Below, one piece after another: positions 1-64,000 of a DNA stretch of 64,000 bases. This stretch comes from Candidatus Stercoripulliclostridium merdipullorum (GTDB taxonomy: Bacteria; Bacillota; Clostridia; Christensenellales; DTU072). The stretch is taken from assembly GCA_018713745.1 (NCBI GenBank), contig DVOH01000057.1, positions 6,544-70,543 on the forward strand. The letters are read 5' to 3'. A program made the translations under genes and the position numbers. Numbering within the stretch: the stretch's first letter is position 1; the number at the start of each line of letters is the position of its first letter. Below the pieces are notes generated by a model. It was not told the DNA's origin. It did no database searches and saw nothing but the letters and a program-made list of their open reading frames with translations.

Positions 1-212
1 GTCAAGACGATCAGAAAGTCCGACGCTTTTTGCAAAGCGATGCGTTCGTCTTCCCGATACGAGCCGCAATATTTGCGGTCGGTTGCCGACGAGAAAAAAC
101 AAGGAACACCGTAGACGTCGTGCAGGGTGGAATACAGTTTTTCGGCGATAACGCCGCCTTCGCCGGCGTCGCCGCGGAAGCAGATGAAACAATAGCGCGC
201 GTCAGGATTCAT
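1..212 (-). CDS. TIR-like domain protein, N-terminal part only (gene runs off the left edge)
   Basis: Own translation from ATG at 212-210: MNPDARYCFICFRGDAGEGGVIAEKLYSTLHDVYGVPCFFSSATDRKYCGSYREDERIALQKASDFLIVLT. The strand-helix-strand layout followed by xxFLIVLT resembles bacterial TIR domains. The start overlaps the upstream gene stop by 11 nt. Absent from the ORF track because it is truncated. Confidence 0.4.
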   Translation of the reverse strand, partial: MNPDARYCFICFRGDAGEGGVIAEKLYSTLHDVYGVPCFFSSATDRKYCGSYREDERIALQKASDFLIVL

Positions 213-990
213 ACGTAGATTCTCCGATCAGGGATTCCAGTCTGACCAAGGCGGAATAGCCTCGGCTGAGATATTTTGATTCGTCGTGGCGTTTCGGATT
301 TTTGCAAAACGACTCCAGTGTCAGCGTGCGCAGAGAAGGACACTGCGACAGGGCGCGCGCCAAGAAATTCGCGTCGATCGTTCCGTCAAACAGCAGGCGA
401 TGCTGATCGACCAAACGGTTGTTGTCGTGCAGATGGCAGCAGACGATCCGCGCGGCATAGCGTTTAAGCGGAAATGAGCGCATCCGCTTGCAATAAATCT
501 GGGCATGCCCCGCGTCAAAACAAATTTTGACCCGCTCGTCAAGATGGTCGACACCGAAGCGGAAATAATCGGTGCGCTTAAGATTTTCGATACAAAGCGT
601 TACGCCTAAGCGCTCGGCATAGTCGGTAAGCAAGACAAGGCGCTTCAGTCCGGTTTCGTTTTTTGGCGGAGGAAAAAAGGTCGATGACAGGTGGAGGTTT
701 GCATAGGGGATTTTCATCTGAGAAGCAAAGCGGATGCCGCGGCGCAGGACGGAAAGGGCTTGTTCCGCCGCCTCCTCTCCCCGCCAAATATTGTTGGCAA
801 CGGCGCGAAAGGGCAGGTGCAACGATTCGACGCTCAGTCCGCTTTTGCAGACTCCTTCGGCGCCATCGTAAAAATCGGGTCGGGACTCGAACAGCAACAT
901 CACGCCGTCGAAACCCGCTCGGCGTATGTTTTCGATCCGTCGGCGCCACGGGGTGTCGAATCCGTAGTCGAGTACGATGTGTTTTTGCAT
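202..990 (-). CDS. Sugar phosphate isomerase/epimerase (xylose isomerase-like TIM barrel)
   Basis: 262-aa ORF with HLP, CIENL, DAGH and HLHDN..D.H motifs typical of the AP-endonuclease-2 / xylose-isomerase-like TIM barrel. AAGGAG lies upstream of the ATG. Confidence 0.75.
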   Translation of the reverse strand: MQKHIVLDYGFDTPWRRRIENIRRAGFDGVMLLFESRPDFYDGAEGVCKSGLSVESLHLPFRAVANNIWRGEEAAEQALSVLRRGIRFASQMKIPYANLHLSSTFFPPPKNETGLKRLVLLTDYAERLGVTLCIENLKRTDYFRFGVDHLDERVKICFDAGHAQIYCKRMRSFPLKRYAARIVCCHLHDNNRLVDQHRLLFDGTIDANFLARALSQCPSLRTLTLESFCKNPKRHDESKYLSRGYSALVRLESLIGESTYES

Positions 991-1128
991 GGCTCCTTTC
1001 CCCGTAACCGTTTGGATTTTTTAACTATACCAAAAACCCAAGCATTTGTCAACGCGCGCAAAATATGCGCTTAAATGTGCGCGCGCAAAAATTGACGAAT
1101 TCTTGACCGTTTCGGGAGAGGTAAAACT

Positions 1129-1157
1129 TTGACATATAAATGGGAACATGGTAAAAT
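1129..1157 (+). promoter_or_regulatory. Sigma-A-like promoter of the tasA-like/sipW operon
   Basis: TTGACA (1129-1134), 17-nt spacer ending in TGg, TAAAAT (1152-1157). Confidence 0.5.
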
Positions 1158-1204
1158 TTGAGCGAAATCCCGATCGGACGGGAAGATGCGGTAAGGAGAA
1201 AACA

Positions 1205-1681
1205 ATGAGGAAAGCAATTATTTTGGCAATCTGCAGCATCATTCTGTTTTGCGGTGTTGCCGCAGGGATTGTTTGGGGGATCCGCAACGTCAGTCTTCCC
1301 GCATCCACCAAAATTTCGATCCGCTATACCGATGCCGAAAGCGTACATCCTTTCGACGTGCGCGGCTTGATGCCGGGAACGGTTGCGTCTCGGCGGTTCG
1401 AGATCGAAGGACGCCGCAGCGGTATGCTCAGCCTGACCTTTGAGGAAGACGGAGAAGTCGGTCTTGTGCCGTATTTGCAGGTGAAAATTTCGGAAAACGG
1501 AAAGACACTGTTCAACGGAGCAATGTCGGAGCTTCTGCCTCAAACATTGAATTTTTCTTTTGACGGATCGGCAATGATACTGATCGAATACGGGCTTCCG
1601 CTCGACACGGGAAACGAAGCGCAAAAGCAGGGTTGCGACATTCGTCTGAACTTCAAATTAAACCCTGAAAGCGAGTCGTAG
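1205..1681 (+). CDS. Secreted TasA/camelysin-like protein (short paralogue)
   Basis: ATG at 1205 preceded by AAGGAG. Has an N-terminal signal/TM segment (MRKAIILAICSIILFCGVAAG). The C-terminal LPLDTGNEAQ..DIRLNF pattern resembles the TasA/CalY family. Sits in an operon with a SipW-type peptidase. Confidence 0.5.
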   Translation: MRKAIILAICSIILFCGVAAGIVWGIRNVSLPASTKISIRYTDAESVHPFDVRGLMPGTVASRRFEIEGRRSGMLSLTFEEDGEVGLVPYLQVKISENGKTLFNGAMSELLPQTLNFSFDGSAMILIEYGLPLDTGNEAQKQGCDIRLNFKLNPESES

Positions 1682-1693
1682 AGGAGGATTACA

Positions 1694-2353
1694 GTGAGCT
1701 ATAAACAGGTTCTCAATCGCATTAAGGCTTACAAAAAGAATATAATGACCTTCTCGGTCGTCCTGATGCTGATTTCCGTTGCCGGTCTTGCCATGGCAAC
1801 GTTTGCTTTGTTCAGCGATTCGGTTTCTACCCACAACCGTATTCAGGCAGGGTCGCTTGAAGTCGGTTTTTTTCAGACGGCGCGCTATGGTGTTCGCTTG
1901 GACGAAGACGGAATGTTCACGCAGGCTCCCGCTCTGGAGCAGCCCTTGGATCTCAAAACGCTCGGCTTAGACCAAAGTATTTTCAGTTTGGACAATATAT
2001 GCCCCGGGGTATATGAGGAAGCGGTATTCGAAGTTCGCAATTACGCTTCGACCACGGCATTTCATTACGGAATTATCCTGCGCGATTTTTCTTTGATCGG
2101 AAGTGAATCGGCACGGGATCAGATTGCAATCAGTGTTTCCGATGCCGAGGGCGTCAGAATCCGCTTTACCCTTGCCGAAGCCGGAACATCAAAAGAGGTG
2201 GATCTTGGCATTATGAAACGGGGCGACAGCGTTGCGACATTCGAAGTGCGCGTCGAATTTCTCGATACCGATCAAAACAACGAAGCGAATTCGGCTTCGG
2301 TAACGTTCGATTTGACACTGCGGGCGGTTCAGGTTACCCCGGACGAAATCTGA
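1694..2353 (+). CDS. TasA/camelysin-family protein with SipW-cognate signal peptide
   Basis: GTG start 6 nt after GAGGAGG. The N-terminus ...LAMATFALFSDSVSTHNRIQAGSLEV matches the SipW-dependent signal class (A-x-F-x-D ... N ... AG-L). Confidence 0.7.
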   Translation: MSYKQVLNRIKAYKKNIMTFSVVLMLISVAGLAMATFALFSDSVSTHNRIQAGSLEVGFFQTARYGVRLDEDGMFTQAPALEQPLDLKTLGLDQSIFSLDNICPGVYEEAVFEVRNYASTTAFHYGIILRDFSLIGSESARDQIAISVSDAEGVRIRFTLAEAGTSKEVDLGIMKRGDSVATFEVRVEFLDTDQNNEANSASVTFDLTLRAVQVTPDEI

Positions 2354-2462
2354 CGGCGTTTCAGTGCAAATTGTTTGCGCTGGAAACGGAAAAAGTTGTT
2401 TTGCTTAATTCCATAGAGTCCGTTCGCATGCAAAACGCGGCAACAAACGGGAAGGAGTCGAT

Positions 2463-3218
2463 TTGAAACCAAGCAACAAAAAAATTTTGTCGGCGGTCGC
2501 TACTGTTTTTACAATACTGATTTTGCTGTTTGCGGTAGGGATTATGATTTTTACCATAATTTCGGTGCGTACGGTGGGTAAGCATCAGGCGGAAATTTTC
2601 GGACATCGCGCATTTATCGTGCTTTCCGATTCGATGAAGGATACCTTCAAAGCCGGCGATATGATTGTGGTCAAAGTGGAAGACGATCTCGAAAATCTGC
2701 CCGAAGGTACGGTAATTACCTTCCGTTCTGCCGATCCCGACAGTTACGGAGAGATCGTAACGCACAAGATCAGACAAAAAATCGAAGTCAACGGCAAAAC
2801 CGCTTACGTCACTTACGGTACAACGACGGGAGTCGACGACGCAACGCCTGTTTTAGCCGAAAACATCATCGGAATTTACCGTTTCCGTCTTGCGGGGGCT
2901 GGATATTTCTTCCGATTTCTTAAGACGCCGTGGGGTTATGTCGTTATTGTGCTGGTTCCGTTTTTACTGTTGATCGGTGTCAATTTTGTAAGGTTTTTGC
3001 AGGCGTACCGCCAATATAAAGGTGAAAAGGAAGCCAAAACGCGCGCGCTGGAAGCGGCGGCGGAGGCGGATCGCGCCGAAACGATGCGACTCAGACAGGA
3101 GCTTGAAGCGCTGAAAGCCCGCATGAACGGAACTCCGAGCGGTACGCTCGGCAACACGGAAGACGCCACAGGCGTAGACGGGAAGTCGACCGACGAAGAC
3201 GGCCAATCAAAGAAATGA
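2463..3218 (+). CDS. sipW: Signal peptidase I, SipW (ER/archaeal S26B) type, with charged coiled-coil-like C-terminal tail
   Basis: TTG start after AAGGAG. Has an N-terminal TM, catalytic-Ser box VLSDSMKDTF, a THKI His box and a second TM. These are followed by the tail EKEAKTRALEAAAEADRAETMRLRQELEALKARM. Confidence 0.8.
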   Translation: MKPSNKKILSAVATVFTILILLFAVGIMIFTIISVRTVGKHQAEIFGHRAFIVLSDSMKDTFKAGDMIVVKVEDDLENLPEGTVITFRSADPDSYGEIVTHKIRQKIEVNGKTAYVTYGTTTGVDDATPVLAENIIGIYRFRLAGAGYFFRFLKTPWGYVVIVLVPFLLLIGVNFVRFLQAYRQYKGEKEAKTRALEAAAEADRAETMRLRQELEALKARMNGTPSGTLGNTEDATGVDGKSTDEDGQSKK

Positions 3219-3276
3219 TCCGATAGCCGCTTGTTTTCCGATCCGAAGAATGCTATACTGATATAGAGGCGAATTT

Positions 3277-3837
3277 ATGGATAAGCATATTCGGACATCT
3301 GAATCGGAACCGACCGAAAACTCCGCTATCCCGTCTGCCGAAACTTCGGCAGAGGGCGGGCATAACGCCGCGCAAGACGGCAAACAAAAGAAAAAAGAGT
3401 GGATCCGTGTTTTGAAATTTTTGCTCTTTTCCTGTTCGGCAGGCGCGATTCAGCTGGTGGTCAATTTTTTACTTTACGATGTGGCGCACTTGACATATTG
3501 GGTCAGCTATTTGATCGCGTTGGTTGCATCGGTCATTTGGAATTTTACGTTTAACCGCAAGTTTACGTTTAAGTCGGCGTCCAATGTTCCTGTTGCGATG
3601 CTGCTGGTGTTTTTGTATTACTGTGCTTTTACGCCGCTGTCGACCCTATGGGGACACTATCTCGAAAGGGCGGGTTGGCCCGGGATGCTGGTGACGGTAT
3701 TTTCGATGGCGATCAATCTGACGACCGAGTTTTTGTGGCAACGCTTTGTCGTCTTCCGTAAGTCGATCGATACCGCCGCAAAAAAAGACGGCAGCGACAA
3801 AGAGGATCAATCGTCCGACGACTCCCGCTCCCGCTGA
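3277..3837 (+). CDS. GtrA-family membrane protein
   Basis: Four hydrophobic segments and the NRKFTF motif typical of GtrA-like proteins. GAGG lies upstream of the ATG. Confidence 0.8.
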   Translation: MDKHIRTSESEPTENSAIPSAETSAEGGHNAAQDGKQKKKEWIRVLKFLLFSCSAGAIQLVVNFLLYDVAHLTYWVSYLIALVASVIWNFTFNRKFTFKSASNVPVAMLLVFLYYCAFTPLSTLWGHYLERAGWPGMLVTVFSMAINLTTEFLWQRFVVFRKSIDTAAKKDGSDKEDQSSDDSRSR

Positions 3838-3861
3838 ATCGACGTTCCGATACAAAATACA

Positions 3862-3890
3862 AAAGACGCGCGGTTTTTCCGCGCGTCTTT
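3862..3890. terminator. Bidirectional intrinsic terminator between convergent genes
   Basis: Perfect 12-bp stem AAAGACGCGCGG / CCGCGCGTCTTT with a TTTTT loop, flanked by an A-run and a T-rich tail. Confidence 0.7.
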
Positions 3891-3916
3891 CCGTTTGATT
3901 TGTTTTGGCGCAAAAT

Positions 3917-5659
3917 CTATCTTTTGCTGAAGTCGGCACCCAAGCCGCAAGGTTTGGGATCCGATCCCAAAGAGGGGACGGGCTTTGGTGTGAAGCGGTA
4001 TGCCTGGTAGGTCAGATACCCGCCCGATACGTTGAAGAGATTTCGATATCCCGCGCCGCGCAGAATGCACAGCGCGATATGTGCGCGAAGTCCGACTTGA
4101 CAGGAAACGTAAATCGGTTGGTTTTTGTCCCGGGGCAGCTCGTTCAGGCGAAGGCGCAGTTCGTCAACCGGGATGTGGTGTGCGCCTTCGATACGCCCGC
4201 GTGCAAATTCCCCCGGGGTGCGCACGTCCAGAAGATACCCGCCATCTTTGACGATCGCGTCGATTTCGTCGTGGTGTACCATACGGTAAAAGCCGTCCCG
4301 CACGTTTTCGGCAATATAACCGAGGATGTTGACCGGATCTTTTGCCGAGCCGAAGGGGGGCGCATAGCAAAGTTCGAGGTCGGACAAATCATAAACCGTC
4401 CCGTTCAGGCGCATTGTTGTTGCAATTACGTCGATGCGTTTTTCCGTCCCGTCTTTGCCGATTGCCTGGGCACCGAAAATCCGTCCGCTTTCGGGATCGT
4501 ACAAAATTTTCAGCGCAATATTGGACGCTCCCGGGTAGTAGCTTGCATGATTGGCACGATGGGCGTGAACGGCAAGATAGGGGATGCCCTTGGCTTTCAG
4601 CATCCCTTCCCCCGCGCCCGTCGATGCCGCAGTCATTCCGAAGACTTTAATTACACTTGTTCCGAGAATTTTGCTTGTTTTGATCGTATTTCCCGCAATG
4701 CGGTCGGCGACCAGACGACCCTGACGATTGGCGCCCCAGGCAAGGGGGACGGCATAAGGCTTAGCGTCCAGCGCGTTGATCACTTCGATCATATCGCCGA
4801 TGGCGTAAACATCTTGTTCGATCGCACCCGTCGCGGCGTCGATCGCTTCAAAATTGCTGCTCGTCACGACGTGACCGCGCGCGCCGAGTTTCAGTCCCGC
4901 CTCCTGCGCCAGCGTGTTTTCGGGGCGCACACCGATGGCGAGGATGACCATGTCGGTATCGATCGTTTTGCCCGATTCCGTCACGACTTTGCGCCCTTTG
5001 TCCTGCAAGGCGGCGATGCCGTCCCCGAGAATCAGATCGACGCCGTTCGACGCCAGTTCGCGGTGTAGGAATTGCGCCATTTCGAAGTCGAAGTTTCGCA
5101 GTACCTGATCGGTTTTTTCGATGAGCGTAACATCGACACCGCATTCGGTCAGATTCTCCGCCATTTCGACGCCGATAAATCCGCCCCCTACGACAACGGC
5201 CCGGCGAACGTTTTCAGAAGTCAGATATTGCTTGATGCGATCGGTGTCGGGGATGTTGCGGAGGGTAAAAACGTTGTCGGCTTCTTCGGCTCCGGGAATG
5301 GCGGGCGTTACGGGTTTTGCGCCGCACGAGAGGATCAGTTTGTCGTAAGTTTCGGTGTATACGGAATTGTCCCGAAGATTTCGGATTGTAATAGTTTTAT
5401 CCGATTTGTTTACCGAAATCACCTCGTTCAGGACCCGAATGTCGAGTTTGTAGCGGGTTGCCATCCCGTTGACGGTCTGAACCTGTAAGGCGTTGCGATC
5501 TGCAATCGTTCCGCCGATATAATAGGGCAGACCGCAGTTTGCGTACGAAATATAAGCGTCGCGTTCGATGATTACGATTTCTGCCGATTCGTCAAGGCGT
5601 CTTAAGCGCGCCGCGGCGGTTGCGCCGCCCGCTACTCCGCCGATGATTACGATTTTCAT
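3917..5659 (-). CDS. CoA-disulfide reductase-like FAD/NAD(P) oxidoreductase with C-terminal rhodanese domain
   Basis: Likely start is MKIVIIGGVAGG (ATG 5659; the track ORF starts at an upstream TTG). Has the redox Cys motif SYANCGLPYY, a second dinucleotide fold VVVGGGFIGVE and a rhodanese active site YVSCQVGLRAH. Confidence 0.8.
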   Translation of the reverse strand: MKIVIIGGVAGGATAAARLRRLDESAEIVIIERDAYISYANCGLPYYIGGTIADRNALQVQTVNGMATRYKLDIRVLNEVISVNKSDKTITIRNLRDNSVYTETYDKLILSCGAKPVTPAIPGAEEADNVFTLRNIPDTDRIKQYLTSENVRRAVVVGGGFIGVEMAENLTECGVDVTLIEKTDQVLRNFDFEMAQFLHRELASNGVDLILGDGIAALQDKGRKVVTESGKTIDTDMVILAIGVRPENTLAQEAGLKLGARGHVVTSSNFEAIDAATGAIEQDVYAIGDMIEVINALDAKPYAVPLAWGANRQGRLVADRIAGNTIKTSKILGTSVIKVFGMTAASTGAGEGMLKAKGIPYLAVHAHRANHASYYPGASNIALKILYDPESGRIFGAQAIGKDGTEKRIDVIATTMRLNGTVYDLSDLELCYAPPFGSAKDPVNILGYIAENVRDGFYRMVHHDEIDAIVKDGGYLLDVRTPGEFARGRIEGAHHIPVDELRLRLNELPRDKNQPIYVSCQVGLRAHIALCILRGAGYRNLFNVSGGYLTYQAYRFTPKPVPSLGSDPKPCGLGADFSKR

Positions 5660-5815
5660 AGAAACCTCCGTTGCAGTTCGATGATAATTCAATTATATCA
5701 TATTTCAAATGAGTTTTGCGTGATTAAGTCGCAGAAATAATGTCGCCCGACGGGCGACCTTTTGCAGAAACGGGTGCGGTATACTGAAGCCATCAAACGA
5801 CGGAGGTAACCGAAT

Positions 5816-6457
5816 ATGAACAAAAATCTGACCGAAATGATTCTGATTGTCGATCGCAGCGGCTCGATGGCAGGGCTAGAAGCCGATACGGTGGGCGGCA
5901 TCAACGCGCTTTTGGAGAAGCAGCGCAAACAAGAGGGCGAACTGCTGGTAACGACGGTTTTGTTTGATGACCGAACCGAATGGCTTTATGATCGGACGCC
6001 GGGGTCGCGCGTCGAGCCGTTGACCGACCGACAGTATTATGTCCGCGGCAGTACGGCATTGCTGGATGCGATGGCGGAAGTGATAAACACGATTTCGGCA
6101 GGGCAACGCTATGCCCGCAGCGAAGACCGTCCCGCCAGAACAATTGTTGCGATTACGACGGACGGGATGGAAAACGCAAGCCGACGTTACCGCTATGCCG
6201 AAATCAAAGAGATGGTGGAGGCGCGCAAAAAAGAGGGATGGGAGTTCTTGTTTTTGGGCGCAAACATCGATGCCTTCGGCGAAGCCGAACGGATCGGGAT
6301 TCATCGCGATTGCGCCGTCAAATCCTTTGCCGATCGGGCAGGTACCGGAGCGGCGTTTGCCTCAATCAACGATGCCGTCAGTATGATGCGCCGTGACGTG
6401 CCTTTGGACGGCCGCTGGAAAAAGGCGGTGGAAGAGGACGCCGAAACGCGGAAATAG
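5816..6457 (+). CDS. Cytoplasmic von Willebrand factor A (vWA) domain protein
   Basis: MIDAS motif DRSGSM near the N-terminus, followed by TALLDA and TTDGMEN. No signal peptide. Confidence 0.75.
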   Translation: MNKNLTEMILIVDRSGSMAGLEADTVGGINALLEKQRKQEGELLVTTVLFDDRTEWLYDRTPGSRVEPLTDRQYYVRGSTALLDAMAEVINTISAGQRYARSEDRPARTIVAITTDGMENASRRYRYAEIKEMVEARKKEGWEFLFLGANIDAFGEAERIGIHRDCAVKSFADRAGTGAAFASINDAVSMMRRDVPLDGRWKKAVEEDAETRK

Positions 6458-6474
6458 CATAAAAAATGATTCAA

Positions 6475-6506
6475 GGTGTCGCAATAGTGCGACACCTCTT
6501 GCTTGT
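6475..6506 (+). terminator. Candidate intrinsic terminator after the vWA gene
   Basis: 9-bp stem GGTGTCGCA / TGCGACACC with a 4-nt loop, followed by a T-rich tail. Confidence 0.45.
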
Positions 6507-6531
6507 TTCGGGTCGGTTTTTGCGGTATAAT
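6503..6531 (+). promoter_or_regulatory. Sigma-A-like promoter
   Basis: TTGTTT, 17 nt, TATAAT (6526-6531), upstream of the 72-aa ORF. Confidence 0.45.
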
Positions 6532-6559
6532 CTGGGTATCAAACAAAAGGAGAATCGCA

Positions 6560-6778
6560 ATGCGACAGATTTATGTGTTTGCGAACGACTTAAACCCCGT
6601 AAAAATCAGGATCGGTGCGCTGGAATATCGCTTGCAGGAAGGGAAGTACGGCAGGACGTTGTCGACCGAAATCGGCAAGGTCGGGATTGAACTCCGATAC
6701 GACAAGGCGGATTTTCCGCTGGTCGAGGACGTGATTCGTCACGTCGTCGAAACATACGAGGACGCCGAGGTCATATAA
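6560..6778 (+). CDS. Hypothetical 72-aa protein
   Basis: ATG at 6560 lies 7 nt after AAGGAG. I recognise no motif. Followed by a hairpin (AAACCGCC/GGCGGTTT). Confidence 0.5.
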   Translation: MRQIYVFANDLNPVKIRIGALEYRLQEGKYGRTLSTEIGKVGIELRYDKADFPLVEDVIRHVVETYEDAEVI

Positions 6779-6825
6779 AAACCGCCTTGTGCGGCGGTTT
6801 AAACGGTATATTGCAGAACAAATGC

Positions 6826-7566
6826 TCAAACGGTCAGCCCGCCGTCGACGCGCAGCACTTCGCCCGTGATGAAAGATGCTTGAGGGGAGGAAAAAAACAG
6901 CACGGCGTCGGCAACGTCTTGCGGAGTGCCGATGCGGCAGAGCGGGGTTTCGTCGATGACGGCACATTTGTCTGCGTCCGATAAATTTGCGTTCATCTCG
7001 GTGTCGATCAATCCGGGAGCGACGCAGTTGACATGGATGCCCGAAGGGCCGACTTCTTTTGCAAGTGCTTTGGTCCAGCCGATCAGTCCTGCTTTGGCGG
7101 CGGAATATGCCGCTTCGCAAGATGCCCCCGTCAATCCCCACATGCTGGAGATATTGACGATTTTGCCGCTTTTTCGGGCGATCATGGCAGGGAGTGCGGC
7201 TTTGGTGACATAAAATGCGGCGCCGAGATTGACGTTGACGACTTTTTGCCAATCGGCGTCGGTGGTGTCTTGAACTTGTTTTTGAAGAGAAATCCCCGCA
7301 TTGTTGACCAAAACGTCGATTCTACCGAAACGATTGAGGACGGCTTGAACAAGTTGTGCCGCTTCGGCGGGGTCAGAAACGTCGGCGGCATACGCAATGC
7401 TCTCAGGCGACGTCAGCCGACACCGTTGAAGGGTGTCTTCGGCGGCGGCGTGATTTGCGCGATAATTGACGACGACGGTGTCGCCTTCCGCGGCAAAACG
7501 CAGAGCGATTGCCCGTCCGATTCCGCGGGAAGCGCCGGTAATCAGGACAATTCGGGAGTTCGGCAT
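6826..7566 (-). CDS. SDR-family oxidoreductase (FabG-like 3-oxoacyl reductase)
   Basis: TGASRGIG cofactor motif, NNAG, and catalytic S...YSAAK. Confidence 0.85.
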   Translation of the reverse strand: MPNSRIVLITGASRGIGRAIALRFAAEGDTVVVNYRANHAAAEDTLQRCRLTSPESIAYAADVSDPAEAAQLVQAVLNRFGRIDVLVNNAGISLQKQVQDTTDADWQKVVNVNLGAAFYVTKAALPAMIARKSGKIVNISSMWGLTGASCEAAYSAAKAGLIGWTKALAKEVGPSGIHVNCVAPGLIDTEMNANLSDADKCAVIDETPLCRIGTPQDVADAVLFFSSPQASFITGEVLRVDGGLTV

Positions 7567-7567
7567 T

Positions 7568-8653
7568 TCAGTGGCGGTAGCCTTCGGCTTCGAGGAAGGC
7601 GTCGAGGACGGCGATCGAAAGTGCCGAAGTGACGATAATATTGGCGCGCGGCACGATGGATACGACGTGATTGCCTTTGACTTCGAGGTCTACGATGGTG
7701 TTGGTGACGAAGTCGAGGGCTTTTTGGGTCTGCTTGAAGGAGGGGGTCGGTTTGAACGAAGTCGTGACGATCACGGGCATACCGTTGGAGATGCCGCCGT
7801 TGATGCCGCCGTTGTAATTGTGATCGGTCGTGACGCGGTTGTCGGCGTCGATGACAAAGTTGTCGCTGACTTCGCTGCCGCGTTTGTGGGCAAACATATG
7901 TCCGATCCCGAAGCCCACGCCCTTGACGGCGGGGATGGAGAACAAGATCGAGGAAAGTTTTGCTTCGAGGTTGTCAAACATCGGCGAGCCGATTCCTGCG
8001 GGGAGTCCGACGATTGCGCTTTCGACGGCGCCGCCGATGCTGTCGCCGACGGCTTTTACGCTTGCCAAAAGCGATACCATTTGTTTGCGCGCTTCGGTGC
8101 TGATCGTGGCAAGGGACGCCGAATTCAGACGGTCGATCAGATCGCGGCCGATCTCGGCGCCGAACGGCGTGTCATAAACGTTGCCGATACACTTGATATG
8201 CGATACGACTTCGATCCCTTTTTGGGAGAGATAGTCTGCCGCCATCATTCCGAAAAACACGAGCGGCAAGGTCAGTCTGCCCGAAAAGTGTCCGCCCCCG
8301 TTGAGATCGGCGGCGCCGCGATAGCGAACGCCCGCAACGTAGTCGGCGCGGGAGGGGTAGGCGGTGTGCTCTTCGACATCCTGCTTATTGAAATCGGGGT
8401 TGGGGAAAATGACGGTGATCGGCGCGCCGTTGGTCACTCCTTTGGTGATACCGCTGAGAATCTTGGGACGATCCTCTTCTTTGCGGGCGCGTGTGAAATT
8501 GTTGTTGCCTTGCCGCAGTTTGAGGGCAAGTTTGATGCGGTCGAGATTGAGGGGGATCCCTGCGGGAAAATCGTGCAAAGTTCCGCCGACAAAGGGTCCG
8601 TGCGCTTCGCCGAACAGCGAAAGTCTGAGTTGACTGCCCCAGGTTGAGCTCAT
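7568..8653 (-). CDS. aroC: Chorismate synthase
   Basis: N-terminal GSQLRLSLFGEAHG and an overall chorismate synthase pattern (GRLT.P, NGGISNG). Confidence 0.9.
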   Translation of the reverse strand: MSSTWGSQLRLSLFGEAHGPFVGGTLHDFPAGIPLNLDRIKLALKLRQGNNNFTRARKEEDRPKILSGITKGVTNGAPITVIFPNPDFNKQDVEEHTAYPSRADYVAGVRYRGAADLNGGGHFSGRLTLPLVFFGMMAADYLSQKGIEVVSHIKCIGNVYDTPFGAEIGRDLIDRLNSASLATISTEARKQMVSLLASVKAVGDSIGGAVESAIVGLPAGIGSPMFDNLEAKLSSILFSIPAVKGVGFGIGHMFAHKRGSEVSDNFVIDADNRVTTDHNYNGGINGGISNGMPVIVTTSFKPTPSFKQTQKALDFVTNTIVDLEVKGNHVVSIVPRANIIVTSALSIAVLDAFLEAEGYRH

Positions 8654-8721
8654 ATTGCCTCCCTAAAACGCGATAAAGATGAATTTATTATATCCGACTT
8701 CCCTTAAAAAGTCAAACCGAA

Positions 8722-8751
8722 TTGACAAGAAGGGCAGGGGGTTGCTATGAT
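8722..8751 (+). promoter_or_regulatory. Sigma-A-like promoter
   Basis: TTGACA, 18-nt spacer ending in TGc, TATGAT. Confidence 0.45.
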
Positions 8752-8770
8752 GGTCTGTAGTACGGAGGCT

Positions 8771-9271
8771 ATGATGAAACGAATTGTAAAAACGGCAGGG
8801 CTTTTGCTGATTTTGATCGTTTGCTGTCTGGCGGCGGCTTGCGCAAATCAAGGCGGGGCGGAGCGACCCGACTACCCCGGCGGCGCGATTGTCGGGGGCA
8901 ATATGCGCGTCACGATCAAGGTGTTCGACTATCAGGATAAATTGATAAAATCGGTATCTGTAGATACAAAAACCGTCAATTTTCAATCCCTTATCCAAGA
9001 ACTCGGCAAGGCGGACGAGAGCTATTCCGGCGGAATAGAGGTTGCGGAAAGTGCGGGCAAAATGACGGTGAAGATCGGTGGCGTCGTTTACGGTGCCGAT
9101 CCCTTTTCGCTTAAGATGTACGCGACGCTTGCCTATGATGCCGTCGTCGATCCCTCCGACACCGTCTTGCTGGACGGGAGAGAGTACGGCGCGGTTAAAC
9201 TGAGCTATGACGCGATCCCGGTCGTGGACGGTTGCGTCTATGTTTTCAAGGAGTACGGGAGTAAAGCCTGA
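8771..9271 (+). CDS. Lipoprotein of unknown function
   Basis: MMKRIVKTAGLLLILIVCCLAAAC carries a lipobox (LAAAC). GGAGG lies just upstream. The track ORF begins 24 nt earlier. Confidence 0.6.
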   Translation: MMKRIVKTAGLLLILIVCCLAAACANQGGAERPDYPGGAIVGGNMRVTIKVFDYQDKLIKSVSVDTKTVNFQSLIQELGKADESYSGGIEVAESAGKMTVKIGGVVYGADPFSLKMYATLAYDAVVDPSDTVLLDGREYGAVKLSYDAIPVVDGCVYVFKEYGSKA

Positions 9272-9311
9272 ACGGGGCGGAGCGGAAGTTGCGCCGTTGC
9301 CCCCAAATCGT

Positions 9312-9340
9312 TTGATTTTTTTGTCGGAATTGATTATAAT
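9312..9340 (+). promoter_or_regulatory. Sigma-A-like promoter abutting the ecfA start codon
   Basis: TTGATT (9312-9317), 17 nt, TATAAT (9335-9340), then 7 nt to ATG 9348. No Shine-Dalgarno sequence. Confidence 0.45.
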
Positions 9341-9347
9341 TACCGAT

Positions 9348-10193
9348 ATGGATTTGAAGCAAGAACCCGTCATTACGATTTCGGACGTTTCGTTCGATTA
9401 TCGCAGCGGCGACAGCGTGTCGCGCGGCGTTTCCTCGGTCGGTCTTACGATTATGCGGGGAGAGTTTGTCGTGCTGCTCGGCAGAAACGGCAGCGGCAAG
9501 TCGACGCTTGCCAAATTGCTCAACGGTTTTCTGCTGCCCGATCGCGGCTCGATCGAAGTACTCGGGATCAATACGGCGGACGACGACAAAATTTTTGAGT
9601 TGCGCAGTAAGGTCGGGATGGTGTTTCAGAATCCCGACAATCAGATGGTTGCTTCGATCATCGAGGACGACCTTGCTTTCGGACCCGAAAATCTCGGGGT
9701 TCCCGCCGACGAAATCCGTAGGCGCGTCGATCGCGCGTTGGAGATTGTCGGCATGACCGAATACGCTTTGCGCACCCCCAACAAACTTTCGGGCGGACAA
9801 AAGCAGCGCGTGGCAATCGCCGCGGTTCTTGCAATGGAACCCGAAATTCTGATCTTGGACGAGTCGACCGCTATGCTTGATCCCAAAGGCAGGGGAGAAG
9901 TATTGGAGACCATACGGCGCTTAAATCGCGAAGAGGGGATCACGGTGATTCTGATCACCCACTATATGGACGAAACAACGGAAGCGGACCGCATCGTCGT
10001 GATGGACGACGGGCGGATATTACAGATGGGGGTGCCGCATCAAATATTTTCGGATCGTGCGCTGATCGAACGCGCCGGGCTGGAGCTGCCCGTTGCGACC
10101 AAGGCAGCGCATTTGCTCAGAGAAAAGGGACTGAAGATTCCCGCCGTGCTGACGGATGAAGAATTGGCGGAGGCGGTATGTCGATTGTCGTAA
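9348..10193 (+). CDS. ecfA: Energy-coupling factor transporter ATPase (first copy)
   Basis: Walker A GRNGSGKST, LSGGQKQR signature and Walker B ILILDE. Start chosen at MDLKQEP because the upstream track extension overlaps the lipoprotein gene. Confidence 0.9.
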   Translation: MDLKQEPVITISDVSFDYRSGDSVSRGVSSVGLTIMRGEFVVLLGRNGSGKSTLAKLLNGFLLPDRGSIEVLGINTADDDKIFELRSKVGMVFQNPDNQMVASIIEDDLAFGPENLGVPADEIRRRVDRALEIVGMTEYALRTPNKLSGGQKQRVAIAAVLAMEPEILILDESTAMLDPKGRGEVLETIRRLNREEGITVILITHYMDETTEADRIVVMDDGRILQMGVPHQIFSDRALIERAGLELPVATKAAHLLREKGLKIPAVLTDEELAEAVCRLS

Positions 10194-11038
10194 AAAACCT
10201 GAGTTATACCTATTCTCCCAAAACCCCCTACGAAAAGCAGGCGTTGTACGACGTTTCCTTCCGCATCAACAAAGGGGAGACCGTCGGCGTGATCGGATCG
10301 ACGGGGAGCGGCAAGTCGACGCTCAGTCAGCATCTCAACGCATTAATCCGCATGCAGAACGGGGAGGCGGAAGTTTACGGGATCGATCTTAAGGCAAAGC
10401 GCCCCGATCTCAAGAAACTGCGCGCCACGGTCGGGATGCTGTTTCAGTATCCCGAATACCAGTTGTTTGAAGACACCGTGCTGAAAGACGTGGCGTTCGG
10501 ACCGCAAAATTTCGGCAAGAGTAAAGAAGAGGCTTACGCCCTGGCGCAGGAGGCACTCGAAGCCGTGGGTCTCGGGGATCCCGCCATCGCGCAAAAATCG
10601 CCCTTCGAACTGTCGGGGGGGCAAAAGCGTCGCGCCGCGATTGCGGGCGTAATCGCTTGCAAGCCGAAAGTTCTGATTTTGGACGAACCGACGGCAGGGC
10701 TCGATCCCGCAGGCAAAAAGGAGATTCTCGAACTTATCGAACGTTTGAAGCAAAGTTTTGTCGAAATCGTCATTATGGTATCGCACAACATGGACGAAAT
10801 CGCAAAATACTGCGACCGCGTTCTGGTGCTGTCCGAAGGACGGCTGGTTGCCGATTCCGTTCCGCGCGAACTCTTTTCGAACCCTGCCAATCTCGAAGGG
10901 ACGGGGCTGAAACTGCCGCACGCGGCAAACGTATCGTATGCCCTCCGGCAACGGTTTGAAGGGTTTCCCGTGGCACTGACGGCGGAAGAGCTTGCCGACG
11001 CCATTGCGACAAGGCTCGGAGGAGGATGCCATGAGTAG
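10178..11038 (+). CDS. ecfA: Energy-coupling factor transporter ATPase (second copy)
   Basis: Walker A GSTGSGKST, LSGGQKRR and VLILDEPT. Overlaps the previous gene by 16 nt. Confidence 0.9.
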   Translation: MSIVVKNLSYTYSPKTPYEKQALYDVSFRINKGETVGVIGSTGSGKSTLSQHLNALIRMQNGEAEVYGIDLKAKRPDLKKLRATVGMLFQYPEYQLFEDTVLKDVAFGPQNFGKSKEEAYALAQEALEAVGLGDPAIAQKSPFELSGGQKRRAAIAGVIACKPKVLILDEPTAGLDPAGKKEILELIERLKQSFVEIVIMVSHNMDEIAKYCDRVLVLSEGRLVADSVPRELFSNPANLEGTGLKLPHAANVSYALRQRFEGFPVALTAEELADAIATRLGGGCHE

Positions 11039-11864
11039 AGACGTATCCTTCGGGCAGTATTATCCCGCCGAGTCGTTTGTCCACAAACTCGATCCGCGCA
11101 CCAAACTTCTGATGGTGATCGCGTATATCGTAGGGGTCTTTCTCGTCAAGGATCTGTGGGGATTCATCCCGGTCGGCATGTTTTTGCTTGCGGCGATTTT
11201 GGTATCCCGCGTTCCGCTGAAAAGTATCCTGAAAAGCTTGAAGGCGGTTTTGCTGATCGTTATCCTGACGGCGATTCTCAACGTGCTGTTTTACAAAGAA
11301 GGACAGGTTCTTTGGTCGTGGTGGCGCATATCGATCACGGTCGAAGGGTTGCTGACCGCGTTGCGGCTGGCGTTAAGATTGGTGCTGTTGGTTTTGGGGA
11401 CGACACTTCTTACGTTGACGACGACGCCGATGAATCTGACCGACGGGATGGAAAGCCTGATGAAACCCCTGAAGTACATCCGCGTTCCCGTCCACGACAT
11501 CGCTTTGATTATGAGTATCGCGTTGCGCTTTATCCCCATCCTGATGGAAGAGGTCGACAAGATTATGCTTGCCCAAAAAGCGCGGGGCGCGGCGTTTGAC
11601 AACGGCAATATTTTCAAACGCGCCAAGGCGTTGCTGCCGATTTTGATTCCGCTGTTTGTTTCGGCATTGAGAAGGGCGGAGGAACTCGCGCTCGCGCTTG
11701 ACGCAAGGTGCTATAACGCAACGCCCAACCGTACCAAAATGAAGCGACTGCGGTTCGGGTACCGCGATCTGATTGCGGCGTTGCTGACCGCCGTTCTGAT
11801 TGTCCTGATCGTAGCCGTCAATTTCAGGTTCTGGGGGCTGTTTGCCCCGCTCGGTTGGCTATGA
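11031..11864 (+). CDS. ecfT: Energy-coupling factor transporter transmembrane subunit
   Basis: DPRTKL near the N-terminus, multiple TMs and the ARG..F coupling-helix motif (AQKARGAAFD). Its ATG overlaps the ecfA stop. Confidence 0.9.
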   Translation: MSRDVSFGQYYPAESFVHKLDPRTKLLMVIAYIVGVFLVKDLWGFIPVGMFLLAAILVSRVPLKSILKSLKAVLLIVILTAILNVLFYKEGQVLWSWWRISITVEGLLTALRLALRLVLLVLGTTLLTLTTTPMNLTDGMESLMKPLKYIRVPVHDIALIMSIALRFIPILMEEVDKIMLAQKARGAAFDNGNIFKRAKALLPILIPLFVSALRRAEELALALDARCYNATPNRTKMKRLRFGYRDLIAALLTAVLIVLIVAVNFRFWGLFAPLGWL

Positions 11865-12631
11865 GATATCTGATTACCGTGGAGTATTGCGGTCGTAATT
11901 ATTGCGGCTGGCAACGTCAGATCAACGCCATTTCTGTTCAGGAAGTGCTGGAGGAAAAGCTGGCGGTTCTCTTGCGGCATAAGGTTGTTTTGCACGCAAG
12001 CGGCAGGACGGACAGCAAAGTGCACGCGCTGGGACAAACCGCCCATTTCGATACCGAAACCGTAATTCCGCCCCAAAAATTGCTGTGTGCGGTCAATTCG
12101 ATGCTTCCGGACGATATTCGCATCCGCGATTGCAGGGTCGTGCCGGACGACTTCCACGCGCAGTATTCGGCAAAGCGTAAGACCTATTTGTACAAAGCTT
12201 ACGTCGATCGGATTTCGAGCCCCGTCAAAGAAGGGCTTTATGCCCGGATTATCCCGCCCTTGGATGTCGAATTGATGCAGAAAACTGCCGAAAAGCTGAT
12301 CGGAGAGCACGATTTCCGTGCGTTTTCTTCGACGGGAAGTACGGTCAAAACGACGGTGCGCACCGTCTATCGGCTCCAAATTACCCGGCGCGGCAACGAG
12401 ATCGAGTTCGAAATCGAAGGCAACGGATTCCTGTACAACATGGTGCGGATTATCGTCGGCACGCTGATCTTTGTCGGCAAAGGAAAAATCCCGCCCGAAA
12501 ACGTCGAACGGATGCTGCAAACGGGCGACCGGAAAGCGGGCGGCAAAACATTTGCGCCCGAAGGCTTGTATCTCAAGAGCGTTTTTTATCCCGAAATCGG
12601 GCTCCCCGAAGAAAATTGCCGAAAAAGTTGA
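11855..12631 (+). CDS. truA: tRNA pseudouridine(38-40) synthase
   Basis: Y.G..Y.GWQRQ N-terminus, catalytic GRTDSKVHA and FLYNMVR. Confidence 0.9.
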   Translation: MAMRYLITVEYCGRNYCGWQRQINAISVQEVLEEKLAVLLRHKVVLHASGRTDSKVHALGQTAHFDTETVIPPQKLLCAVNSMLPDDIRIRDCRVVPDDFHAQYSAKRKTYLYKAYVDRISSPVKEGLYARIIPPLDVELMQKTAEKLIGEHDFRAFSSTGSTVKTTVRTVYRLQITRRGNEIEFEIEGNGFLYNMVRIIVGTLIFVGKGKIPPENVERMLQTGDRKAGGKTFAPEGLYLKSVFYPEIGLPEENCRKS

Positions 12632-12640
12632 TCAAATCGT

Positions 12641-12669
12641 TTGACATCGGGCGAGTTATATACTATTAT
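12641..12669 (+). promoter_or_regulatory. Sigma-A-like promoter of rplM-rpsI
   Basis: TTGACA (12641-12646), 17 nt, TATTAT (12664-12669). An ~80-nt structured-looking leader follows. It may be an L13-type leader, which I could not verify. Confidence 0.55.
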
Positions 12670-12752
12670 ATTTAGGCACGTCAGAAGCCGCGCGCGAAGA
12701 TATAGCCCCTCTTTGCGAGGCTGCGGACAGATCAATTTACGGAGGACTTACC

Positions 12753-13184
12753 ATGAAGTCATATATGGCAAAGCCTGAATCGGTCGAAAGAAAATGGTAC
12801 GTCGTCGACGCCACCGGTATGGCGCTCGGCAGACTTGCTTCGCAGGTCGCAATGGTTCTGCGCGGCAAAAACAAACCCGTTTTCACTCCCAACGTCGATA
12901 CGGGCGACTATGTGATCGTTATCAACTGCGATAAAGCGATTTTGACCGGCAAAAAAGCCGAGCAAAAATATTACCGTTACCACACGGGTTACGTCGGCGG
13001 ACTCAAAGAAGTGCGTTACGACAAGCTGATGCAGACCAAACCCGATTTTGTCGTCAAGCGCGCCGTCAAAGGGATGCTTCCCAAAAATTCCATCGGTCGC
13101 AAGATGATCAAAAAGCTGTTTGTTTACAGCGGCGCCGAACACAATCATCAAGCCCAACAACCCGTTGAGCTCAAACTGAAATAA
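12753..13184 (+). CDS. rplM: 50S ribosomal protein L13
   Basis: KWYVVDA..LGRLAS..A..LRGK pattern; 143 aa. Confidence 0.95.
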
Positions 13185-13195
13185 GAGGTGGACAG

Positions 13196-13612
13196 ATGGC
13201 AACGAAAAAAGCATTGAAGAAAAAAATTCAGTACTGGGGAACCGGTAGACGCAAAAAAGCGATTGCCCGCGTCCGCGTTATTCCCGGCGGCGAAGGCAAC
13301 ATCATCATCAACAAGCGTTCGATCGACGACTATTTCGGACTGGAAACGCTGAAGTTCATCGTCCGTCAACCCCTGGTTGCGACGGCGACGACAGACAAAT
13401 TCGACGTAGCGGTCAACGTATCGGGCGGCGGCACGTCGGGACAGGCAGGTGCCATCCGTCACGGCATTGCCAGAGCGCTTTGCCAGGCGGACGCAAGCTA
13501 CCGTCCCACTCTGAAAACCGAAGGTTTCCTGACCCGCGACCCGCGCATGAAAGAACGTAAAAAATACGGATTGCACAAAGCGCGTAAAGCTCCGCAGTTC
13601 AGCAAACGTTAA
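13196..13612 (+). CDS. rpsI: 30S ribosomal protein S9
   Basis: GTGRRK, GGG.SGQAGA..HGI.RAL and C-terminal RKAPQFSKR. Confidence 0.95.
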
Positions 13613-13631
13613 TCGACAATCGGATCCGAAC

Positions 13632-13658
13632 AATGCCGACGAACTCCGTCGGCATTTT
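13632..13658 (+). terminator. Intrinsic terminator after rpsI
   Basis: 10-bp stem AATGCCGACG / CGTCGGCATT, 5-nt loop, TTTT tail. Confidence 0.65.
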
Positions 13659-13764
13659 CATATCCGACGAAATGATTGACGGATTGACATATCGGCATAG
13701 AATCATATTATAATAATGCAAACGCATACCGTAACGGGGTAGAGGCGTTGCGGAAGGAGGAAAG

Positions 13765-14667
13765 ATGGATTACAAATACGATCTGATTATCGTAGGCGGA
13801 GGACCTGCCGGACTGACGGCGGGGATTTATGCCGCAAGAGGGGGACTGAAGACCGTCATCATCGGCGCAATGCCCGGCGGGCAGGCGGCGCTGACCGAAA
13901 AAATCGAGAATTACGCGGGCTTCGAACCTGTGGACGGAATTACGTTGACGTCCAAAATGCAGGCGCAGGCCGAAGGGTTCGGGGTGGAATACGTTTATGC
14001 AACGGTAACCGACTTCGACCTCGAACAAAAGTGTGTGACAACGGAGGACGGCGACGTCTATCGCGCGGACGCACTGATCTTGGCAATGGGCGCAAAAAGT
14101 CGCAAGCTCGATCTCGAAGGCGAAGATCTGTTGGTCGGACAGGGCGTCAGCTATTGCGCGACCTGCGACGGAGGCTTTTATCGCGGAAAAACCGTAGCGG
14201 TTGTCGGGGGCGGAGATACCGCACTGACGGACGCGTTGTATCTGAGCAATCTTGCCAAAAAGGTTTATCTTATACATCGCCGTCAAGGATTCCGCGCCGC
14301 CAAAATTCTTGTCGACCGCATCAAGGAAAGCGGCGTCGAACTTGTCCTGGACGCAACGGTGACCGAGTTGATCGGCGCGCCGCTTCGGGCAATCCGTGTC
14401 AAAAACGTGGTTGACGGCAGCGAAAGAGAGATCGAAGCGGACGGAATTTTTATTGCGGTCGGCACCGTTCCCAATACCGAAGGGCTTAAGGGACTGCGTC
14501 TCGAGAACGGCTATATCCCCACCGATGCGCGTATGCAGACGGAATTGGAAGGGGTTTATGCCGCAGGCGATATTCGCGTAACGCCTTTGAGGCAAGTGAT
14601 CACGGCTTGCGCGGACGGAGCGGTCGCCGCCGAAAGTGCCATTCACCGCTCTCTTACATCAAAATAG
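13765..14667 (+). CDS. trxB: Thioredoxin-disulfide reductase
   Basis: GGGPAG FAD motif, redox-active CATCDG and GGGDTA NADPH motif. Confidence 0.9.
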   Translation: MDYKYDLIIVGGGPAGLTAGIYAARGGLKTVIIGAMPGGQAALTEKIENYAGFEPVDGITLTSKMQAQAEGFGVEYVYATVTDFDLEQKCVTTEDGDVYRADALILAMGAKSRKLDLEGEDLLVGQGVSYCATCDGGFYRGKTVAVVGGGDTALTDALYLSNLAKKVYLIHRRQGFRAAKILVDRIKESGVELVLDATVTELIGAPLRAIRVKNVVDGSEREIEADGIFIAVGTVPNTEGLKGLRLENGYIPTDARMQTELEGVYAAGDIRVTPLRQVITACADGAVAAESAIHRSLTSK

Positions 14668-14707
14668 AAAAACGGAACGATTCGAAACTTTTCGTTCGGT
14701 CTACCTT

Positions 14708-14736
14708 AGGCTCCCGTTTGGAAGCCTATTTTATTT
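14708..14736 (+). terminator. Candidate intrinsic terminator after trxB
   Basis: 8-bp stem AGGCTCCC / GGAAGCCT (one mismatch), GTTT loop, ATTTTATTT tail. Confidence 0.4.
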
Positions 14737-15017
14737 GGTTGAAAAAAGCACAAGAGGATTTCGGAAGGCGAAATCTGCAGAAATGCTAAAACGGACCGGA
14801 AAAAACTCCGATCCGCTTTAGCTATGATAAGGGGGAAAATTATGAGCTGTTTGAATGATTAGATTGTATCACAGGCTAACGTCTTTTGCAACCTTTTTTC
14901 GGAGAATTCAAAAATGCGAAAGTAAATAATAAGTAAATTTGCTTGAATTATTGCGGCGCAGGAATACCGCCTCGTTCGGCGGCATCAACTATTGGATAGA
15001 ACGGGGAGGTGTTTGAA

Positions 15018-16493
15018 ATGAAAAGAAAGAAATTAGTGATGGGTCTGATTCTGATTGCCGCCGTTGTGGCGGGCGTCTTGGCGCTGACGGGTTGTCAGCC
15101 AGACAACCCCGATGCCGAGTCCTACAGCAATTATCGGATCGGATTGGAACTTTCGGACGATCTCGAAACCGTCAAGGTATCGGAGACCGTAGTGTATCGC
15201 CATAAAGCCGAGGTCGCAATCGATCAGTTGGTGTTTCGGCTTTATGCCAACGCATACGCCGAGGGCGCGGCATATCCCGCTTATCTCAATGCGCTCGGAA
15301 AATACGGCGGATTCGAACTGCAAACGCTGACGTGCGACGGTTCGCCCGTTACTCCCGTATACGGGGAAGATCGTACCGTTTTGCGCGTTCCGCTTTCTCG
15401 CAAGTTGGCAACGGGCGATACCGTTACGATCGCCGTCGAAGGCGAAGTGACGGTTCCGCACTGCAACCTGCGTTTGGGGCTGACCGACGGGGTTTTGAAT
15501 TTCGGCAACGCAATCCCCGTGCTTTCGGTCTTTCGGGACGGACAGTGGCGGGAGGACCGCTATACGCAGATCGGAGATCCGTTTGTGGCGGAAACTGCCG
15601 AATTCGAGGTGACCGTGACGGCGCCCGCATCGTTGAAATTGGCAACGGGCGGCAACAAAGCTACGGTTTCGACCGATGGCAACAAGAACGTTTTTGTCAT
15701 TCCCAAGCACATTGCAAGAGATTTTACCTTGGCGGCTTCGTATGATTTTGCCGTCAACGAACGGGACGTCGACGGCGTGACGGTTCGTTATTTTTATCGT
15801 CCCGACAAGCAAACCGAAGCGGACGCCATGCTGAATACCGCGGTTTCGGCGCTCGAATGGATGCAGTCGACGGCAGGCGATTATCCCTATGACAATTATG
15901 CCGTATGCGAAACGCCTTTTTATTACGGGGGGATGGAGTACGGCGGTCTGGTGCTGATCAACGACGCGTCGGTCGGGAAAGACGATATCGTCATTCACGA
16001 AACCGTGCATCAATGGTTCGGCGTCGGGGTCGGGTCGGATGCCGTCAACGAAAGTTGGGTGGACGAGGCGTTGACGACGTTTTTGTCCCATTACTATTAT
16101 AAAGGAAACGGAAACGTCGATCGGTTTGAAAGCGGAATCGCAAACGAACGGCGGCAGTTTGACGGATTTATGAAAGCGCGGCTGTTGACCCATCCGGGAT
16201 ACCGTGCCGAAATCGACCGGAATTTATATGCATTCGAAACCATATATGAATACTCGCTTGTGGTATACAGCAGAGGAGCATTGATGTTTGACGCGGCATA
16301 CCGACTGATGGGCGAACGAAAATTCGAGCAGGCGTTGCGCGCGTATTATCAGGCGTACAGCAATCGGATTGCCGATGCCGAAGGATTGTTTGCGGCTTTT
16401 GACGGGGCGATGCGGGGGATATCGGAAACGATGCGACCCTGGCTGAAAGGTGCCGTGGTGCAGGAAAGTTTCCTGCCCCGGGCATCGGTATAA
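15018..16493 (+). CDS. M1-family zinc metallopeptidase lipoprotein
   Basis: ATG lies 8 nt after GGGGAGG. Has lipobox LALTGC, zinc motif HETVHQW and the downstream WVDEALTTF glutamate. Confidence 0.8.
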   Translation: MKRKKLVMGLILIAAVVAGVLALTGCQPDNPDAESYSNYRIGLELSDDLETVKVSETVVYRHKAEVAIDQLVFRLYANAYAEGAAYPAYLNALGKYGGFELQTLTCDGSPVTPVYGEDRTVLRVPLSRKLATGDTVTIAVEGEVTVPHCNLRLGLTDGVLNFGNAIPVLSVFRDGQWREDRYTQIGDPFVAETAEFEVTVTAPASLKLATGGNKATVSTDGNKNVFVIPKHIARDFTLAASYDFAVNERDVDGVTVRYFYRPDKQTEADAMLNTAVSALEWMQSTAGDYPYDNYAVCETPFYYGGMEYGGLVLINDASVGKDDIVIHETVHQWFGVGVGSDAVNESWVDEALTTFLSHYYYKGNGNVDRFESGIANERRQFDGFMKARLLTHPGYRAEIDRNLYAFETIYEYSLVVYSRGALMFDAAYRLMGERKFEQALRAYYQAYSNRIADAEGLFAAFDGAMRGISETMRPWLKGAVVQESFLPRASV

Positions 16494-16546
16494 AACGGAA
16501 GCAGTCGGGAATACTAAAGCTATCAACATCGGGAGGAACACATACG

Positions 16547-16714
16547 ATGGATCAGAAAAATTGCAAAAATTGCAGTAATGCTATCGGAAATATGCAAAAC
16601 TGCGCAATGTATCGTTGTACCAACTGCGGAACCATGCATCAATCGGTCAACGGAGAAAAGCCCAAAGCCTGCGTCAAGTGTGACGGAACGGAATTCAGAA
16701 GCTGCGGGAAATAA
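16547..16714 (+). CDS. Unannotated 55-aa zinc-ribbon protein
   Basis: Own translation: MDQKNCKNCSNAIGNMQNCAMYRCTNCGTMHQSVNGEKPKACVKCDGTEFRSCGK. Has three CxxC knuckles. GGGAGGA lies 9 nt upstream of the ATG and an intrinsic terminator follows directly. Below the 60-aa track cutoff. Confidence 0.6.
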   Translation: MDQKNCKNCSNAIGNMQNCAMYRCTNCGTMHQSVNGEKPKACVKCDGTEFRSCGK

Positions 16715-16715
16715 G

Positions 16716-16743
16716 AAAAAAAACGCCGAAAGGCGTTTTTTTT
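16716..16743 (+). terminator. Intrinsic terminator
   Basis: AACGCC GAAA GGCGTT hairpin followed by a run of T. Confidence 0.7.
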
Positions 16744-16803
16744 GTTGCAAAGGGCGAATGATACTTTTAAGTTTGACACGTTAAGCGCAAAAAAAGCGCC
16801 GTG

Positions 16804-17559
16804 TTATCGCACGGCGCGGGGTTCGGTGCTGAGGGCAAGCTCGACGAGTTTCCCGTTGCGACGACATTGTTCGAGCACTCTGCCGTCTACGACGGTTCCT
16901 GCCGGTATCATAAAACTTCTGGTCATATCGCCCACGGTACGGATCAGCCGCTTGCCCAATAAGAAGCGGTAATCGCCGATGCGCGGATTGTCGCTTTCGG
17001 GACTAGGGGGCGGCAGAATTGCCGAAGTGCGCGAGGTCAGTTGCCCGAACGATGCGGGCGAGGAAGGGAGGGGTACTTCTTCGATGCGGACGGCTTGGGT
17101 CGCGGGAGAAGAAGCGGGCGCGGCAGGAGCGGAGCGCTTTGCCGCGGGGCGTCTTAAGGTTCGCCCGTCGGTATTGAGGACAACGCCGGCGTCGCCCGAC
17201 GACACGATTTTGCGGAGATCGAAGACATCTTCGGCAACGGCAATCTCCCATTGTCCGTCGGCGTTGGGGCGGACGGAGCGGAGCGTGCCGAGCGTTTTGC
17301 CGTCGAGATCGTAAGCGGTTTGTCCCATCCCGACAACGATCCATTCGGCTTCGGGACGGGATTGAGGCGGTTTGCGGCACAAAACGACATCGCCGACCGA
17401 AGCGTAAATGTCGGCGACGGGCAGATAGCGTTCGCTTGTGGTTTTGAGATAGCGGATCCGCAACCCCTTTTTGGAGAACACAGCCGCCGTTACGTTGCCG
17501 TAATCGGTGGCGTCGAAAATACCGATGATCGGTTTGCCGTGTAAAGATTCGTATTGCAT
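16804..17559 (-). CDS. PRC-barrel-like domain protein with Pro/Ala/Ser-rich linker
   Basis: The N-terminal half resembles PRC-barrel / YlmC-YmxH-like proteins. It has a central low-complexity PAAKRSAPAAPASSPA stretch and a conserved-looking C-terminal block. This call is weak. Confidence 0.45.
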   Translation of the reverse strand: MQYESLHGKPIIGIFDATDYGNVTAAVFSKKGLRIRYLKTTSERYLPVADIYASVGDVVLCRKPPQSRPEAEWIVVGMGQTAYDLDGKTLGTLRSVRPNADGQWEIAVAEDVFDLRKIVSSGDAGVVLNTDGRTLRRPAAKRSAPAAPASSPATQAVRIEEVPLPSSPASFGQLTSRTSAILPPPSPESDNPRIGDYRFLLGKRLIRTVGDMTRSFMIPAGTVVDGRVLEQCRRNGKLVELALSTEPRAVR

Positions 17560-17607
17560 GGTTTCCCTCGCTAAATTATATGCGGCAGGGAAGCCCGCTA
17601 TGCTCTG

Positions 17608-17880
17608 TCAGGTGCGGGACGACTGCAGTTCTTTGCGGTAAGCGTCGAGGATCAGCGCTTTGATCTGCTCGCGGACTTCGGTGCAGAGGGGATGGGCAAT
17701 ATCACGGTATTCGCCGTCGGGTGCTTTGCGGGAGGGCATTACGATAAAACATCCTTCGCCCCCTTCGATCACCTTGATATCGTGCACGACAAACACGCCG
17801 TCGATAATGATGCTGGCAACCGCTTTGAGTTTGCCTTCGTCTTTTTTAAGTAGTTTTACGCGGACATCGGTAATATTCAT
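17608..17880 (-). CDS. spoVG: Septation/sporulation regulator SpoVG
   Basis: [40 protein letters not shown] is a near-canonical SpoVG sequence. Confidence 0.95.
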
Positions 17881-18109
17881 AACCTTTTCCTTCCTTGGCG
17901 CAAAATTTACTTCTAAAATACTGAACTCGATATGAAATGCCTAAGATGACGTAGCATATTTAGAAAGATTTATTTTATTATACAATAGCTTTCGGACAAA
18001 TTCAATACTTTATTTGCTTGCAATGCGGGAAATTTTTTTCGGGAAAGTCCGATCGGATCCCCTTAATTTCGACAACATTTTATCTTTGTTTGCATAAATA
18101 TAAACTACT

Positions 18110-19465
18110 ATGTCTTGTCTTGGCGCGATACAATCGGTTCACTTCGTAGGGGCGGGCGGCGTCAGTATGTCTGCGCTTGCCAAATTGATGCTGATGTGGG
18201 GCAAACGGGTTTCGTGTTCCGATTTGTCCTACAACGACCGCATGGTCGAGCTGAACGAATGGGGGGCGAAAGTTTGGGTCGGGCATCAGCCCGCTTCGAT
18301 CGACGCCGAATTGATCGTCTATTCCCTTGCCGTGCCCCATGACGATCCCGAGCTGGAGTACGGCAGAAACAACGGGATCGCAACGGTGCCGCGTCAAGGA
18401 TTTTTGGCAGAACTCTGTCGGGAGTTCGACACCGTCGTGGCGGTTGCGGGTACGCACGGAAAAACGACGACGACGGCAATGATTGCCGCGGTGTTCCGTC
18501 AGGCGGATCTTGCGTTTTCGGCGCATATCGGCGGAGACGTGCCGGGCGTCGGCAACGCCGTATTCCGCGGCAGGCGGTATTTCGTCACCGAAGCCTGCGA
18601 GTACGGCAGAAGTTTTTTGGCGCTCCGTCCCGATTGCGCCGTAGTGACCAACCTCGAGTGGGATCATCCCGATACTTATCCCGACGCCGCCGACCTCGAA
18701 GCGGCATTCGGGCAGTTTGCCTCCAACGTCTGCAAGGGCGGCTTTGCCGTGGTCAACGGGGAGAGCTTTTCTCGTATGAAAATGTGCCGAAATGTCGATG
18801 TCACCACATTCGGCGACGAGCGTACGTTCGATTACGCATTTGGGCAGGTGAGAGGACTGCAAGACGGATGTTTCGGGTTTAAGATCTTCAAAAACGCCCG
18901 CCCCGCGGCGACGGTGGAGCTTTCGGTCCCGGGTTACCACAACGTGTTCAACGCGACGACGGCGTATGCCGTGTGCGACCGACTGGGGATTGCTTCCGAT
19001 CTCATCGTTGCGGCACTCGAAGGATTTTCGGGCGTCGGCAGACGCTTCGAGTACAAAGGCAGCGTAAAAGGTTGCCGCGTTTATGTCGACTATGCCCACC
19101 ACCCCACCGAAATCCGTATGGCGATCGAAACGGCAAAGCAGCTTGCCCGGCGCGAAGTCATCGTCGTATTTCAGCCGCATACATATTCGAGGACGGCAAG
19201 TCTTATGACGGAGTTTTGCGAAGAACTGTCCCGCGCCGACCGTCTGCTGATCGCAAAAGAATACGCCGCGCGCGAGACCCCCGACGCCGGAAAGTCGGCG
19301 GAGGATCTTTACCGCGCCTTGCGCGATACAATGGGCAACCGCGTACGCTATTGCGACGATACGCTGACGATTGCGCGCGAAGCGTTGCGGGCGGCAGGGG
19401 AGGGATGCGTTCTGCTGGTGCTCGGCGCAGGCGACGTCGATCTGGTCGCGTCGCTGCTGGTGTAA
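18110..19465 (+). CDS. murC: UDP-N-acetylmuramate--L-alanine ligase
   Basis: HFVGAGGVSMSALA N-terminus, GTHGKTTTT P-loop and the Mur ligase C-terminal pattern. No Shine-Dalgarno sequence upstream. Confidence 0.9.
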   Translation: MSCLGAIQSVHFVGAGGVSMSALAKLMLMWGKRVSCSDLSYNDRMVELNEWGAKVWVGHQPASIDAELIVYSLAVPHDDPELEYGRNNGIATVPRQGFLAELCREFDTVVAVAGTHGKTTTTAMIAAVFRQADLAFSAHIGGDVPGVGNAVFRGRRYFVTEACEYGRSFLALRPDCAVVTNLEWDHPDTYPDAADLEAAFGQFASNVCKGGFAVVNGESFSRMKMCRNVDVTTFGDERTFDYAFGQVRGLQDGCFGFKIFKNARPAATVELSVPGYHNVFNATTAYAVCDRLGIASDLIVAALEGFSGVGRRFEYKGSVKGCRVYVDYAHHPTEIRMAIETAKQLARREVIVVFQPHTYSRTASLMTEFCEELSRADRLLIAKEYAARETPDAGKSAEDLYRALRDTMGNRVRYCDDTLTIAREALRAAGEGCVLLVLGAGDVDLVASLLV

Positions 19466-19535
19466 CGGAAGAATCGATTCCGCTTGCATTTGCTTCGGAA
19501 TGCTGATATAATAATATCGGTATTTGCGAGGTGTT

Positions 19536-20522
19536 ATGAAATATTTTTCCACAAGCGGTGACCGAACGCTCGTTGCGGGCGAAGGCGTCCAGGACGAAAC
19601 CGATCTGGTCAGACTGAAGATTTCGATGGTTGTGCCTTGTGCCTCCGACCTTGCCCTTTACGAAGGGAAGGTTCCGTTGGCTAAGCCCCGGATTCCGGGG
19701 CATATGGCGACGGCGGTTGTCAGCGAGGACCGCGAAGAGTACGGTCTGAAGCTCGGCGCAAGAGTTATGATCAATCCTTATATTCTTTCGACCAAGGATG
19801 CCGAAGGCTACAGCAAAGTCGGCGTGTACGGACTGAATGCCGACGGATTTTTGCGCGATTTTATCGCGTTGCCCATCGACAATATCGTACCGTTTCCCGA
19901 GGACGTCAAGGAGCAGGAAGCGTTGTTTGCCGAAGCCGTTTCGGTTGCGCTTGCGGCGTTCAACTCCTTCCGCGTCGAAAAGGGCGAATATATCGCAGTC
20001 GTAGGGGGGTCGGTACTCGGGATTATCGCGGCGCAGCTTGCGCTTTATTATCAGGCGATTCCCATTTTGATCAGCAACGATCGCCGCTATCTCGAGATCG
20101 CTTCCAAATGCGGGGTTTATTATGTGATCGACGAGGCTGCCGAAAATACCGCCCGCCGCGTCATGGAGATTACGGGCGGCAGAATGGCAGACCATACCAT
20201 CGTACACGACAAAGCCGGCGTAACCCCCAACTTTTTGTTTACGCTTGCCGCGCACGGTTCGGATTGCGTCGTGATGAGCCTCAACGATACGATGCCGCGG
20301 CTCGAAGTCGATCTTTCGCTTGCCGTGCAAAAAAATCTGACCGTCAAAGGCGTTTCCTGCGGGTGTGACGAGTTCAACAGCGCCGTCAATCTGATTGCGC
20401 AGAAACAGTTGGATTTTTCGCACTTCATCGACAAAGTCGTGCCGTTTGCCGAAAGCGGGGATTTGTTCCGTTCGCTCAGCGACAACCCCGATCAGTACAT
20501 CGCCGCCGCGATTCGCATCTAA
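19536..20522 (+). CDS. Zinc-type medium-chain alcohol dehydrogenase-family protein
   Basis: Start at MKYFS (GAGGTG upstream). Has PCASD and PGHM zinc-ligand contexts and a VVGGSVLGI Rossmann motif. Confidence 0.7.
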   Translation: MKYFSTSGDRTLVAGEGVQDETDLVRLKISMVVPCASDLALYEGKVPLAKPRIPGHMATAVVSEDREEYGLKLGARVMINPYILSTKDAEGYSKVGVYGLNADGFLRDFIALPIDNIVPFPEDVKEQEALFAEAVSVALAAFNSFRVEKGEYIAVVGGSVLGIIAAQLALYYQAIPILISNDRRYLEIASKCGVYYVIDEAAENTARRVMEITGGRMADHTIVHDKAGVTPNFLFTLAAHGSDCVVMSLNDTMPRLEVDLSLAVQKNLTVKGVSCGCDEFNSAVNLIAQKQLDFSHFIDKVVPFAESGDLFRSLSDNPDQYIAAAIRI

Positions 20523-20549
20523 AAATCTCGCGCAATCTGCATAAAACAG

Positions 20550-20578
20550 TTGACAACCGCGGCGTATATAAATATAAT
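20550..20578 (+). promoter_or_regulatory. Sigma-A-like promoter of rpmE
   Basis: TTGACA (20550-20555), 17 nt, TATAAT (20573-20578). Confidence 0.6.
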
Positions 20579-20610
20579 AATTAAGCATCGATGAATCACG
20601 AGGTACGATT

Positions 20611-20817
20611 ATGAAAGAAACCGGACATCCCAATTACAAAATCGTGGACGTTGTCTGTGCTTGCGGCGCCAAATTCCGTGCCGGCACGACCAAAAAATGT
20701 GACGTCCTTAAAGTTGATATCTGCAAAGAGTGCCATCCTTTCTACACCGGCAAACAAAAAATCGTCGACACCGGCGGCCGCGTAGATAAGTTCCGCAAGC
20801 GCTACGGACTCAACTAG
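20611..20817 (+). CDS. rpmE: 50S ribosomal protein L31
   Basis: MKETGHPNY..., a C.C....CxxCHPFYTG zinc motif and [11 protein letters not shown]. Confidence 0.95.
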
Positions 20818-20835
20818 TCCAGATTCGACAATACG

Positions 20836-20872
20836 GTGCAGAGTAGGAACTAACGTACTCTGCACTTTTTTT
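20836..20872 (+). terminator. Intrinsic terminator after rpmE
   Basis: 10-bp stem GTGCAGAGTA / TACTCTGCAC followed by TTTTTTT. Confidence 0.75.
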
Positions 20873-20886
20873 ATTACGGAGAACCT

Positions 20887-22689
20887 ATGTCCCGAAAAAA
20901 TTGCACCAACATCGGCGGACAGGCGGTACTCGAAGGCGTAATGATGCGCGGGACCGCTTCGATGGCGACCGCCGTACGCGACCCCGAGGGCAAAATTCAG
21001 ATCGAATCCAAACGCATTACTCCGACTGCCGCAAAACCTCTGATTTATCGCTTACCGATCGTCAGAGGCGTTGTTGCGTTGTTTTCGAGTTTTGTTACGG
21101 GTTCGCGCACGTTGATGCGTGCGGCGGAAGTTTACGGCGACGTCGATCAGACTCCCTCGCGCTTCGAAAACTGGCTGGCAAAAACCTTCAAAATCGACGT
21201 GATGAACGTCGTTACGGCGGTAGGGCTTGTGCTGGGCGTTGCGCTTGCATTGGTGATTTTCGTTCTGATCCCCAACCTTCTGACCGATTTGATTTACCGC
21301 TTTGCCGACCTTACGCGGTTTCAGCCCAAGGTGCAGGATATTTTCCGCAATCTGACTTCGGGTGCGATCCGCATTGCCATTTTTGTCGGTTATATCTGGT
21401 TGACGTCTTTGATCAAAGACATCAAGCGTCTTTATATGTATCACGGCGCCGAACATAAGGTCATCAGCTGTTTCGAGCACGGTTTGCCGCTGACGGTCGA
21501 GAACGCCCAAAAGATGAGTACCGTTCATGATCGGTGCGGGACGACGTTTCTGTTTTTGGTGATGATCGTCAGCATCGTGTTTTTCTCCTTTTTCGGTTGG
21601 TACGGACTATGGCTCCGGATGCTGATCCGCATCGCCTGTATTCCGATCGTTGCGGGGATCAGCTACGAGTGCCTCAAGTTGTTTGCCAAGTACGACAATA
21701 TCTTCACGCGGATCGTCAAAGCGCCGGGGCTGTTGTTGCAGAAGCTGACGACGCGGGAGCCCGAGGACGAAATGGTCGAAGTCGCAATCGCGGCGTTTGA
21801 AACGGTGCGGCAGATGGACGCCGATCCCGCAATTCCCGAGCAGTCCTTCGTCGTGACAAAAGCGGTGGCTTACGCACGGGAAAAACTGAAAGCGATCCTG
21901 CCCGACGCCCCCGACGAAGTCGAACTGCTTCTGATGGAATATACCGACGCCGATACCCGCAGTGCCTTAAACGACGGCAGACGGATTGATTCGAACCGAT
22001 TGGACGAAGCCGTAAGCGCCGCCGAAAAACGCAAAAAGGGAATGCCCTTGCAATATGCAACGGGCAATGCCGATTTCTACGGCAGAAAGTGGGAGGTTAC
22101 CCCGGACGTCCTGATCCCTCGTTTCGATACCGAGCGACTGACCGAAGAGGCGATCAAAACGATCAAAAAGTATCCCGATTGCAGTGTTTTGGAACTCTGT
22201 ACCGGGTCGGGCGCCGTTGCCGTCACGATCGCCAAAGAAAGCGGGGTGCCGGTGGTTGCGACCGATTTGTCGGAAGGCGCGCTTGCCGTCGCCGCGCGCA
22301 ACGCCGCGCGCTACGCCGCCGACGTATCGTTTTGCAAAGGCGATCTGTTTGAAGCGGTGGGCGACAAGAGATTTGACGTAATCGTTGCCAATCCGCCGTA
22401 TATCCCGAGCGGCGAAATTGCTTCGCTCGACGCCGAGGTCAAAGATTACGAACCCCGCGGCGCATTGGACGGCGGCGCGGACGGATTGGATTTTTACCGC
22501 AGAATCGCGGCGGAATACAACGCGCATCTCAACGCGGGCGGAACGCTGCTGCTGGAAGTCGGAATCGGGCAGGCGGACGCCGTTGCCGATCTTTTCGGCG
22601 GCTGCAGAGTCGAGCGGGTGTCGGACTACAATCAGCCCCCCGTCGAGCGCGTATTGATTGTCACGGAAAAAGAGGAAAGCGATGTTTGA
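20887..22689 (+). CDS. prmC: Fusion protein: DUF1385 membrane domain + release-factor glutamine N5-methyltransferase PrmC
   Basis: The N-terminal ~310 aa carries [14 protein letters not shown] plus TMs (DUF1385/YqhQ-like). The C-terminal ~270 aa carries [10 protein letters not shown] and VANPPYIP (NPPY) of PrmC/HemK. It is one uninterrupted 600-aa frame. Confidence 0.8.
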
Positions 22690-23749
22690 ACGGTTGGAAG
22701 AATTAAAAAAGCGGTTTGCCGCCCTTAATGAAATGATTGCCGATCCCGAAGTGGTGGCGCGGCAGGAAGAGTGGCAGAAGCTGGTCAAAGAGCACGCCCA
22801 GCTTGCTCCGATTGTCGAGGCGTACGACGCTTATTGCGAAATGGGCGCGGAGATGGAAGCCTGTCAATCGATGATGAAAGAAGGCGACAAGGAGATGGCG
22901 GATCTTGCCGAAGCCGAGTATTACGACGTCAAAGAACGCCGGGAGAAAAAAGAGCAGGATCTTAAGATCATGTTGCTGCCCAAAGATCCGATGGACGACA
23001 AAAACGTAATCATCGAAATCCGCGGGGGCGCGGGCGGCGAAGAAGCCAGTCTGTTCGGGACCGATCTGATGCGGATGTATCATCGGTTTGCCGAGCGGTT
23101 GCGTTGGAAAGTCGAGGATATCGACGTCAATCTGACCGAGCTGGGCGGCGTGAAGGAAGCGACGTTTATGATCAAAGGACAGGGCGCGTATTCCAAAATG
23201 AAATACGAAAGCGGCGTTCATCGTGTTCAGCGTGTGCCGGAGACCGAGTCGCAAGGGCGGGTTCATACCTCCACGGTAACGGTAGCCGTTCTGCCCGAGG
23301 CAGAGGACGTCGACATCGAAATCAACGAAAAAGACATCAAAATCGACACCTACCGCAGCGGCGGCGCGGGCGGACAACACGTCAACAAGACCGACAGCGC
23401 GGTGCGGATCACGCACCTGCCGACGGGGATTGTCGTGGCGTGCCAGGACGAGCGCAGTCAGATCAAAAACAGAGAAAAAGCGTGGCGCGTTCTGAAGTCG
23501 CGGTTATACGATTTTTATCAGACCCAGAAGGACAAGGAGTACGCCGAAAACCGTCGTACACAGGTCGGGACGGGCGATCGGTCGGAGCGGATCCGCACCT
23601 ACAATTTTCCGCAGGGGCGGGTCAGCGACCACAGAATCGGACTGACGATTTATGCGCTGGAGGACTTTTTGGACGGAAATATGTTCGAGATGGTAGAAGC
23701 CCTCGCGCTTGCCGATCAAAACGCAAAACTCAGCAAGATAGAGGATTAA
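22682..23749 (+). CDS. prfA: Peptide chain release factor 1
   Basis: Start at MFERLEEL overlapping the prmC stop. Has the PET/PxT-region [13 protein letters not shown] and GGQ in [10 protein letters not shown]. Confidence 0.95.
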
Positions 23750-23792
23750 AAACCACAAAACGGGTACCCGAAGTTACCGAAAGGAAGACATC

Positions 23793-25196
23793 ATGAGAGA
23801 CCGTATTTTTTACAACGAAAACATCAACCTGCTGGAAACTCACAACTACAACTACACCCTGCAGGACGTCGAAGAACCGCAGCTATACCGCGATATGTTC
23901 GACTACGAGAGCGTGCCGAAGATTCTGTTCAATTTCCGCAACGTTCCGATGCATTGCCCGAAGGATATCTGGATCACCGACACGACCTTCCGGGACGGGC
24001 AACAATCGCAGTCGCCGTTCACCGTTCAACAGATCGTCGATCTGTACAAGCTGATGAGCAAGCTGGGCGGACCCAAAGGAATTATCCGCCAGTCGGAATT
24101 TTTTATCTATTCCGAAAAAGACAAGGAGGCGGTGCGTCGCTGTCTCGAGCTGGGTCTGGAGTTTCCCGAAGTGACCAGCTGGATCCGTGCCAACAAACAG
24201 GATTTTGCATTGGTCAAAGAGATGGGGCTTAAAGAAACGGGCATACTGGTAAGCTGTTCCGATTATCATATTTTTAAGAAGATGAATATGACCCGCCGTC
24301 AGGCGATGGACAAATACCTCGGCATCGTCAAAGACGCCTTGTCGGTCGGGGTGCGCCCGCGTTGCCATTTCGAAGATATTACGCGCGCGGACTACTACGG
24401 ATTTGTCGTGCCGTTTGCCGCGGCACTCAAGGAGCTGATGGACGAGAGCGGCATTCCCATCAAAATCCGTTGCTGCGATACGTTGGGCTACGGCGTATCC
24501 TTCCCCGGAACCGCGCCGCCGCGGAGCGTGCAGGGGATCATCTACGGGTTGTATCATTATGCCGAAATCCCGTCCTCCCTTCTGGAATGGCACGGACACA
24601 ACGATTTTTATAAAGTCGTCACCAACGCGACGACGGCGTGGCTTTACGGCGCGTCCGCGGTCAACTGTTCGTTGCTCGGCATCGGCGAACGTACCGGCAA
24701 CTGCCCGCTGGAAGCCATGGCGATCGAATATGCGTCCTTGCGCGGTACGACCGACGGGATGGATCTCTCGGTCATTACCGAAATCGCGGAGTACTTCGAA
24801 AAAGAAATCGACTACGTCATTCCGCCGCGTACGCCCTTTGTCGGAAGAAGTTTCAATCTGACGCGCGCGGGCATCCATGCGGACGGAATGCTGAAAGACC
24901 AGGAGATTTACAACATCTTCGATACCGCCAAAATCCTCAATCGTCCGCCCTTGGTTGCGGTGGACAGCCACAGCGGGGCGGCGGGGATTGCCTACTGGAT
25001 CAATTCGTACTTCAAGCTGAGCGACGATCAGAAAATCGACAAGCGTGATCCGCTGATCGCTTCCGTCAAGGAAATCGTCGACAAAGAGTATCTCGACGGG
25101 CGCACGACGGCAATCGGCGACGACGAACTGGTCGATATGATTCACCGCGTCGACAGCAAGCGACTTCGGAAAATGATGGTAGGGCTTTCAAAATAA
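23793..25196 (+). CDS. HMGL-like aldolase-type synthase (isopropylmalate/homocitrate synthase family; Re-citrate-synthase-like)
   Basis: Has the ITDTTFRDGQQS catalytic motif and the long N-terminal extension and length seen in clostridial Re-face citrate synthase-type proteins. It lacks the LeuA regulatory domain. Confidence 0.65.
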   Translation: MRDRIFYNENINLLETHNYNYTLQDVEEPQLYRDMFDYESVPKILFNFRNVPMHCPKDIWITDTTFRDGQQSQSPFTVQQIVDLYKLMSKLGGPKGIIRQSEFFIYSEKDKEAVRRCLELGLEFPEVTSWIRANKQDFALVKEMGLKETGILVSCSDYHIFKKMNMTRRQAMDKYLGIVKDALSVGVRPRCHFEDITRADYYGFVVPFAAALKELMDESGIPIKIRCCDTLGYGVSFPGTAPPRSVQGIIYGLYHYAEIPSSLLEWHGHNDFYKVVTNATTAWLYGASAVNCSLLGIGERTGNCPLEAMAIEYASLRGTTDGMDLSVITEIAEYFEKEIDYVIPPRTPFVGRSFNLTRAGIHADGMLKDQEIYNIFDTAKILNRPPLVAVDSHSGAAGIAYWINSYFKLSDDQKIDKRDPLIASVKEIVDKEYLDGRTTAIGDDELVDMIHRVDSKRLRKMMVGLSK

Positions 25197-25288
25197 CCGA
25201 AATACCCCCTTGTAATTTTCGGAAAAGATGGTACAATATAAATAACCGTTTGAAGCAAACGGCTGAATCTTAACAGCGAGGAATTGCA

Positions 25289-25708
25289 ATGATCAAAATC
25301 GTTTACGGCTCCAAAGGCTCGGGTAAAACAAAACTGATTATCGAGAGCGCGAACGCGTGTATTGCAAAAGAACAGGGCGATATCGTATTCATCGCCGACA
25401 CGTCAAGGTACATTCACAGCATCAAATACCAGATCCGCTTCACCAACTCCAAAGAGAGTCAGATTTCGGGCGAAGACGGACTGATCGGGTTTATCCAGGG
25501 AATGCTCGAAGCCAATTATGACATCCGCTTTATGTTTATCGACGGGGCGGCGCGCATGATCGGCAAAGAAATCGGCGAGATGGAATCGTTTTTCAACCGT
25601 CTCGAAAAAATCGCCGCCAAAACCGAAGTTACGTTTACGCTGACGGTTTCGGCAGACTACGACGAGCTCCCTCCGTTTATCAAAAAATTCGTAGACCGCG
25701 AGGAGTAA
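25289..25708 (+). CDS. Minimal 139-aa P-loop NTPase of unknown function
   Basis: Walker A GSKGSGKT at residues 7-14 and a Walker-B-like FMFIDGA. No other domain. GAGGA lies upstream. Confidence 0.6.
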   Translation: MIKIVYGSKGSGKTKLIIESANACIAKEQGDIVFIADTSRYIHSIKYQIRFTNSKESQISGEDGLIGFIQGMLEANYDIRFMFIDGAARMIGKEIGEMESFFNRLEKIAAKTEVTFTLTVSADYDELPPFIKKFVDREE

Positions 25709-25715
25709 CATCGCA

Positions 25716-27203
25716 ATGGAATTTATCAGCACGCGCGGAGGTGCGGCGGCAAGCGCCGGCTCCGCAATTCTGCAAGGAATGGCAAAAGACGGCGGACTGT
25801 TTGTTCCGTCGTCCTTTCCTATAATCACCAAAGAACAAATGGACGAAATGCTGGACTGGGACTATCCTCGGAGAGCGGCATTTATCCTGAAACGGTTTCT
25901 CAGCGACTATACCGAGGAAGAACTCAGCGAATATTGTGCCGCGGCATACTCAAAGTTTGACGGCGATCCCGCTCCGGTACTCAAGATGGACGAAGCGACT
26001 TTTTTGATGGAACTGTTCCACGGTCCGACGCTTGCGTTCAAGGATATCGCATTGACGCTTCTGCCGTATCTGATCCGCGGCGCCCGCAAAAAGGCGGGAT
26101 CCGACCACAAGACTTTGATTCTTGTCGCGACCAGCGGCGATACGGGCAAGGCGGCGCTCGAAGGGTTCAAGGATGTCGAAGGGACGGAAATTATCGTATT
26201 CTATCCCTCCGAAGGCGTCAGCGATATGCAAAAATTACAGATGCAGACCTCGGAAGGCTCCAACGTACACGTCGTCGGCATCGAAGGCAATTTCGACGAC
26301 GCGCAGACCGCCGTCAAAAGCATCTTCAAGGATCCCGAGGCGATCCGCCGTTTGGATAAGATGGGCTATGCCTTCAGTTCTGCCAACAGCATCAACTGGG
26401 GCAGACTTTGTCCGCAGATCGTCTATTATTTTTCGGCATACCTCGATCTTGTCGCCGCGGGCGAAACGCTGCTCGGCGAACCCGTCAATTTTGTCGTTCC
26501 GACGGGCAACTTCGGCAATATTCTTGCAGGCTATTACGCAAGACGCATGGGACTTCCCATCGCCAAGCTGATCGTTGCCAGCAACCGCAACAACGTGCTG
26601 ACCGATTTCTTTACGACGGGCAACTACGATGTCAACCGCGCCTTCCATAAGACGATGTCCCCTTCGATGGATATTCTCATCAGCTCCAATCTCGAGCGGC
26701 TGTTGTTTGAAATCGGCGGGCGCGATCCCGAATATGTCAAAAGCGCGATGCGCGACCTCGAGGTATACGGATCGTATACCCTCGATTTCGATCGGATGCA
26801 GGCCGAAATCCCCGAGTTTGTCGCTTATTGCAGCTCGGAGGAGGAAACCGCGGACGCCATCGACAACTTTTTCGATATGTTCGACTATACCCTCGATCCC
26901 CATACCGCCGTTGCGGTTTCGGCGTATTACAATTATCTGACCGACACCGAGGACGAGACCGAAACGGTCATTCTCGCAACGGCAAGTCCCTTCAAATTTT
27001 CTTCCGACGTCTTGCGTTCGCTGACCCGGAAGGAAGAAAAAGATCCCTTCCGTGCCGCCAAAAAACTGGCGTCTTATACGATGGAGGAGATTCCCGAGCA
27101 AATTGCCGCCCTCGAATCTCTGCCCGTTCGCCATAAACTCGTCATTCCGAAGGGCGTTATTAAGGAGACGGTGTTCGACCTTCTCTCTTCAGACAAAGGA
27201 TAA
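25716..27203 (+). CDS. thrC: Threonine synthase
   Basis: FHGPTLAFKD PLP-lysine motif and TSGDTG. Confidence 0.9.
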   Translation: MEFISTRGGAAASAGSAILQGMAKDGGLFVPSSFPIITKEQMDEMLDWDYPRRAAFILKRFLSDYTEEELSEYCAAAYSKFDGDPAPVLKMDEATFLMELFHGPTLAFKDIALTLLPYLIRGARKKAGSDHKTLILVATSGDTGKAALEGFKDVEGTEIIVFYPSEGVSDMQKLQMQTSEGSNVHVVGIEGNFDDAQTAVKSIFKDPEAIRRLDKMGYAFSSANSINWGRLCPQIVYYFSAYLDLVAAGETLLGEPVNFVVPTGNFGNILAGYYARRMGLPIAKLIVASNRNNVLTDFFTTGNYDVNRAFHKTMSPSMDILISSNLERLLFEIGGRDPEYVKSAMRDLEVYGSYTLDFDRMQAEIPEFVAYCSSEEETADAIDNFFDMFDYTLDPHTAVAVSAYYNYLTDTEDETETVILATASPFKFSSDVLRSLTRKEEKDPFRAAKKLASYTMEEIPEQIAALESLPVRHKLVIPKGVIKETVFDLLSSDKG

Positions 27204-27208
27204 CCGAT

Positions 27209-28204
27209 ATGGAGCCGAAAAAAGTTTTATACAGTGCCATTCAGCCCACCGGTATCATTACCATCGGCAATTATGCCGGTGCGATTGCCAACTGGCTGAA
27301 AGTCCAGGACGATTATACAAGCATTTATGCCATCGCCGATCTGCATGCCCTGACCGTTCGTCAGGTTCCGCAGGAATTCCGGCAAAGAGCGCTTTCCTTT
27401 TTTGCCCAGTATCTTGCCGTCGGACTCGACCCCGAAAAATCGGTCATTTATTTCCAGTCCCACGTTCCGTTTCATACCGAACTGCAATGGCTGCTCAACT
27501 GCTATACCTACGTCGGCGAAATGACGCGGATGACGCAATTCAAGGATAAATCCCAAAAGAATGCCGACAATATCAACATGGGGTTGTTGGATTATCCCGT
27601 ATTGATGGCGGCGGATATTTTGCTGTATCAATCGGCTTTTGTCCCGGTCGGCGCCGATCAGAAGCAACACCTCGAGATTACGCGCGATATTGCCATCCGA
27701 TTCAACAATCTGTACGGCGAGACCTTTGTCGTCCCCGAACCTTATATCGCCAAGCAAGGGGCGCGGATTTTCTCCTTGCAGGATCCGACGGCAAAAATGA
27801 GCAAGTCCGATCCCGATCCCAATGCCGCCGTATCGATCATCGAGGACGCCGACAGCATTATGCGCAAATTCAAGCGTGCCGTGACCGACTGCGATTCCGT
27901 CGTCGAGTTCCGCGAGGATAAGCCGGCGATCTCCAATCTTTTGACGATCTTTTCTGCGATGACCGATCGTTCGGTCGAAAGTCTGGTCAACGAGTATCAC
28001 GATCTCGGATACCGGCGCTTCAAACACGATCTCGGCGAAGCCGTCGTCGAGCGGTTTGCGCCCGTACGCGAGCGTTATCTCAAGCTGATGAACGACAAGG
28101 GCTATCTGAGCGAAGTGGCGCGGCAGGGTGCCGAACGCGCGGGACGGATGGCTTACAAAACCGTCGCCAAGGTCAAACGGAAAATCGGGTTGGTGCAACC
28201 GTAA
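27209..28204 (+). CDS. trpS: Tryptophan--tRNA ligase
   Basis: QPTG..T.GNY (HIGH-type region), GADQ.QH and KMSKS. Confidence 0.95.
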   Translation: MEPKKVLYSAIQPTGIITIGNYAGAIANWLKVQDDYTSIYAIADLHALTVRQVPQEFRQRALSFFAQYLAVGLDPEKSVIYFQSHVPFHTELQWLLNCYTYVGEMTRMTQFKDKSQKNADNINMGLLDYPVLMAADILLYQSAFVPVGADQKQHLEITRDIAIRFNNLYGETFVVPEPYIAKQGARIFSLQDPTAKMSKSDPDPNAAVSIIEDADSIMRKFKRAVTDCDSVVEFREDKPAISNLLTIFSAMTDRSVESLVNEYHDLGYRRFKHDLGEAVVERFAPVRERYLKLMNDKGYLSEVARQGAERAGRMAYKTVAKVKRKIGLVQP

Positions 28205-28206
28205 CG

Positions 28207-29070
28207 ATGTTCGGATACGTTTCGGTCGACAAACCCAATATCCGCATGAAAGATTTTGCGCTGTACCGTGCGCATTATTGCGGACTGTGCAAAAGTATCG
28301 GCAAGAAGACGTGCAGTCAGTGCATGCGCTTTACGGTCAATTACGATATCGCGTTTTTGTCGTTGGTGGCGCACAACTATGCCAAGCTGACGCCCGCGAT
28401 CAAAGAAGAGCGTTGTATCGCGCATCCTCTCGGCAGAAAGTTTCCCGTCGTGCAGAACAATCGCGTTCAGGAAAAAATCGTTGACGTCAACACCGTTCTC
28501 GGATATTATAAGGTTAACGATGACGTTCTGGACGGCGGCGGGCTGAAATATCGCCTGGCAAGAGCGTTTCTCCGTCCCAAGTTTCGCAAAGCCGAGGCAA
28601 GGACGGGCGAACTGAGCAAAGCCGTTGCCGAGCATTACCGCGCCCTCCGAAAACTGGAAGAAGGGCGTTGCCAAAACGTCGATCTGCTTGCCGAAACGTT
28701 TGCGGGGACGATGGTCGCCATCGCGCGGGAAACCCTCGATCGGTGCGACGGAATTGCCGAAGAATTGTTTTTTCATCTCGGCAAATGGATCTATATGATT
28801 GACGCCTACGACGACCTCGAGCGGGATCGGAAGCAACAAAAATTCAATCCGTATCTGCTTGCCGAAGCCGAGCGGGGCAAAGAAGCCGTTGCCGAAACCG
28901 CAAGGTTTGCGATGCTCGAGGAGATCGACAAAATTGTCAAAGCCTATGACGGGATGGACATTACCGTCAGCGAAGGACCGCTGTCCAACATCATTTACTT
29001 AGGGCTCCGTCAACGGACGGAAACCGTACTCGACAGGAGAGATCAAAAATGCCGAAGGACCCTTTTGTAA
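28207..29070 (+). CDS. DUF5685-like protein (N-terminal Cys cluster)
   Basis: MFGYVSVDKP...YRAHYCGLCKSIGKKTCSQCMRF..NYDIAFL matches my memory of the DUF5685 family N-terminus. Starts 2 nt after trpS. Confidence 0.55.
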   Translation: MFGYVSVDKPNIRMKDFALYRAHYCGLCKSIGKKTCSQCMRFTVNYDIAFLSLVAHNYAKLTPAIKEERCIAHPLGRKFPVVQNNRVQEKIVDVNTVLGYYKVNDDVLDGGGLKYRLARAFLRPKFRKAEARTGELSKAVAEHYRALRKLEEGRCQNVDLLAETFAGTMVAIARETLDRCDGIAEELFFHLGKWIYMIDAYDDLERDRKQQKFNPYLLAEAERGKEAVAETARFAMLEEIDKIVKAYDGMDITVSEGPLSNIIYLGLRQRTETVLDRRDQKCRRTLL

Positions 29071-29690
29071 TACTCGGAGTAAGCGATCAGGTTACCCAAA
29101 ACGAGCTTTATGAAGCGTATACCGAAATGCGTCGCCGTTATGAAGAAAAACGGTTCAGCCCCGGAAAAGAGGGGGAGGAAGCCTGCGAAAAGCTGCAGGA
29201 AATCGACGACGCATACCGCGACGCCAACGAAATTCTGAAGACGCGTTACTTTGTTTCCAACTTCAGCAATCCTTTGCAGGAAGCCGACGACCTGATCCGT
29301 CAAGGGAAGATGTCGGAGGCGCAGGACGTTTTGGACCGTGCGACGGAACGTACGGCGGAGTGGCACTATCTGCAATCGATGATTTTCTACAAAAAAGGTT
29401 GGGCGGGCGAAGCGCGCACCCAACTGAAAATGGCAGTCGATCTCGAGCCCGGCAATCCCCGCTATACCGACGCCCTCAACGCGATGGATCGCAAGGCGCA
29501 GGGGCAGGATCGCTACCGCGCGAACGACGATCGCAGATATTATTCCGATCAGTACGGTGACGGACGGAGTTACCGCGGAGATGTTCCGACGGGCGCAAGG
29601 GGCTGCACGCCGTGCGATTGCTGTTCTTCGCTGATTTGCGCCGATTGCTGTTGCGAATGTATGGGCGGCGATCTGATCAGCTGCTGTTAG
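29049..29690 (+). CDS. J-like domain protein lacking HPD, with TPR-like middle and cysteine-string C-terminus
   Basis: DPFVILGVS...ELYEAY..MRRRYEEKRFSPGKEG...IDDAYRDA has a J-domain layout, but FSP replaces HPD. The tail is GCTPCDCCSSLICADCCCECMGGDLISCC (12 Cys in the last 28 aa). AGGAGAG lies upstream, with a 22-nt overlap with the previous gene. Confidence 0.65.
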   Translation: MPKDPFVILGVSDQVTQNELYEAYTEMRRRYEEKRFSPGKEGEEACEKLQEIDDAYRDANEILKTRYFVSNFSNPLQEADDLIRQGKMSEAQDVLDRATERTAEWHYLQSMIFYKKGWAGEARTQLKMAVDLEPGNPRYTDALNAMDRKAQGQDRYRANDDRRYYSDQYGDGRSYRGDVPTGARGCTPCDCCSSLICADCCCECMGGDLISCC

Positions 29691-29693
29691 ACG

Positions 29694-30245
29694 ATGAGAA
29701 GGCAGCGCTTCAGTGCTAAAAAAATAGCCTTGGCGGCAGTCGGGGCGGCAATTTCGCTTTTGGGCGTCATCGCTTCGTTTTATATCGGCAATCTGACGCT
29801 GACGTTCAATGTTTTGGCTGCGGCGGGATTGCTCCTGCCCCTGTCCCAGAAGTGCTACCGCGAGTCGGTGTTGGCATACGTTGCCGTTTGCGGACTGGGC
29901 GCAATCTTTGCAAACGTCAAGATTCTGACCTTTGTTTTGGTAACGGGTCTGTATACCATCCTGACGGTTGCGGCGGAAGATAAAAATTTGAAGTGGTGGA
30001 TTGCCTATCCCGTAAAAATTATTTACGCCTGTTTTACGTTCTGCGTTTTTTATTATCTGACGAGCATTCTTGTCGTCGATCTCGAACGGTTGGGGATTGC
30101 CGATTGGAAAGGCTCAACGCTTTATCTCGTATTCAACGTCATATACGTTGCGGCATTTTTGATTTACGACGCCTTGCTGTTGTGGTGCAATCGCTATCTC
30201 CGCCCCGTGATTCGCAAAGCCGCCAAACTTCCGCCCGAAGAATAG
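29694..30245 (+). CDS. Polytopic membrane protein of unknown function
   Basis: About five hydrophobic helices. Starts 3 nt after the J-like gene. Confidence 0.55.
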   Translation: MRRQRFSAKKIALAAVGAAISLLGVIASFYIGNLTLTFNVLAAAGLLLPLSQKCYRESVLAYVAVCGLGAIFANVKILTFVLVTGLYTILTVAAEDKNLKWWIAYPVKIIYACFTFCVFYYLTSILVVDLERLGIADWKGSTLYLVFNVIYVAAFLIYDALLLWCNRYLRPVIRKAAKLPPEE

Positions 30246-30255
30246 GGCGGTTTTT

Positions 30256-30624
30256 TTAACGCTTGATTTTCAGATTTTCGGCGCCGGTCAGCATGATATC
30301 GTTGAATTTTTCGTTGATCAGCCGATAATAGATAATTTTTCCCGTGCGTCTGGTGTCGACCATGCCGGCGTCGCGTAACAGTTTCAGCTGATGCGATACC
30401 GTGGTCTGGTTGAGTTCCAAGAGCCCCGCAAGATCGCTGACGCAAAGTTCCGAGATGGCAAGCGCAGACAACATTTTGACGCGCGTAACGTCCGAAAACA
30501 GACTGAAAAAATTGCACATTTCACTGAGAATTTCGTTGGAAGGCAGATACGTTCTGATCAGCACTTCGACCTCATCCGACACAATTTTGTTGCACACGGC
30601 GTCCCTCGCGTTTTTTTTCATCAT
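30256..30624 (-). CDS. ArsR/SmtB-family metalloregulator
   Basis: Winged-helix block ELCVSDLAGLLELNQTTVSHQLKLLRDAGMV..RR.GK..YY.L. A CVS motif sits at the alpha-3 position. Confidence 0.85.
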   Translation of the reverse strand: MMKKNARDAVCNKIVSDEVEVLIRTYLPSNEILSEMCNFFSLFSDVTRVKMLSALAISELCVSDLAGLLELNQTTVSHQLKLLRDAGMVDTRRTGKIIYYRLINEKFNDIMLTGAENLKIKR

Positions 30625-30703
30625 AAATCCTTCCGCATTACGAACATCGGCTGCTTTTGTTGCATATTGTAAAGTACCGACTTATTTTGCCGAAGGAGGG
30701 CTT

Positions 30704-30883
30704 ATGAACAACTCCACGTTAGCAATCCTGTTGATCCTGTTGCTCGGGGGCGGCAGCGGCAACGACGATCCCGCTTGCAATACCACGACGACGCTTGCGC
30801 TGTGCCTGTGTATTCTTTGCATGGGATGCCCGTCCGACAATTCTTGCGGAGGGACAGGCTTCGGGACCTGCGGTTCGATTTGA
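30704..30883 (+). CDS. Unannotated Cys-rich 59-aa hydrophobic peptide
   Basis: ATG at 30704 lies 4 nt after GAAGGAGGG and is in frame with the tail of track ORF 30401..30883. Sequence: MNNSTLAILLILLLGGGSGNDDPACNTTTTLALCLCILCMGCPSDNSCGGTGFGTCGSI (7 Cys). Divergent from the ArsR gene. Confidence 0.5.
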   Translation: MNNSTLAILLILLLGGGSGNDDPACNTTTTLALCLCILCMGCPSDNSCGGTGFGTCGSI

Positions 30884-30924
30884 CATCGCCATTCACCCGT
30901 GATACAATAAATCCGAGGTGAATT

Positions 30925-31614
30925 ATGGTCAGTCTGGGCAACGATTGGGACGAAATTCTGAGGAGCGTTTTTGAAAGTTCGACGTATCGCGACTTGCGGA
31001 CGTTTCTTGCCGAAGAATATCGCACGACAACCGTTTATCCCGATATGTACGATATCTTCAATGCCCTCAAAGCAACCGCTTGTCAAGACGTCAAAGTCGT
31101 TATTCTCGGTCAGGATCCTTATCACAACCCGGGGGAGGCGCACGGGATGAGCTTTTCGGTGCGCCCCGGGGTGCGGACGCCGCCTTCTTTGCAAAACATA
31201 TTTAAAGAGCTTCAGGCGGATTTGGGTACTTATATTCCGAACAACGGATACCTGATGCACTGGGCGGAGCAAGGCGTGTTGCTGCTTAACACCGTCCTTA
31301 CGGTGCGGAAAAACCAACCGATGTCGCATCGCAACAAGGGCTGGGAACAAGTGACGGACGCCGTGATCCGCGCCCTGAACGAGCGGGAGGATCCCGTCAT
31401 TTTTCTGCTGTGGGGTGCGCCCGCCCGCGCCAAAAAAGCATTGATTACCAATGCGCGACATTATGTGCTGGAAGCGCCGCACCCTTCGCCGCTTTCGGCG
31501 CATTACGGATTTTTCGGCTGTCGGCACTTCAGCAAAGCCAACCGCCTGCTCGCGTCGATGGGCAAAGCTCCCGTCGACTGGCAGATTCCCAATGTCGATT
31601 TCCGACAAAATTAA
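30925..31614 (+). CDS. ung: Uracil-DNA glycosylase
   Basis: [10 protein letters not shown] water-activating motif and the HPSPLSA leucine-loop motif. Confidence 0.9.
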
Positions 31615-31637
31615 GCAAGCCCGGCTTGCTTTTTTTG
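31613..31637 (+). terminator. Intrinsic terminator after ung
   Basis: GCAAGC CCG GCTTGC hairpin followed by TTTTTTT. Confidence 0.6.
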
Positions 31638-31639
31638 TA

Positions 31640-31668
31640 TTGTAAAGCGTTTTTGTATATGTTATAAT
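31640..31668 (+). promoter_or_regulatory. Sigma-A-like promoter of nadE
   Basis: TTGTAA, 17-nt spacer ending in TGt, TATAAT (31663-31668). Confidence 0.55.
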
Positions 31669-31707
31669 AAGCAATAGATATCCGATTCAGACCAAGGAGG
31701 CCGACTG

Positions 31708-32436
31708 ATGGAATTTGAAAAGACCGTATTAGAGCGGGTCAATTGGATCAAAGAAATTTTGGCAGAGGCCGGTGCAAAGGGCATTGTGCTCGGGATGAGC
31801 GGCGGCAAAGACAGCGCGCTGGTCGGCATTTTGTGCCGGATGGCAACGCCCAACGTGACGGGGATCATTATGCCTTGTCAATCGCGGCGCAATCTCGGCG
31901 AAGACCGCGATCACGCGTTGATACTCAACGAAAAATTCGATATTCAGACGTTGGAGGTCGATCTTACGCCCGTCAAAGAAGCGTTTGAAACGGTATTGCT
32001 TCCGTTGGACGCCAATCAGAATCCCATGGCATACGCCAACATCAACCCGCGTCTCAGAATGATCTGCCTTTACAACTATGCCCAGCGCCGCAATTATCTG
32101 GTCGCCGGAACGGGAAATCGCAGTGAGCTGACGATGGGTTATTTCACCAAATGGGGGGACGGCGCGTTCGATCTCAACCCGATTGCCGATCTGACGGTCA
32201 GCGAAGTGTACAAATTGCTGCGCTATCTCGATTGCCCCGAAGAAATTATCAAAAAACCGCCCTCAGCCGCATTGTATGACGGGCAGACCGACGAGGAAGA
32301 GATGGGGATCCGATATGCCGACCTCGATCGCTATATTTTGACCGGGGAAGCGACGCCCGAGGTCAAGGCAAAGGTTGACCGCGCCGAGTACCGTACCGAA
32401 CACAAGCGTTCGCTCGGCAGAATGTTTCCCCGCTGA
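31708..32436 (+). CDS. nadE: Ammonia-dependent NAD+ synthetase
   Basis: GMSGGKDSAL PP-loop and the GYFTKWGDG motif. Confidence 0.9.
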   Translation: MEFEKTVLERVNWIKEILAEAGAKGIVLGMSGGKDSALVGILCRMATPNVTGIIMPCQSRRNLGEDRDHALILNEKFDIQTLEVDLTPVKEAFETVLLPLDANQNPMAYANINPRLRMICLYNYAQRRNYLVAGTGNRSELTMGYFTKWGDGAFDLNPIADLTVSEVYKLLRYLDCPEEIIKKPPSAALYDGQTDEEEMGIRYADLDRYILTGEATPEVKAKVDRAEYRTEHKRSLGRMFPR

Positions 32437-32463
32437 CCACGATTCTTTTAACGGAGAAAATAT

Positions 32464-32817
32464 ATGAAAATCAAAGAAGTTGTTTCCATTCTTGACGGAA
32501 AAGTCTGCTGTTGCGAAAACCTTCTGGACAACGAAGTGTTTTCCGCCTGTGCCTCCGATATGATGAGCGACGTACTTGCTTTTGTCAAAGATCAGTCGCT
32601 GCTGCTGTCGGGGCTTTGCAATCCGCAGGTGATCCGCACGGCAGATATGCTGGATATCCGCTGTGTCGCGCTGGTGCGCGGCAAGACGCCGAGTCCCGAT
32701 ATGATCGCGCTTGCAGAACAAAAGGGCATTGTGATTTTGTCGAGTAATCTCAGGATGTTTCTTGCATGCGGACTGCTGTATCAGGCGGGACTGCAGCCCG
32801 GAGAGGTCATTTTATGA
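32464..32817 (+). CDS. DRTGG-domain protein (copy 1)
   Basis: 117 aa. The layout (..ASDMMSDVL..., L.SGL.N.QVIRTA....I..V...RGK.P....I..A......VL) is typical of stand-alone DRTGG proteins found next to hydrogenase genes. Confidence 0.65.
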   Translation: MKIKEVVSILDGKVCCCENLLDNEVFSACASDMMSDVLAFVKDQSLLLSGLCNPQVIRTADMLDIRCVALVRGKTPSPDMIALAEQKGIVILSSNLRMFLACGLLYQAGLQPGEVIL

Positions 32818-33242
32818 CCGCCATTCATCAGGAATACGAAGTACTGGGCAACAATTTCGTATCGGCGGGCAGCGCGAGCGACGAGGTCAAAAAGACGCTG
32901 AAAATGTTGGGGATCGACCCGATGATCATTCGTCGCATCGCCATCGCGATGTACGAAGGCGAAATCAATATGGTGATTCACGCCGGAGGCGGCAGAGCGA
33001 TCGTTGACATCGATCCCGACAAAATCAAAGTGGTGCTCAAAGATCAGGGATCCGGGATCGCCGATATCGAACTTGCAATGAAGGACGGCTATTCCACCGC
33101 ACCCGACAACATCCGCTCGATGGGCTTCGGCGCGGGGATGGGTCTGCCGAATATGAAAAAATACACCGACCGCTTCCGCATCGAAAGCGAAGTCGGGGTC
33201 GGGACCGAAGTAACGCTGGAAGTCGATTTCAACGAAAAATAG
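32814..33242 (+). CDS. RsbW-like GHKL ATPase (anti-sigma-factor/Ser kinase-type)
   Basis: Start at MTAIHQEY with an ATGA overlap. Has the N box YEGEINMVIHA and G boxes DQGSGI and GFGAGMGLPN. No DHp or sensor domain. Confidence 0.7.
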   Translation: MTAIHQEYEVLGNNFVSAGSASDEVKKTLKMLGIDPMIIRRIAIAMYEGEINMVIHAGGGRAIVDIDPDKIKVVLKDQGSGIADIELAMKDGYSTAPDNIRSMGFGAGMGLPNMKKYTDRFRIESEVGVGTEVTLEVDFNEK

Positions 33243-33260
33243 GTTCCGCGAGAGGGCGTT

Positions 33261-34505
33261 ATGGATAAAAGTTTGCATACGGTTACGCTGGATTCCGAGA
33301 AGTGCAAAGGTTGCATCGCCTGTATGAAGCGGTGTCCGACCGAAGCAATCCGCGTGCGCGGCGGAAAGGCGAAAGTTTTGTACGATCGTTGCGTGGGATG
33401 CGGCGAATGTGTCAGAATTTGCCCCAACCAGGCAAAGCTGCCTTCTTACGATCCGTTTGAAATGATCGAGCGGTTCAAATACCGCGTGGCGGTGCCCGCG
33501 CCGTCTTTGTACGGGCAATTCAACAATCTGACCGACATCGATACCGTCCTTAACGGGCTGTTGGAGATCGGGTTTGACGACGTGTTCGAAGTATCGCGCG
33601 GCGCCGAACTGATCACCGAAGTCAGCCGTAAAGTCATTGCCGAAAACAAGATCAAACGACCCGTAATCAGTACGGCTTGCCCTGCGATTGTCGAGCTGAT
33701 CATGGTGCGCTATCACGACCTTGCCGATCATCTTTTGGATCTGCAGGCCCCCGTTGATATAGCCTTGCGCCTGGCGCGGGAGGAAGCGATACAAAAAGGG
33801 ATTCCGGCAGAGGATATCGGCGTGTTTTTTATTTCGCCTTGTCCCGCCAAGGTTTTTGCGTTAAAAACGGGGCTGGGGCTGAAAGCGCCTTCGGCAGACG
33901 GCGTCTTGTCGATCTCGGAAGTGTATTTTAAGTTGATTTCGGCGATGCCGAAACTCAAGTCGTTGCGTCCGCTGGCAAAGACCGGCATTATCGGACTGCA
34001 GTGGGCTTCCTCGGGCGGAGAAGCGGCAGGGTTGTTTATGGACAAGTATCTTGCCGCGGACGGCGTCGAAAACGCCATCGAGATTCTCAACGAAATCGAC
34101 AACGAAAAACTCAACTACATCGACTTTGTCGAGCTGAACGCCTGCGCCGGCGGTTGCGTGGGCGGGGTGCTGAATATCGAAAACCCGTTTGTCGCCAAAG
34201 CGCGGATCCGGAGTTTGCGCCGCAATCTGCAGCTTGCGCGCAACAACGTTGCCGAAACCGACAAGCCGCTCTCGTATTTCCGATGGGAAGTCGCGCCCGA
34301 AATCAAAGACGTTTACCGTCTGGACGAAGACCGAATGCTTGCACTCGAAAAGATGAAGGCAATCGACGCGATTACCAAAAGCCTTCCCAATCTCGATTGC
34401 GGAAGTTGCGGCGCCCCGAGTTGCAGGGCATTTGCCGAGGACGTGGTCAACGGCGAGATCGACAGAAAAGCCTGTGTAAGGGAGAATCATCCGTATGAAA
34501 CTTGA
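33261..34505 (+). CDS. HydS-like [FeFe]-hydrogenase homologue (two ferredoxin clusters + H-domain + C-terminal Cys4 motif)
   Basis: Two ferredoxin motifs (CKGCIACMKRCP and CVGCGECVRICP). H-cluster-like motifs ISTACPAIV, FISPCPAKV and ELNACAGGCVGG. C-terminal CGSCGAPSC-x16-C. Confidence 0.75.
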   Translation: MDKSLHTVTLDSEKCKGCIACMKRCPTEAIRVRGGKAKVLYDRCVGCGECVRICPNQAKLPSYDPFEMIERFKYRVAVPAPSLYGQFNNLTDIDTVLNGLLEIGFDDVFEVSRGAELITEVSRKVIAENKIKRPVISTACPAIVELIMVRYHDLADHLLDLQAPVDIALRLAREEAIQKGIPAEDIGVFFISPCPAKVFALKTGLGLKAPSADGVLSISEVYFKLISAMPKLKSLRPLAKTGIIGLQWASSGGEAAGLFMDKYLAADGVENAIEILNEIDNEKLNYIDFVELNACAGGCVGGVLNIENPFVAKARIRSLRRNLQLARNNVAETDKPLSYFRWEVAPEIKDVYRLDEDRMLALEKMKAIDAITKSLPNLDCGSCGAPSCRAFAEDVVNGEIDRKACVRENHPYET

Positions 34506-34812
34506 AGAACTGGTCAAAAGACTGGATGCCGAAGTCCTCAATGCCGCCGAGCCTCTCCGCGAAATCGAAGGGGGATACTGCGGCGATTTTCTGAGCTTTG
34601 TGATGAGCCGCGCGCCCGAAGGTTCGGCGTGGTTTACGGTGATGAGCAACGTCAACGTCATTGCCGTTGCGGTCCTTGCCGAAGTCGGCGCCGTCGTCTT
34701 GTGCGAAGGGGTCAGACCCGATCCCGCCATGCTCGAAAAGGCGCGGAGCGAAAACATAACGGTGATCGCGACCAAACTGCCGGCATTCGAAGCGGTACTG
34801 CGATACAATTAA
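34495..34812 (+). CDS. DRTGG-domain protein (copy 2)
   Basis: 105 aa, same domain layout as 32464-32817. Has an 11-nt overlap with the preceding gene. Confidence 0.65.
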   Translation: MKLEELVKRLDAEVLNAAEPLREIEGGYCGDFLSFVMSRAPEGSAWFTVMSNVNVIAVAVLAEVGAVVLCEGVRPDPAMLEKARSENITVIATKLPAFEAVLRYN

Positions 34813-34825
34813 GGAGCGGAGTGGT

Positions 34826-35521
34826 ATGAAATTCAATTACGATTTTCATATCCACAGCGCGTTGTCGCCTTGCGCCGACAACGATATGACGCCGATCAAC
34901 ATTGTCGCGGCGGCGAGTGCGGTCGGACTGGAGATGATTGCCGTTGCCGATCATAACGCCATCGCCAACGTCAAGGCGGCAATCGAAGTGGGCAAAATGC
35001 TCGACGTAACGGTCGTGCCCGCTATGGAATTGCAGACGGCGGAAGATATCCATATCCTGTGTCTGTTCCCGACCTACGAAAAGCTCGAAGCGTTTTACGA
35101 AAGTTTAGAGTTTCCCGCCATCGAAAACCGATCCGAAATTTTCGGACAGCAGCTGATTTATGACCTTGACAACGAGGTCTGCGGTTATGAGCCGCGCATG
35201 CTGCTCGCTTCGGCAACGGTTTCGGAATACGAAGTCGGAGAGCTTGCCGAACGCTTTGACGGGATCGCGGTGCCTGCTCATATCGACCGCGCTTCCAACG
35301 GAATTCTCGCCATCCTCGGATCGCTGCCCGAAGGGTATACGGCGGTCGAACTCAGCTATCGTTGTCCGCCCGACGCGGGCGCGCAGTTTCTTAAAGATTA
35401 CAACGTGATTTCCGACTCGGACGCACATTGTCTTGCCGATCTCGGCAAGCGTCGCTTTTTGATCGATCTTCCCGAGCGGAGCGCCGAGGCACTGATCGAA
35501 TATTTGCGCCACAAACGGTAG
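34826..35521 (+). CDS. PHP-domain phosphoesterase
   Basis: The N-terminal DFHIHSALSPCAD and ADHN motifs are characteristic of PHP (polymerase/histidinol phosphatase) metal sites. Confidence 0.8.
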   Translation: MKFNYDFHIHSALSPCADNDMTPINIVAAASAVGLEMIAVADHNAIANVKAAIEVGKMLDVTVVPAMELQTAEDIHILCLFPTYEKLEAFYESLEFPAIENRSEIFGQQLIYDLDNEVCGYEPRMLLASATVSEYEVGELAERFDGIAVPAHIDRASNGILAILGSLPEGYTAVELSYRCPPDAGAQFLKDYNVISDSDAHCLADLGKRRFLIDLPERSAEALIEYLRHKR

Positions 35522-35667
35522 CCTAAGCTACAGTTTTATTTTATTTTTGCACAAATTTGCTTCCCTGTCGGTATGAAACCGGTAAGCCTCCTTTTTCCGG
35601 TTGGCAAATTTTTTCAACGCCGAAAACTGAAAAATACGTTAAATTACTTTAATTTTATTATAGCTTA

Positions 35668-35676
35668 TGCTATAAT
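35668..35676 (+). promoter_or_regulatory. Extended -10 promoter element of the structural hydrogenase operon
   Basis: TGCTATAAT (TGnTATAAT) lies ~47 nt upstream of the hydC ATG in an AT-rich spacer. The -35 is weak (TTTAAT). Confidence 0.45.
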
Positions 35677-35722
35677 GTTTTGGACATCAACGCTTGACGC
35701 GTAACTTTTTTTGGAGGAACAA

Positions 35723-36223
35723 ATGGCAAAAATCAAGTTTTCCAACCTTCCTTTCGTTCCCAAAGCCGAACAAAAAGCCCAATTCGAGGCAAGGCTTGCA
35801 GAACTGAAAGGGGTGCCCGGTGCTCTGATGCCGGCTTTGCAAAGCGCACAAGAGATCTTCGGCTATCTGCCGATCGAAGTGCAAAAGCAAGTCGCCGATG
35901 CTCTCGACGTTTCGTTGGAAGAGGTATTCGGCGTTGCGACGTTCTACTCGCAGTTTACCCTCAACCCCCGCGGCGAATTTCAGGTTGCGGTCTGTCTCGG
36001 GACTGCCTGTTACGTCAAAGGCGCGGGCGATCTCGTTGCCGCAATCCGCAAAAATCTCAATATCGAAGAAGGTTCCGATTGTACCTCCGACGGCAAGTTT
36101 TCGTTGGTGGAAACCCGCTGTATCGGCTGTTGCGGACTCGCACCCGTTCTGACCGTCAACGGTAACGTTTACGGCAAACTTTCCACCGCCGATATCGACG
36201 GTATTCTCGCACAGTACAAGTAA
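35723..36223 (+). CDS. hydC: NuoE-like [2Fe-2S] subunit of NADH-dependent [FeFe] hydrogenase
   Basis: ATG follows GGAGG. Has the thioredoxin-like [2Fe-2S] Cys pattern C.GTAC...C(x3)C (CLGTACYVKG, CIGCCGLAP). Confidence 0.85.
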   Translation: MAKIKFSNLPFVPKAEQKAQFEARLAELKGVPGALMPALQSAQEIFGYLPIEVQKQVADALDVSLEEVFGVATFYSQFTLNPRGEFQVAVCLGTACYVKGAGDLVAAIRKNLNIEEGSDCTSDGKFSLVETRCIGCCGLAPVLTVNGNVYGKLSTADIDGILAQYK

Positions 36224-36226
36224 TTT

Positions 36227-36769
36227 ATGCAAGAACTTTCTCTCAACATCCTCGACATTGCTCAAAACTCCGTCAAAGCGGGCGCAACGCTCGTGCGGGT
36301 CGGGGTTACGGTCGAAGCCAACGCGCTGACGATCGAAATCGCCGACAACGGTTGCGGGATGAGCCCCGAGTTTTTGCAGCGCGTCACCGATCCTTTTACG
36401 ACGACGCGCACGACGCGCAAGGTCGGGCTGGGGATTCCGCTTTTTAAGCAGTCTGCAGAGATGACGGGAGGAAGTTTTTCGATTTCGTCCGAGCCCGGCG
36501 TCGGTACCGTCGTACGGGCAACGTTCGTGCTTGACAGCATCGACCGGATGCCGCTCGGCGATCTTGCCGATACCGTTTGCAGCCTTTTGTACGAACAAAT
36601 CGATTTTGTTTGGCATTATGCGGTGGACGGCAGATCGTTCGATTTCGACACGAGAGAGATCAAAGCCGAATTGGGCGGGATTCCCATCGACAGCGTTCAG
36701 GTTGTCGCTTTTCTCAAATCCATGGTAGAAGAAAACATCGAAAGCGTAAACGGAGGTAGAATTATATGA
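36227..36769 (+). CDS. Stand-alone GHKL (HATPase_c) ATPase embedded in the hydrogenase operon
   Basis: N box LNILDIAQNSVKAG, G1 DNGCGM and G2 GLGIPL..., with no DHp/His domain. Same position as the histidine-kinase-like ORF in the Thermoanaerobacter-type hydC-x-hydD-hydB-hydA operon. Confidence 0.7.
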   Translation: MQELSLNILDIAQNSVKAGATLVRVGVTVEANALTIEIADNGCGMSPEFLQRVTDPFTTTRTTRKVGLGIPLFKQSAEMTGGSFSISSEPGVGTVVRATFVLDSIDRMPLGDLADTVCSLLYEQIDFVWHYAVDGRSFDFDTREIKAELGGIPIDSVQVVAFLKSMVEENIESVNGGRII

Positions 36770-37134
36770 AGTCAATCGCCGATATCAAGGCAATCCGCGA
36801 CAAAATGCAATCGCAGGTATTCACCCGCGAAAAAACCGACGACAACATCACCCGTATCGTTGTCGGAATGGCGACTTGCGGCATCGCCGCGGGGGCGCGT
36901 CCCGTCTTTAACGAACTGGTCGAGCAGGTTGCCGCTCGCGGACTCCACAACGTCGTCGTCAGCCGTTCGGGCTGCCTCGGCATGTGCAAATTGGAACCCA
37001 TCGTCGAGGTTTTCGTCCCCGGCGAAGAAAAAGTTACGTACGTCAAAGTAGACGCCGAAAAAGCTAAAAAAATTATCGAAAAACACATTGTCGCCGGGAT
37101 GGTCTGCACCGACTATCTGGTGGGCGAAGAATAG
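36766..37134 (+). CDS. hydD: Small [2Fe-2S] ferredoxin-like hydrogenase subunit
   Basis: 122 aa, with Cys in MATCG and SGCLGMC. ATGA overlap with the preceding gene. Confidence 0.6.
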   Translation: MKSIADIKAIRDKMQSQVFTREKTDDNITRIVVGMATCGIAAGARPVFNELVEQVAARGLHNVVVSRSGCLGMCKLEPIVEVFVPGEEKVTYVKVDAEKAKKIIEKHIVAGMVCTDYLVGEE

Positions 37135-37146
37135 GAGGAGCGCATA

Positions 37147-38931
37147 ATGTTCAGAAGTCACGTTCTTGTCTGCGGCGGTACGGGGTGTCATTCCAACCAC
37201 AGCGACGAAATTTTTCAGCAATTCAACGCTCTGCTCAAAGCCCACGGGTTGGAGCAAGAGGTCATGGTCGTCAAAACGGGTTGCTTCGGTCTTTGCGCCG
37301 TCGGTCCCGTCGTTATCGTTTATCCCGAAGGTTCGTTCTACAGCGAAGTCAAGGCGAGCGACGTCGAAGAGATTGTCAAAGAACATCTGATCAAAGGTCG
37401 CGTCGTCAAACGGTTGCTTTATGTCGATCACAAGACGCAGGAAATGACCAAAGCCTTGACCGAAACCAACTTTTACAAAAAGCAAACCCGTGTTGCTTTG
37501 CGGAATTGCGGCGTCATCAATCCCGAAGTCATTGACGAATATATCGCGTTCGACGGGTATCAGGCATTGATCAAATGCTTGACCGAAATGGAACCGCAAG
37601 ACGTCATCGACGTCCTCAAAGCCAGCGGTCTGCGCGGTCGCGGCGGCGGCGGATTCCCCACCGGACTCAAATGGCAGTTTGCCAAGAATGCCGCAGGCGA
37701 CGTCAAATACGTCTGCTGTAACGCCGACGAAGGCGACCCCGGCGCATTTATGGACCGTTCGGTTCTCGAAGGCGACCCCCATGCCGTTCTCGAAGCAATG
37801 GCAATCGGCGGCTACGCAATCGGCGCTCATCAAGGTTACATCTATATCCGCGCCGAATATCCCATCGCGGTCGAACGTTGCCGCATTGCCATCAAGCAGG
37901 CGCGCGAGTACGGACTGCTCGGCAAAAACATTCTCGGTACGGGCTTCGATTTCGACATCGATATCCGCCTCGGCAGCGGCGCGTTTGTCTGCGGCGAAGA
38001 AACCGCTCTGATGACCTCCATCGAAGGAAAACGCGGCGAACCCCGTCCCCGTCCTCCTTTCCCCGCCAACAGCGGTCTGTTCCGTAAGCCCACCGTGCTG
38101 AACAACGTCGAAACGTACGCCAATATCCCCCAGATTATTCTGAAAGGCGCCGATTGGTTTGCTTCGATGGGGACCGAAAAGTCCAAAGGCACCAAAGTTT
38201 TTGCTCTGGGCGGCAAAATCGTCAACACCGGTCTGGTCGAAATTCCGATGGGTACGACGCTCCGTACCGTTGTCGAAGACATCGGCGGCGGCATCCCCAA
38301 CGGCAAAAAATTCAAAGCGGCGCAGACGGGCGGTCCTTCGGGCGGCTGCATTCCTGCCGAGCACTTCGACATTCCCATCGATTACGACAACCTGATTTCC
38401 ATCGGTTCGATGATGGGTTCGGGCGGCTTGATCGTCATGGACGAAGACAACTGTATGGTCGACATCGCCAAGTTCTTCCTTGAATTTACCCAGGACGAGT
38501 CTTGCGGCAAATGTACGCCCTGCCGTATCGGTACCAAACGCCTGCTCGAATATCTTGACAAGATCACCAAAGGCAACGCGACCCTCCAGGATCTCGACGA
38601 TATGGAAGCGCTTTGCTATTATATCAAAGACAACGCGCTTTGCGGTCTGGGACAGACTGCGCCCAACCCCGTGCTTTCGACGCTGCGTTACTTCCGCGAC
38701 GAATACGTTGCGCACATCGTCGACAAAAAATGTCCGGCAGGGGTCTGTAAGGCGTTGCTCCACTACAGCATTACCGACGCCTGTAAAGGTTGTACGCTCT
38801 GCGCCCGCAAATGTCCCGTCGGCGCAATCAGCGGTACGGTGCGCGAGAAGCACGTCATCGACAACAGCAAATGTATTAAGTGCGGCGTTTGTATGGACAA
38901 CTGTAAGTTCAACGCCATCGTAAGAAAATAA
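37147..38931 (+). CDS. hydB: NuoF-like NADH/FMN-binding subunit of [FeFe] hydrogenase
   Basis: N-terminal [2Fe-2S] thioredoxin-like part, GRGGGGFPTGLKW, the SLBB/4Fe-4S motif ESCGKCTPCR and two C-terminal ferredoxin motifs. Confidence 0.9.
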   Translation: MFRSHVLVCGGTGCHSNHSDEIFQQFNALLKAHGLEQEVMVVKTGCFGLCAVGPVVIVYPEGSFYSEVKASDVEEIVKEHLIKGRVVKRLLYVDHKTQEMTKALTETNFYKKQTRVALRNCGVINPEVIDEYIAFDGYQALIKCLTEMEPQDVIDVLKASGLRGRGGGGFPTGLKWQFAKNAAGDVKYVCCNADEGDPGAFMDRSVLEGDPHAVLEAMAIGGYAIGAHQGYIYIRAEYPIAVERCRIAIKQAREYGLLGKNILGTGFDFDIDIRLGSGAFVCGEETALMTSIEGKRGEPRPRPPFPANSGLFRKPTVLNNVETYANIPQIILKGADWFASMGTEKSKGTKVFALGGKIVNTGLVEIPMGTTLRTVVEDIGGGIPNGKKFKAAQTGGPSGGCIPAEHFDIPIDYDNLISIGSMMGSGGLIVMDEDNCMVDIAKFFLEFTQDESCGKCTPCRIGTKRLLEYLDKITKGNATLQDLDDMEALCYYIKDNALCGLGQTAPNPVLSTLRYFRDEYVAHIVDKKCPAGVCKALLHYSITDACKGCTLCARKCPVGAISGTVREKHVIDNSKCIKCGVCMDNCKFNAIVRK

Positions 38932-38945
38932 GGAGGAACCGTAAG

Positions 38946-40691
38946 ATGGAACAAAAAATGATCAATCTCAAAATCAACGGGATCGCCGTAACGGTTCCCG
39001 AAGGCACGACGATTCTCGATGCCGCCCGCAGCGTTAACATCAAAATTCCGACGCTGTGCTATCTGCGCGACATCAACGCGATCGGCGCCTGCCGTGTCTG
39101 CGTCGTCGAAGTCAAAGGCGCGCGCAGCTTGGTGGCGTCCTGCGTCTATCCCGTCAGCGAAGGGATGGAGGTGACGACCAACAGTAAACGCGTACTGGAC
39201 AGCCGCCGCACGACGGTCGAGCTGATTCTGTCCGATCACGACAAAAACTGTCTGTCCTGTGTCCGCAATCAAAACTGCGAACTGCAAACGCTTTCCAACG
39301 AACTCGGCTGCAATGCCCAGAAGTTCAAAGGCGCGGTCAACGAATTCGATCTCGATCTCAGCACGCCGTATCTGATCCGTGACAACAACAAGTGCGTCTT
39401 GTGCCGCCGTTGCGTGGCAGCATGCGCTCAATATCAAGGGATTGCCGTCATCGGTCCCAATGCCCGCGGATTCAAAACGCACATCGGTTGCGCGTTTGAA
39501 AAAGACCTGATGGAGACGCCTTGCGTCGGTTGCGGTCAATGTATCACCGTATGCCCGACGGGCGCCCTCCGCGAACGGGAAGAAATCGACGACGTCATCG
39601 CCGCCCTTGCCGACAAATCCAAACATGTCATCGCCGCGACCGCACCTTCCGTGCGCGTCGGGCTGGGGGAAGAATTCGGAATGCCCATGGGTACCAACGT
39701 CGAAGGCAAGATGGTCACCGCGCTTCGTATGATGGGCTTTGACGACGTCTTTGACGTAGACTTTACGGCAGACCTCACGATCATGGAAGAAGGATACGAG
39801 TTTGTCAACCGTCTCAACAACGGCGGCGTTCTGCCGATGATGACCAGCTGTTCGCCGGCATGGATCAAGTTTGTCGAACATAACTATCCCGAAATGATCC
39901 CCAATCTTTCGAGCTGCAAGTCGCCGCAACAAATGTTCGGCGCCATTGCCAAAACGTATTATGCCGAAAAGAAAGGGATCGACCCCAAGAATATCGTCGT
40001 CGTTTCGATTATGCCCTGTACCGCCAAAAAGTTCGAAAAAGGCCGTTCCTTCCAAAGCGCGGCGGGCGTACCCGACATCGACATCGCATTGACGACCAGA
40101 GAGCTTGCCCGTATGATCAAGCGGCAAGGCATTGCGTTCAGCGAGCTGGAAGACAGCGCGTTTGACGCCCCCCTCGGGATCGGCAGCGGCGCAGGTCTGA
40201 TTTTCGGTGCGACGGGCGGCGTTATGGAAGCGGCGCTCCGTACGTTGGCGGACGTCCTGGAAGGCAAATCCCTCGATAAGATCGATTATACCGCCGTACG
40301 CGGCACCGAAGGGATCAAAGAAGCGTCTGTCACGCTCGCCGGCAAAACCGTCAAAGTTGCGGTTGCAAGCGGACTTGCCAATGCGCGCAAGCTGATGGAA
40401 AAGATCAATAAAGGGGAAGCCGATTATCACTTCATCGAGATCATGAGCTGTCCGGGCGGTTGCGTCAACGGCGGCGGTCAGCCCATCAAAGACGCTTATA
40501 CGCGCAACAATTACGATATCAAAGCGATCCGCGCCAAAGCGATCTACGATACCGACAAAGCGATGGGACTGCGCAAGTCGCACGATAACCCCGTCATCAA
40601 AGAGCTTTACGAAACCTATCTCGGAGCTCCCAACAGCCACAAAGCGCACGAAATTTTGCATACAAAATACGAAAAGCGCAACAATTACTAA
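38946..40691 (+). CDS. hydA: [FeFe] hydrogenase catalytic subunit
   Basis: N-terminal 2Fe-2S plus His-ligated and 2x[4Fe-4S] domains. H-cluster motifs are TSCSPAW (L1 variant), MPCTAKKFE (L2) and EIMSCPGGCVNGGGQP (L3). Confidence 0.9.
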   Translation: MEQKMINLKINGIAVTVPEGTTILDAARSVNIKIPTLCYLRDINAIGACRVCVVEVKGARSLVASCVYPVSEGMEVTTNSKRVLDSRRTTVELILSDHDKNCLSCVRNQNCELQTLSNELGCNAQKFKGAVNEFDLDLSTPYLIRDNNKCVLCRRCVAACAQYQGIAVIGPNARGFKTHIGCAFEKDLMETPCVGCGQCITVCPTGALREREEIDDVIAALADKSKHVIAATAPSVRVGLGEEFGMPMGTNVEGKMVTALRMMGFDDVFDVDFTADLTIMEEGYEFVNRLNNGGVLPMMTSCSPAWIKFVEHNYPEMIPNLSSCKSPQQMFGAIAKTYYAEKKGIDPKNIVVVSIMPCTAKKFEKGRSFQSAAGVPDIDIALTTRELARMIKRQGIAFSELEDSAFDAPLGIGSGAGLIFGATGGVMEAALRTLADVLEGKSLDKIDYTAVRGTEGIKEASVTLAGKTVKVAVASGLANARKLMEKINKGEADYHFIEIMSCPGGCVNGGGQPIKDAYTRNNYDIKAIRAKAIYDTDKAMGLRKSHDNPVIKELYETYLGAPNSHKAHEILHTKYEKRNNY

Positions 40692-40697
40692 TCAAGC

Positions 40698-40736
40698 GGC
40701 AAGGCTCCCGACGTCAAAAGCGCCGGGAGCCTTGCC
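40698..40736 (+). other. Perfect 13-bp GC-rich stem-loop without U-tract
   Basis: GGCAAGGCTCCCG (40698-40710), 13-nt loop, CGGGAGCCTTGCC (40724-40736). Lies between the hydA stop and the next start codon. Confidence 0.6.
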
Positions 40737-40748
40737 AATCGGAAACTT

Positions 40749-41783
40749 ATGGCAAATAACAGACACAGACACAAAAAAAGATTTTCGCCGGCAGACACAT
40801 ACGTTCCGCCGTATGACGCGATGCTTCTTGCCGAGTCGGTCGATACGTTGACCCTGACGGATGAGGTGCGCGAAAAACTCCGCAAGGGCAATATCAACAC
40901 GTTGTTGGACATCGCGAAGCGGGAGACAAAAGACTTTTACCGTATCCCGACGTTCAACAAAAAAAATCTGTTTGAGCTCAAAAAAGCGGCGGAAGCAAAA
41001 GGCATCGGACTTAAACCCGATACGCCCCGTCCCGAGCCCAACGTACAGCCGCAAGCCGACGCCGAGAACGCCCGGCAGAAAGAAGCATCGGCAAAGCAGG
41101 AGCGTTCGGACAAAAAACTTGAAAAAGGGGATCGGAAAAAGGACAACAGGAATCCCGAAGTCCGCAAAGACGGTAGGGCAAGCGATCGCAATTCCGAGTC
41201 CCGCAAGGAGACTGCCAAGTCGTCCGACCGCAGTGTAGACGAACGCAGACATCAAAAAGAAAAAGACCGCTCCAGAGAGCGTGTAGATATCCGCAACAAA
41301 AAAGGCAACCGCGAAGAGCCGCTCAGCGAACAGAAGATGAAAGAAGAGCGGCGCAAAAAGCGTCCGGTCCGCGTTGCGCCCCCGCCCATACACGATATTT
41401 ATATTAAGATCAATAAGAACGGAAAGTGGGGGTTTGCCGATCGTAGCGGCAAAGAAGTGATTGCCCCGATTTATGACGAAGTATTTATGTTCAAAGAGGA
41501 CGTCTGCTGCTTCGAACGCGACGAACTGTTCGGCTATATCGACCGTCAGGGCAACGAAATCATAGCACCCGTTTATGAGTGTGCGGCAAGTTTCAGCGAA
41601 GGCTATGCCTGCGTCTTTAAAGGCGGCGTCTGCGGCTATATCGACAAAGAGGGCAATGCCGTGATCGATTTTCAGTACGACGCGGGTACGCCCGTGATCG
41701 ACGGGAACTGCCGCGTCAAAAAGAACGGAAAGTGGGGAGAGCTGTATATCGACCGCCCCAACGAAGTACGGTGGATCATCTGA
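40749..41783 (+). CDS. RpoA-CTD-like helix-hairpin-helix + basic disordered region + WG-repeat protein
   Basis: The N-terminus LTLTDEVREKLRKGNINTLLDIAKRETKDFYRIPTFNKKNLFELKKAAEAKGI matches the alpha-CTD HhH pattern. A ~120-aa K/R/E/D-rich stretch follows. The C-terminus has repeated KNGKWGF.D..G. and GYID..G modules (WG repeats). Confidence 0.65.
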   Translation: MANNRHRHKKRFSPADTYVPPYDAMLLAESVDTLTLTDEVREKLRKGNINTLLDIAKRETKDFYRIPTFNKKNLFELKKAAEAKGIGLKPDTPRPEPNVQPQADAENARQKEASAKQERSDKKLEKGDRKKDNRNPEVRKDGRASDRNSESRKETAKSSDRSVDERRHQKEKDRSRERVDIRNKKGNREEPLSEQKMKEERRKKRPVRVAPPPIHDIYIKINKNGKWGFADRSGKEVIAPIYDEVFMFKEDVCCFERDELFGYIDRQGNEIIAPVYECAASFSEGYACVFKGGVCGYIDKEGNAVIDFQYDAGTPVIDGNCRVKKNGKWGELYIDRPNEVRWII

Positions 41784-42436
41784 TGAAAAAAACGGTTCTT
41801 GCGGTATGGATCACGGTGCTGGTTGCCGCCTTCCTCACGGGGGCGGGCGTTTCGGCATACGCGGCGACGGACGATATGCCCGTTGTCGCCCGTGTGATGC
41901 ATCCCGATACGCCCCTTTACGACGAAGCGGGGGAACTGATTTGTCGTTTGGACGCCAATGTCGCGGTCGAGATCCGAGAAGAACGCGAGTACGATTATGT
42001 TGTCGTTTACAACGGACAAACAGGCATTTTGCCCAAAACCGCCGTTTATTTTACCCGTGACCCTCTGACGTATCCGGTCGAACTGGTTCATGTCAAAAGC
42101 GAGCGTGTGGGCGTTAAAGTCAAAGTATATGCCACGCCGTCCGCCGACAGCCCCGTTGTGAAGGAACTGACGGACGGGACCGCCGTGCGTGTTGCGCCTT
42201 GCGGCGTTCAGGGATACTTGCGGGTGTTCTACGGCAACGAAGCAGGGTATGTCAGAGCCGAGGACGTGACCGAAGGGTTAAGCCGCAACCAGGCAACGGC
42301 ACTGAGTATCGGGCTGATCGCCGTTGCCGCGACCGTTATCATTGCCTTGCTTGCCTACCGCAACAAAAACCGCATTTCCCGTCCCGGAACAAAAAGGCGC
42401 GACGTCGGAATCGAACACGGCGACGACGGGATTTAA
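41783..42436 (+). CDS. Signal-peptide protein with SH3b-like domains and C-terminal membrane anchor
   Basis: Start at MKKTVLAV (TGATG overlap with the previous gene). Has signal peptide ..GVSAYA, two SH3b-like segments and a C-terminal TM plus basic tail. Confidence 0.5.
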   Translation: MKKTVLAVWITVLVAAFLTGAGVSAYAATDDMPVVARVMHPDTPLYDEAGELICRLDANVAVEIREEREYDYVVVYNGQTGILPKTAVYFTRDPLTYPVELVHVKSERVGVKVKVYATPSADSPVVKELTDGTAVRVAPCGVQGYLRVFYGNEAGYVRAEDVTEGLSRNQATALSIGLIAVAATVIIALLAYRNKNRISRPGTKRRDVGIEHGDDGI

Positions 42437-42476
42437 TCAAAAGCATCCCGACCATCCGATTGCAAAGATCGCAAAG

Positions 42477-42505
42477 AAAAACCGCTTCGTTTGAAGCGGT
42501 TTTTT
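42477..42505. terminator. Bidirectional intrinsic terminator
   Basis: 9-bp stem AACCGCTTC / GAAGCGGTT flanked by an A-run and TTTTTT. Serves the + strand gene and the convergent tRNA. Confidence 0.7.
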
Positions 42506-42582
42506 TGGTCTGGGTGAGAAGATTTGAACTTCCGGCCTCTTGAACCCCATTCAAGCGCGCTACCAAGCTGCGCCACACCCAG
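42506..42582 (-). tRNA. tRNA-Pro (anticodon GGG), CCA encoded
   Basis: Hand-folded cloverleaf from CTGGGTGTGGCGCAGCTTGGTAGCGCGCTTGAATGGGGTTCAAGAGGCCGGAAGTTCAAATCTTCTCACCCAGACCA. It has a 7-bp acceptor, GCGC D-stem, CTTGA/TCAAG anticodon stem, loop AUGGGGU and a TTCAAAT T-loop. Confidence 0.9.
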
Positions 42583-42613
42583 TTAAGCGGAAATCAAACG
42601 ATTTCCGTTGTTT

Positions 42614-42883
42614 TTATGCTTTTTGCAGATCGGAGAGAAGTTTGCTAAGACGCGCGACTTTGCGGCTGGCGGTGTTGTCTTTGTAGATTCCGTCGGCAGC
42701 GGCTTTGTCGATGATCGAAACCGTTTCGGGAAGCAAGGTTTTTGCCAGTTCGACGTTGTTTTCGGCGATGGCGGCTTCGTACTTTTTAACAGCGTTTTTG
42801 ACGCGGGTGCGCTTGCTGTTGTTGGAAGCGTTTTCCTCACGGGTGATCAAAACTCTCTTTTTTTGCGACTTGATATTTGCCAT
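42614..42883 (-). CDS. rpsT: 30S ribosomal protein S20
   Basis: MANIKSQKKRV....R....N....S..+....K; 89 aa. Confidence 0.95.
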   Translation of the reverse strand: MANIKSQKKRVLITREENASNNSKRTRVKNAVKKYEAAIAENNVELAKTLLPETVSIIDKAAADGIYKDNTASRKVARLSKLLSDLQKA

Positions 42884-43003
42884 ATTTTTCTCCTGCTTGA
42901 GATTGTTCTATTTCGGATGCCCTAATATTCTATCACATCAAAAATAAGATTGCAATGATTTTTCGGTAATAATTTTATTTTTAATACCGATAATCTTTTG
43001 GGT

Positions 43004-43828
43004 ATGGCAAGAGAGTTCGATACGGTTTTTTTGGAGAGCGGTACGCTCGAAAATACAGAGGAGCACGAGCGCGTTCGCAAGCATCTTCTCGGTGCGCTGA
43101 CGGCGACCGAACGGAAGGGATCGGCGCGTAAACTTGCGCTCGAATTGCACCGTAACCCCGTTTTTGACGGCGAATACGCCCGCAAGGTCGAAGGGGTGCT
43201 GACGCGCTATTTGGTATCGTTTTGTCGCGGTGCGGGGTTTCGGGAAGGCTTGATTCTTGCCGTCGGCATCGGCAACGAAGGATTGACGGCTGACGCACTC
43301 GGGCCTCAGACGGTCAAGCGGCTGACGGTGACCGAGCATCTTGTTCGCAGCGGCGTCGAGGACCCTGCAGAAGGGCGTCTTGCCGCGATCGAAAGCAATG
43401 TCAGCGGGGTGACGGGCATTGCTTCTTTCGATATCGTCAAAGGCGTTTGCGAGCGGGTTCGTCCCGCCCTGATCATAGCGATCGACACCTTGGCAAGCAG
43501 AAAACGCGAGCGACTTGCGCGCATGATTCAGATGTCGGACGGAGGGATTGTGCCGGGCGGCGGGGTCGGGAATGCCAAAACCGCGTTCGATCGCGCCCAT
43601 CTCGGCGTACCGGTGATCGCAATCGGCGTACCCCTTGTCATATACGCAAGGCATCTTGCCGCCGAATATGCGGCCGCCGCGGCAACGCCGCCGAAGGGGG
43701 AGGAGGACGATCTGGTGGTAACCCTCAAAGAGATCGATCTCGGCGTCAAGACCTATGCCGCCATCATCGCGGGCGCCGTCAACGGTGCCGTCCGAAGGCT
43801 TGCCTCCCATCCCTTTTCGGACGCGTAA
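43004..43828 (+). CDS. gpr: Germination (spore) protease GPR
   Basis: LILAVGIGNEGLTADALGP and IIAIDTLASR...IQMSDGGIVPGGGVGN are characteristic of GPR endopeptidase. It lies next to rpsT, as in Bacillus. An alternative TTG start is at 42998. Confidence 0.8.
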   Translation: MAREFDTVFLESGTLENTEEHERVRKHLLGALTATERKGSARKLALELHRNPVFDGEYARKVEGVLTRYLVSFCRGAGFREGLILAVGIGNEGLTADALGPQTVKRLTVTEHLVRSGVEDPAEGRLAAIESNVSGVTGIASFDIVKGVCERVRPALIIAIDTLASRKRERLARMIQMSDGGIVPGGGVGNAKTAFDRAHLGVPVIAIGVPLVIYARHLAAEYAAAAATPPKGEEDDLVVTLKEIDLGVKTYAAIIAGAVNGAVRRLASHPFSDA

Positions 43829-43890
43829 ACGCCGTCAAAGCCTTGCCTCCCGGCCGTTTTCGGACGCGTAAACGCCGTCGAAGCCTTGCC
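43795..43890 (+). repeat. Tandem direct repeat (42-43 nt unit, about 2.2 copies) spanning the gpr stop codon
   Basis: Unit 1 (43795-43836) and unit 2 (43837-43879) share ..GCCTTGCCTCCC..TTTTCGGACGCGTAAACGCCGTC. A partial third copy GAAGCCTTGCC follows. Confidence 0.8.
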
Positions 43891-43992
43891 GAAAGGAAGA
43901 ATTTGGTAAAAATTAAAAATTGAGTATTGAAAATTCCGTTTGACTATAGTATCATATGAGTATTGCATACTTTTTAAGGAGATCAGTACTCT

Positions 43993-46056
43993 ATGGCAGT
44001 TTTCCACAAAGAGAAAATCAGAAATATTGCCCTGATCGGGCACAGCGGCGAGGGCAAGACCTCCCTTCTGGAAGCAATTCTGTATACGACCAAAGCGATT
44101 GACCGTCTCGGAAAAGTCGACGAAGGCTCTTCGGTATCGGACTACGACCAGGAAGAAATCAGCCGTCGGATGTCCATCAGCCTTTCGATGGCATATACCA
44201 CTTATAAAGATTACAAGATCAACATTTTGGACGTTCCCGGATTTTTCGATTTCGAAGGGGAACTGGTTGCCGCGCTTTCGGTGGCGGACGGCGCGATTGT
44301 CGTGACGGGCGCGACGGGTACGCTTTCGGTCGGTGCCGAAAAAGCGATCGACTACTGCTTGGAGCAGGGGATTGCGACCATGGTATGGGTCAACGGCGTC
44401 AACCGTGAAAACAGCGATTATCTCAAGACTGTAGAAGCGATCAAAGAGCGTTACGGCAACAAGATCGTCAAGATCGAATTGCCGATTATGGAAGGCAATG
44501 TGATGAAAGGATTTGTCGACGTTCTGGAAGGCAAGGCGTTTGACGACAAAAAGAACGAAATCGCCATTCCCGCCAATCTGCAGGACGCCTATGCCGAAGC
44601 CGAAGCCGAACTTTTGGAAGCGGCGGCGGAGTCCAGTGACGAACTGCTCGAAAAATTCTTCGGCGGCGAAGCGCTGACGGGTGACGAAAAGCGCAGCGGA
44701 ATCAAAGCGCGCACGGTCAGTGCCGAGATTATTCCCGTTTTGGCAGGCGTAGCGATCGGCAACTGCAATATCACCAATCTTCTCGATCATATCGTGGCGA
44801 TGTTCCCCGCCGCGGACGAAGTCAAGGCAAAACCTTACACCAAACTCGGGGACGGCAGCAAAGGCGAACTGATCGTCAGCGAAGACGGCAAATTTGCGGC
44901 ACAAGTTTTCAAAACGATTGTCGACCCGTTTGTCGGGAAACTGTTGATGTTCAAAGTTTATCGCGGCAAAATCGCATCGGGCGACACCGCATACAATTCG
45001 AGAGCGGACGAAACCGAAAAGATCAGCGCATTGTACATTCTGCGCGGCAAAAAGCAAGACGGCGTGGACGCGTTGTATGCAGGGGACATCGGCGCGCTTG
45101 CAAAACTCAATTACACTTCGACGGGCGACACCCTTTGCGACCCCTCCGAAAAGATTGCGTTCGACGCCATTGATTTCCCGCTTCCCGTGATTGCGATGGC
45201 AGTATCCGCCGTTGACAAAAACAGCGAAGAAAAAGTCATTGCGGGCTTTACCAAACTGCTCGAAGAAGACAGCACCTTCAAACTCGAGAAAAACGCCGAA
45301 ACCAACGAAATGCTGATCAGCGGTCTGGGCGAAATGCAACTCGATATTCTCTGCAAAAAAGTCAAAAACAAATTCGGCGTCGAAGCGATTCTCAAAGAAC
45401 CGCGTATTTCTTACCGCGAAACCATCAAAAAGAAAGTGGAAGCCGAAGGCAAGCACAAAAAACAATCGGGCGGTGCGGGACAGTTCGGTCAATGTACCAT
45501 CCGTTTCGAGCCGGGTGCCGCGGACGGCGAATTTGAGTTTGTCGACGAAGTCGTCGGCGGCGTAATTCCGCGTCAGTACATTCCCGCAGTCGAAAAGGGT
45601 CTGCGCGAAGCCATCAAAAAAGGGATTCTTGCCGGCTACCCGATGGTCAACCTGAAGTGTACGGTATTCGACGGAAAATATCACCCCGTCGACTCCAAAG
45701 AAATCGCCTTTATCACGGCGGCGAAACTTGCTTATGCCGACGGTCTTGCCAAGGCAAATCCCGTCTTCCTCGAGCCGATCATGACCGTCAAAGTCACCGT
45801 GCCCGAAAGCTACATGGGTGACATTCTCGGCGATCTCAATAAGCGCAGAGGCCGCATTCTCGGCATGGATACCGTTGACGGCAAATCGGTGATCAACGCC
45901 GAAGTTCCGCAAGGCGAAATGGCGCGTTACGCAACCGATCTCCGTTCGATGACGCAAGGAAGAGGCAAGTTTGTCATGACCTTCGAGCGGTACGAAGAGG
46001 TGCCGTCCACGTTGGCGGCAAAAATCATCGAAGACGCCAAAAAAGCGCAGGCATAG
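43993..46056 (+). CDS. Elongation factor G-family GTPase (stand-alone paralogue)
   Basis: G1 GHSGEGKTS, DVPGF, and domains II-V colinear with EF-G. It is not in an rpsL-rpsG-fusA-tuf context. Confidence 0.85.
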   Translation: MAVFHKEKIRNIALIGHSGEGKTSLLEAILYTTKAIDRLGKVDEGSSVSDYDQEEISRRMSISLSMAYTTYKDYKINILDVPGFFDFEGELVAALSVADGAIVVTGATGTLSVGAEKAIDYCLEQGIATMVWVNGVNRENSDYLKTVEAIKERYGNKIVKIELPIMEGNVMKGFVDVLEGKAFDDKKNEIAIPANLQDAYAEAEAELLEAAAESSDELLEKFFGGEALTGDEKRSGIKARTVSAEIIPVLAGVAIGNCNITNLLDHIVAMFPAADEVKAKPYTKLGDGSKGELIVSEDGKFAAQVFKTIVDPFVGKLLMFKVYRGKIASGDTAYNSRADETEKISALYILRGKKQDGVDALYAGDIGALAKLNYTSTGDTLCDPSEKIAFDAIDFPLPVIAMAVSAVDKNSEEKVIAGFTKLLEEDSTFKLEKNAETNEMLISGLGEMQLDILCKKVKNKFGVEAILKEPRISYRETIKKKVEAEGKHKKQSGGAGQFGQCTIRFEPGAADGEFEFVDEVVGGVIPRQYIPAVEKGLREAIKKGILAGYPMVNLKCTVFDGKYHPVDSKEIAFITAAKLAYADGLAKANPVFLEPIMTVKVTVPESYMGDILGDLNKRRGRILGMDTVDGKSVINAEVPQGEMARYATDLRSMTQGRGKFVMTFERYEEVPSTLAAKIIEDAKKAQA

Positions 46057-46071
46057 TTCAAAACGCGATGC

Positions 46072-46101
46072 AAAAGGGAGAACCGCGGTTCTCCCTTTTT
46101 G
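46072..46101 (+). terminator. Intrinsic terminator after the EF-G-like gene
   Basis: GGGAGAACC / GGTTCTCCC stem followed by TTTTT. Confidence 0.75.
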
Positions 46102-46118
46102 TCACCATAGGAGGAGAT

Positions 46119-47339
46119 ATGATCGATCGGACCGATCGGAAGGGGCGCAAAATCAGTCAGTTGGGATTCGGCGTTATGCGCATTCCGAGAATTGCCGGAA
46201 GCAAAGAGATCGACGTAGCACGATCGGTTGCGTTGCTGAGAGAGGCATACGCGAAGGGAATCAACTACTTCGATACCGCGTATATTTATGACGGCGGAAA
46301 AAACGAAGAGGTTCTCGGCGAGGCGGTCAAGCCTTTCCGCAAAGAGATTGCCATCGCCACCAAAATTCCGCCTTATATGGTGCGCAGTCCCGGTGACTTT
46401 GACCGGGTGCTGAACAAAAGTCTCTCCCGTCTCAAAACCGACTATATCGACTATTACCTCGTACATGCCATGATGGACTTCGATTCCTTCGAGCGGCTGG
46501 AGGCGATGGGATTTTCCGATTGGGTCCGGCAGAAGAAGGAAGCGGGGACAATCATCAATATCGGATTTTCCTTTCACGGGAAGTGTGACGATTTTATTAA
46601 AATCATCGACGCGTACGACTGGGATTTTTGTCAGATACAGTACAACTACTGGGACATCAATTTTCAGGCGGGACAGCGCGGGCTGGATTACGCGTCCCAA
46701 AAAGGGGTCCCCGTAATCGTCATGGAGCCGCTACGCGGCGGCACGCTGATTACGGCGCAACCGCCCGAAGCGATGGACGCATTCAAGGCTTGCCACCCCG
46801 AGCGGACGATGGCGGAATGGGGACTTCGGTTTGTCTGGGATCAGCCCGGCGTATTGACGGTATTGTCGGGGATGAGCGACGAAAAGCAGCTTGCCGAAAA
46901 TCTGTTGACGGCAGAAACCGCTACGCCTCTGTCGCTTACGCCCGAAGAACGTGCCTGTTACGAAACCAGCCGTCTTACGGTGCTGTCGAAGCAAAGCATC
47001 GGTTGCACGGGGTGCGGATATTGCCAACCTTGCCCGTACGGCGTCGCAATCCCGGGATGTTTCTCGTCCTATAACGACTACAAACTGTTCCACAGACTCA
47101 ACTGGAGGATCAAATATATCTGGACGGTAGGGGGACTTTCGGCAAATCCCGGCTTTGCTTCGCAATGCAGGGCATGCGGCGCATGCGAAAAAAAATGTCC
47201 GCAAGGATTGCCGATCATCAAACTGCTTCAAACGGTCAGGCGGCAATTCGAGTTTCCGCTGATGATTCCCGTCCTCAGACTGATCGGCAAAGTCAAACGC
47301 CGCAAAGCCGAACGGAAAAAAGCGGCAAAAAACGTTTAA
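46119..47339 (+). CDS. Aldo/keto reductase with C-terminal 2x[4Fe-4S] ferredoxin-like extension
   Basis: Start at MIDRTDRKG (GGAGGAG upstream; the track start lies inside the terminator). Has AKR motifs FDTAYIYDGG.NE and two Cys clusters, CTGCGYCQPCP and CRACGACEKKCP. Confidence 0.85.
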   Translation: MIDRTDRKGRKISQLGFGVMRIPRIAGSKEIDVARSVALLREAYAKGINYFDTAYIYDGGKNEEVLGEAVKPFRKEIAIATKIPPYMVRSPGDFDRVLNKSLSRLKTDYIDYYLVHAMMDFDSFERLEAMGFSDWVRQKKEAGTIINIGFSFHGKCDDFIKIIDAYDWDFCQIQYNYWDINFQAGQRGLDYASQKGVPVIVMEPLRGGTLITAQPPEAMDAFKACHPERTMAEWGLRFVWDQPGVLTVLSGMSDEKQLAENLLTAETATPLSLTPEERACYETSRLTVLSKQSIGCTGCGYCQPCPYGVAIPGCFSSYNDYKLFHRLNWRIKYIWTVGGLSANPGFASQCRACGACEKKCPQGLPIIKLLQTVRRQFEFPLMIPVLRLIGKVKRRKAERKKAAKNV

Positions 47340-47359
47340 CCGGTTTATGCAGAAATCAT

Positions 47360-47392
47360 AAAAAAGCGAGAACGTGCGTTCTCGCTTTTTTT
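47360..47392. terminator. Bidirectional intrinsic terminator between convergent genes
   Basis: 10-bp stem AGCGAGAACG / CGTTCTCGCT flanked by an A-run and a T-run. Confidence 0.75.
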
Positions 47393-47424
47393 GTTCGATC
47401 GGCTGTCGGGTTTGGGACGACCGG

Positions 47425-48603
47425 TCAGATGCGCGCAACGCCCGATGCTCTTGCCGCTTCGGCGACGGCTTTGGCAACCGTCGGACCGACGCGAGGATCA
47501 AACGCCTTGGGCAGGATATAATCGGCACTGAGTTCTTCGTCCGAAACCAGCGAGGCGATTGCCTTGGCTGCGGCGATTTTCATTTCTTCGTTGATGTCCT
47601 TTGCGCGGACGTCCAGCGCACCGCGGAAAATGCCGGGGAACGCCAGTACGTTGTTGATCTGGTTGGGGAAGTCGCTGCGTCCCGTGCCGACAACGGCGGC
47701 ACCCGCTTTGCGTGCGAGGTCGGGCATGATTTCGGGGACGGGGTTTGCCATAGCCATAACGATGGCGTCCTTTGCCATCGAGGCGACCATCGCTTCGGTT
47801 GCGACGTTGGGCGCGCTGACACCGACAAAGATATCGGCGCCTTTCATGGCGTCGGCAAGCGTACCTTTCTTGAAGGTGCGGTTGGTATAGGTGGCGACTT
47901 CGGCTTTGTCGGGGGCGAGGGTTTCGTCACCTTCGCAGATGATCCCTTTGCGGTCGCACATAATGACATCCTTGATGCCCATGCTGAGGAACAGTTTGGC
48001 AATGGCAACGCCTGCCGCACCCGCTCCGCTGAAGACGGCGGTGCAGTCTTTCAGGTCTTTTTTGACGAGTTTCAGGGCGTTGGTCACTGCTGCGGCGCAG
48101 ACAACGGCGGTACCGTGCTGGTCGTCGTGGAAGATCGGGATATCGGTGCATTCTTTCAGTTTGCGTTCGATCTCGAAGCAACGCGGCGCCGCAATGTCTT
48201 CAAGGTTGATGCCGCCGAACGAGCCAGAGATCAGCGAGATCGTACGGACGATTTCGTCCACGTCCTTGGAGCGGACGCAGAGGGGGAAGGCGTCGACGTC
48301 GCCAAACGCTTTGAAGAGCACGCATTTGCCTTCCATAACGGGCATGCCCGCTTCGGGTCCGATGTCGCCAAGACCGAGAACCGCCGTTCCGTCGGTGACG
48401 ACGGCAACCAGATTCCAGCGACGGGTCAGTTCGTAACTCAAGTCAACGTTGTCTTTGATCTCGAGGCAGGGCTGAGCGACGCCGGGGGTATAGGCAAGCG
48501 ATAATTCTTCTTTGTTGGTCACGGCAGCGCGCGGGACGACTTCGATTTTGCCTTTCCACTGATAGTGCAGTTTAAGGGACTCTTTTGCGTAATCCATTGT
48601 CAT
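47425..48603 (-). CDS. NAD(P)-dependent malic enzyme (short form)
   Basis: LSLAYTPGVA, VTDGTAVLGLGDIG, FGGINLEDI and the GAGAAG Rossmann motif. Confidence 0.9.
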   Translation of the reverse strand: MTMDYAKESLKLHYQWKGKIEVVPRAAVTNKEELSLAYTPGVAQPCLEIKDNVDLSYELTRRWNLVAVVTDGTAVLGLGDIGPEAGMPVMEGKCVLFKAFGDVDAFPLCVRSKDVDEIVRTISLISGSFGGINLEDIAAPRCFEIERKLKECTDIPIFHDDQHGTAVVCAAAVTNALKLVKKDLKDCTAVFSGAGAAGVAIAKLFLSMGIKDVIMCDRKGIICEGDETLAPDKAEVATYTNRTFKKGTLADAMKGADIFVGVSAPNVATEAMVASMAKDAIVMAMANPVPEIMPDLARKAGAAVVGTGRSDFPNQINNVLAFPGIFRGALDVRAKDINEEMKIAAAKAIASLVSDEELSADYILPKAFDPRVGPTVAKAVAEAARASGVARI

Positions 48604-48646
48604 ATTCTCCTTATTCGGGTATCCTTTTTGGCTGATAAGGGACGCC

Positions 48647-49756
48647 TTATGCTTCCCACGGGAATTTGTATTGGGTCAGTTTGAGATCGTCGCGGACCTT
48701 GACCAGTTCTTTTTGAACGGCTTCGTTGATCGGAACGCCGCTGTCTTTGCGTTCGCACCAGACCAGCCATTCTTTTTCGCCTGCGGTAAAGATGTGATCT
48801 TCGCCGGGTGCTTTGGTCGAGGCGCGCAGCGCACGCATAATATCGCCTGCCGTCTTCTTGAACGCGTCCAGGCCCATAAAGGCTTCGGTGTCGATGGCGA
48901 TAAAGAAGTGTCCGAGATGATAGGGAACTTTTTTGCCGCCTTCGCCGATGCCGGAGAGCATTTTGAGATAGTTGCCTTGTTGGAGTGCCGCCGAAAGCAC
49001 TTCGACGATGGTCGCGTATCCGTAGCCTTTGTATCCGGCAAGTTCTTCGCCGATGCCGCCGAGCGGAGCAAGCGCCGCTTCCCCGGTGTTGAGTTCGACC
49101 AGGATTTTGTCGGTGTCGGTTTTGGCTTTGCCGTCTCTGCCGATGACCATGCCTTCGGGCGTCGCTTTGCCGATGCGGCTATAGTATTCGAGCTTGCCGC
49201 GTTGGGTGATCGACGTGGCGCAGTCGAGAACGAAGGGGAATTCTTCGTCGGTCGGGAAGCCCACGGTCAGCGGATTGGTGCCCAGCATGTTTTCGACGCC
49301 GAACGTCGGAGCGATCGAAGGACGTGCGTTGGTGCCGGTAATCCCGATCATTCCTTCTTTGATCGCCATGCTTGCGTAATATCCCGCGATGCCGTAATGG
49401 CAGCTGTTGCGGACGGCAACCATACCCATTCCGTACTTTTTGGCTTTTTCGATTGCCATTTTCATTGCCTTGTAACCGATCACCTGACCCATTCCGTCAT
49501 GACCGTCGACCACGGCGGTAGTGGGGGTTTCGCGCAGGATTTCGAAGTTGGTCACAGGGTTCTGAATCCCGATGTTAATGCGGTCGATATAGATGGGTTT
49601 GAAGCGGTTGACGCCGTGAGATTCGATGCCGCGGCGATCGGATTCGATCAGGACGTCGGCGCAGATTTCGGCATCTTCGCGCGGGACACCGACACCCACG
49701 AAAGCGTCGGTTACGAAATCGGTGATGGTTTTCCAGTCAACGACAATTTTAGGCAT
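48647..49756 (-). CDS. Ldh_2-family (malate/L-lactate/sulfolactate-type) dehydrogenase
   Basis: ESHGVNRF, NPL..GFP and GYKGYG motifs of the type-2 malate/lactate dehydrogenase family. Confidence 0.8.
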   Translation of the reverse strand: MPKIVVDWKTITDFVTDAFVGVGVPREDAEICADVLIESDRRGIESHGVNRFKPIYIDRINIGIQNPVTNFEILRETPTTAVVDGHDGMGQVIGYKAMKMAIEKAKKYGMGMVAVRNSCHYGIAGYYASMAIKEGMIGITGTNARPSIAPTFGVENMLGTNPLTVGFPTDEEFPFVLDCATSITQRGKLEYYSRIGKATPEGMVIGRDGKAKTDTDKILVELNTGEAALAPLGGIGEELAGYKGYGYATIVEVLSAALQQGNYLKMLSGIGEGGKKVPYHLGHFFIAIDTEAFMGLDAFKKTAGDIMRALRASTKAPGEDHIFTAGEKEWLVWCERKDSGVPINEAVQKELVKVRDDLKLTQYKFPWEA

Positions 49757-49861
49757 AACAAGGACTCCTTATTAAATTATTTTCTGACTATAATGATATC
49801 ACGGAAACGGCGCTTCGTCAAACGGGGCGACCACTTTTCCGCGAAATGTGAAAGGAAAGAA

Positions 49862-49890
49862 TTGAAAATCCGATCGGGAAGGAGTATAAT
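49862..49890 (+). promoter_or_regulatory. Sigma-A-like promoter
   Basis: TTGAAA (49862-49867), 17 nt, TATAAT (49885-49890). Confidence 0.5.
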
Positions 49891-49954
49891 GGTAAAAACG
49901 CTAAGGACGAGGCGCAACCTGCTTCAAATCAAACCTTGCGTCAATAGGAGAAAT

Positions 49955-50767
49955 ATGTCGGAGTGCGATCATAATTGTTCCACCTGCAGTGCAAACTGCG
50001 ATCAGAAGTCGATGGTCGAAAAGACGCACGAACTTTCGTTTGTCAAAAAAGTGGTTGCCGTCGTGTCGGGGAAAGGCGGCGTCGGCAAATCGCTTGTAAC
50101 GGGGCTGCTTGCCTCGCTTTCGCAAAAAAGCGGATTCAAGACGGCGGTACTTGACGCCGATATCACGGGCCCGTCGATTCCCCGGATGTTCGGGATTCGC
50201 GGGGGCGTCGAAGGGGATGACGTCGGGATCTATCCGCGCCGTACCAAAAGCGGTATCAAAGTAATCAGCGCCAACCTGCTTTTGGAGCAGGAAACCGATC
50301 CCGTACTGTGGCGCGGACCGATCATTGCGGGCATGGTCAAACAGTTCTGGACGGACGTGATCTGGGACGAAGTCGACTTTATGTTTGTCGATATGCCCCC
50401 GGGAACGGGAGACGTACCGCTGACGGTATTCCAGTCCCTTAAAATCGACGGAATCATCGTAGTGACTTCGCCGCAGGAACTGGTGACGATGATCGTCGAA
50501 AAAGCGGTCAAAATGGCAAATATGATGAAGATCCCCATCCTCGGCGTAGTCGAAAATATGAGTTATGTCAAATGCCCCGAATGCGGCGGCAAGATCGATC
50601 TTTACGGGAGCAGCAAAATCGATCAGGTCGCAACGGATTTTCATCTTAAAGTGCTGGGCAGACTGCCGATCGATCCCGCCATTGCGAAGGCATGCGACGA
50701 AGGACGTGTGGAAGAGGTCGTGACGAGCGATCTCGACGCGGCGATGGTCGCAATCAAATCGCTATGA
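49955..50767 (+). CDS. Mrp/NBP35 (ApbC)-family iron-sulfur cluster carrier ATPase
   Basis: N-terminal Cys-rich MSECDHNCSTCSANC, deviant Walker A SGKGGVGKS and the CPxC motif (CPECGG). An alternative in-frame ATG is at 49889. Confidence 0.85.
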   Translation: MSECDHNCSTCSANCDQKSMVEKTHELSFVKKVVAVVSGKGGVGKSLVTGLLASLSQKSGFKTAVLDADITGPSIPRMFGIRGGVEGDDVGIYPRRTKSGIKVISANLLLEQETDPVLWRGPIIAGMVKQFWTDVIWDEVDFMFVDMPPGTGDVPLTVFQSLKIDGIIVVTSPQELVTMIVEKAVKMANMMKIPILGVVENMSYVKCPECGGKIDLYGSSKIDQVATDFHLKVLGRLPIDPAIAKACDEGRVEEVVTSDLDAAMVAIKSL

Positions 50768-51441
50768 ACGGCAAGGACGTAACAAGCCTTCTGAACGGAA
50801 CGGAGTTGCTTGCGATCCTGAGCGATCAGGAGCGCGAGCGGCTTGCCGAAGGGGTCAGCGCGACGTCGTTTCCCAAAGGCAGCCGAATCGTTGCAGGGCA
50901 GGGTTGCGCGGGGATTCTGTTTGTCCGCAAAGGGCGTCTAAGAGTCTATTTGGTATCCGAAAAAGGCAGAGATATTACCCTATACTTCATAGAACCGGGC
51001 GAGATCTGCGTGCTGAGCGCGTCCTGTGTGATTTCGGCAATCGCCTTTCAGGTTGAGATCGAGGCGGAAGAAGATACCGAAGCAATCCGTATCGCGGGGG
51101 ACGTCTATGCCGCTCTCCAAAAAAACAACCTCAGGCTCGAAAATTATACCCTGAGGTTGACGGTTGACCGGTTTAACGACGTGATGTGGTCGATGCAGCA
51201 ACTGCTGTTTTTCAATATGGATCAGCGGATTGCAACGTATTTGTATGACGAGTGCGGCAAGCGCGGGACGACCGAACTGTTGGCGACGCACGAAAGCATT
51301 GCCCGCAGTATCGGATCAGCGCGAGAGGTGGTGTCGCGCGTACTGAAGCAGTTTGCGCGCGAAAACATTGTCGTCGTCGGCCGCGGAAAAATCACCGTTT
51401 TGGACGAAAGAAAACTTGCCGAAAAAATCGATCAGATCTGA
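50764..51441 (+). CDS. Crp/Fnr-family transcriptional regulator
   Basis: ATGA overlap with the mrp stop. Has a cNMP-binding-like beta-roll and a C-terminal HTH (THESIARSIGSAREVVSRVLKQF). Confidence 0.85.
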   Translation: MNGKDVTSLLNGTELLAILSDQERERLAEGVSATSFPKGSRIVAGQGCAGILFVRKGRLRVYLVSEKGRDITLYFIEPGEICVLSASCVISAIAFQVEIEAEEDTEAIRIAGDVYAALQKNNLRLENYTLRLTVDRFNDVMWSMQQLLFFNMDQRIATYLYDECGKRGTTELLATHESIARSIGSAREVVSRVLKQFARENIVVVGRGKITVLDERKLAEKIDQI

Positions 51442-51743
51442 CTGAATTTTTTGAGCGCATCCTTCGAGAGCATGCCGACCGATTTGGAGACGGGTTTGCC
51501 GTCTTTGATCATATACAGCGTGGGGATGGACATGACGCCGAACGCCTGTGCCACGCCGGGTGCCTGATCGACGTCGACCTTGACGACCTTGACCGCATCC
51601 TGCGACATAGCAAACTCTTCGAGGATGGGGGCAAGGGCGCGGCAGGGTCCGCACCAGGTGGCAAAAAAGTCCACCAATACCGGTTTATCGCTTTTGAGTA
51701 CTTCTTGTTCGAAATCTTGTTGAGAGACGTGTAATACGTTCAT
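51432..51743 (-). CDS. trxA: Thioredoxin
   Basis: WCGPC active site; 103 aa. Confidence 0.9.
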   Translation of the reverse strand: MNVLHVSQQDFEQEVLKSDKPVLVDFFATWCGPCRALAPILEEFAMSQDAVKVVKVDVDQAPGVAQAFGVMSIPTLYMIKDGKPVSKSVGMLSKDALKKFSQI

Positions 51744-51836
51744 CGGGATTACCTCCGTTTGTGTTTTCTGTTACCATTATATCCCTTCCGCGCCGAAAAA
51801 TATGTGATAATGTTACAATCGGCGGGGGAGGGGATG

Positions 51837-52637
51837 TTATTTCCGTTCGAGATACATGATATATGCCCCTTCGTTGCCTTGAATGGGGCGCCGTCCGACT
51901 TTGAAGTCGCGCAGCTCGGGCAGGAGCTTTTCGATCAGTTTGCTGACGGTTTCGCACCCGAAGTTCTGGGGCACGAAGTCGGAATATTTTGCCTTCATCA
52001 TCACATTGATTTTGGTGTAAAGCGCCGTTCCGTCTTCGTCGATCAGACTGTTGACGATATCTTTCAGCGCCTTGTGCTGCTCGCGGCTCAGCAAATACCG
52101 TTTGCGCGGCTCGCGTCCGTCGTTCTGCCTGGGTTCGGGCTTCGTTTTGACGACGGGCTTTTCGGGTTCTTTGTCTTCCTTTTCGTCCTTCTCCTGTCCT
52201 TCTTCGGCTTCTCCGAGATAAAAGAATTCCGAAAACGCATTGACAAATGCCTTAACTGCGTTGCGCGATCCCATTCCGACAACGGTTTTGCCGCGTTCGC
52301 GCAGTTCCTGAACCAGGCGGGTGAAGTCGGAGTCGCTCGATACCAGGCAGAAAATATCGATGTCCCGTTCAAACAACAAGACCATGGCGTCGATGATCAG
52401 GGACAGGTCGCTGCTGTTCTTTTTGGAAGCAAAGCTGAATTGCTGTTTGGTCGTGATGCTGAACTCCGCAATCTGCTCTTTCCAGCCGCTGACGTTGCGA
52501 CGGCTCCAGTCGGCAAAAATGCGTTTTACAACGATTTCGCCGTAATTGCTCATGGTATCGAAAATTTGTTTTGCGTGCTTGCTTGCGGCGTTTTCGGCGT
52601 CGATCAGCACGGCTACTTTTTTGTTGATTTTTTCCAT
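51837..52637 (-). CDS. NYN (LabA-like) nuclease-fold domain + acidic linker + OST-HTH/LOTUS domain protein
   Basis: VAVLIDAEN, the DLSLIIDAM..... motif and LVSSDSDFT (NYN acidic residues). These are followed by an E/K/D-rich linker and a C-terminal ~70-aa LOTUS-like block. Confidence 0.7.
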   Translation of the reverse strand: MEKINKKVAVLIDAENAASKHAKQIFDTMSNYGEIVVKRIFADWSRRNVSGWKEQIAEFSITTKQQFSFASKKNSSDLSLIIDAMVLLFERDIDIFCLVSSDSDFTRLVQELRERGKTVVGMGSRNAVKAFVNAFSEFFYLGEAEEGQEKDEKEDKEPEKPVVKTKPEPRQNDGREPRKRYLLSREQHKALKDIVNSLIDEDGTALYTKINVMMKAKYSDFVPQNFGCETVSKLIEKLLPELRDFKVGRRPIQGNEGAYIMYLERK

Positions 52638-52745
52638 AACTCTCCTTATGCGATGGGGTTTCGGATATCATACCGCTTGACGGCGGAAGAAAACGGACGG
52701 CGCTTGTCCCGTCTTGCCGAACGGCGGAAAACTTTGTCGATTTGG

Positions 52746-52776
52746 CAAAAAACAGCTTCGGACGAAGCTGTTTTTG
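52746..52776. terminator. Bidirectional intrinsic terminator downstream of the tRNA pair
   Basis: CAGCTTCG / CGAAGCTG stem flanked by an A-run and a T-run. Confidence 0.65.
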
Positions 52777-52853
52777 TGGTCGAGGTGACGGGATTTGAAC
52801 CCATGGCCTCTTGGTCCCGAACCAAGCGCGCTACCAAACTGCGCTACACCTCG
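52777..52853 (-). tRNA. tRNA-Pro (anticodon CGG), CCA encoded
   Basis: Hand-folded from CGAGGTGTAGCGCAGTTTGGTAGCGCGCTTGGTTCGGGACCAAGAGGCCATGGGTTCAAATCCCGTCACCTCGACCA. Anticodon loop is UUCGGGA. Confidence 0.9.
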
Positions 52854-52860
52854 ATATTTG

Positions 52861-52884
52861 ATGCGCCCGCAAAAACGGGCGCAT
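52861..52884 (-). other. Perfect 9-bp hairpin in the tRNA-Leu/tRNA-Pro spacer
   Basis: ATGCGCCCG CAAAAA CGGGCGCAT. No U-tract on the transcribed strand. Confidence 0.6.
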
Positions 52885-52889
52885 CCGAT

Positions 52890-52975
52890 TGGTGCCGAAG
52901 GCGGGACTTGAACCCGCACGATGTCGCCATCAGCGGATTTTGAGTCCGCCGCGTCTGCCATTCCACCACTTCGGC
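52890..52975 (-). tRNA. tRNA-Leu (anticodon CAA), long variable arm, CCA encoded
   Basis: Hand-folded from GCCGAAGTGGTGGAATGGCAGACGCGGCGGACTCAAAATCCGCTGATGGCGACATCGTGCGGGTTCAAGTCCCGCCTTCGGCACCA. Anticodon loop is CUCAAAA. Confidence 0.9.
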
Positions 52976-53098
52976 TTTCGTACGCAACCTATCTTACCAT
53001 ACTTTGCCGCGGTTTGCAACTGGTTTCATCAATTTCGTCTTAAAATAACAAACCGATTCGCGTGAAGACGCATCCCGCGGGGTTTGGAAGCTTTGCGG

Positions 53099-53128
53099 TT
53101 GCAAAATCGCTCCCGCTTGTGTTATACT
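53099..53128 (+). promoter_or_regulatory. Sigma-A-like extended -10 promoter abutting a start codon
   Basis: TTGCAA (53099-53104), 18-nt spacer ending in TGt, TATACT (53123-53128), then 6 nt to ATG 53135. Confidence 0.45.
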
Positions 53129-53134
53129 TACAAT

Positions 53135-53953
53135 ATGAAAAACAAGTGGTTTCCGGTTTTGTTGATTGTCGTGACGGCGGCGGTAATGCTGGTCGGGTGT
53201 ATGCCCGAGATCGCAACGCGCAACGTCAAAGGGATCGAGCCCGACGGGCTTCAACATACCGACGGCTATGACGATTATCAGGGGTATGTATTCGGCGGCG
53301 GCAAGGAGCGCTACAATATGCTGTTTCGCATGAAGTCTCCCGCAACGGAGGCGGGCAAGACCTATCCTCTGATCGTCTATCTCCCGCCCGAGGGGACGGA
53401 AGGGACGGACAACGAAAAACAAATGAATTATTACCTGATCCGCGGCGTGCAAAACAACGGGCAGGACGCATTTGTCGTATTGCCGCAACTGGTCAAAGAA
53501 AAATTTGCTTTTGGCGACGCAAAAGGCAAGTCGTCCAAGGCGTCACAACTGGAAGCATTGATCGAAGCGCTTGCGGCGCAATATCCGATCGATCGCAATC
53601 GGATTTATCTGACGGGGGTCGGACAGGGGAGTCTTGCTGTGTGGGAGCAGCTGACGCGGAGCAAGACCTATGCGGCGGCGATGCCGATCGGGTACGGCGG
53701 AGATCCCGCAACGGCAGAGACAGTCGACGACATTCCGATCTGGGCGAGTCACGACATTGACGACAGCGCGGTGCCGGTGACGACGACGGATAAAATGGTC
53801 GAGGCGTTGCGCGCACGCGGCGTACTGGTCAATTATACGCGATACGAACACCTTGCTTCGGGCAAAGAAGCGTATCAGGAATTTTATTTCGACAAAGAGG
53901 TCTGGGCGTGGCTGTTCCGACAATATCGCGGCCGCGAACTGGGGAAGGAGTAA
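53135..53953 (+). CDS. Alpha/beta-hydrolase-fold (carboxylesterase/peptidase-like) lipoprotein
   Basis: MKNKWFPVLLIVVTAAVMLVGC lipobox. YPLIVYLPP... and RIYLTGVGQGSLAVW (nucleophile-elbow position) follow, then HDIDDSAVP. Confidence 0.65.
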   Translation: MKNKWFPVLLIVVTAAVMLVGCMPEIATRNVKGIEPDGLQHTDGYDDYQGYVFGGGKERYNMLFRMKSPATEAGKTYPLIVYLPPEGTEGTDNEKQMNYYLIRGVQNNGQDAFVVLPQLVKEKFAFGDAKGKSSKASQLEALIEALAAQYPIDRNRIYLTGVGQGSLAVWEQLTRSKTYAAAMPIGYGGDPATAETVDDIPIWASHDIDDSAVPVTTTDKMVEALRARGVLVNYTRYEHLASGKEAYQEFYFDKEVWAWLFRQYRGRELGKE

Positions 53954-53955
53954 CG

Positions 53956-54396
53956 ATGGAGTATCGGAAAAACGGCAATCGGATTGTTCTGCGGCTTGCC
54001 CGCGGGGAGGAAGTGATCGCATCGCTTGCCGCATTGCAACGCGAGCTTTCGATCGGTGCCGCATCGGTTGCGGGGATCGGCGCGACCGATGACGCAACGG
54101 TTGGCGTCTATGCCGTCGGCGAGCGGCGATATCACGCCCGGCAACTGACGGGGGATATGGAGATCACCGCTTTGGTCGGCAACCTTTCGATGCAGGACGG
54201 TAAGCCCTATCAGCATCTGCACGTTACGCTTGCCGGGATGGACGGCAATGCCCTCGGCGGGCATCTCAACCGCGCTGTGATCAGCGCGACTGCCGAAATT
54301 TTTATTACGGTTGTCGATTGTCCGATCGGACGGCGTTACGATGACGAAACGGGACTGAATCTCATGACGTTTGCGGAGGAAAACGAGGAAAGCTGA
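53956..54396 (+). CDS. PPC (DUF296) domain protein
   Basis: Start at MEYRK after GGAAGGAG. G.G......V..Y........LTG..EI..L.G......G.P..HLH..L pattern. Confidence 0.75.
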   Translation: MEYRKNGNRIVLRLARGEEVIASLAALQRELSIGAASVAGIGATDDATVGVYAVGERRYHARQLTGDMEITALVGNLSMQDGKPYQHLHVTLAGMDGNALGGHLNRAVISATAEIFITVVDCPIGRRYDDETGLNLMTFAEENEES

Positions 54397-54467
54397 CAGA
54401 AGGCAACGGACGCCGTTCGGAGAGCGGTTTCCGAACCGATATCAATCAAGAAAAAGGAGTGCGGAGT

Positions 54468-55108
54468 ATGAAAAAATCGTAATATGGACGGTGATTGCCG
54501 TTCTGATTTGCAGTATGTGCTTATGGATCGGCGGATGCGCCAAAGACGAAGTCCGATCGGTCAACGTGATCGGGTGGGACGAAAGCACATTCAAATTGGG
54601 AGATTTTTCGGTCAAAAACTATAGTTGCAATGCCTACATCGTTGATTTTTCGGTCACCGACGAAGAAGCGTTTTTGCAAACGATCGGCAAAGATCCCCGT
54701 ATGGTGCAAAAAACCGTGTTCCCCAATATGCTGAACGCGTAGCAGGAAGGGTATTTGTTTTTTGAAAACGACAATTATTATTTTCTCGTCAAAAATCCGG
54801 GGGAAGCAGGGCGGTATCATCCGGAGAGCTGCGCGGCAACCTATGTGACGGAAGCGGGGCAGGCAAGGTTTGTCATGTTTCTTGCGGAGGCGGACAACGA
54901 TCACGCGTTTATCCCCGACGATCGGGACTGGGCATTTTATCGGTCGTATTACGGAAGACTCCGTCCCGAAGCTTGTTCGGTAAACGACGACCGAAAAGAA
55001 ATTATGCTGAAGGCCTACGTCACCGCGGAGGACAACACCGGGGTCATCCCGGACAAAGCCGTCCGAATCGTTTGGTCGGAAGGCAGACTGACGATCGCCG
55101 TGATATGA
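54468..55108 (+). pseudogene. Apparently disrupted lipoprotein gene (A6 frameshift after the ATG, plus in-frame TAG)
   Basis: AAGGAG lies 8 nt upstream of ATG 54468, but that frame stops after MKKS. One extra A in the A6 run (54471-54476) would give MKKIVIWTVIAVLICSMCLWIGGC (lipobox), continuous with track ORF 54371..54742. TAG at 54740-54742 is in frame with track ORF 54755..55108. Confidence 0.4.
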
Positions 55109-55174
55109 CTGTCCGAACGGAAAACGCAGAACAAAAGATAACGGCAGCCGATTATCGATCGCCGATAATACGAC

Positions 55175-55202
55175 AAAACCGACAGCTGCCTGTCGGTTTT
55201 TT
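55175..55202. terminator. Bidirectional intrinsic terminator
   Basis: CCGACAG CTGC CTGTCGG flanked by AAAA and TTTTTT. Confidence 0.7.
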
Positions 55203-55229
55203 GTAAGAGTGCTATAAAAGCCGATCGGC

Positions 55230-55400
55230 TTACCACTCGTGGTAGCCGTGATACTTGACGTCGTCGTAATAGTCAAAGTATTTCGATTTGAACGCGCGCA
55301 AAGCGGCGCGTTCCTTTTCTTTCTTTTGGGCTTCCTTTTTGATTTGTTCGGGAGTCTTTTCTTTTTGCTCGGGTTGAGCGGTGGGTTTTTGTTCAGTCAA
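55230..55400 (-). CDS. Candidate unannotated 56-aa charged protein
   Basis: Own translation: (M)TEQKPTAQPEQKEKTPEQIKKEAQKKEKERAALRAFKSKYFDYYDDVKYHGYHEW. The TTG start lies 7 nt after AAGGAG and overlaps the upstream stop by 8 nt. It ends just before the terminator. Confidence 0.4.
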   Translation of the reverse strand: MTEQKPTAQPEQKEKTPEQIKKEAQKKEKERAALRAFKSKYFDYYDDVKYHGYHEW

Positions 55401-55692
55401 GATCGGACTCCTTGTTTTCGTCTTCGGCGGGGGCGTCGTCTTTGGTCGGAAGATATTTCCACCAGGTGAAGCCGTACAGCCAGGTCAGGCAAAGGGACTC
55501 CAGTGCGGTATAGCCGTTTTCGGCGCCGCGCGCTTTGCCGTAAAGGAAAAACTCCGACGTATGAATCAGAAACATTGCCAGCGGGAACATCCAGCCCCAC
55601 CAGAAAAAGCTGCCGACTCCGATGCCGATTCCCAACAGAATGACCCATTGGACGATGGACAGAATTTGACCGGTTTTTGCTTTCTTTTCCAT
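55393..55692 (-). CDS. Small Trp-rich membrane protein of unknown function
   Basis: 99 aa with two or three hydrophobic helices (ILSIVQWVILLGIGIGVGSFFWWGWMFPLAMFLI). Lies downstream of the acyl-CoA synthetase gene. Confidence 0.55.
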   Translation of the reverse strand: MEKKAKTGQILSIVQWVILLGIGIGVGSFFWWGWMFPLAMFLIHTSEFFLYGKARGAENGYTALESLCLTWLYGFTWWKYLPTKDDAPAEDENKESDLD

Positions 55693-55718
55693 AAGATCCC
55701 TCCTGACTTCCGTGTGGT

Positions 55719-57383
55719 TTATTCGTCTTTGAACTCGAAGTTTTTGGCTTCGACACCTGCCAGCTCGCGCGCGATTTCACGCAGTTTGAACTTTTGAATT
55801 TTGCCGCTTGCCGTCATCGGGAAGGCGTCGATAAACGCGACGTAAGAGGGCACTTTGTGGCGCGCCATATTGTTTTTGACAAAATTTTTGATTTCTTGTT
55901 CGGTGACCGTTGCGCCGGGCTTTTTGATGATGAAAGCAAATGCTTCTTCGCCGTAGCGCTCGCTGGGCACGGCAACGATCTGTACGTCGCGCACGTCGGG
56001 ATGGGTATAGATGAAGTCCTCGATCTCTTTGGGGAAGATGTTTTCGCCTCCGCGGATGATCATATCTTTGATCCGACCCGTGATGCGGTAGTATCCGCGT
56101 TCGTCCCGAACGGCAAGGTCGCCCGTATGCAGCCATCCGTCTTTATCGATGGCGGCGGCGGTCGCTTCGGGCATCTTGTAGTAGCCCTTCATAACGTTGT
56201 AGCCGCGTACGCAGAACTCGCCGGGCATTCCGTCGGGGAGGGGTTCGCCGCTGTCGGGATCGACGATGCGCGTTTCCATGAACGGAAGCTCTTTGCCCAC
56301 CGTTCCGACGCGGTCTTCGATGGTTTCGTCCACCGTGGTCATGGTGCAGGCGGGGGAAGCTTCGGTCTGCCCGTAGGTGATGGTAATCTCGGACATGTGC
56401 ATCTTATCGATAACGTCCTGCATGACTTTGATGGGGCAAGGCGATCCCGCCATGATGCCGGTACGGAGGGAACTGAAATCGTATTTTGCAAAGTCGCGGT
56501 GTTCGAGAATGCCGATATACATCGTCGGAACGCCGTGAACGGCGGTGCACTTCTCGTATTCGATGGCGTGCATGACTTTCATCGGCGTATACCAGAGCAG
56601 GGGAACCATTGCCGCGGCATGCGTCACCGACGCCATAATGGCAAGAACCAAGCCGAAGCAGTGGAAGAACGGAACGGGAATGCAAAGACGGTCACGATGC
56701 GTAAATTTCATACAGTCGCCGATCGCCTGTCCGTTGTTGACGATATTGTTGTGCGTCAGCATGACGCCTTTGGGGAAGCCCGTCGTGCCCGACGTGTATT
56801 GCATATTGATGACGTCGTCGGGAGAAAGGGACTTACGGAGAGCGGTGTATTCGTCGTTGGATACCAGTACGCCGAAATACGGGATCTGCGACCAGTGGTA
56901 CATTCCTTCGTAGTAGTTGTCGAAGGACACGACAAATTGCAGGCGGGGCAAACGTTCGCTTTCCAGCTGACCGGGTTTGCATTTTTTCAGTTCGGGGCAG
57001 ATGCTGTAAATGGTCTTTTCGCAGTCGATATCTTTCAGACCGTCGCAGATGAATACCGCGCGGCTGTCCGAATGCTTCAGGAGATACTCCAATTCGTTTT
57101 CTTTATAATTGGTGTTGACCGTGACCAACACGACGCCGATGCGCGCCGTCGCAAATAGGAGGACAAGCCATTCGGGGTAGTTGGTCGCCCAAACGGCAAC
57201 GTGGTCGCCTTTTTTGAGACCCATACCCAGTAGACCTTTGGCAAACTTATCGACTTCTTTGTTGAACTCGTAATAAGTCCTTGTGTAGTTGACTTCGATG
57301 TACTTGACGGCGGGGCGGGTGGGATATTTTTTGGCAATATTCTCCAGCAAATCGCCGACGGTTATGTTCATCAATTTGTCCAT
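55719..57383 (-). CDS. AMP-dependent acyl-CoA synthetase/ligase
   Basis: AMP-binding motif YTSGTTGFPKGV, and GYYKMPEAT...WLHTGD. Start chosen at MDKLMNITVG (ATG 57383); the track ORF begins at a TTG overlapping the phosphatase stop. Confidence 0.85.
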   Translation of the reverse strand: MDKLMNITVGDLLENIAKKYPTRPAVKYIEVNYTRTYYEFNKEVDKFAKGLLGMGLKKGDHVAVWATNYPEWLVLLFATARIGVVLVTVNTNYKENELEYLLKHSDSRAVFICDGLKDIDCEKTIYSICPELKKCKPGQLESERLPRLQFVVSFDNYYEGMYHWSQIPYFGVLVSNDEYTALRKSLSPDDVINMQYTSGTTGFPKGVMLTHNNIVNNGQAIGDCMKFTHRDRLCIPVPFFHCFGLVLAIMASVTHAAAMVPLLWYTPMKVMHAIEYEKCTAVHGVPTMYIGILEHRDFAKYDFSSLRTGIMAGSPCPIKVMQDVIDKMHMSEITITYGQTEASPACTMTTVDETIEDRVGTVGKELPFMETRIVDPDSGEPLPDGMPGEFCVRGYNVMKGYYKMPEATAAAIDKDGWLHTGDLAVRDERGYYRITGRIKDMIIRGGENIFPKEIEDFIYTHPDVRDVQIVAVPSERYGEEAFAFIIKKPGATVTEQEIKNFVKNNMARHKVPSYVAFIDAFPMTASGKIQKFKLREIARELAGVEAKNFEFKDE

Positions 57384-57439
57384 AACGGGTGTCCTCTCTT
57401 TTAGATTTTTTGTAATAATAATGGAAATCGATTGAGATG

Positions 57440-58546
57440 TCAACCGTTTTTCGTCAATAATTGGCGAATAATATAGTAAATATCGGTGTTGTCGATCGTT
57501 TCGGGAATTTCGGAGGCGCCGGGTCCCTGAATCCAGTAGCGTACGTCGCGTCCCGAGTGGTACGAACGGCGGAAATATTTATCCTGCAGATCGTCCGGAG
57601 TGGGATTTTTGGGCAGACGGAGGTTGCCGGTTTCGTGATCGGCGGTAACGATAACCGTCGTATTGGGATTGGCTTCGGCGTAGGTCAATGCCACCTGAAC
57701 GGCATTGTCAAAAGCAATCAGTTCTTCGATCATGTTGTCGATGTCGTTGTCATGGCTGTAGGAGTCGATTTTGGCGCCTTCCACCATCAGAAAGAAGCCT
57801 TTTTCGTTGGACAGCATGTCGAGCGCGCGGTCGGTCAGAGAGGCAAGCGTAAAGCTGCCGCCCGACGGAATACGGTCGGTATCGAAGGTCGCATAAACCT
57901 GATCTTTTTTGTTTTTGAGCAATTCGTCGTACGAAGTGATGTAGGCGCGGGATTCCGTTTCGATTTGATCGGCGTAGGGCGCGTAATACTCTTTGCCCAG
58001 TCCGAACAGGACGTCGCAGTCCGCTTCAAAGATCTGTTGGCGCGCAATGGCATCGTCGTCGTCGCGGCTCTTGCTGTGAGAGGTGAACGCCGCAGGCGTC
58101 GCATCGGTGACGCTTTTGGTCGTGATGACGCCGAATTTCAGTCCGAGTTCTTTGACGTATTCACCGAGATTTTGCAGGTTCTGACCGTTGTAATACGAAA
58201 TTCTGCCGTTATATGTTTTGGAGCCCGTGGCCATTGCGGTTGCCGCCGCGGCGGAATCGGTAAATCCGACGGGCGTCAAGGAGCGGGTGGTGACAAATCC
58301 GGTTTTTTTGACCGATTCCATACTGAGATCCCGTTGGAGCGATGCCGCCTTGACGTGATCGGGACCCATCCCGTCGCCGATCAAAAGGATTACGTTTTGC
58401 GCCGACGCCGTAACGGTAGGACGGACGCCGTAACGATGATAGAAGACGCCGAACAGTGTGCCGCTGATGACAATCGCCGCCAATAGAATCACGGCAATGG
58501 CGATCCATAAATTGCGTTTTTGTTTGGTCAGACTGACTTTTCTCAT
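57440..58546 (-). CDS. Alkaline phosphatase (PhoA family), membrane-anchored
   Basis: N-terminal TM, GDGMG, the DSAAAATAMATG nucleophile region and TADHETG. Confidence 0.85.
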   Translation of the reverse strand: MRKVSLTKQKRNLWIAIAVILLAAIVISGTLFGVFYHRYGVRPTVTASAQNVILLIGDGMGPDHVKAASLQRDLSMESVKKTGFVTTRSLTPVGFTDSAAAATAMATGSKTYNGRISYYNGQNLQNLGEYVKELGLKFGVITTKSVTDATPAAFTSHSKSRDDDDAIARQQIFEADCDVLFGLGKEYYAPYADQIETESRAYITSYDELLKNKKDQVYATFDTDRIPSGGSFTLASLTDRALDMLSNEKGFFLMVEGAKIDSYSHDNDIDNMIEELIAFDNAVQVALTYAEANPNTTVIVTADHETGNLRLPKNPTPDDLQDKYFRRSYHSGRDVRYWIQGPGASEIPETIDNTDIYYIIRQLLTKNG

Positions 58547-58641
58547 GATTCCTCCGAAAGGATAAACGAATTTGGCGCGGAAATCCGCAAGACGATATAA
58601 TTAAATATATCATATAATCGGGATGCTCGTCAAACGCTCTG

Positions 58642-59646
58642 TCAATAGGTTTCGTAAAAGAGGGGATTGCAGGTCGGAAACAGTGCCCGCAGGCGGTCGG
58701 GGAGTTGCAGGACATATCGCCCGGAACCCAACCCCGCAAGCAAGAGATCGCGTTCCGATACGGTCAGATCGGGCGCGCGATCGGTCGACCGGGCGGCGAT
58801 GCGTTTTCCGTCGCAGTCCAGCAAAACGCGTCGATCGCCGACGGCAAGGATAAAGCTGTCTTTGACGCCGGGCGCAACGGGCGCGACGTCGAGAAAGGCA
58901 ATGGGATCAACCAGCCTTGCCATGGAGTAAGGCGCGCCGTTTGCCGCGGGCAGTAAGATCGATTTTCCGCGCAGTCCGGGCAGGGCCGCAAGGTCTTCCC
59001 ACCGACGGACAACGGTTTCGGCTATCTCTTCCCCGTTGCATAGAACATATCCGCAAGGAATCCCGTTTCGAAAGATAAGGGATCCCGTACCGCCCTCTTG
59101 AAGGGCATCTTCTAAAATCACTTCGAAGTCTTCGGAGCTGCGTTCGATTCGGATTGCGGCATGGATTGTCGCATTGCGATAGGCTTCGGATAGAAGAGGC
59201 GCATCCCCGGGACTTAGGGGTTTTGTCGATAGCGCGGGGTCGGCGGCAAGGTCGGGGAAGGGCAGTTTGCGGAAGCGGTTGACAACCGAAAATCCCCGCT
59301 TCAAATAAAACGGCACGCTGAAGGGGTGCAACAAAGCAAACGGTGCGTTTTCGGCGCGTAGTTTTTCGATGACCTCTTCGATCAGATCTGCCGCGATCCT
59401 GCGGTATCGGTAGTCCGGATGCGTGGCGATTCCCGTAAAGAAGGGGACGGAAAACGTGCGATTCCCCGCGGCGACGCGGAGGGTTCTCGTATAAACCGCA
59501 CCGACTGCGACATCGGCGTCGAATCGGACCGCGCTGCGATCGGGTTCGAAGCGTTTGCCGAAAAAAAGATAGGTATATGCTTCGGAATCGCCGAAGCAAA
59601 GGCGGTGCAAAGCAGCCATCGATTGAATTTGATTTTCGGAGTACAT
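58642..59646 (-). CDS. GNAT acetyltransferase with C-terminal Eis/SCP2-like extension
   Basis: Start chosen at MYSENQIQ (ATG 59646). Has the acetyl-CoA region TGIATHPDYRYRRIAADLIEEV and a C-terminal domain like Eis-type enzymes. Confidence 0.65.
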   Translation of the reverse strand: MYSENQIQSMAALHRLCFGDSEAYTYLFFGKRFEPDRSAVRFDADVAVGAVYTRTLRVAAGNRTFSVPFFTGIATHPDYRYRRIAADLIEEVIEKLRAENAPFALLHPFSVPFYLKRGFSVVNRFRKLPFPDLAADPALSTKPLSPGDAPLLSEAYRNATIHAAIRIERSSEDFEVILEDALQEGGTGSLIFRNGIPCGYVLCNGEEIAETVVRRWEDLAALPGLRGKSILLPAANGAPYSMARLVDPIAFLDVAPVAPGVKDSFILAVGDRRVLLDCDGKRIAARSTDRAPDLTVSERDLLLAGLGSGRYVLQLPDRLRALFPTCNPLFYETY

Positions 59647-59652
59647 ATCGAC

Positions 59653-59681
59653 ATTATACAAGAACCTTCGGCTTTTGTAAA
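59653..59681 (-). promoter_or_regulatory. Near-consensus sigma-A promoter abutting a start codon
   Basis: On the minus strand: TTTACA (59681-59676), 17 nt, TATAAT (59658-59653), then 6 nt (GTCGAT) to ATG 59646. Confidence 0.5.
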
Positions 59682-59869
59682 CATCCCGTGGCAAATCGTT
59701 CTCGGATAAACGCGCGGTAGAAGATAAGTAAAATTTTATCGGGAAATGCCGGCGCAATCGCACCCGCAAAACGCCCTTCTAAAAAATAGTCTTGCAATTT
59801 TTTTATTATTTGCTATAATATAGAAGCCGAGGGTGAATTTTGCCCTTCGGCGGTACCGAGGTGTGGTTT

Positions 59870-62800
59870 ATGGCAAAAAAATTGAGATATGCTTTGCTGA
59901 CGATTCTGATTGCGTTGATTGCCGCGTTCACGTTATTCGGGTGCGCGTCGGTCAATATTGTATCGATCGACCTGACGGACAGTCCCTTCAAGACTACATA
60001 TGTGGTGGGTGAGTCGTTTGACTACGACGGGATGGAGGTTTTGGTCAAAAAGACCGACGGTTCGACCGAAACGTTTGCCGTTGCAGAGCGTATCGATGAA
60101 ATCAAATTGATCAATTTCAGCACGGCGCGTGCGGGAGATCTTACCGTTATCCTGCAGTATCGTCGCAAGGAAGTTTCGTTTGCAGTCAAAGTCATCACCC
60201 CGGAGCAAAACGTCGTCCGCCACACCGTGACGTTTGACGCGCAGGGCGGCAGCGACGTTCCTTCCGCGCTTGCCGAGCATCTCGGCAATGTCGCAAGACC
60301 CGACGATCCCCAAAAAGACGGTTATGCGTTCGACGGCTGGTACCGCGAAAAACAATGCCTGAACGCCTGGAATTTCGAAACCGGAAAGGTTACCTCCGAT
60401 CTGACGCTTTATGCCAAATGGACGATTCTTCGCAAGGTCACGTTTTATGTCGACGGAACGGAGTATGCTGTTCGTTGGGTTAAAGACGGCAGCAACGTAA
60501 CCGACGTCCCCGTCGTCCCTCTCAAAGAGGGGATGGACGGAACATGGGATCACAATCTCGTCGGGATTCGGGCCGATATCTCCGTCAAGGCGCAATACAG
60601 TGTCCGTATGTTCAGCGTGGCGTTCTACGGCACGACGACGGACTCCGACGGAAATCCGCAGGACAGCCTGCTGCTCGAATATACGGAGATTCCGTTCGGC
60701 ACCGTGCTTTCCGAAACCGATCCCTACAAGCAAGCGATTGCCGAAATTACGGCAAATATCAAAAGTCCGGACAACAAACATTTTGTCGGATGGAATTTCG
60801 ATCTTTCCGAGCCTCTCAGAGCCAATACCACGGTTTACGCCCAGTACGCCTGGGATCGCAAAACCGCTACGTTTGACGCAAACGGCGGCACGTTCGGATT
60901 CGAAAGCGTTACGGTTGATTACAACAGCCCGATCTTTGACGTCAACAATCTTCCCGCCGATCCCGTACGGAAAGGTTACGCATTTGAAGGTTGGTTTGAC
61001 GCTTCGGGCGCAAAGTGGGATTTTGCTTCTCAAAAATTGACGCAAGATATCGCACTGACTGCCAAATGGACCAAAGTTTATTCGATTGCGTTTTTCTATG
61101 AAGACGGGACGGAGTTCGGCGTTTATCAAGCCAAAGAGGGCAGCAATTTCAACGCAAACGTTCCCGCTACTCCGTATACCGAACAAAAACCCGAGGAAGG
61201 CTATCTCGGCGCATGGCAACTCAAAGGCGACCCGCTTGCCGATCTTAAGATTGTCCTTTCCGATATCCGAGGAAATCTCGAAATCGTTGCAACTTACCAA
61301 AAGCGCGAGTTCACCGTTCGCTTCTACAATGCGGGCGAAATCGTGCCGGTCAACGGGATGCCCGAACAAAAGGTCAAATATCTCGAAGCGGCGACGCTTC
61401 CCGAAACCGACCCCGAGCGCGAAGGGCACCGATTTGTCGGTTGGGGCGACGTAGACCTCGACTGCATCACCGCCAATACCGATGTATATGCCGAGTTCAA
61501 AGTCAATATCTATGAAGTGACATTCCGTTACGGTGTCGAAGGGATGGAGGACGAGGTTCGCTCGGTCGAGTACGACACCCCGATTCTCGCGATTCCTTCT
61601 CCCACGCGTCCGGGGTATGACTTTGACGGCTGGGTCAACGAGTCGGGCAATTTCTGGCAGCCCGCCGACGTCGTCAAGGCCGATACGGTGCTGGTTGCGC
61701 GATGGACGCAGCGGTTTACGCTGACCTTCTTGGACGAGTCGGGCGAACTTGTCGCGACGCGCGAAGTCCGCTTCGGCGAAAAATTAACCGACATTCCCTT
61801 AGTCCCCGACAAAGTCGGATATGACGGGGATTGGTGGTATCAAAACAACGATTTCGACTTCTCCAAAGAAGAAATCCGCAGAGATTACGAGTTCAACGCT
61901 ACCTATGTCAAACAGCAGTTTACCGTGACGTTCCGTTCGGAAGGCGTTGTCTTTGCCGAGATCAAAAACGTCGAGTGGGGTACGCAAGGGATTGCCGCCC
62001 CCGCAGAAGACCCGATCAAAGAGGGGCATCTGTTTGTCGGCTGGACGCCCGATCCCGCAACGACCGTGATCGAAGGAGATACGACGTTTGACGCCGTGTT
62101 CGAAGCCGAGCAATACACCGTAACGTTTAAGGATTGGGATGGCACCGTCCTGAAAGTCGTCGAAAACGTACGTTACGGCGCCAATGTGACGCCTCCCGAT
62201 TCCCCGATCCGCACGGGTTATGTTTTCACGGGATGGGATACTTCTTTGGAAAATATCCGCACCGACACGACGATTACCGCAGAATATCGGATCGAAACAT
62301 ATACGTTGACGTTCCGTGACGATGCGGATTTCCAAAAAGAATACAGAGGGCGCGAATACGGTTCGGAGTTCGCTTATCCCGAGGCGGACGCCCTGCCTCA
62401 AAAACAAGGCTATACCTTGAGGGGCTGGAAACTCGGTGAAGTAACGATCGGGATTTACGATACGATTACCGTCGAAAGCAATATGGTGATTTACGCTGTG
62501 TTCGAAATCAACCGCTACACCGTTACGTTTGACGGCAACGGCGCCGCATACGAAACGGTAGAGGTCACGGTCGATTACGGCACAACCGTACAGCCGCCCG
62601 CGGACAATCCCGTCATTACCGGAATGGCGTTTCTCGGCTGGTATTACGGGATCGGTGAAGACGCCCGCCGCTTCGACTTTTCTACCCCGATCGTTGAAGA
62701 TGTAGCGCTTTGGGCAAATTGGACGCCGCAGGAAGTCGGTTCGCAAGGGATTGTGTATGCCCTCAATGCCGAAAAGACGGGGTGGACGGTCAGCGGAGTC

Positions 62801-64000
62801 GATCAGAATTTCGATCGCAGCGCTCCCACGCTTTCGATCGACAACTACAGAGATCAGCTTCCCGTTGTTGCAATTAACAGCGGAGTGTTCCGCGGTATCG
62901 AGGCCCGCATCGTCAGCTTGCCCAATACGCTGCAATCCGTCGGACCCAATGCGTTTGCCGATTGCGTGAATCTGACGACGGTCAATCTCCCGTCCACGCT
63001 CCGGACAATCGGGACTTCGGCGTTCCACAACTGCGTTTCGCTTGCCAACGTGACGTCGGGACCGGTGCTTGCTCTGACCGAGATCGGTACCTCGGCGTTT
63101 GCCAATACGCCCGCACTGCAAGGGATTACGCTTGCCGCTCCGCTTACGACGATCGGCGCCAATGCCTTTGCCGGAAGCGGACTGGTCAATATCGTCATCC
63201 CCGAGTCGGTCGTCAGAATCGAAACCGGTGCCTTCCGCTCCACTGCGGGACTCAAGCGCGTTTACTTCGAAAACGAAATTGCGATTTCCCTTCCCAAAGG
63301 CGTCTTCGATCTGACCAACACGACTTTCAAAATATATGTTAATAATATAAATAACTATACGATCAATATTCCCGAAACTTCAGGCTGGTACGAACTCCAA
63401 GGACGGATTTTGTCGGAGTCCGGAATTTCGACCAACGGATACTGGTCGTTTGCGATCATCGACGGACCGACTCCCTCGGTGCGCCTTCTCCAGTATCTCA
63501 ACAGCGCAACTTACGTTGAGATTCCCGAGACGCTCCAAGTGCCGGGCTATGACAATCCTTTGCCGGTCAAAGAAGCTGCGGGCAGCCTCTTTAACGCTTC
63601 GCTTGTCCGTCTGACGATCCATTCGACGCTGTCGGTCGACGAATTCGTGCTCGCTTCGGCAGTAGGTCTTAAGCAACTCGAATTGATTATCCCGGCAAGC
63701 GGCGAATTTATCCTCAATCGCGCGTATTTGCTCGATCTCTTCCGCTCGGTCGATTCCCTCGAAACACTGATTGTAAGCGCGCGGATGCCGTTGCAGGATA
63801 TTCTGGGCGCTTTACCGCCGTCCAACCTTAAACATGTCGAGATTCGCAGCGACAACGATATTACCGAGCTTCCCGCCCGTATGTTCGAGAACTGCGCTTC
63901 CATCGTTTCGGTCAGCGTTCCGCGTTCGATCGCTGTCATCGGCGATAAAGCGTTTTACAACTGTTCGCAACTCGAAACCGTATCGTTCCGCGACGGATTG
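59870..64000 (+). CDS. Giant cell-surface lipoprotein: Ig-like domain + Listeria-Bacteroides (InlB B-type) repeats + BspA-type leucine-rich repeats; 3-prime end beyond the window
   Basis: Own translation gives an open frame of 1377 codons to the window edge, absent from the track because it has no stop. Starts MAKKLRYALLTILIALIAAFTLFGC (lipobox). Has repeated ..TVTFD.NGG.....P..P.R.GY.F.GW....W.F......D..L.A.W modules, then LP..L..IG..AF..C..L LRRs. Confidence 0.85.
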   Translation, partial: MAKKLRYALLTILIALIAAFTLFGCASVNIVSIDLTDSPFKTTYVVGESFDYDGMEVLVKKTDGSTETFAVAERIDEIKLINFSTARAGDLTVILQYRRKEVSFAVKVITPEQNVVRHTVTFDAQGGSDVPSALAEHLGNVARPDDPQKDGYAFDGWYREKQCLNAWNFETGKVTSDLTLYAKWTILRKVTFYVDGTEYAVRWVKDGSNVTDVPVVPLKEGMDGTWDHNLVGIRADISVKAQYSVRMFSVAFYGTTTDSDGNPQDSLLLEYTEIPFGTVLSETDPYKQAIAEITANIKSPDNKHFVGWNFDLSEPLRANTTVYAQYAWDRKTATFDANGGTFGFESVTVDYNSPIFDVNNLPADPVRKGYAFEGWFDASGAKWDFASQKLTQDIALTAKWTKVYSIAFFYEDGTEFGVYQAKEGSNFNANVPATPYTEQKPEEGYLGAWQLKGDPLADLKIVLSDIRGNLEIVATYQKREFTVRFYNAGEIVPVNGMPEQKVKYLEAATLPETDPEREGHRFVGWGDVDLDCITANTDVYAEFKVNIYEVTFRYGVEGMEDEVRSVEYDTPILAIPSPTRPGYDFDGWVNESGNFWQPADVVKADTVLVARWTQRFTLTFLDESGELVATREVRFGEKLTDIPLVPDKVGYDGDWWYQNNDFDFSKEEIRRDYEFNATYVKQQFTVTFRSEGVVFAEIKNVEWGTQGIAAPAEDPIKEGHLFVGWTPDPATTVIEGDTTFDAVFEAEQYTVTFKDWDGTVLKVVENVRYGANVTPPDSPIRTGYVFTGWDTSLENIRTDTTITAEYRIETYTLTFRDDADFQKEYRGREYGSEFAYPEADALPQKQGYTLRGWKLGEVTIGIYDTITVESNMVIYAVFEINRYTVTFDGNGAAYETVEVTVDYGTTVQPPADNPVITGMAFLGWYYGIGEDARRFDFSTPIVEDVALWANWTPQEVGSQGIVYALNAEKTGWTVSGVDQNFDRSAPTLSIDNYRDQLPVVAINSGVFRGIEARIVSLPNTLQSVGPNAFADCVNLTTVNLPSTLRTIGTSAFHNCVSLANVTSGPVLALTEIGTSAFANTPALQGITLAAPLTTIGANAFAGSGLVNIVIPESVVRIETGAFRSTAGLKRVYFENEIAISLPKGVFDLTNTTFKIYVNNINNYTINIPETSGWYELQGRILSESGISTNGYWSFAIIDGPTPSVRLLQYLNSATYVEIPETLQVPGYDNPLPVKEAAGSLFNASLVRLTIHSTLSVDEFVLASAVGLKQLELIIPASGEFILNRAYLLDLFRSVDSLETLIVSARMPLQDILGALPPSNLKHVEIRSDNDITELPARMFENCASIVSVSVPRSIAVIGDKAFYNCSQLETVSFRDGL
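60221..62728 (+). repeat. About twelve divergent tandem protein-level repeats (65-80 aa each) inside the giant lipoprotein
   Basis: Modules counted by eye from HTVTFDAQGG... to ...LWANWTP. Each starts with a (Y/F)TVTF-like strand and ends in an aromatic-x-(W/Y/F) motif. The DNA copies are diverged, not identical. Confidence 0.7.

Follow-up and report, generated by a model that had tools for sequence, protein, structure and literature searches.

In Candidatus Stercoripulliclostridium merdipullorum, five genes at positions 32464 to 35521 of the 64,000-nt window (the whole stretch of DNA analysed) form a conserved module around HydS, a putative sensory [FeFe] hydrogenase of group D (M2e), directly upstream of the operon for a bifurcating-type hydrogenase. 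The locus typifies a known system whose mechanism is still to be solved. Tentatively, and at somewhat below an even chance, we read the module as an ATP-dependent switch that responds to H2 or redox state. It would be similar to partner switching, though made of non-canonical parts, and would most likely control HydABC post-translationally.

All five genes lie on the forward strand. DRTGG1 (32464-32817, 117 aa) is a stand-alone DRTGG-fold protein whose gene is translationally coupled to that of GHKL1 (32814-33242, 142 aa counted from the ATG within the ATGA overlap), a GHKL ATPase of the SpoIIAB/RsbW type and putative Ser kinase. HydS (33261-34505, 414 aa) is followed by DRTGG2 (34495-34812, 105 aa), a DRTGG1 paralogue overlapping the HydS stop, and by a metal-dependent phosphoesterase of the PHP family (34826-35521, 231 aa). 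DRTGG1 and GHKL1 overlap by 4 nt (ATGA), 18 nt separate GHKL1 from HydS, HydS and DRTGG2 share 11 nt, and 13 nt lie between DRTGG2 and PHP. The earlier note on this DNA had described five tightly packed co-directional genes with these domains and no recognisable output domain. The ORF positions reproduced every coordinate and junction, and Pfam HMM matches bore out the assignment of each protein. At E<=0.01, Pfam returned no DNA-binding, receiver, HisKA, PAS, PP2C or STAS match among the five, in agreement with the note.

We compared 160 loci in two independent sets, one from species genomes and one of metagenome loci. All five genes, in unchanged order, are present in 72 of the 74 species genomes and 51 of the 60 metagenome loci that could be evaluated, and the module is kept as a unit in about 140 other bacteria. 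We give practically no credence to the idea that unrelated genes came together by chance: it is refuted by the conserved order and close coupling of the genes in over 120 independent loci, at HydS identities of 50-76%, and by reverse look-ups from DRTGG1, which retrieved the same gene context. Co-conservation with hydrogenase operons, on which the earlier note depended, was also found: hydABC adjoins the module in 56/64 informative genome loci and 35/42 informative metagenome loci (about 85%). About 15% of loci lack hydABC within 7-10 kb, so the module is able to work in trans. The module lies between hydC and GHKL2-hydD-hydB-hydA, with hydC 5' of DRTGG1, in 17 genome loci (roughly one in four of that sample), and in one MAG all ten genes overlap or abut. 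No co-conserved gene for a sigma factor or a helix-turn-helix, receiver, STAS, PAS or PP2C protein was found in the 160 loci, and no further conserved neighbour family was seen around them. In three metagenome loci the DRTGG and PHP genes are replaced, beside GHKL1-HydS, by those of a classical histidine kinase and an OmpR-type regulator, which leaves room for a transcriptional route.

HydS contains two Fer4 domains, Fe_hyd_lg_C and the PF04060 FeS domain, without PAS, and is 49% identical (E 4e-144) to TamHydS, a biochemically studied, sensor-like enzyme with an H2 output of only about 0.07-0.09 umol H2/min/mg (PMC8163306). The sensor-like active-site changes reported earlier are there: A139 occupies the position of CpI C299 and S192 that of M353, and the C-terminal motif Cx2Cx4Cx16C is formed by C380-x2-C383-x4-C388-x16-C405. 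E254 and E291 are equivalent to the alternative proton-path glutamates E252 and E289 of TamHydS. All group D sequence hallmarks tested are present, and on these features we assign HydS to the putative sensors of that group. The signature residues and the likeness to the low-activity TamHydS speak against an ordinary second catalytic hydrogenase.

HydS might still be a slow working hydrogenase or electron-entry module, with the four small proteins as assembly, protection or repair factors for HydS or HydABC, for example after O2 damage, and no signalling at all. HydS retains all H-cluster cysteines, the F-cluster relay and the alternative proton path; TamHydS catalyses in both directions and has a distinct state that arises from O2 (PMC8163306); and the gene arrangement of the 17 loci above would co-transcribe the module with the structural genes. 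We nevertheless hold this account to be improbable. A SpoIIAB-type ATPase and a phosphoesterase typify signalling and not known maturation (HydE/F/G), and the solved HydABC complexes that match HydA have no such subunits among their PDB chain names. Prototypical hydrogenases are, moreover, several orders of magnitude more active than TamHydS.

GHKL1 matches HATPase_c / HATPase_c_2 in Pfam. A profile search of the PDB returned SpoIIAB (E 1.3e-11) and RsbW (1.6e-4), and Foldseek aligned its AF2 model to SpoIIAB across the full length (TM 0.81). Residues E48, N52, D77xGxG81, R101 and G104-G110 are invariant across loci; E48, N52 and R101 align with SpoIIAB E46, N50 and R105, and the G1 and G2 boxes are intact. 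Databases name the protein 'anti-sigma regulatory factor'. The gene was placed directly 5' of HydS by script in 145 of 147 loci and seen there in the gene listing of the remaining two. GHKL1, encoded immediately upstream in essentially all loci, is probably the direct partner of HydS.

A 201-nt spacer (35522-35722, forward strand) separates PHP from hydC. As the earlier note had it, the spacer holds its own TGnTATAAT element, the extended -10 TGCTATAAT at 35668-35676 (forward strand), a candidate hydC promoter element. The motif TGnTAnAAT occurs 40-140 nt 5' of hydC in 45/65 loci compared with 4% of random 250-nt windows, and the hydC promoter is, by its sequence, a housekeeping extended -10 of the sigma-A type. 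Many module promoters also carry housekeeping-type extended -10 elements. A hairpin with a T-run at 35518-35548 (forward strand) is weak, with a z-score of only -1.5. The spacer matched no Rfam family, and no Rex box was found in it. Some hydC promoters carry palindromes specific to their clade, which hint at unlinked DNA-binding regulators.

The order hydC-GHKL-hydD-hydB-hydA downstream of the module was reproduced at 35723-40691, all on the forward strand. HydC (35723-36223) is a NuoE-like [2Fe-2S] subunit (PF01257, 157 bits). GHKL2 (36227-36769, 180 aa) has a histidine kinase catalytic (CA) domain without DHp/His, followed by some 75 aa that form an uncharacterised C-terminal domain; it scores 64.7 bits to HATPase_c, and its top PDB matches are histidine kinase CA domains (KinB, 3e-14). 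HydD (36766-37134) is a small thioredoxin-like subunit of ferredoxin type, matching NCBIfam 2Fe-2S ferredoxin models and, weakly, PF01257. HydB (37147-38931) is a NuoF-like FMN/NADH subunit with Complex1_51K, NADH_4Fe-4S and Fer4 domains, scoring 499.7 bits to TIGR01959, under the 558.65-bit cut-off. HydA (38946-40691) is the catalytic [FeFe] hydrogenase of the bifurcating type (NF040763, 906 bits; cut-off 765), with E 9e-217 to HydA1 of a structurally solved electron-bifurcating HydABC complex. GHKL2 lies between hydC and hydD, or just before hydD in hydC-first loci, in nearly all hydABC-linked loci (it is missing from locus L109), and its median gap to hydD is 3 nt.

Alternatively, GHKL1 could be a classical anti-sigma or anti-regulator protein that holds a sigma or transcription factor whose gene lies elsewhere. 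HydS and DRTGG1/2 would time the release of this factor, which would then control hydABC and other fermentation genes. SpoIIAB and RsbW are its closest matches in sequence and fold, the database label agrees, and adhE transcript levels shift on sensor deletion in group C systems (PMC5707799). The modules unlinked to hydABC, the three loci with a kinase and an OmpR-type regulator, and the palindromes at hydC promoters also fit. This account, which we consider unlikely, has against it the absence of any co-conserved sigma or HTH gene from the 160 loci, the housekeeping-type elements at hydC and many module promoters, the transcription of the module from within the structural operon in 17 loci, and the presence of HydS in the gene position of the sigma factor. 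The missing sigma or HTH gene and the sigma-A-type hydC promoter count for a non-transcriptional output.

Both DRTGG proteins match PF07085, DRTGG2 with 30.9 bits and DRTGG1 with 24.8 bits (E 2e-5), slightly below the 25.2 cut-off. The AF2 model of DRTGG1 (pLDDT 91) matched 2IOJ in Foldseek with a TM of 0.82, then the DRTGG domain of CBS-PPase and the N-domain of HPrK. No STAS protein was among the Foldseek matches, and we take the fold to be a true DRTGG fold and not STAS. Comparison of DRTGG2 with DRTGG1 by hhalign gave a probability of 99.1% (E 1e-18), as expected for paralogues. D32, S35, N53, Q55, R58, R72 and K74 are invariant in DRTGG1, and D31 and S34 of DRTGG2, also invariant, are the counterparts of D32 and S35 (Asp-x-x-Ser). 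Asp32/Ser35 are conserved to at least 97% over both paralogues and both locus samples. In the model, strand 27-30 is followed by helix 34-40, and Ser35 stands at the beginning of this helix, at the helix 2 N-cap. AF_1212 has Gln at this position, so Ser35 is not a generic DRTGG residue. DRTGG1 was found in about 97% of loci, and its gene overlaps that of GHKL1 (median gap 4 nt); this order mirrors that of antagonist and kinase and counts for the partner-switching-like reading.

The PHP enzyme matches PF02811 (PHP) and PF13263 (PHP_C) and keeps all metal ligands, with H8, H10, D42, H43, E68, H76, H152, D199 and H201 invariant. Among solved structures it is closest to EndoQ (1e-9) and to PHPs of the pAp-phosphatase and RNase AM types, with no match to protein phosphatases of the CpsB/YwqE type. 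The TrlF N-domain is also among its nearest relatives.

These relatives bear on a metabolite or nucleotide device, in which the DRTGG ligand would be a small phosphorylated compound (adenine nucleotide, NAD(H) or dinucleotide), PHP would hydrolyse a nucleotide or oligonucleotide signal, and the GHKL proteins would be ATP-dependent clamps and not kinases, integrating energy or redox charge with H2. The conserved Asp, Ser, Asn, Gln, Arg and Lys residues of DRTGG1 lie in loops after strands 27-30, 46-49 and 67-70 and in helix 54-62, positions that in alpha/beta folds frequently belong to a ligand site and may do so here, and their placement would fit a binding site for a small molecule (phosphate or nucleotide) equally well. 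DRTGG domains occur in nucleotide-regulated enzymes, for example CBS pyrophosphatases. The N-terminal region of phosphotransacetylase is a further example. We rate this device as quite unlikely, a little below the anti-sigma account and above the slow hydrogenase: GHKL1 retains the residues aligned with SpoIIAB E46, N50 and R105, no second-messenger cyclase or synthetase is co-conserved in the sampled loci, and the ligands of CBS pyrophosphatases bind the CBS domains, not DRTGG.

In the partner-switching-like switch that we favour, H2 status would be relayed from the H-cluster and F-clusters of HydS to GHKL1. GHKL1 would bind and/or phosphorylate DRTGG1 at its invariant Ser35, and perhaps also DRTGG2 at the equivalent Ser34, in each case beside the invariant Asp, and the PHP enzyme would reset the switch. 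The output would most likely be post-translational control of HydABC, directly or via GHKL2/HydD, with no dedicated sigma or DNA-binding protein. The pairing of GHKL1 and DRTGG as kinase and substrate is suggested by gene order and the conserved Ser, DRTGG being non-STAS. We counted against the switch that the nearest solved relatives of PHP act on nucleic acids or nucleotides and not on proteins; that the C-terminal cluster of TamHydS is unresponsive to H2 (PMC13104023), which blurs the signalling step inside HydS; and both the loci without hydABC and the three with the histidine kinase and OmpR-type regulator.

Like SpoIIAA-SpoIIAB-sigmaF and RsbV-RsbW-sigmaB (phosphatases SpoIIE / RsbU / RsbX), the module combines a SpoIIAB fold and its aligned residues with a small alpha/beta protein that has an invariant Ser at a helix N-cap and an overlapping stop/start just 5' of GHKL1, and with a phosphoesterase gene downstream. 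However, DRTGG is not a STAS antagonist, the third component is a hydrogenase and not a sigma factor, PHP is not PP2C, and the kinase role of GHKL1 is putative. HoxBC-HoxJ-HoxA of Cupriavidus necator ([NiFe]) likewise pairs a low-activity hydrogenase as H2 sensor with a GHKL-family kinase controlling hydrogenase genes (PMC5707799), but its metal site is unrelated, and HoxJ, a full PAS histidine kinase, and HoxA, a DNA-binding response regulator, have no counterparts here. Mitochondrial PDK/BCKDK, which turned up when GHKL1 and GHKL2 were compared by fold and sequence, offer an analogy only, for a post-translational output: GHKL-family protein Ser kinases acting on one large redox complex (2-oxoacid dehydrogenase) and reversed by a dedicated phosphatase.

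In group C (M2f) systems (Thermotoga maritima HydS, Ruminococcus albus HydS, Thermoanaerobacterium hfsABCD), too, genes for a catalytic hydrogenase and for Ser/Thr phospho-signalling adjoin that of a sensor-type [FeFe] hydrogenase whose C-terminus carries a 4-Cys cluster, and genetics backs a regulatory role of the sensor (PMC5707799). These systems have a PAS domain fused to HydS and a PP2C-type phosphatase, HfsC; the locus here lacks both and instead encodes the SpoIIAB-type ATPase, the DRTGG pair and the PHP enzyme. Nothing essential separates it from the group D loci (TamHydS of Thermoanaerobacter mathranii, Cthe_0335, Csac_1857, TTE0887, Cphy_3798), which have in common with it the domain order without PAS, the active-site substitutions, the alternative proton-path glutamates and the sensor upstream of a bifurcating hydrogenase; it is a member of the mesophile type from Clostridia. 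By their published locus tags, the sensor lies 5-7 genes away from the hydrogenase genes listed with it (PMC3561251), a spacing that fits HydS, DRTGG2, PHP, HydC, GHKL2, HydD, HydB and HydA.

That the group D sensor is encoded upstream of bifurcating hydrogenases and beside 'kinases' was published by 2012 at the latest (PMC3561251, citing a 2010 survey). In the searchable literature just 18 papers mention DRTGG, none of them in a hydrogenase-sensor context, and we found no description of the DRTGG and PHP partners or of the logic of the module. This agrees with the earlier note, which took these partners and the route to an output to be unsolved, and with a 2026 paper that still calls for identifying the interaction partners of TamHydS (PMC13104023). 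The module described here supplies candidates for the signalling partners of group D HydS.

The module comprises five genes on the + strand: DRTGG1 (32464-32817), GHKL1 (32814-33242), which starts in an ATGA overlap with DRTGG1, HydS (33261-34505; 414 aa) after an 18-nt gap, DRTGG2 (34495-34812), which overlaps HydS by 11 nt, and PHP (34826-35521) after a 13-nt gap. A 201-nt spacer, holding TGCTATAAT at 35668-35676, separates PHP from the downstream operon, whose order is hydC, a second GHKL gene (GHKL2), hydD, hydB, hydA. An earlier note had described the five ORFs, how they join and the operon that follows; all of this was borne out, as were its domain assignments: Pfam and NCBIfam back each one in the module and the operon. 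No DNA-binding, receiver, HisKA, PAS, PP2C or STAS domain was matched in the five proteins (Pfam, E<=0.01), in agreement with the same note. Upstream, an NAD synthase gene (31708-32436) ends 27 nt before DRTGG1, a gap too small for a module promoter. In the closest relative this gene lies instead between PHP and hydC (L001:5368-6093).

The five genes were followed in two samples of loci. The genome sample, one genome per species, consisted of the best 80 of at least 564 relatives (50-74% HydS identity) from Christensenellales and Oscillospirales, mostly gut MAGs, and was examined with HMMs derived from the window's own proteins. The five genes occur together in 72 of the 74 genome loci with enough flanking sequence, and the two exceptions (L058, L064) lack both DRTGG2 and PHP. 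The median gap is 4 nt for DRTGG1-GHKL1 and 2 nt for each of HydS-DRTGG2 and DRTGG2-PHP. The second, independent sample contained 80 metagenome loci centred on TamHydS, the characterised group D (M2e) HydS of Thermoanaerobacter mathranii, at 51-76% identity to it. There, 51 of 60 evaluable loci have all five genes, and hydABC adjoins in 35 of 42 informative ones, so the co-occurrence with hydABC that the note had put up for checking is seen in both samples. Look-ups starting from DRTGG1 homologues gave the same gene context with independently called genes, and in one MAG all ten genes overlap or abut. With the same gene set recovered at 72/74 and 51/60, the probability that the five genes lie side by side by chance is close to nil.

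The window-type layout was found in 35 of 64 judgeable genome loci, with a spacer of 93-936 nt before hydC. hydC is placed ahead of DRTGG1 in 17/64, which puts the module inside the structural operon, and the module and the hyd operon are divergent in 4/64. In the remaining 8/64, hydAB is absent within 8-10 kb and the flanks are housekeeping genes. By script, 145 of 147 loci have GHKL1 directly 5' of HydS, and the gene listing shows it there in the other two as well. Together with the presence counts, this adjacency gives an order of conservation in which the GHKL1-HydS pair is invariant, followed by DRTGG1, then DRTGG2, then PHP. Among metagenome loci, L109 lacks both PHP and GHKL2, L110, L163 and L164 lack only PHP, and L162 and L165 have a PHP orthologue some 4.5 kb upstream. 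For named thermophiles, gene order was judged from the locus-tag spacing in PMC3561251, in which the M2e gene lies 5-7 genes from the listed hydrogenase genes in Caldicellulosiruptor, Caldanaerobacter, Thermoanaerobacter, C. thermocellum and C. phytofermentans. This spacing fits the gene order of the module.

All-against-all clustering of the flanking ORFs of the 80 genome loci revealed no further conserved neighbour, neither a sigma factor nor an HTH gene. The clusters obtained reflect lineage-specific synteny (serA/serC-like in about 20 loci, nadE in about 7), and by Pfam the genes flanking the module are housekeeping genes. In the window, an ArsR-family regulator (30256-30624, - strand) is encoded 1.8 kb upstream, in the opposite orientation, and a WG-repeat protein (40749-41783, + strand) directly downstream of hydA; the gene families of both recur in at most a few of the 80 genome loci. 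Gene fusions were also sought. The 660 DRTGG1 clusters at E<=1e-10 among 1.84 billion representatives held no Rosetta-stone fusion: nearly all are stand-alone proteins of about 115-125 aa, and the few long matches are chimeras with ArgJ, peptidase M3 or SPOR. No fusion of GHKL1 or HydS was present among the top 120 homologues. A reading of the PHP and GHKL genes as anti-phage defence was set aside, since PADLOC gave no match of note.

Group D (M2e) [FeFe] hydrogenases are defined by two N-terminal [4Fe-4S] motifs, the H-domain and a C-terminal Cx2Cx4Cx16C motif, without PAS (PMC8163306). HydS has two Fer4 domains, Fe_hyd_lg_C and PF04060, gives no PAS match in Pfam, and carries the C-terminal motif as C380, C383, C388 and C405, which is the group D architecture. 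The proton-relay Cys299 (numbering of the reference enzyme CpI) is replaced by Ala139, and Ser192 occupies the position of Met353. Thus HydS reads ISTA139C140P and FFIS192PC194 where group A/B enzymes have TSCCP and MPC, and the TamHydS counterparts in the alignment are ISSACP and FFISPC. HydS E254 and E291 align with TamHydS E252 and E289, which have been named as alternative proton-path residues (PMC10407848), and are invariant in 81 sequences. Overall HydS is 49% identical to TamHydS over 404 aa (E 4e-144); for these comparisons the TamHydS protein was reconstructed from the coding sequence given in the PMC13104023 supplement, and frameshifts due to OCR were corrected by homology. Group C (M2f) identity was rejected, because the protein stops 9 residues after C405 and has no PAS match. 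A PDB search found no solved structure of a group C or D [FeFe] hydrogenase. Judged by its sequence, HydS is a group D (M2e) [FeFe] hydrogenase in every feature tested. Low turnover, CO tolerance and a sensor-like response to H2 are on record for TamHydS only (PMC8163306, PMC13104023). The note had called HydS sensor-like and had weighed this against its being simply a second catalytic hydrogenase; the group D hallmarks and the identity to TamHydS make the latter unlikely.

GHKL1 had been described as an RsbW-like GHKL ATPase, and both profiles and fold agree. PDB profiles matched SpoIIAB (E 1.3e-11) and RsbW (1.6e-4), and the AF2 model (pLDDT 91) superposes over its full length on SpoIIAB with TM 0.81 (Foldseek, 1TIL/1L0O). 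The N, G1 and G2 boxes are intact; E48, N52, D77xGxG, R101 and GFGAGMG are invariant, and E48/N52/R101 align to SpoIIAB E46/N50/R105. The score of 56 bits is below the NCBIfam equivalog cut-off of 135 bits, so GHKL1 is a relative and not an orthologue. The cognate STAS antagonist is absent: the gene 5' of GHKL1 encodes a DRTGG fold, and none of the five proteins gave a STAS match. Neither a sigma factor nor a PP2C phosphatase accompanies the module as a conserved gene family in the 80 genome loci. The module therefore differs from partner switching of the SpoIIAB/RsbW kind in three defining components, and may work in a similar way without belonging to that family.

A minority variant occurs in metagenome loci L115, L123 and L142 (e.g. 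L123:59-4785), where GHKL1-HydS is found without DRTGG1, DRTGG2 and PHP. The pair directly follows a classical sensor histidine kinase (dCache-HAMP-GAF/PAS-HisKA-HATPase_c), after which L123 and L142 have an OmpR-type response regulator; Sir2 in L142 and CheW in L115 are extra neighbours. This is the sole context seen with a DNA-binding protein beside a group D HydS. These three loci, with GHKL1-HydS after a histidine kinase and, in two of them, an OmpR-type regulator, speak for an unlinked sigma or transcription factor as the target of the module, but no sigma factor or HTH gene is conserved around the module itself, and we consider such a target unlikely.

DRTGG1 and DRTGG2 are paralogues (hhalign probability 99.1%). 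Against PF07085, DRTGG2 scored 30.9 bits and DRTGG1 24.8 bits, just under the 25.2-bit cut-off. The name-giving GDR...TGG motif is absent in DRTGG1, which has G50-L-C-N53 and R72-G-K74 where AF_1212, a DRTGG-fold protein of solved structure (2IOJ), has GGDR and LTGN. The AF2 model of DRTGG1 (pLDDT 91.3) matched AF_1212 with TM 0.82 and rmsd 1.9 A, followed by the DRTGG domain of a CBS-pyrophosphatase (3L2B) and then the HPr-kinase N-domain. A hidden STAS or receiver domain was rejected by Foldseek; the 50 best matches listed include no STAS. An Asp-x-x-Ser is common to both paralogues (D32/S35 in DRTGG1, D31/S34 in DRTGG2) and is at least 97% invariant in both samples. In the DRTGG1 model the loop after strand 27-30 carries the Asp, and helix 34-40 begins with the Ser. 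AF_1212 carries Gln at the Ser position, so the invariant Ser is not a generic residue of the fold. The further DRTGG1 invariants N53, Q55, R58, R72 and K74 are in or near the loops after strands 46-49 and 67-70. In databases the module proteins are named 'DRTGG domain-containing', 'predicted transcriptional regulator' (JGI), 'anti-sigma regulatory factor', 'PHP domain-containing' and 'ATP-binding protein'. A transcriptional regulator has been reported adjacent to TamHydS (PMC8163306), and the JGI name probably explains it.

PHP scored 27.9 bits against PF02811 (cut-off 26.4) and contains the HxH, DH, E, H, H and DxH ligands; the nine metal ligands H8, H10, D42, H43, E68, H76, H152, D199 and H201 are invariant in both samples. 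Its nearest relatives are nuclease/nucleotidase-type PHPs, namely EndoQ (1e-9), the pAp-phosphatase and RNase AM types and the TrlF N-domain. No similarity to the CpsB/YwqE protein phosphatases was found in Pfam or PDB profile searches at E<=0.01. This kinship, nuclease/nucleotidase-type and not CpsB/YwqE, would suit a nucleotide or metabolite device in which PHP acts as a nucleotide phosphodiesterase, a reading we hold to be quite improbable. That the module serves in assembly or repair has very little probability.

The bifurcating-type hydrogenase operon that the note placed downstream is upheld by HydA, which scored 906 bits against the NADH-dependent group A6 model NF040763 (curated cut-off 765) and matched HydA1 of a solved electron-bifurcating HydABC complex at E 9e-217. 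HydB and HydC gave strong NuoF and NuoE matches under the curated cut-offs (TIGR01959, 499.7 vs 558.65; NuoE, 125 vs 141 bits). With an A3/A6-type HydA, a NuoF-like HydB and a NuoE-like HydC, the operon is of the electron-bifurcating HydABC type, and bifurcation is predicted. HydA residues 300-306 (window 39840-39860) read TSCSPAW, compared with TSCCPxW of CpI-type enzymes, with Ser303 at the position of the cluster-ligand Cys300; TSCSPGW is present in HydA1 of a solved bifurcating HydABC complex (7q4v) and is the majority form among 56 HydA homologues. In HydD (window 36766-37134) only C38, C70, C74 and H107 are invariant across 63 homologues, and this set of just three Cys and one His suggests unusual ligands for its presumed [2Fe-2S] cluster. 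GHKL2 (window 36227-36769), encoded between hydC and hydD, is a histidine-kinase catalytic domain (CA matches at residues 8-101) with a further uncharacterised domain of about 75 aa at the C-terminus; Pfam and PDB profiles gave no match to DHp/HisKA with a phospho-acceptor His. Its gene and hydD remain together in almost every locus linked to hydABC.

The extended -10 element TGnTAnAAT was found 40-140 nt ahead of hydC in 45 of 65 loci and ahead of DRTGG1 in 25 of 56, compared with 4% of random windows, so the promoters of hydC and the module are housekeeping-type in appearance. A Rex operator was not matched at the hyd promoter; the sole match in the window (57259, 3 mismatches) is at chance level. 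Nothing meaningful was found in the search for riboswitches and known RNA elements in the spacer or operon. A terminator after PHP was rejected (weak hairpin, z = -1.5), terminator-like sites not being enriched. Roughly one locus in four of the genome sample has the module transcribed from inside the structural operon. Clade-specific palindromes occur by the hydC extended -10 (L028, L032, L037, L052, L068; and L002-L008), as ATAATTC-N6-GAATTAT upstream of the element and GC-rich CGCGCAT(A)TGCGCG just downstream, and are candidate operators for regulators encoded elsewhere; nothing comparable was noticed in the spacer of the window itself. Taken together, the lack of a co-conserved regulator, the housekeeping-type promoters, the lack of a Rex or RNA element and the in-operon modules lead us to favour an output at the protein level on HydABC, perhaps through GHKL2/HydD. 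Here PDK and BCKDK, GHKL kinases seated on dehydrogenase complexes, offer an analogy. The module probably does not act through a dedicated sigma or transcription factor.

We infer the interactions among the module proteins, phosphorylation and its target as follows. H2 would be sensed by HydS and relayed to GHKL1, GHKL1 would bind the DRTGG proteins or phosphorylate them at the invariant Ser, PHP would reset the switch, and the state of the switch would control the neighbouring bifurcating hydrogenase. As a whole this chain is possible, at somewhat less than an even chance. It is rather doubtful that the module represents a new type of partner-switching or phospho-relay circuit, with a DRTGG pair for STAS antagonists, PHP for PP2C and a hydrogenase at the position of the sigma factor, giving H2-responsive protein-level control of a flavin-based electron-bifurcating enzyme. 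If true, this would, as far as we know, give stand-alone DRTGG proteins their first assigned function and be the first described case of a bifurcating hydrogenase under post-translational control.

The locus is a typical group D sensory-hydrogenase cluster, and such clusters, beside 'kinases' upstream of bifurcating hydrogenases, have been published (PMC3561251, PMC8163306). The searchable literature, in which DRTGG itself occurs in just 18 papers, yielded no description of a DRTGG pair or a PHP gene in the context of a group D HydS, and the 2026 TamHydS paper states that interaction partners are still to be identified (PMC13104023); both agree with the note's claim that the DRTGG and PHP partners and the logic of the module had not been worked out. 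In guts, digesters and biofuel strains, bifurcating [FeFe] hydrogenases set how fermenting Clostridia balance H2, ethanol and acetate. The group D sensor is itself under detailed chemical study. The comparative data give ranked candidates for partners of HydS, with GHKL1 first because it invariably adjoins HydS, then DRTGG1, then DRTGG2 and PHP; on the enzyme side GHKL2 and HydD are candidates. They also single out one residue pair, the Asp/Ser of the DRTGG proteins, as a target for mutation. The acknowledged question of the signalling partners of HydS can thus now be tested directly.
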